A stretch of 16,225 nt of DNA from an uncultured Deinococcales bacterium. GTDB lineage: Bacteria > Deinococcota > Deinococci > Deinococcales > JAAFIG01. The translations under genes were made by a program, and so were the position numbers. Location of the stretch: contig CAXTTL010000012.1 in NCBI GenBank assembly GCA_964247135.1, positions 1 to 16,225 of the forward strand, read 5' to 3'. This document shows positions 1 to 16,225 of this stretch, one piece after another (position 1 is the first letter of the stretch; every line of letters begins with the position of its first letter). The notes under the pieces are model-generated. The model saw only the letters and a program-made list of their open reading frames with translations, did no database searches and was not told the origin of the DNA.

Positions 1-144
1 AGCACCTTTATTGGGGTATCTGCTATTGCCTGGATGGAAGGTGAGGGGACAATCCGAGTTTATGTTGAGAAAAACGGAGTCATGTGCGACGAAAAAATCG
101 TCTCTGGCAAAGGAAAATTCCGTGCCGAAGCGAGTTGCAAATAA
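1..144 (+). CDS. 3' end of a hypothetical protein (5'-truncated by window)
   Basis: Frame 1 is open from base 1 to TAA at 142-144 (STFIGVSAIAWMEGEGTIRVYVEKNGVMCDEKIVSGKGKFRAEASCK*). It converges on the hom stop with a 26-nt gap. Not in the ORF track. Confidence 0.55.
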   Translation, partial: STFIGVSAIAWMEGEGTIRVYVEKNGVMCDEKIVSGKGKFRAEASCK

Positions 145-170
145 AGTTTCTCGAGCATTTTTGCTAAATT

Positions 171-1187
171 CTAAATTTCTTCAAACACTTCGGCGTTAAA
201 CCCAACAGGCACTTTGGTCACTTCAGGGCGCGGTTTGTGCCCACTGACACCCGCCAAGTGGTCGATCAAATCCCCAATCACGGCGCTGGCGGTCACCATG
301 CCGCCAGCCCCGCCACCTTGAACAATGACCGTGCCGCAGGCGTCTCCGTTAAAAAGCATGGTGTTACGGCTCGAGGCGGATTGCGCGAGTGGATGGTCTG
401 CCTCGAGAATCACGGGGCGGACTTTGGCTTGCCATTCAGAACCGTTTGGCACGATGCTGCCGACCAATTTCACACGTTTGCCGTTTTTCACGGCGGTCTG
501 CACGCGTTCGCTTGAGAGTCCTTCGATGCCTTTGACCTCGAGTTTTTCAAAAGCGAAATCTGGGTCTACGGTCATTCTTGCCAGGACACAAAGTTTGTGT
601 GCGGCGTCAAAACCGCCAACATCCAGGGTTGGTGGGTCTTCGGCATAACCCAATTCCTGGGCTTCAGATAGCGCAGAGTCGTAACTTGCGCCAGCCTCCA
701 TGCGGGTCAGAATATAATTGCAAGTTCCAGATAAAATCGCGTGAAGCTCGAGCGTGTCCGAGCTTCGAAGCGTGCCGCAAATTGGTCCAATCACGGGCGT
801 TCCTGCCATGACTGAACTCTCGAAGTAGAGTTGACCGTTTTCGGCATACGGTTTTAGGGCATCCCAACGTTCGGCGAGCACGGCTTTGTTGGCGGTGACA
901 ATTGGTTTGCCCGCTTTGAGCTGCGGCAGCATGAACTCGAGAACTTTGGTCGTGCCGCCTATCAAAGCCAGAATGATATCGGCTTGCTCGAGCACGGCTG
1001 GGTCGTCGGAAAACGTCACATTTGGGTATTCAAAATCCCTGGTTTTGCTGGGGTCGCGCACCAAAACGGGGGAGAGGTGAAGATCAAAACCCATGTGCTC
1101 AAAAAGAGCTTTTCGTTTCCAGAGCAAGGACAGGGCGCTGCTGCCCACCGTCCCGCCGCCGATGATGCCAATGTTCAAACGCTTCAT
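171..1187 (-). CDS. hom: Homoserine dehydrogenase, short form without ACT domain
   Basis: GGGTVG Rossmann motif, VTANKA, ESSVMAGTP, SGTCNYIL, AQELGYAEDPPTLDVGGFDAAHK, GGGAGG; 338 aa. Confidence 0.95.
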   Translation of the reverse strand: MKRLNIGIIGGGTVGSSALSLLWKRKALFEHMGFDLHLSPVLVRDPSKTRDFEYPNVTFSDDPAVLEQADIILALIGGTTKVLEFMLPQLKAGKPIVTANKAVLAERWDALKPYAENGQLYFESSVMAGTPVIGPICGTLRSSDTLELHAILSGTCNYILTRMEAGASYDSALSEAQELGYAEDPPTLDVGGFDAAHKLCVLARMTVDPDFAFEKLEVKGIEGLSSERVQTAVKNGKRVKLVGSIVPNGSEWQAKVRPVILEADHPLAQSASSRNTMLFNGDACGTVIVQGGGAGGMVTASAVIGDLIDHLAGVSGHKPRPEVTKVPVGFNAEVFEEI

Positions 1188-1193
1188 GGCTCG

Positions 1194-1199
1194 AGTATA
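1194..1199 (-). promoter_or_regulatory. -10 box TATACT 6 nt before hom ATG (leaderless promoter)
   Basis: Minus strand reads TATACT-cgagcc-ATG; no Shine-Dalgarno. Confidence 0.75.
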
Positions 1200-1203
1200 C
1201 CCG

Positions 1204-1215
1204 TTGGTATACCAA
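1204..1215. promoter_or_regulatory. Perfect palindrome TTGGTATACCAA, candidate GntR/FadR-subfamily operator
   Basis: 12-bp palindrome just upstream of the hom -10 box in the hom/mog divergent spacer; overlaps a second inverted repeat GTATACC-N4-GGTATAC (1195-1212). Confidence 0.45.
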
Positions 1216-1262
1216 AATTAAAGTTTTGAACGAATTGAACTCGGCAATATTCAAACTCGAGA

Positions 1263-1268
1263 TAGACT
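1263..1268 (+). promoter_or_regulatory. -10 box TAGACT 6 nt before ATG 1275 (leaderless promoter)
   Basis: TAGACT-gaacct-ATG. Confidence 0.7.
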
Positions 1269-1274
1269 GAACCT

Positions 1275-1718
1275 ATGATTGATTACGGTGTGCTCTGCAT
1301 TGAAGACCAAAGCGAAGGACTGGCAGCCGTGCGCAAAATGCTGCCCGAGCCTCAATTTAAAGAAGTGATGCTCGAGTCGGTGCCAGACGAAAACGCTTCG
1401 ATCAGGCGGGTGCTGCGAACGATGGTCGAAATGCGAGCATTGCCCTTGGTTTTAACCATTGGCGGTTCGGGCGTTGGCATTCGTGAACGCGTGCCAGAAA
1501 TCACGCTCGAGATCATTGAACGCCAAATTCCTGGCATTGCCGAACTGGCGCGGCTGGCAGGCATTCAAAAATCGCGTCGCGCGGCATTGTGGCGCGGTGT
1601 GGCGGGCTTTAAGGGCAAAACCTTGGTCATCAACCTGCCAGATTGGGAAACGGCGGTCGCTATCGAAGCAATAGCGTCGGTACTGCCGATCACCATCAAG
1701 AACCTCAACGGATTATGA
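1275..1718 (+). CDS. MogA/MoaB-family molybdopterin-binding protein (divergent)
   Basis: VPDE, LVLTIGGSGVGIRERVPE (family TTGGTG..RD.TPE), IPGIAE, RGVAG and LVINLP motifs; stop overlaps the next start (ATGA). Confidence 0.75.
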   Translation: MIDYGVLCIEDQSEGLAAVRKMLPEPQFKEVMLESVPDENASIRRVLRTMVEMRALPLVLTIGGSGVGIRERVPEITLEIIERQIPGIAELARLAGIQKSRRAALWRGVAGFKGKTLVINLPDWETAVAIEAIASVLPITIKNLNGL

Positions 1719-2887
1719 AATCAGTCACTTCTGCCCGAGCCGCCAGCATTCCCAAAAATGTTTTTCTGGCGATGGATCAAGCCAAAGCCAAGGCTCGAGA
1801 TGGCGGTCTGGAGGTGATCGACCTTTCAATCGGCTCGAGCGACCTTGCAGCCCCGTCTGAAGCCTTGCTGGAGCTATCTGTTGCCGCGTTGGACCCAAGC
1901 ACAATGGGTTACGGACTGTATCAATCCAGTTTGCCTTTCCGAGACGCCGCCAGCACTTGGATGAACTCGAGGTTTGACTTGAAGCTCAAACCTCAACATG
2001 TTCTCAGCTTGATCGGTTCGCAAGAAGGGCTGGCGCATCTGTTGTTGGCACTCACCGACCCTGGCGACACGATTCTCGCACCAGACCCAGCCTATCCAAG
2101 CTATTTTGGGGCGTTCGCCTTGGCGGGAGTGCAGCCGTTTTACCTGCCGCTCGAGCCAGAAAACGGCTTTTTACCAGATTTCTCAGGCATCCCCGTGAAC
2201 GTTGCTCGAGACGCGAAGTTGATGGTTTTGAATTACCCGAACAATCCAACGGCTGGCGTGGCGTCGCTTGGGTTCTGGCATGAAACACTCGAGTTTTGCA
2301 AGAACCACAATGTTTTACTGATCCACGACGCGCCGTACACCGAAATGACCTTTGGAAATTATCTTGCCCCGAGCGCCCTGCAAGCCGACCCGAACCTTGA
2401 GCGCACCATCGAGCTTCACAGTTTCTCCAAAACCCACCACATGGCAGGATTGCGGATTGGATTCGCTGCTGGCAACCTCGAGATGCTTGATGCGCTGGCA
2501 CAAACCAAAGGCGTGATCGACTTTAACCAGTACCTCGGCATTCAACGCGCCGCCATCAAAGCGCTCGAATCTGATCCAGCTCGAGTTCGGGCTAATGCCC
2601 AAACGTTTCAAGATCGCCGTGATGCGCTGCTGACGGCACTGCGAAAAATCGGTTGGAACGTGCCAACGCCACAAGCCTCGATGTACGTTTGGGCACAATT
2701 GCCAAGCCAGACCAACTCGTTTGAGTTCTGCGAACAACTCTGCGCTCAAACAGGGGTTGCCCTCGCGCCAGGCAGGGCGTTTGGACTTCAAGGCGAAGGT
2801 TGGCTGCGATTTGCCCTGGTGCGACCGCCCGCAAAGCTCAAAGAAGCCGTTCTGAGGCTCGAGAAATACCTCAAAACCTTGTCGTGA
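1715..2887 (+). CDS. PLP-dependent class I/II aminotransferase (LL-diaminopimelate aminotransferase/AlaC-like subgroup)
   Basis: IDLSIG, GSQEGL, DPAYPSY, LNYPNNPT, HDAPY, HSFSKT (PLP lysine), GLRIG, GEGWLRFAL. Start moved to ATG 1715, which overlaps the upstream TGA. Confidence 0.9.
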   Translation: MKSVTSARAASIPKNVFLAMDQAKAKARDGGLEVIDLSIGSSDLAAPSEALLELSVAALDPSTMGYGLYQSSLPFRDAASTWMNSRFDLKLKPQHVLSLIGSQEGLAHLLLALTDPGDTILAPDPAYPSYFGAFALAGVQPFYLPLEPENGFLPDFSGIPVNVARDAKLMVLNYPNNPTAGVASLGFWHETLEFCKNHNVLLIHDAPYTEMTFGNYLAPSALQADPNLERTIELHSFSKTHHMAGLRIGFAAGNLEMLDALAQTKGVIDFNQYLGIQRAAIKALESDPARVRANAQTFQDRRDALLTALRKIGWNVPTPQASMYVWAQLPSQTNSFEFCEQLCAQTGVALAPGRAFGLQGEGWLRFALVRPPAKLKEAVLRLEKYLKTLS

Positions 2888-2989
2888 ATCTCGAGAAAAC
2901 GTGTATGGAAGGGTGAACACAAGGTGCGCCCCGTCCCGACTGGCTTGCCTGGAGTTTAAAACTGACTTTCCCTAAAGCCAAACGGCGCG

Positions 2990-2995
2990 TATACT
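2990..2995 (+). promoter_or_regulatory. -10 box TATACT 7 nt before greA ATG
   Basis: TATACT-gaacccg-ATG; no SD. Confidence 0.7.
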
Positions 2996-3002
2996 GAACC
3001 CG

Positions 3003-3464
3003 ATGAGCACCAATAAAGTCCGTTTAACCGCCAAAGGCTATCAAAAACTCAAAGAAGAACTCGAGCATCTTCAAACCGTCGAGCGCGACAAAATCAGCGC
3101 CTTCATGGCAGATGTCATGAGTGAGGGCGACATCAGCGAAAACTCTGGTTACGACGACGCCCGCGCCAAAATGGGGGCGCTCGAGAGTCGGATTTTTGAA
3201 CTCGAGGGTGTGCTGTCACGCGCCGAAATTGCCGACGAGGATGAGGGCATCGACGTGGTTGGCATCAGCGCCACCGTCAAACTCGACACGGTGCTGGGTG
3301 GACGCGACGAATTCACTATTGTCAGCACCCACGAAGTTGATCCAAAAGCGGGGCGCATCAGCGACGAAAGTCCGATGGGCATGGCATTGATGGGACGCAA
3401 GGCAGGCAATACGGTGACGGTCAACGGGCGCAAGCTCAAGATTTTAGCCATTCGCTTTGAATAA
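3003..3464 (+). CDS. greA: Transcription elongation factor GreA
   Basis: LTAKGYQKLKEELEHL coiled coil, EGDISENSGYDDA tip with both acidic residues, ISDESPMGMALMG C-terminal motif. Confidence 0.9.
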   Translation: MSTNKVRLTAKGYQKLKEELEHLQTVERDKISAFMADVMSEGDISENSGYDDARAKMGALESRIFELEGVLSRAEIADEDEGIDVVGISATVKLDTVLGGRDEFTIVSTHEVDPKAGRISDESPMGMALMGRKAGNTVTVNGRKLKILAIRFE

Positions 3465-3485
3465 ACCAAACATTATCAAAAGCAT

Positions 3486-3515
3486 GAGGCTCGAGCGCTT
3501 AAACGCTCGAGCCTC
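3486..3515. terminator. Probable bidirectional terminator hairpin between convergent greA and DUF59 genes
   Basis: Perfect 12-bp stem GAGGCTCGAGCG/CGCTCGAGCCTC, loop CTTAAA; weak U tracts on both strands. Confidence 0.7.
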
Positions 3516-3529
3516 CTTGTTGTACATCC

Positions 3530-3910
3530 TTAAACGCTAAACCCAAACATCCGCATTTGGCGCTTGCCGTCTTCGGACATTTTGTTGGTCGTCCACGGTG
3601 GCGTCCAGACAAAATCGACGTTCACGGCTTTGACACCCTCCAGGCGCATGACCGCAAGTTCGACATCGGCACGAATCATGTCTTGAACGGGGCAACCGAC
3701 GCTGGTCAGGGTCATTTCGATGTCCACGATGCCGTCACTCGAGACATCGCACTTGTAAACCAGTCCAAGGTCCACGATGTTGACCGGAATTTCTGGGTCT
3801 TTGACGATTTTCATTGCCTCGAGCACAATGTCAGCACCAGGAATGCCAGCTTCGCCACCCGAAGCAATTTCGCTGGCTGGCGGTAAGACGACAGCAGTTT
3901 CTTCGCTCAT
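3530..3910 (-). CDS. DUF59/SufT-like Fe-S (metal-sulfur) cluster assembly protein
   Basis: VKDPEIPVNIVDLGLVY, MTLTSVGCP, VWTPPWT..MSE motifs; ATGA overlap with the upstream rhodanese. Confidence 0.9.
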   Translation of the reverse strand: MSEETAVVLPPASEIASGGEAGIPGADIVLEAMKIVKDPEIPVNIVDLGLVYKCDVSSDGIVDIEMTLTSVGCPVQDMIRADVELAVMRLEGVKAVNVDFVWTPPWTTNKMSEDGKRQMRMFGFSV

Positions 3911-4224
3911 GATGCACCTCCAAATTCGACTGGCAACCCTTCGGCGTGCCAGGCTTTGATGCCACCCTCGAGGTTGGTCAGTTTAAAACCGTGCTGGGCG
4001 GCGAACTGCGCGGCTTGGGCGCTGCGGACGCCGCCGGCGCACATCAAAACAATTTCTTGATCTTTGGGCATTTCCGTGTAACGGCTGGCAAACTCTGAAA
4101 GTGGAATCAGGGTTGCGCCAGGAATTCGAGCCTCTTCGAATTCATTTTGTTCGCGCACGTCGATGAGGACGGCACCATTTTCAAGGCGGGCTTTGGCGGT
4201 CAGCGGATCAACTCGGTCAAACAT
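3907..4224 (-). CDS. Single-domain rhodanese (sulfurtransferase)
   Basis: LIDVRE..EF..ARIPGA, active loop CAGGVRS, NLEGGIKAW; TACAAT (4236-4231) 6 nt before ATG. Confidence 0.9.
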   Translation of the reverse strand: MFDRVDPLTAKARLENGAVLIDVREQNEFEEARIPGATLIPLSEFASRYTEMPKDQEIVLMCAGGVRSAQAAQFAAQHGFKLTNLEGGIKAWHAEGLPVEFGGAS

Positions 4225-4316
4225 GCGAACATTGTACCTCGAGAGTCTTGGGTCGTTTGTAGCCTTCGCGTCGTGCGGACAACTGACAGGTTTTGTAAAA
4301 GCATTAGAATGAACGC

Positions 4317-4817
4317 GTGAACCGTTTTACACCCGCCCAAATTCCCGAAAATGCCATTTTGATCGATGTACGTGACGAACTCGAGGCGATGGCATCACCG
4401 CTTGCGGCGCTGGCAGGACGGCGCAGTATCATTCGAGCACCACTGACCGACCTCGAGGATGGTGTAACACCAGAAATTCCAAGCGACGCGCAGGTGGTTG
4501 TCGTTTGTGGCAATGGCTCAAAAAGTGAACTTGCCGGCGCGTATTTGCAATCTGCCGGCGCGAGCAACATTAACGTCCTCGAGGGTGGTTTTCGCGCTTG
4601 GAAGCGAGAATTTGAGGGCGAGCAGACGCTCGAGTTTCGCGTTTCAGAAATCGATAACATCCGAGATGCGCTGAGCTTGCAAAGCAAACTCGAGTTGCTG
4701 CCAGGGGTTCGCATGGCGGGAATCGCCAGCGATGGTTTAGCCGTCGTCAGAGGCATCGTGACGCTCGAGCAACTGAAATTGCAATTGAATCTGCTTGGCT
4801 TCTCGCTCGAGGTATGA
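4317..4817 (+). CDS. Rhodanese-domain protein with a C-terminal HMA-like domain
   Basis: LIDVRD, CGNGSKS loop, LEGGFRAW. The last ~65 aa (TLEFRVSEI...LELLPGV...LNLLGF) resemble an HMA fold without CxxC. TAGAAT (4305-4310) 6 nt before GTG. Confidence 0.8.
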   Translation: MNRFTPAQIPENAILIDVRDELEAMASPLAALAGRRSIIRAPLTDLEDGVTPEIPSDAQVVVVCGNGSKSELAGAYLQSAGASNINVLEGGFRAWKREFEGEQTLEFRVSEIDNIRDALSLQSKLELLPGVRMAGIASDGLAVVRGIVTLEQLKLQLNLLGFSLEV

Positions 4818-4837
4818 CCATGTTTGAGGCTTGAGCC

Positions 4838-5755
4838 TCAACGCTTGTTTCGTTCAAGCAAGAACTCGAGATTGTACTTGAATCCTTCCAGTAAACCCCA
4901 TTCTTGCCATTCCTCAGGAATTGCAACTTGCTCGAGACCATCGTGTGAGTTGACGGTTTTCCCGAGGTTTAGCATCTGATGAAGGTACTTTTGCATGTCG
5001 GCAATCAAGTGACGGTCACTGGGTTTCCCGTGTCCTGGCAGAATCGTTTTGAATTTGAGCGACTCGAGTTTGGAAAGCGTCTCAACCCAGACTTCAGGAA
5101 TTCCATGACCCATAAAACCGAGATGTTTTTCGAGCACCAAATCGCCCGCAAAAAGGATTTCGTTATCGATCAGCATCACCGAATCCGAACCCGTGTGACC
5201 AGCAAACTCGAGGACTGTGGCACTGCGTTTGGAGCCGTGAAGCTCGAGTTGATGATCGAATGTGATGGTCGAAAAAGTGGGTTCCAGGGTTTTGACAATC
5301 TCGAGTTCGGATTCAAGTTCGCGCACCTGAGCCTCAAGAATTTTGGCTTTTAAAGGTTCAGTCTCGAGCGCCAGATTTGCCTGGGTTTTCTCGAGCATGA
5401 CGGGAAAATCGTCCGCTTCAGACTGAAACCGTGCCATTCTTTCCTGCATTAATCCTCGGGTGATGACGCTCGAGACGATTTGAGTATCCGCAAAAACTTG
5501 GTTACCTCTGGTGTGATCCAAGTGATGGTGCGAATTGACCAGCACTGAAACGGGTTTGCCCGTGAGTTCTTCGGCGGCGCGACGCAAATCTGATGCCGCA
5601 GATTCTGATGCCATTGAATCCCAAACCAAGGTAAAATTGCCAAAATCGACGATTCCCGCATTCGATACTGTAAAACCAGCATCGCTCGAGATGGCGGCAA
5701 AAACACCGTCGGTTGGTCGCTCGAGTCGAAAATACTTGGATTCAAACGAAGTCAT
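4838..5755 (-). CDS. Metallo-beta-lactamase-fold hydrolase
   Basis: SNAGIV, NSHHHLDHTRGN (HxHxDH), GHTGSD, FAGDL, LPGHG; TAGAAT (5767-5762) 6 nt before ATG. Confidence 0.9.
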   Translation of the reverse strand: MTSFESKYFRLERPTDGVFAAISSDAGFTVSNAGIVDFGNFTLVWDSMASESAASDLRRAAEELTGKPVSVLVNSHHHLDHTRGNQVFADTQIVSSVITRGLMQERMARFQSEADDFPVMLEKTQANLALETEPLKAKILEAQVRELESELEIVKTLEPTFSTITFDHQLELHGSKRSATVLEFAGHTGSDSVMLIDNEILFAGDLVLEKHLGFMGHGIPEVWVETLSKLESLKFKTILPGHGKPSDRHLIADMQKYLHQMLNLGKTVNSHDGLEQVAIPEEWQEWGLLEGFKYNLEFLLERNKR

Positions 5756-5826
5756 AATGTCATTCTAACAAGCGGGTACGCACTTTGACGCGTCTCAAGT
5801 GACGTTTAAGAACGTAAACTGCTGCC

Positions 5827-6051
5827 ATGAAAAAAATTGACAAACACGGTGAACTCGAGCTTGAACCGTTTTCGTACCGCGCCACCAAAGACGGTTTGGT
5901 GTTCCTCGAGTTTCGCGGCGCAACCGTGAAAACCATTGCGGGAGAAAACGCCAAGAAATTCTTGAAGAAAGCCGGTTCGCTGGACGGACTCGAGTTGCAA
6001 CTGGTGCTGGCAAAATTGACGGGCAATTTCAAACACGGCAACGAAAAATAG
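5827..6051 (+). CDS. Small hypothetical protein (74 aa)
   Basis: Fills the gap between the MBL and GH2 genes; TAAACT (5815-5820) 6 nt before ATG; all three CTCGAG sites read Leu-Glu in this frame; ends AKLTGNFKHGNEK. Confidence 0.75.
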   Translation: MKKIDKHGELELEPFSYRATKDGLVFLEFRGATVKTIAGENAKKFLKKAGSLDGLELQLVLAKLTGNFKHGNEK

Positions 6052-6090
6052 CGAGACTCGATCCCGATTGGCATCGTATAGTACCCATAG

Positions 6091-9303
<3,213 letters not shown>

Positions 9304-9310
9304 AATTCTT

Positions 9311-9354
9311 CCTCTCATCCCCGACCCTTCTCTCCAAGGGGAGAAGGGAGTTTT
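9311..9354. terminator. Hairpin between convergent lacZ and alkD; terminator and/or REP-like palindrome
   Basis: Stem CCCTTCTCTC/GGGAGAAGGG (9325-9348, one G-U), loop CAAG, then AGTTTT; preceded by C-rich CCTCTCATCCCCGA. Confidence 0.6.
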
Positions 9355-10057
9355 ATTGTTCTACACGATGTATTCGAGATTTCTCGTTTCGCTCGAGTGC
9401 CTTCAAAGCTTCGCGTTTCGAGAGGCTCGAAAGCTCATGTTGATGCTCAAGTACGAAGTTTTTCACGGCTTCAGGGTTGACGTAAGAATATTCGCGCAAT
9501 GCCCAGCCGATGGCTTTGCGAATAAAGAATTCGCTGTCGTGCGCATTCTCGAGAATAAATTTGAAAAGTTTCGATTCGTCGGTTTTACTTTTCAATCCGA
9601 GTTGGTGCAAGATTGCCGCGCGGCGCAACCAGAAGTTCTCGGTTTGCGCCCAACGCTCGAGAATTGGGGTTGATTCAGGGTACTTCAAACCGATTGCACC
9701 CACGTTATGAACCAGCGAATCAACCGTGTCCCACCAGCTTTTTGTTAACACCAAACGCTCGAGCAAATCCAAATGCTGCAATTCCAGTTTTTTGCGGAAG
9801 CACTCGAGATAATCGCAAGCCACATACTGATACTCGCGTTCGGGAGATGCCCAAAGCTCGAGTACCAAAGTTTCGTCAAATGGTTTTTTCAGTGCGCCAG
9901 TCTCGAGAAATGCTGTTTTTGTAAGCAATTTTCGTTTGGGCGACACAATCCCCAGAAACGGAAATTGATTGCGCATGTAGGCACTCATGGCTTTGGCTCG
10001 GGCTTCATTGCGGTGCGGCTCGAGGGTATTTTGAATGTGTTGCAAGAGGTCAGACAT
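9353..10057 (-). CDS. AlkD-family DNA alkylation repair protein (HEAT-like repeat glycosylase)
   Basis: AMSAYMRNQFPFLG, LW..PEREYQY, KSWWDTVD, NFWLRRAAILHQL, EFFIRKAIGWALREY, LSKREALK. Confidence 0.9.
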   Translation of the reverse strand: MSDLLQHIQNTLEPHRNEARAKAMSAYMRNQFPFLGIVSPKRKLLTKTAFLETGALKKPFDETLVLELWASPEREYQYVACDYLECFRKKLELQHLDLLERLVLTKSWWDTVDSLVHNVGAIGLKYPESTPILERWAQTENFWLRRAAILHQLGLKSKTDESKLFKFILENAHDSEFFIRKAIGWALREYSYVNPEAVKNFVLEHQHELSSLSKREALKALERNEKSRIHRVEQ

Positions 10058-10090
10058 GTTTCCTCGAGGTTTTAAGATTGTTTGTTGGAT

Positions 10091-10516
10091 TCATTTTTTG
10101 GGGTTGAGGCTTTGTATTTGCAAACCTTCCACCGCCTCAAAATCTTTTACATTATGCGTGACCAGTACGAGATCATGCTCGAGGGCGGTGGCGGCGATCC
10201 AAGCATCACCTGGTGCAATGTGCCGTCCAACGCTCCGAACTTGCGCTTGTAATTTCGCCCAATACATGGCGGTTGTGTCGATTGGTTCTATTGTTGTGTA
10301 ATTGTCAAGATAATTCTCGAGATTTTGGAAACGTTTATTGCCCCATTTTCTTAGAAATGCGCCGTATTGCATCTCAGCAACAGTCTGTAAGGCTATAAAC
10401 CCTTGATGATCTTGTAACACTTTTCTGTAGTCACTTGCCAGCGAATGTTTGTTGTAAATGTAACTGAGTACGTCGGTGTCAATCAAAACAGGGTCTTTCA
10501 AAATGCTTGAATTCAT
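10091..10516 (-). CDS. PIN-domain (VapC-family) toxin
   Basis: VLIDTDVLS, TVAEMQYG, GDAWIAATALEHDLVLVTHNVKDF; start overlaps the upstream stop (ATGA). Confidence 0.9.
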   Translation of the reverse strand: MNSSILKDPVLIDTDVLSYIYNKHSLASDYRKVLQDHQGFIALQTVAEMQYGAFLRKWGNKRFQNLENYLDNYTTIEPIDTTAMYWAKLQAQVRSVGRHIAPGDAWIAATALEHDLVLVTHNVKDFEAVEGLQIQSLNPKK

Positions 10517-10956
10517 TTTTGTGGCTCGATCATCGCCTCAAGCAATTTGCGTTCTCGAGAACTAATTCCAGTTTTTAGAAATTCAGGACTTTCTTGACGC
10601 ATTTCCCGAATGGCTTTGTCAAATTCTTCGCGTTCCTTGGCGCTGATTCCTGAAGTGACCATGTTTTTAAAATTTAATGGTGGTTTTGCCTTTTTCAACA
10701 ATATCGCATGTTTAGGATTGACCACTCGAGATTGAGAATCCGTGTCCTCGATCAAGTCGCCCAGTTGTACGTTTTCGCCCGTTATGGTTTCAAGTCCTGC
10801 CAGCACCGCACTGACCGTATCCAAATCGATTCGTTTGCTTGGTTTTCGCGCCAGGGCATAGACCGTGTTTGGCGCAAGCTTGGAGACTTGCACCACACGG
10901 TAGGCGCTAATGTTGTGCTGTTCGAGGTATTTTCCGAGGTTGAATCTTAGGGTCAT
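10513..10956 (-). CDS. Cro/C1-type (XRE) HTH protein, putative antitoxin
   Basis: N-terminal LGKYLEQHNISAYRVVQVSKLAPNTVYALAR..RIDLDT HTH; charged helical C-terminal extension; coupled to the PIN gene; TAAACT (10968-10963) 6 nt before ATG. Confidence 0.75.
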   Translation of the reverse strand: MTLRFNLGKYLEQHNISAYRVVQVSKLAPNTVYALARKPSKRIDLDTVSAVLAGLETITGENVQLGDLIEDTDSQSRVVNPKHAILLKKAKPPLNFKNMVTSGISAKEREEFDKAIREMRQESPEFLKTGISSRERKLLEAMIEPQK

Positions 10957-10995
10957 GCTGCCAGTTTAGCATAGTATTAGCAATTGGCACCAATA

Positions 10996-11985
10996 TTACT
11001 CGAGCAGCAAATCTTGTGGCAGTTCATAGCCCAAATGAACGTAAGCATGGGGCGTGACCATTCGCCCCCTGGAAGTGCGTTTGATAAATCCAAGCTGAAT
11101 CAAATAAGGCTCGTAAACGTCCTCAATGGTCAAGGCATCCTCGGAAATGGCGGTGGCGAGCGTCTCGAGTCCAACCGGTCCACCGGCGAATTTGGTGACC
11201 ATCATCTCGAGCAGTTTGACATCGCGTTCGTTGAGTCCAACCGTGTCGTAACCCATTTTGTCCAGCGCGTCTTCGGCGCGGGTTTTGGTGATGACCTCTT
11301 CGCCCGCAACCTGGGCGTAATCGCGCACGCGGTTGAGAAGGTTTTTGGCAATGCGCATCGTGCCTCGCGCCCGCGCTCCAATCTCGAGCGCCGCGTCCGG
11401 TTCGATGCTGTAGGCGCGAATTAATGCTTCGCGCTCGAGACTCTGGGCGAGTTCTTCTGGGGTGTAAAACGCCAGGTGTTCGATGATGCCAAACCTCGAG
11501 CGCATCGGTCCAGTAATCAAGCCTGGGCGTGTGGTCGCGCCGATCAGGGTAAATCTTGGAATCGGCAGTTGAATGCTCCTCGCCGCAGGTCCTTGCCCGA
11601 TCACAATATCGAGTTTGAAATCTTCCATCGCGGGGTACAAGTGCTCTTCGGCGACGCGTCCAAGCCGGTGAATCTCGTCGATGAACAGCACGTCGCCCTC
11701 CTCGAGCGAGTTGGTCAGGATTGCCGCCAGATCGCCTGGCTTTTCGATGGCTGGACCCGAGGTCACTTTAATGTTCACGCCCAATTCGGCGGCGATGATG
11801 TGCGCCAGCGTGGTTTTGCCCAAGCCAGGAGGTCCGAATATCAAGGTGTGGTCGAGCGCCTGCCCTCGCGCTTTGGTCGCCTCGAGGTAGACCGAAAGTT
11901 TGGCTTTCAAACGTTCCTGACCGACGTAATCCTCGAGTCGGCGTGGACGGTTCGCACCTTCAAAATTGGGGCTGGGCTGGGTCAC
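10996..11985 (-). CDS. ruvB: Holliday junction branch migration helicase RuvB
   Basis: RP..LEDYVGQ, GPPGLGKTTLA (Walker A), LFIDEIHRL (Walker B), LYPAMED, GATTRPG, RSRFGI, RGTMR, YEPYLIQ.G. Confidence 0.97.
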   Translation of the reverse strand: MTQPSPNFEGANRPRRLEDYVGQERLKAKLSVYLEATKARGQALDHTLIFGPPGLGKTTLAHIIAAELGVNIKVTSGPAIEKPGDLAAILTNSLEEGDVLFIDEIHRLGRVAEEHLYPAMEDFKLDIVIGQGPAARSIQLPIPRFTLIGATTRPGLITGPMRSRFGIIEHLAFYTPEELAQSLEREALIRAYSIEPDAALEIGARARGTMRIAKNLLNRVRDYAQVAGEEVITKTRAEDALDKMGYDTVGLNERDVKLLEMMVTKFAGGPVGLETLATAISEDALTIEDVYEPYLIQLGFIKRTSRGRMVTPHAYVHLGYELPQDLLLE

Positions 11986-12002
11986 TGGGAAATCACCAAA
12001 CC

Positions 12003-12008
12003 ATTATA
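12003..12008 (-). promoter_or_regulatory. Consensus -10 box TATAAT upstream of ruvB
   Basis: Minus strand TATAAT-ggtttggtgatttccca-GTG (17 nt to the ruvB start). Confidence 0.6.
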
Positions 12009-12140
12009 TTCTGTTTTTAGCGAAATCTCGAGTGTCTCAATCTACGATTGCGCTTCAACCTTCATGCAAAGCCAGTATATTGAACGTGTGTTGAACAAAA
12101 ATCAATGGCGAGCAGACATTTTAAGCCTCGAGAAGAACGT

Positions 12141-13208
12141 ATGAAGCTCGAGGATTTGGGCTGGAACGCGTACTTCGCAGAACAATTTGAAGCCCTCAAA
12201 ACCGAAGAAAGTTTCGCAGCTCGAGTTTCAGTGGTCGAAAAAGAGGCTTTTATCATCAGCTCTGAACGCGGCGTGCAAAAAGCCAGCGTCTCAGGAAATT
12301 TTAGGTTCGCCGCCCTGGTTCGCAGCGAATTTCCAGCCGTCGGCGACTGGGTGATCGTGCGCGAGAATCTTGGCGATATTGAGCAAACCATTCTGGCAAT
12401 TTTGCCGCGCAAAACCTGCTTCTCGAGGTCGGCGGTGACCGGCAAAGACCGTCTGGGAAATGCGGTCATGAGCGAACAGGTGCTCGCCGCCAACCTCGAT
12501 TACGTGTTTGTGGTCATGGCGCTCGACAACGATTTCAACTTGCGCCGCGCCGAACGGTACGTGATTGCCGCCAAAAGCAGCGGTGCCAAACCAGTTCTGA
12601 TTTTAAGCAAAGCTGACGTTGCCGCTGATGTTCCAAATTTAATTGCCCAACTCGAGGAAACCTGTCCAGGCGTACCGATTCACGCCATCAGCAAATTTCA
12701 AAGCTCGACGCTCGAGGTGCTGAAGCCGTATTTGAGCAAAGGTAAAACGGTGGTGTTGACCGGGTCTTCTGGCGTTGGAAAATCGACGCTCATTAATCTT
12801 TTGCTTGAGTCTGACCAAGCCAAAACCAGTGAAGTTCGCTCGGGCGATGGCAAAGGGCGTCACACCACCACCTGGCGCGAGTTGTTTGTGCTGCCTGGCG
12901 GTGCGGTCTTGATTGACAATCCTGGCATCCGCGAGATTGGCGTATGGACACCGAGCGTCGAAGATACTTTTGCCGACATCGAAGCCCTGGCAAATGAATG
13001 CCGTTACAGCAAATGCACCCATACCAAAGAGCCAGGTTGTGCCGTGCTGGCGGCGTTAAAATCGGGCAAACTCGAGAAAAAACGCTATCAGAATTATCAA
13101 ACTCTTGCCGAAGAGGCGGGTTTGATTCGCACGCAAATGTCGAACAAAATCAGGTCTAAAATTCACGAAAAACAACGCAAGCAGGGCAACGCCAAAACGA
13201 GGCGTTAA
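12141..13208 (+). CDS. rsgA: Ribosome small subunit-dependent GTPase A
   Basis: PAVGDWV OB fold, LAANLD, SKAD (G4), GSSGVGKSTLIN, KGRHTTT, DNPG, CRYSKCTHTKEPGC zinc finger. Start at MKLEDLGW (12141) preferred over 12105. Confidence 0.95.
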   Translation: MKLEDLGWNAYFAEQFEALKTEESFAARVSVVEKEAFIISSERGVQKASVSGNFRFAALVRSEFPAVGDWVIVRENLGDIEQTILAILPRKTCFSRSAVTGKDRLGNAVMSEQVLAANLDYVFVVMALDNDFNLRRAERYVIAAKSSGAKPVLILSKADVAADVPNLIAQLEETCPGVPIHAISKFQSSTLEVLKPYLSKGKTVVLTGSSGVGKSTLINLLLESDQAKTSEVRSGDGKGRHTTTWRELFVLPGGAVLIDNPGIREIGVWTPSVEDTFADIEALANECRYSKCTHTKEPGCAVLAALKSGKLEKKRYQNYQTLAEEAGLIRTQMSNKIRSKIHEKQRKQGNAKTRR

Positions 13209-13217
13209 AGCTCGAGC

Positions 13218-13667
13218 TTAAACTTCTGGCGCTGGAAATGCCTCGCGGAACGAAAACGCAAACTGGCTCGAACCATTTTGGCGCAAATGCTCGAGGCGTT
13301 CTTTAGACTCGAGCACAGTTGGGACATGACCTGTCGGAATCCACCACATCGCAACCATCGCGTTTTCCATTTTCTCAAACCATTCGGAGCGACGTTTCAG
13401 AATATCGGTATGGGCACTTTTATAAACGTATTGTTTTAAGCTCTCGAGATTGTCCCAGACGCTCATGTTGACAATGATGAAGTCGTCATCGAATGGGCGC
13501 AAGCTGGTCGCGTCGTTGCCCTCACCTTGCAAGCGCCAGACAAAACCTTCGCTCGAGTCTGCAAGCGCGTTGATGCGATCAAGATTATTCACAAAGTCCG
13601 TCATTTCTGGAGACTCGAGCGGGAAACGCATTTTCGCAATGTTGAGTTGTGCCAGTTCGTAAGGCAT
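13218..13667 (-). CDS. DUF3291-family protein
   Basis: LAQLNIA, F..NLDRINALA..S.GFVWRL, IVNMSVW, H...LKRRSEWF, WW.P.GH.PT, AFSF; TAAACT (13679-13674) 6 nt before ATG. Confidence 0.85.
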   Translation of the reverse strand: MPYELAQLNIAKMRFPLESPEMTDFVNNLDRINALADSSEGFVWRLQGEGNDATSLRPFDDDFIIVNMSVWDNLESLKQYVYKSAHTDILKRRSEWFEKMENAMVAMWWIPTGHVPTVLESKERLEHLRQNGSSQFAFSFREAFPAPEV

Positions 13668-13903
13668 GGCTCGAGTTTACAGCACAAAGACCTTAAGCCC
13701 CTCGGCGGTGCTCTCAAAAAATTTCATAAAATCGCTGGTTTGAGAAATTAGTGACCAACCACAAACGTTAAAGAAAGTGTGCTGCAACCAATTTCAATTG
13801 CAGTGACCTTCATATGGATTCCACCTCGAGATGGTTATAGTGAACTGAAGTCTGCCACCGTGGCTGGCTGCCCAACCTTAAGTTTTTGCACCCAGGAGTT
13901 CAT

Positions 13904-14398
13904 ATGAAACGTTCCGCATTTGTTGGTATTTTACTGTCCGCCATTGTTCCAGCATTCTTGTTCCACTCCAGCGCCGCCATGCCGAGCATTGTCGGTGTTG
14001 CCTCCGGCGATCCGCAATTCAGCACTTTGGTCACCGCCTTAAAAGCCGCCGGTTTGGTCAAAACCCTCGAAGGCAAAGGACCGTTTACGGTTTTTGCCCC
14101 GACCAACGCCGCGTTTGCCAAAATCAAAAAAGCCGATTTGGATGCGCTCCTTAAGAACAAAGCAGAATTAACCAAAGTGCTTTTGTATCACGTGGTGGCT
14201 GGCAAAGTCATGGCTGCGGACGCCATGAAAATGAATGGTAAAACGGCAAAAACCGTCGAAGGCTCGAACCTTGACATTTCGGTCATGGGCAAGGTGCTCG
14301 AAGTGAACAATGCCAAGGTGACCAAAGCCGACATCGAAGCCTCAAACGGCGTGATTCACGTGATCGACACCGTCTTGATGCCAAAAATGATGAAGTAA
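13904..14398 (+). CDS. Secreted fasciclin (FAS1) domain protein
   Basis: Signal peptide [70 protein letters not shown] at 13894-13898 supports ATG 13904; possible -10 TATAGT at 13836-13841. Confidence 0.93.
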
Positions 14399-14415
14399 GT
14401 CAGTTTTAAAACTGA

Positions 14416-14447
14416 GGCGCGATTCTTGAACGGATCGCGCCCTTTTG
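14416..14447 (+). terminator. Rho-independent terminator after the fasciclin gene
   Basis: Stem GGCGCGATTC/GGATCGCGCC (14416-14441), loop TTGAAC, followed by CTTTTG. Confidence 0.7.
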
Positions 14448-14450
14448 ATG

Positions 14451-15173
14451 TCAAGCCAAGGGTCTTTCCAGCTCGAGCTTCAAAAACGACTCGAGCGCCA
14501 CATGCGTCATGACATCCACACCGCGTTGTAAAACCTCTTCGGGTTGGTGCGCCTTGTCACCCACATAATTCGAGACGGTGCAAACGCAACCCGCCTCGAC
14601 GCCGCGCAGCATGGCAATGGTAAAAATGGCGCTGGCTTCCATCTCGACAGCTTTCGCGCCGCGTTTGAGGCGTTCCTCTTTGACCCAAGGTGGTCCGTAA
14701 TAGGCATCACCGCTCGAGATCATGCAGACGTGATGTTTGATGTTCTCGAGTTCGGCAATGTCGGCGCTGGCTTTTAACACGCGCCAGGTCGGCAGCGGCA
14801 CGGCAGGACCCTCGCCCAAGTACAATTTGGTCGTGCCATCAAACGGCAAACTGCCCTGCACGATCACCAAATCCGTCGGCTCGAGTTCGGGTTTTAACGA
14901 TCCACACGTGCCAACGCGAATGAAAACCGTTGACCCCAACTGAATCATTTCCTCGAGCACAATGGCGGTGGTCGGGCAACCCATGCCGGTGGTTTGCACG
15001 CTGACGCGTAAGCCTTTGTAGCTTCCCGTATAGCCCAGCAAGCCACGGTATTCGGTGTACAAGACTGGATTATCAAAAAACGTGTTGGCAATGTACGTGG
15101 CGCGTCCAGGATCGCCTGGCAGCAAAACATAGGGCGCGATATCGCTCGGTTCGGCTTTGACATGAATCGGCAT
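14451..15173 (-). CDS. Purine nucleoside phosphorylase, DeoD/hexameric PNP-UDP family (paralog 2)
   Basis: MPIH, LLPGDPGRA, RGLLGYTG, GMGCPT, IRVGTCG, VEMEAS, TVSN; TAAACT (15184-15179) 5 nt before ATG. Confidence 0.88.
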   Translation of the reverse strand: MPIHVKAEPSDIAPYVLLPGDPGRATYIANTFFDNPVLYTEYRGLLGYTGSYKGLRVSVQTTGMGCPTTAIVLEEMIQLGSTVFIRVGTCGSLKPELEPTDLVIVQGSLPFDGTTKLYLGEGPAVPLPTWRVLKASADIAELENIKHHVCMISSGDAYYGPPWVKEERLKRGAKAVEMEASAIFTIAMLRGVEAGCVCTVSNYVGDKAHQPEEVLQRGVDVMTHVALESFLKLELERPLA

Positions 15174-15187
15174 GTTTCAGTTTACGA

Positions 15188-15913
15188 CTAAAGCGGTTTT
15201 TCAGCCTCGAGTTTTACAATCGTCTCGAGTGCCACCAAAACCATATTGTCCACGCCGCGTTTTAAAACTTCATCTGGCACCAAACTTTCGTCGCCAATGT
15301 AATTGCTGACTGTGGCAAGACAGGCGGCTTCCATGCTGCGAAGGTGTGCCACCGTAAACACCGCACTGGCTTCCATCTCGAGTCCCAAAACACCCCTGGA
15401 TGTGAATAAACCTCGAGCCTCCTCAGCGGTCACGGCATAAAACGAATCGTCAGAGGCAATCAAGCCCACAGCGTGCGGTAAATTCGCTTCTCGAGCGGCA
15501 TCTTCGGCGGCGCGGACGATGCGAAACGTGGCAATGGGTGTGTGGTTGCCCTCGCCCATGTACTGACGGGTAGTGCCATCTCGAGCCAAGCTCGCTTGGG
15601 CGATGACCAGATCGGCTGGTTTGAGGTTCGGGCTGACGCCGCCGCAGGTTCCAACCCGAATGATGACCTTTGCACCCAGCATGGCGAGTTCTTCGCAGGC
15701 AATTGCGGCGCTCGGGCAGCCCATCATGCTGGTTTGCACACTGACCCGAATGCCCTTGTATGTGCCAGTAAAGCCCAGCATTCCACGGTGTTCGGTGTAC
15801 AGTTTTGCATTCTCGAGGAAGGTGTTCGCAATGTACTTGGCACGGTTTGGATCGCCAGGTAAGAGCACGTAAGGGGCGACATCTCCAACTTGAGCACGCA
15901 AATGAATCGGCAT
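15188..15913 (-). CDS. deoD: Purine nucleoside phosphorylase, DeoD/hexameric PNP-UDP family (paralog 1)
   Basis: MPIH, LLPGDPNRAKYIA, RGMLGFTGTYKG, MGCPS, IRVGTCGG, SDDSFY, LEMEAS, TVSN; TAGACT (15924-15919) 5 nt before ATG. Confidence 0.88.
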   Translation of the reverse strand: MPIHLRAQVGDVAPYVLLPGDPNRAKYIANTFLENAKLYTEHRGMLGFTGTYKGIRVSVQTSMMGCPSAAIACEELAMLGAKVIIRVGTCGGVSPNLKPADLVIAQASLARDGTTRQYMGEGNHTPIATFRIVRAAEDAAREANLPHAVGLIASDDSFYAVTAEEARGLFTSRGVLGLEMEASAVFTVAHLRSMEAACLATVSNYIGDESLVPDEVLKRGVDNMVLVALETIVKLEAEKPL

Positions 15914-15945
15914 GAATCAGTCTAACGCGACCAATCTCGGGGAAT

Positions 15946-15984
15946 CAAAAGGTGAGCCGAGCAGAATAGCCATCCGCTCGGCTC
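15946..15984 (-). terminator. Hairpin/terminator downstream of the tRNA-like RNA
   Basis: Minus strand GAGCCGAGCGGA...TCTGCTCGGCTC (15984-15954) followed by ACCTTTTG; lies upstream of the deoD -10 box. Confidence 0.6.
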
Positions 15985-16007
15985 GAGTGTACCGCCCAAT
16001 TTTTTGA

Positions 16008-16141
16008 CACCAACACGTTTAAGCCCGAAATTCATTTTTAGACCGTTGTGTTCTACCTTTAAACTACCAACCCATCTGGCGGGTCGGGCAGGAGATGAGC
16101 CTGCATCCAACGATTGCCGACCTCGAGCGTTTGACTTGGCG
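16008..16141 (-). ncRNA. Circularly permuted tRNA-like RNA (YrlA/Y RNA-like)
   Basis: Hand-folded minus strand: CGTTG, GAT, T arm GCAGG-CTCATCT-CCTGC, acceptor CCGACCC-GCCAGAT-GGGTTGG, TA, D arm GTTT-AAAGGTA-GAAC, A, CAACG (pairs with CGTTG); outer helices CGCCAA/TTGGTG and GCTCGAGGT/ATTTCGGGC. Ends approximate. Confidence 0.7.
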
Positions 16142-16163
16142 TTCGGCGGTGAATGCGGAAACT

Positions 16164-16225
16164 GGAGTGAGAGTCTGAAGTTCTTTTTGGTTTGGGCTGC
16201 CTCTACCGTTGGGCTACCCCACCGT
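16164..16225 (-). ncRNA. 3' part of a probable second tRNA-like (YrlA-like) RNA, cut by window edge
   Basis: GGTGGGG-TA-GCC-CAACGGTAGA-GGC-A is a tRNA 5' acceptor strand plus D arm, but no anticodon or T arm follows. Confidence 0.5.

Follow-up and report, generated by a model that had tools for sequence, protein, structure and literature searches.

A word that is the target of a restriction enzyme is expected to be avoided, and CTCGAG is the word on which restriction-modification systems of the XhoI/PaeR7I type act. The reverse tendency is known from the Dcm/Vsr system of Escherichia coli, where short-patch repair biases the genome towards a palindrome and leaves a modest excess of CCWGG. The classic case of a hyper-abundant word is the highly iterated palindrome of cyanobacteria, HIP1 (GCGATCGC) (PMC4390886; PMC5861425), which reaches 300–2,700 copies per Mb (PMC4390886, Table 2). 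It is accompanied by GATC and CGATCG methylases, and a periodicity of 10–90 kb has been reported for it (PMC5861425). HIP1-poor cyanobacteria possess alternate HIPs (GGCGCC, GCsGC, and rCCGGy), for each of which Elhai reports a specific methylase (PMC4390886), and Xu et al. argue for selection on HIP1 and against its replenishment by biased repair (PMC5861425). CTCGAG has 0 occurrences among the words in the accessible text of Elhai 2015 (PMC4390886), and we found no published description of its hyper-abundance in Deinococcales. Another class of repeated words is the DNA uptake sequences, USS in Pasteurellaceae and DUS in Neisseriaceae, oriented and non-palindromic motifs of 9–12 bases with flanking preferences, a density of about 1 per kb, reported even spacing, and a demonstrated uptake bias. 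They are described as originating by mutation and recombination, as scarce both in rRNA and in coding DNA under constraint, and as having more than doubled how often the peptides encoded by them occur (PMC2817400; PMC7811141).

In the window, by which we mean the whole analysed stretch of 16,225 bases from the genome of an uncultured Deinococcales bacterium, CTCGAG occurs exactly 132 times between positions 150 and 16127 (8.1 per kb), as the earlier note had counted by hand, and base composition predicts 0.27 per kb, close to the 0.25 estimated there. In 200 dinucleotide-preserving shuffles of the window the mean was 3.38 and the maximum 9, and none of the 200 reached 132. The excess is not confined to this contig: the genome contains 33,925 copies (6.7 per kb, 24.7-fold above base composition, roughly one per 150 bases in genic and intergenic DNA), CTCGAG is its most frequent hexamer, and the density is at least 2.56 per kb in 386 of 386 contigs, with a median of 6.8. 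The trait is present in 19 of 19 genomes of the family, spread across five genera, and it reappears in genus g23 of a different family, where G156 and G157 possess it and their congener G158 does not. In genus g7 the word is apparently avoided (26–1,372 copies per genome). The earlier note had guessed Deinococcota as the lineage, and this proved correct.

The likeness to HIP1 proposed in the earlier note is, in our judgement, the right one. Each is a short palindrome rich in GC that occurs in great excess throughout the genome, inside genes in every frame as well as outside them. Each is clade-wide, is retained between relatives above control words, and deviates mostly at the outer positions. 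CTCGAG has six letters instead of eight, is another word in another phylum, and is the denser counterpart of the two, with 4,300–8,600 copies per Mb. The alternate HIPs are likewise different palindromes, 6-mers included, that take the HIP role in particular lineages, and close relatives may differ in them as G157 and G158 do here. Both HIP1 and the alternate HIPs have their methylases, whereas no cognate was found for CTCGAG in the families searched.

Our preferred reading, which we hold with about even confidence, is that CTCGAG is a HIP-type highly iterated palindrome under a lineage-wide, sequence-specific force, most likely molecular drive and not a benefit conferred by each site. The force would act on the DNA itself, with point substitution turning near-matches into CTCGAG, and would resist the loss of sites wherever function permits. 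A putative CTCGAG-reading protein may bias the correction of mismatches or the conversion of genes from one genome copy to another. By an alternative route, it may bias which DNA of the clade is taken up and recombined. Either way, alleles with CTCGAG would be transmitted preferentially.

Comparison of congeners (6.3 kb, 5 genomes) gives a retention of 0.75 for CTCGAG against 0.38 for other hexamers, and identity at synonymous positions is 0.91–0.92 within sites against 0.68–0.71 at flanking third positions. In pairwise comparisons 290 sites are common, 103 are private to this genome and 97 to the relative; the sites thus turn over at equilibrium. All 58 sites of the aligned 6.3 kb (58/58) lie in ungapped columns and only 2 of 40 indel boundaries fall at a site, where 3.6 are expected, so that the sites originate by point substitution and not by insertion. 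The ruvB gene of the window (10996..11985, minus strand) carries nine sites, some on Leu-Glu pairs conserved phylum-wide and others on Leu-Glu pairs newly made by residue replacement in the genus (alignment columns 23, 40, 189, and 279). The retention and these replacements bear out the earlier proposal of a process at the DNA level, one that both creates and keeps the sites.

Density drops with rising functional constraint, since it is highest within 20 nt downstream of stop codons (13.6 per kb), lower in intergenic DNA (9.35 per kb, short gaps), lower again in coding DNA (6.5 per kb), and lowest in predicted tRNA genes (about 2 per kb; 10 sites in 66 genes, two of the predictions being dubious) and rRNA. 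The rRNA check proposed beforehand was carried out on the closed family genome G011, where 4.4 kb of rRNA contain a single site against 14–22 in the 3-kb flanks, and site-free stretches of rRNA genes extend over 1.2–1.7 kb. Restriction-modification genes of low GC (0.44–0.49) already contain 3.8–7.3 sites per kb. Molecular drive is supported because several of these properties match published ones of uptake sequences (PMC2817400; PMC7811141): origin by mutation and recombination rather than insertion, scarcity in rRNA and constrained coding DNA, a more than two-fold rise of the encoded peptides, and frequent occurrence just downstream of genes. Against drive in the form of an uptake signal stands the motif, a palindrome of only 6 bp that occurs 6.7 times per kb, in place of an oriented, non-palindromic 9–12-mer at about 1 per kb. 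The flanks of the hexamer hold less than 0.1 bit per position and their complementarity is not beyond chance; the unit is the bare hexamer CTCGAG.

The retention of orthologous sites is equally expected from purifying selection on functional sites, and this argues against drive. In such a case an abundant protein of chromosome organisation, replication or segregation would bind CTCGAG, and ordinary purifying selection would maintain thousands of weakly beneficial sites, which is the reading that Xu et al. favour for HIP1 (PMC5861425) and which we regard for CTCGAG as rather unlikely. Retention far above matched hexamers, at synonymous positions too, and the stability of the trait across five genera agree with it. 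The gaps are slightly more even than exponential (CV 0.96; 10.7% above 300 nt against 13.2% expected), at most a weak counterpart of the even spacing of uptake sequences, but intergenic spacing is near random and without consistent regularity beyond 11 nt, with site pairs at par with expectation at 12–35 nt, at 0.85 of it at 36–59 nt, and at 1.12 at 90–149 nt. A weak hint of local compensation within 30 nt (20 cases against 11.9 expected, P = 0.011) does not appear at distances of 15 or 60 nt, and it comes from compared pairs that share this genome's sites. A further point in favour of functional sites is a fixed-offset spike, with a site starting exactly 2 bases past the stop codon in 199 of 4,132 genes; the window has two such intergenic sites, at 2890..2895 after the gene at 1643-2887 and at 13211..13216 after the gene at 12105-13208. 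This hints at a position-specific effect that pure drive does not predict. On the other side, density merely follows relaxed constraint, long stretches of rRNA genes do without the word, and no candidate protein was found. In coding DNA, co-occurrence of sites relative to within-gene permutation is 0.00 at 2 codons, 0.53 at 3, 0.55 at 4–5, 0.87–0.88 at 6–11, and 0.94 at 12–19, a repulsion that at first resembled diminishing returns but is specific to translated DNA, as the gradient is seen neither in seven control words in coding DNA nor in intergenic DNA. The motif therefore carries a measurable cost in coding DNA, which the force opposes.

The leading mechanism of the earlier note was an orphan methyltransferase with biased repair; the alternatives given there, among them a nucleoid signal and an uptake sequence, are possible readings. 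Following the proposal made by Elhai for HIP1, a conserved orphan methylase for CTCGAG/TCGA would mark the sites and methyl-directed or very-short-patch repair would restore them; we consider this improbable here. Variants that differ from CTCGAG by one letter become less frequent from the outer positions towards the middle of the word (summed counts of 4,847 at position 1 and similar at 6, 4,087 at 2/5, 2,264 at 3/4), the same kind of bias as Elhai reports for HIP1 (PMC4390886). Genomes with the trait also encode many methylases. A cytosine-5 methylase is present in 18 of the 19 genomes of the family but in 7 of 22 from sister families, and eleven matches to three methylase families (Eco57I, N6_N4, C5) were obtained in G157, against none to the four families searched in the trait-less G158. 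In addition, the accessible part of a 2026 preprint gives CTCGAG among the methylated motifs of hot-spring communities, the taxa not being named there. Nevertheless, our search, confined to four Pfam families (not including D12 and MT-A70) and the XhoI-linked methylase in mostly incomplete genomes, found no methylase common to the trait-bearing genomes or assignable to CTCGAG. In the closed genome G011 the four families yielded no type II methylase standing alone; what it has are three type I methylase subunits, a type ISP enzyme, and a single cytosine methylase, which sits in an HD-CE and ORC/Cdc6-like operon. The cytosine methylases of G011, G157, and G042 are only 28–29% identical to one another. 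By the same search cytosine-5 methylases are missing from G008, and N4/N6 methylases from both G011 and G015. In Dcm/Vsr, too, sequence-specific short-patch repair pushes a genome towards a palindrome, but its effect is small against the approximately 25-fold excess here, and Vsr was not found in this genome.

The putative reader is not a restriction-modification system of the XhoI type. The word is the same, and the nuclease family and its linked methylase type exist in the phylum, but CTCGAG is enriched here and not avoided, and none of the 19 family genomes yielded a member of the XhoI endonuclease family (PF04555); elsewhere in the phylum G021 and G033 have it and G031 has a broken copy. 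The linked methylase type was detected in 18 of 364 phylum genomes at E <= 1e-30, 17 of them at 42% identity or more and G007 at 27%, the latter being the sole match in the family, with none in this genome. It is present in the low-density genus g42 and absent from the densest g13 genomes; enrichment thus mapped against gene presence, as had been suggested, shows that this type fails to track motif density over the 364 genomes. This genome encodes four typed two-gene methylase-nuclease pairs (NgoPII, Eco29kI, MvaI/BcnI, and PvuII types), and each pair with a typed nuclease points to a purged word and not to CTCGAG. There are also a fifth nuclease with a weak NotI-like match, methylases of type I and MmeI-type, one large type IIG/BREX-like gene, and one further methylase gene of 466 aa to which no target was assigned. 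The sole orphan-looking methylase of the genome was rejected as a candidate, being part of the PvuII-type pair and occurring also in CTCGAG-poor genomes.

Returning to molecular drive, its methylase-independent form is a tentative proposal that we rate as possible but doubtful. A so far unrecognised repair, recombination, or uptake factor reading CTCGAG would operate throughout the family and in some members of a distant genus, would have been switched off in close relatives, and would have rewritten codon choice and thousands of residues. No CTCGAG reader protein was found, and no gene was shown, short of whole-proteome phyletic profiling, to be common to trait-bearing and missing from trait-less genomes. 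If the proposal holds, HIP-type palindromes, HIP1 included, would be neither methylation marks nor structural signals, but traces left by a bias in how DNA is transmitted among bacteria that recombine and may be polyploid.

A bias of codon pairs, dipeptides, or translation, with CTC-GAG as the favoured spelling of an abundant Leu-Glu, can be regarded as refuted and has almost no probability left. By our own ORF-based gene calls, which are not a curated annotation, 27,794 sites are coding, of which 17,416 (63%) are in the CTC-GAG frame, and tRNA genes with the matching anticodons GAG (Leu) and CTC (Glu) are encoded. However, intergenic density exceeds coding density, which bears out the earlier note's argument against protein or codon bias, and 10,378 coding sites fall in the remaining two frames (4,102 and 6,276). 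Shuffling does not reproduce the excess either: ten shuffles that preserve each protein and the codon usage of each gene gave 3,781–3,949 sites against the 27,794 observed, removing 86% of the coding sites. The codon share of Leu-Glu pairs, another check proposed there, is 17,416 of 22,644 (77%) written CTC-GAG against 5% expected, whereas outside such pairs both are minority codons, CTC with 15% of other Leu codons and GAG with 32% of other Glu codons. Leu-Glu itself stands at 2.36 times its expectation and Glu-Leu at 1.01. Because of this skew, the deficit under synonymous shuffling, and the ruvB replacements that create Leu-Glu, the force on CTCGAG overrides coding preferences.

An artefact of assembly, binning, or contamination is refuted and its probability negligible, for although the draft is fragmented (386 contigs, the biggest 116 kb), 84% complete, and known as assembled contigs, the excess is on every contig and in the 18 other of the 19 separate family assemblies, one of which is a single contig, and orthologous sites lie at the same positions.

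Within the window, 91 sites are read CTC-GAG (Leu-Glu), 13 as xCT-CGA-Gxx, and 16 as xxC-TCG-AGx. The gene of a GH2 beta-galactosidase (6112..9303, plus strand) has 28 sites in 3,192 bases, spread over all three frames, two of them being 6330 (Val-Ser-Ser) and 7784 (Thr-Arg-Ala), and an aminotransferase gene has a site at 1794..1799 (plus strand) of the GCT-CGA-GAT type (Ala-Arg-Asp); these three translate as the earlier note had claimed, and the gene content of the window supports its statement that no responsible gene lies there. Of the fifteen sites it had called non-coding, twelve are outside called genes (150, 1190, 1256, 2890, 3490, 3506, 4238, 10063, 12027, 13211, 13670, and 13825). Site 12127 is ambiguous, since it falls 22 nt into the longest rsgA-like ORF and an ATG follows further along that ORF, and 15982 and 16122 fall within an open-ended putative ORF of 100 aa. 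Two of the intergenic sites form a pair 16 bases apart (3490..3511) between the genes at 3003-3464 and 3530-3910.

The hexamer CTCGAG occurs exactly 132 times in the window, in agreement with the hand count of the earlier note, and its excess, which that note had put at about 30-fold, was never matched by any of 200 dinucleotide-preserving shuffles (mean 3.38 copies, maximum 9). The same note had considered that the excess might be confined to this contig; instead the word is present in all 386 contigs of G000, the draft genome (5,091,702 bases, GC 52.7%, 84% complete, without an assembled 16S gene) in which the window forms bases 1–16225 of contig C12, at densities from 2.56 to 11.3 per kb (median 6.8). 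In total the genome carries 33,925 copies or 6.66 per kb, which is 24.7-fold the 0.27 per kb expected from base composition, and CTCGAG is its commonest hexamer, the runners-up GCTCGA and TCGAGC (about 14,900 each) both overlapping it. One sequencing run contains 5% of the sampled words, in the form of contigs.

The CTCGAG excess in G000 is not coding bias. With ORF-based gene calls (4,402 genes, 83% of the genome), coding DNA holds 27,794 copies (6.55 per kb), 17,416 of them in the frame CTC-GAG, 4,102 in xCT-CGA-Gxx and 6,276 in xxC-TCG-AGx, and the density rises to 9.35 per kb in short intergenic gaps (2,170 gaps, 238 kb, GC 45.9%), where 2,226 copies stand against a first-order Markov expectation of 55. 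Synonymous shuffles, in which codons were permuted within each gene with proteins and per-gene codon usage preserved, left 3,781–3,949 copies in ten replicates. The excess thus persists when measured against codon-preserving shuffles, and the claim that protein or codon bias alone is insufficient holds; the three examples given for the other two frames also translate as the earlier note stated, and of the 15 sites it called "non-coding", 12 are in no called gene and three are ambiguous. The share of Leu-Glu pairs encoded as CTC-GAG, which had been proposed for comparison with independent codon usage, is 76.9% (n = 22,644) where codon use elsewhere would give 4.9%, CTC serving for 15% of Leu and GAG for 32% of Glu outside such pairs. 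CTCGAG outnumbers CTCGAA by 14.8:1, against 0.48:1 predicted by codon use, which works out at a roughly 30-fold bias for each site. Leu-Glu is also the most over-represented of all dipeptides (observed/expected 2.36, against 1.01 for Glu-Leu), and the dipeptide counts amount arithmetically to roughly 13,000 extra pairs.

The iterated unit is the bare hexamer. Its flanks carry less than 0.1 bit per position, the intergenic sites having A at -3 in 41% of cases and G at -1 in 36%, and an extended palindrome was rejected since the complementarity of flank pairs does not exceed chance (GCTCGAGC-type pairs make up 12.5%, where the two margins predict about 15%). Variants one substitution off are most frequent at the outer positions, with summed counts of 4,847 for position 1 (position 6 similar), 4,087 for positions 2/5 and 2,264 for positions 3/4. 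Gaps between sites average 148 nt (CV 0.96, maximum 2,644 nt), and the sole periodicity seen in them is the 3-base codon periodicity.

The density of CTCGAG is higher where constraint is lower. It reaches 13.6 per kb in the first 20 nt past stop codons, and between genes it is 11.1 per kb for convergent, 9.5 for tandem and 7.6 for divergent orientation. Density in rRNA, a check suggested by the earlier note, was followed in G011, the closed single-contig member of the family, where the 16S gene has no site and the 23S gene one, against 14–22 in the 3-kb flanks; the 16S genes of this genome (about 0.86 and 3.31 Mb) are unlinked to its 23S genes (about 0.72 and 1.51 Mb). Predicted tRNA genes contain 10 sites in 66 genes, two of the predictions being dubious, and the real cases lie in stems. 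A tight tRNA run on contig C157 of G000 (about 3282–3938, numbered at least 7 to 11 on the contig) includes tRNA-Leu(GAG) and tRNA-Glu(TTC), and several of its genes have CTCGAG in acceptor or anticodon stems. Behind protein genes, CTCGAG starts exactly 2 bases past the stop codon in 199 of 4,132 genes, with 28, 71 and 57 genes at offsets 0, +1 and +3 and a background of about 35–45 per position; the sites at 2890 and 13211 are examples in the window. The context of this spike is T[AG]A-A-N-CTCGAG with no longer repeat in common, and we estimate that the weak flank preference accounts for only about half of it.

In an alignment of window 2958–9294 with four genomes of the same genus (82–85% identical), CTCGAG stands at 85 positions in one genome or more, and at 26 of these all five genomes have it. 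Between pairs of genomes, retention is 0.75 for CTCGAG against 0.38 for all other hexamers, identity within sites is 0.91–0.95, synonymous positions included, and that of flanking third positions 0.68–0.71. Gain and loss are in balance pairwise (290 sites shared, 103 in G000 only and 97 in the relative only), and alternative alleles are mostly one or two substitutions off. Neither 6-bp insertion nor cleavage with rejoining was accepted as the source of the sites: all 58 G000 sites in the stretch lie in ungapped columns, and of 40 indel boundaries just 2 coincide with a site where 3.6 were expected. The Leu-Glu pairs of ruvB that are conserved throughout the phylum are CTC-GAG in the enriched genomes and not in G158 (one site) or G020 (none), two other genomes of the phylum, and in the genus of G000 new Leu-Glu pairs have arisen by residue replacement in four columns. 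The data show a strong, site-specific and directional force on DNA. Selection on the function of RNA and of proteins works against it, and the force suffices to bring residue replacements to fixation.

Coding sites are found together less often than expected at short range. With proteins fixed and word-bearing Leu-Glu pairs permuted within each gene, the co-occurrence ratio is 0.00 at 2 codons (0 vs 82), 0.53 at 3, 0.55 at 4–5, 0.87 at 6–7, 0.88 at 8–11, 0.94 at 12–19 and about 1.0 at 20 codons and beyond, a gradient absent from seven control dipeptide-and-word pairs. The zero at 2 codons is due to the total absence of the reversed word GAGCTC, the product of a tandem pair, and for this reason tandem CTCGAG pairs never occur. 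GAGCTC has 0 copies in the 5.09 Mb of G000 and mostly 3–25 in the family (G008 568, G010 161, G015 114); elsewhere G156 has 2, G157 has 30 and sister lineages have hundreds to thousands, and no gene accounting for the absence was identified in G000 or its family. Among intergenic CTCGAG pairs the sole depleted class is 7–11 nt (0.52), with 1.03 at 12–17 nt and 1.22, mainly at 3' ends, at 18–23 nt. Since the repulsion is absent from intergenic DNA, a density-dependent reading of "diminishing returns" was dropped; the graded repulsion would instead reflect a cost arising when translated mRNA contains self-complementary CUCGAG pairs.

Mapping the enrichment across Deinococcota, as the earlier note had recommended, covered 364 genomes and places it in every one of the family's 19 genomes (five genera, 4.3–6.8 per kb) and in two genomes of genus g23 of another family, G156 (about 8.6 per kb) and G157 (about 7.0), against a chance level of about 0.3 in their congener G158. 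G157/G156 and G158, differing more than 20-fold, are a natural on/off pair for tracing the cause; the 23S genes of G157 and G158 are 88.5% identical, each being about 79% identical to that of G011, and the loci examined have a GC of 0.48 and 0.50, respectively. G042 has about 3.6 per kb and several genera of two other families 1.5–3.5. In genus g9 (32 genomes) CTCGAG is about as frequent as the reversed word, and the large genus g7 (111 genomes, 26–1,372 copies per genome) appears to avoid it. G327, an unpublished genome among those mapped, supports none of the claims made here. Among named records the nearest RuvB, 73% identical, belongs to a Deinococcota bacterium.

As the cause we favour, with about even confidence, a molecular drive with a putative CTCGAG reader, which would work through biased repair or gene conversion, or through biased uptake with recombination; several of the properties tested for CTCGAG match those published for DNA uptake sequences (PMC2817400 and PMC7811141). 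A serious rival, possible though on the doubtful side, is that each site has a function, as PMC5861425 argues for HIP1, the highly iterated palindrome of cyanobacteria. Viral contigs were set aside as evidence on the phages of the family: among at least 120 matching stretches, the 80 loci listed are for the most part phage DNA of high GC content (58–73% in the 25 densest), in which CTC-GAG is nothing unusual as a codon pair, and they are uninformative on this point.

The leading mechanism of the earlier note, an orphan methyltransferase with biased repair, has been weakened and now seems distinctly improbable, as the families searched show no shared methylase, no XhoI nuclease was found in any of the 19 family genomes and no Vsr in G000. 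The search for a CTCGAG methyltransferase, which that note had also called for, took in four Pfam families and the XhoI-linked type and found none shared; the trait is not explained by a known CTCGAG enzyme or a shared methylase, D12, MT-A70 and unknown families lying outside this search. In G000, methylases whose partner could be typed are paired with NgoPII-, Eco29kI-, MvaI/BcnI- and PvuII-type nucleases and, fifth, with a weak NotI-like match (contigs listed for pairs or purged palindromes: C14, C178, C36, C189 and C207). We take their targets to be GGCC (NgoPII), CCGCGG (Eco29kI) and CAGCTG (PvuII), and the specificities of the five pairs presumably fit several of the near-purged 6-bp palindromes, namely GGGCCC (1 copy), CGGCCG (3), AGGCCT (4), CGTACG (5), GGATCC (7), CCGCGG (11) and CAGCTG (15). 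The genome further has a type I system and two MmeI-type enzymes, along with two methylase genes of 1,499 aa and 466 aa, the latter patchy in distribution.

The orphan-looking methylase beside alaS (C36) is not an orphan because a divergent PvuII-family nuclease adjoins it, and the one beside proS (C4) is patchy in distribution and broken in G005. TaqI_C-type gamma methylases occur on short contigs of G007, G012 and G016, and the pair compared (G007, G012) is 28% identical and therefore not one orthologue. Screening G000 for [DNS]PP[YFW] with motif I returned known genes, two false positives (an aconitase and a BTAD-AAA-TPR regulator) and an NPPY ORF on C24, which we take to be a putative protein methylase. 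Type I methylase subunits number three in G011; a specificity subunit adjoins two of them, and a type I restriction subunit lies close to the other. G011 also has a type ISP enzyme and one cytosine methylase, and no N4/N6 methylase was found there. This cytosine-5 methylase lies on contig C1 (about 4,978,850–4,983,680; locus L152, 2850–7684) in a four-gene operon whose other members are an HD-CE nuclease-like protein, an ORC/Cdc6-like ATPase and a protein of 313 aa without a Pfam match; the operon resembles a defence module. Between G011, G157 and G042 the cytosine methylases share 28–29% identity. Of the four Pfam families searched, G157 has many methylases, G158 none, and none were seen in G156 (58% complete).

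Restriction-modification of the XhoI type is dismissed, its nuclease family being found in 0 of 19 family genomes and its linked methylase unmatched in G000 and out of step with density. Elsewhere in the phylum G021 and G033 have the nuclease family and G031 a broken copy, and the type of the methylase beside the G031 nuclease (P0001) appears in 18 of 364 genomes at E <= 1e-30 and does not track CTCGAG density in the comparison with gene presence proposed in the earlier note: the type is present in genus g42 (0.7–0.9 per kb), absent from the densest genomes of genus g13, and within the family reaches only a 27% match in G007. In G030, of a genus with only moderate CTCGAG enrichment, contig C11 (locus L092, 676–2424) carries a methylase with 51–52% identity to the XhoI-linked one. 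What comes next downstream is a Na/Ca-exchanger gene and not a recognisable nuclease; the methylase may be an orphan, the annotation covering the downstream side.

To judge from published abstracts, HIP1 has been known for about three decades, and no cause or function has found acceptance. CTCGAG is missing from Elhai's survey of HIP1 and alternate HIPs (PMC4390886, supplement aside), and we found no account of its hyper-abundance in the literature, where the supplements of Elhai 2015, Xu 2018 and a 2026 preprint might list relevant motifs; part of that preprint gives CTCGAG among the methylated motifs of hot-spring communities, the taxa not being named there. The present case is a second HIP-like system, in another phylum and with a different and denser word. 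It offers contrasts largely missing from HIP1 studies, namely G157 against G158, many intermediate sister lineages and a genus that appears to avoid the word, and these make the origin of iterated palindromes an answerable question of comparative genomics. It also gives the extent to which a DNA-level force remodels proteins, Leu-Glu being 2.36 times as frequent as the residue frequencies would give. In these genomes CTCGAG density distinguishes native from imported DNA, and work based on codon usage, binning or restriction needs to allow for it.

Two further elements of the window recur elsewhere. A stretch of 60–80 bases at and just past the end of the beta-galactosidase gene (9289–9371) is found at 85–92% identity on other contigs (G000:C76, G004:C77 and G001:C970) and looks like a small dispersed repeat. 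A 170-aa ORF at 13886–14398 has several paralogous copies of 66–76% DNA identity in G000 (C105, C221, C229 and C201) and its relatives.
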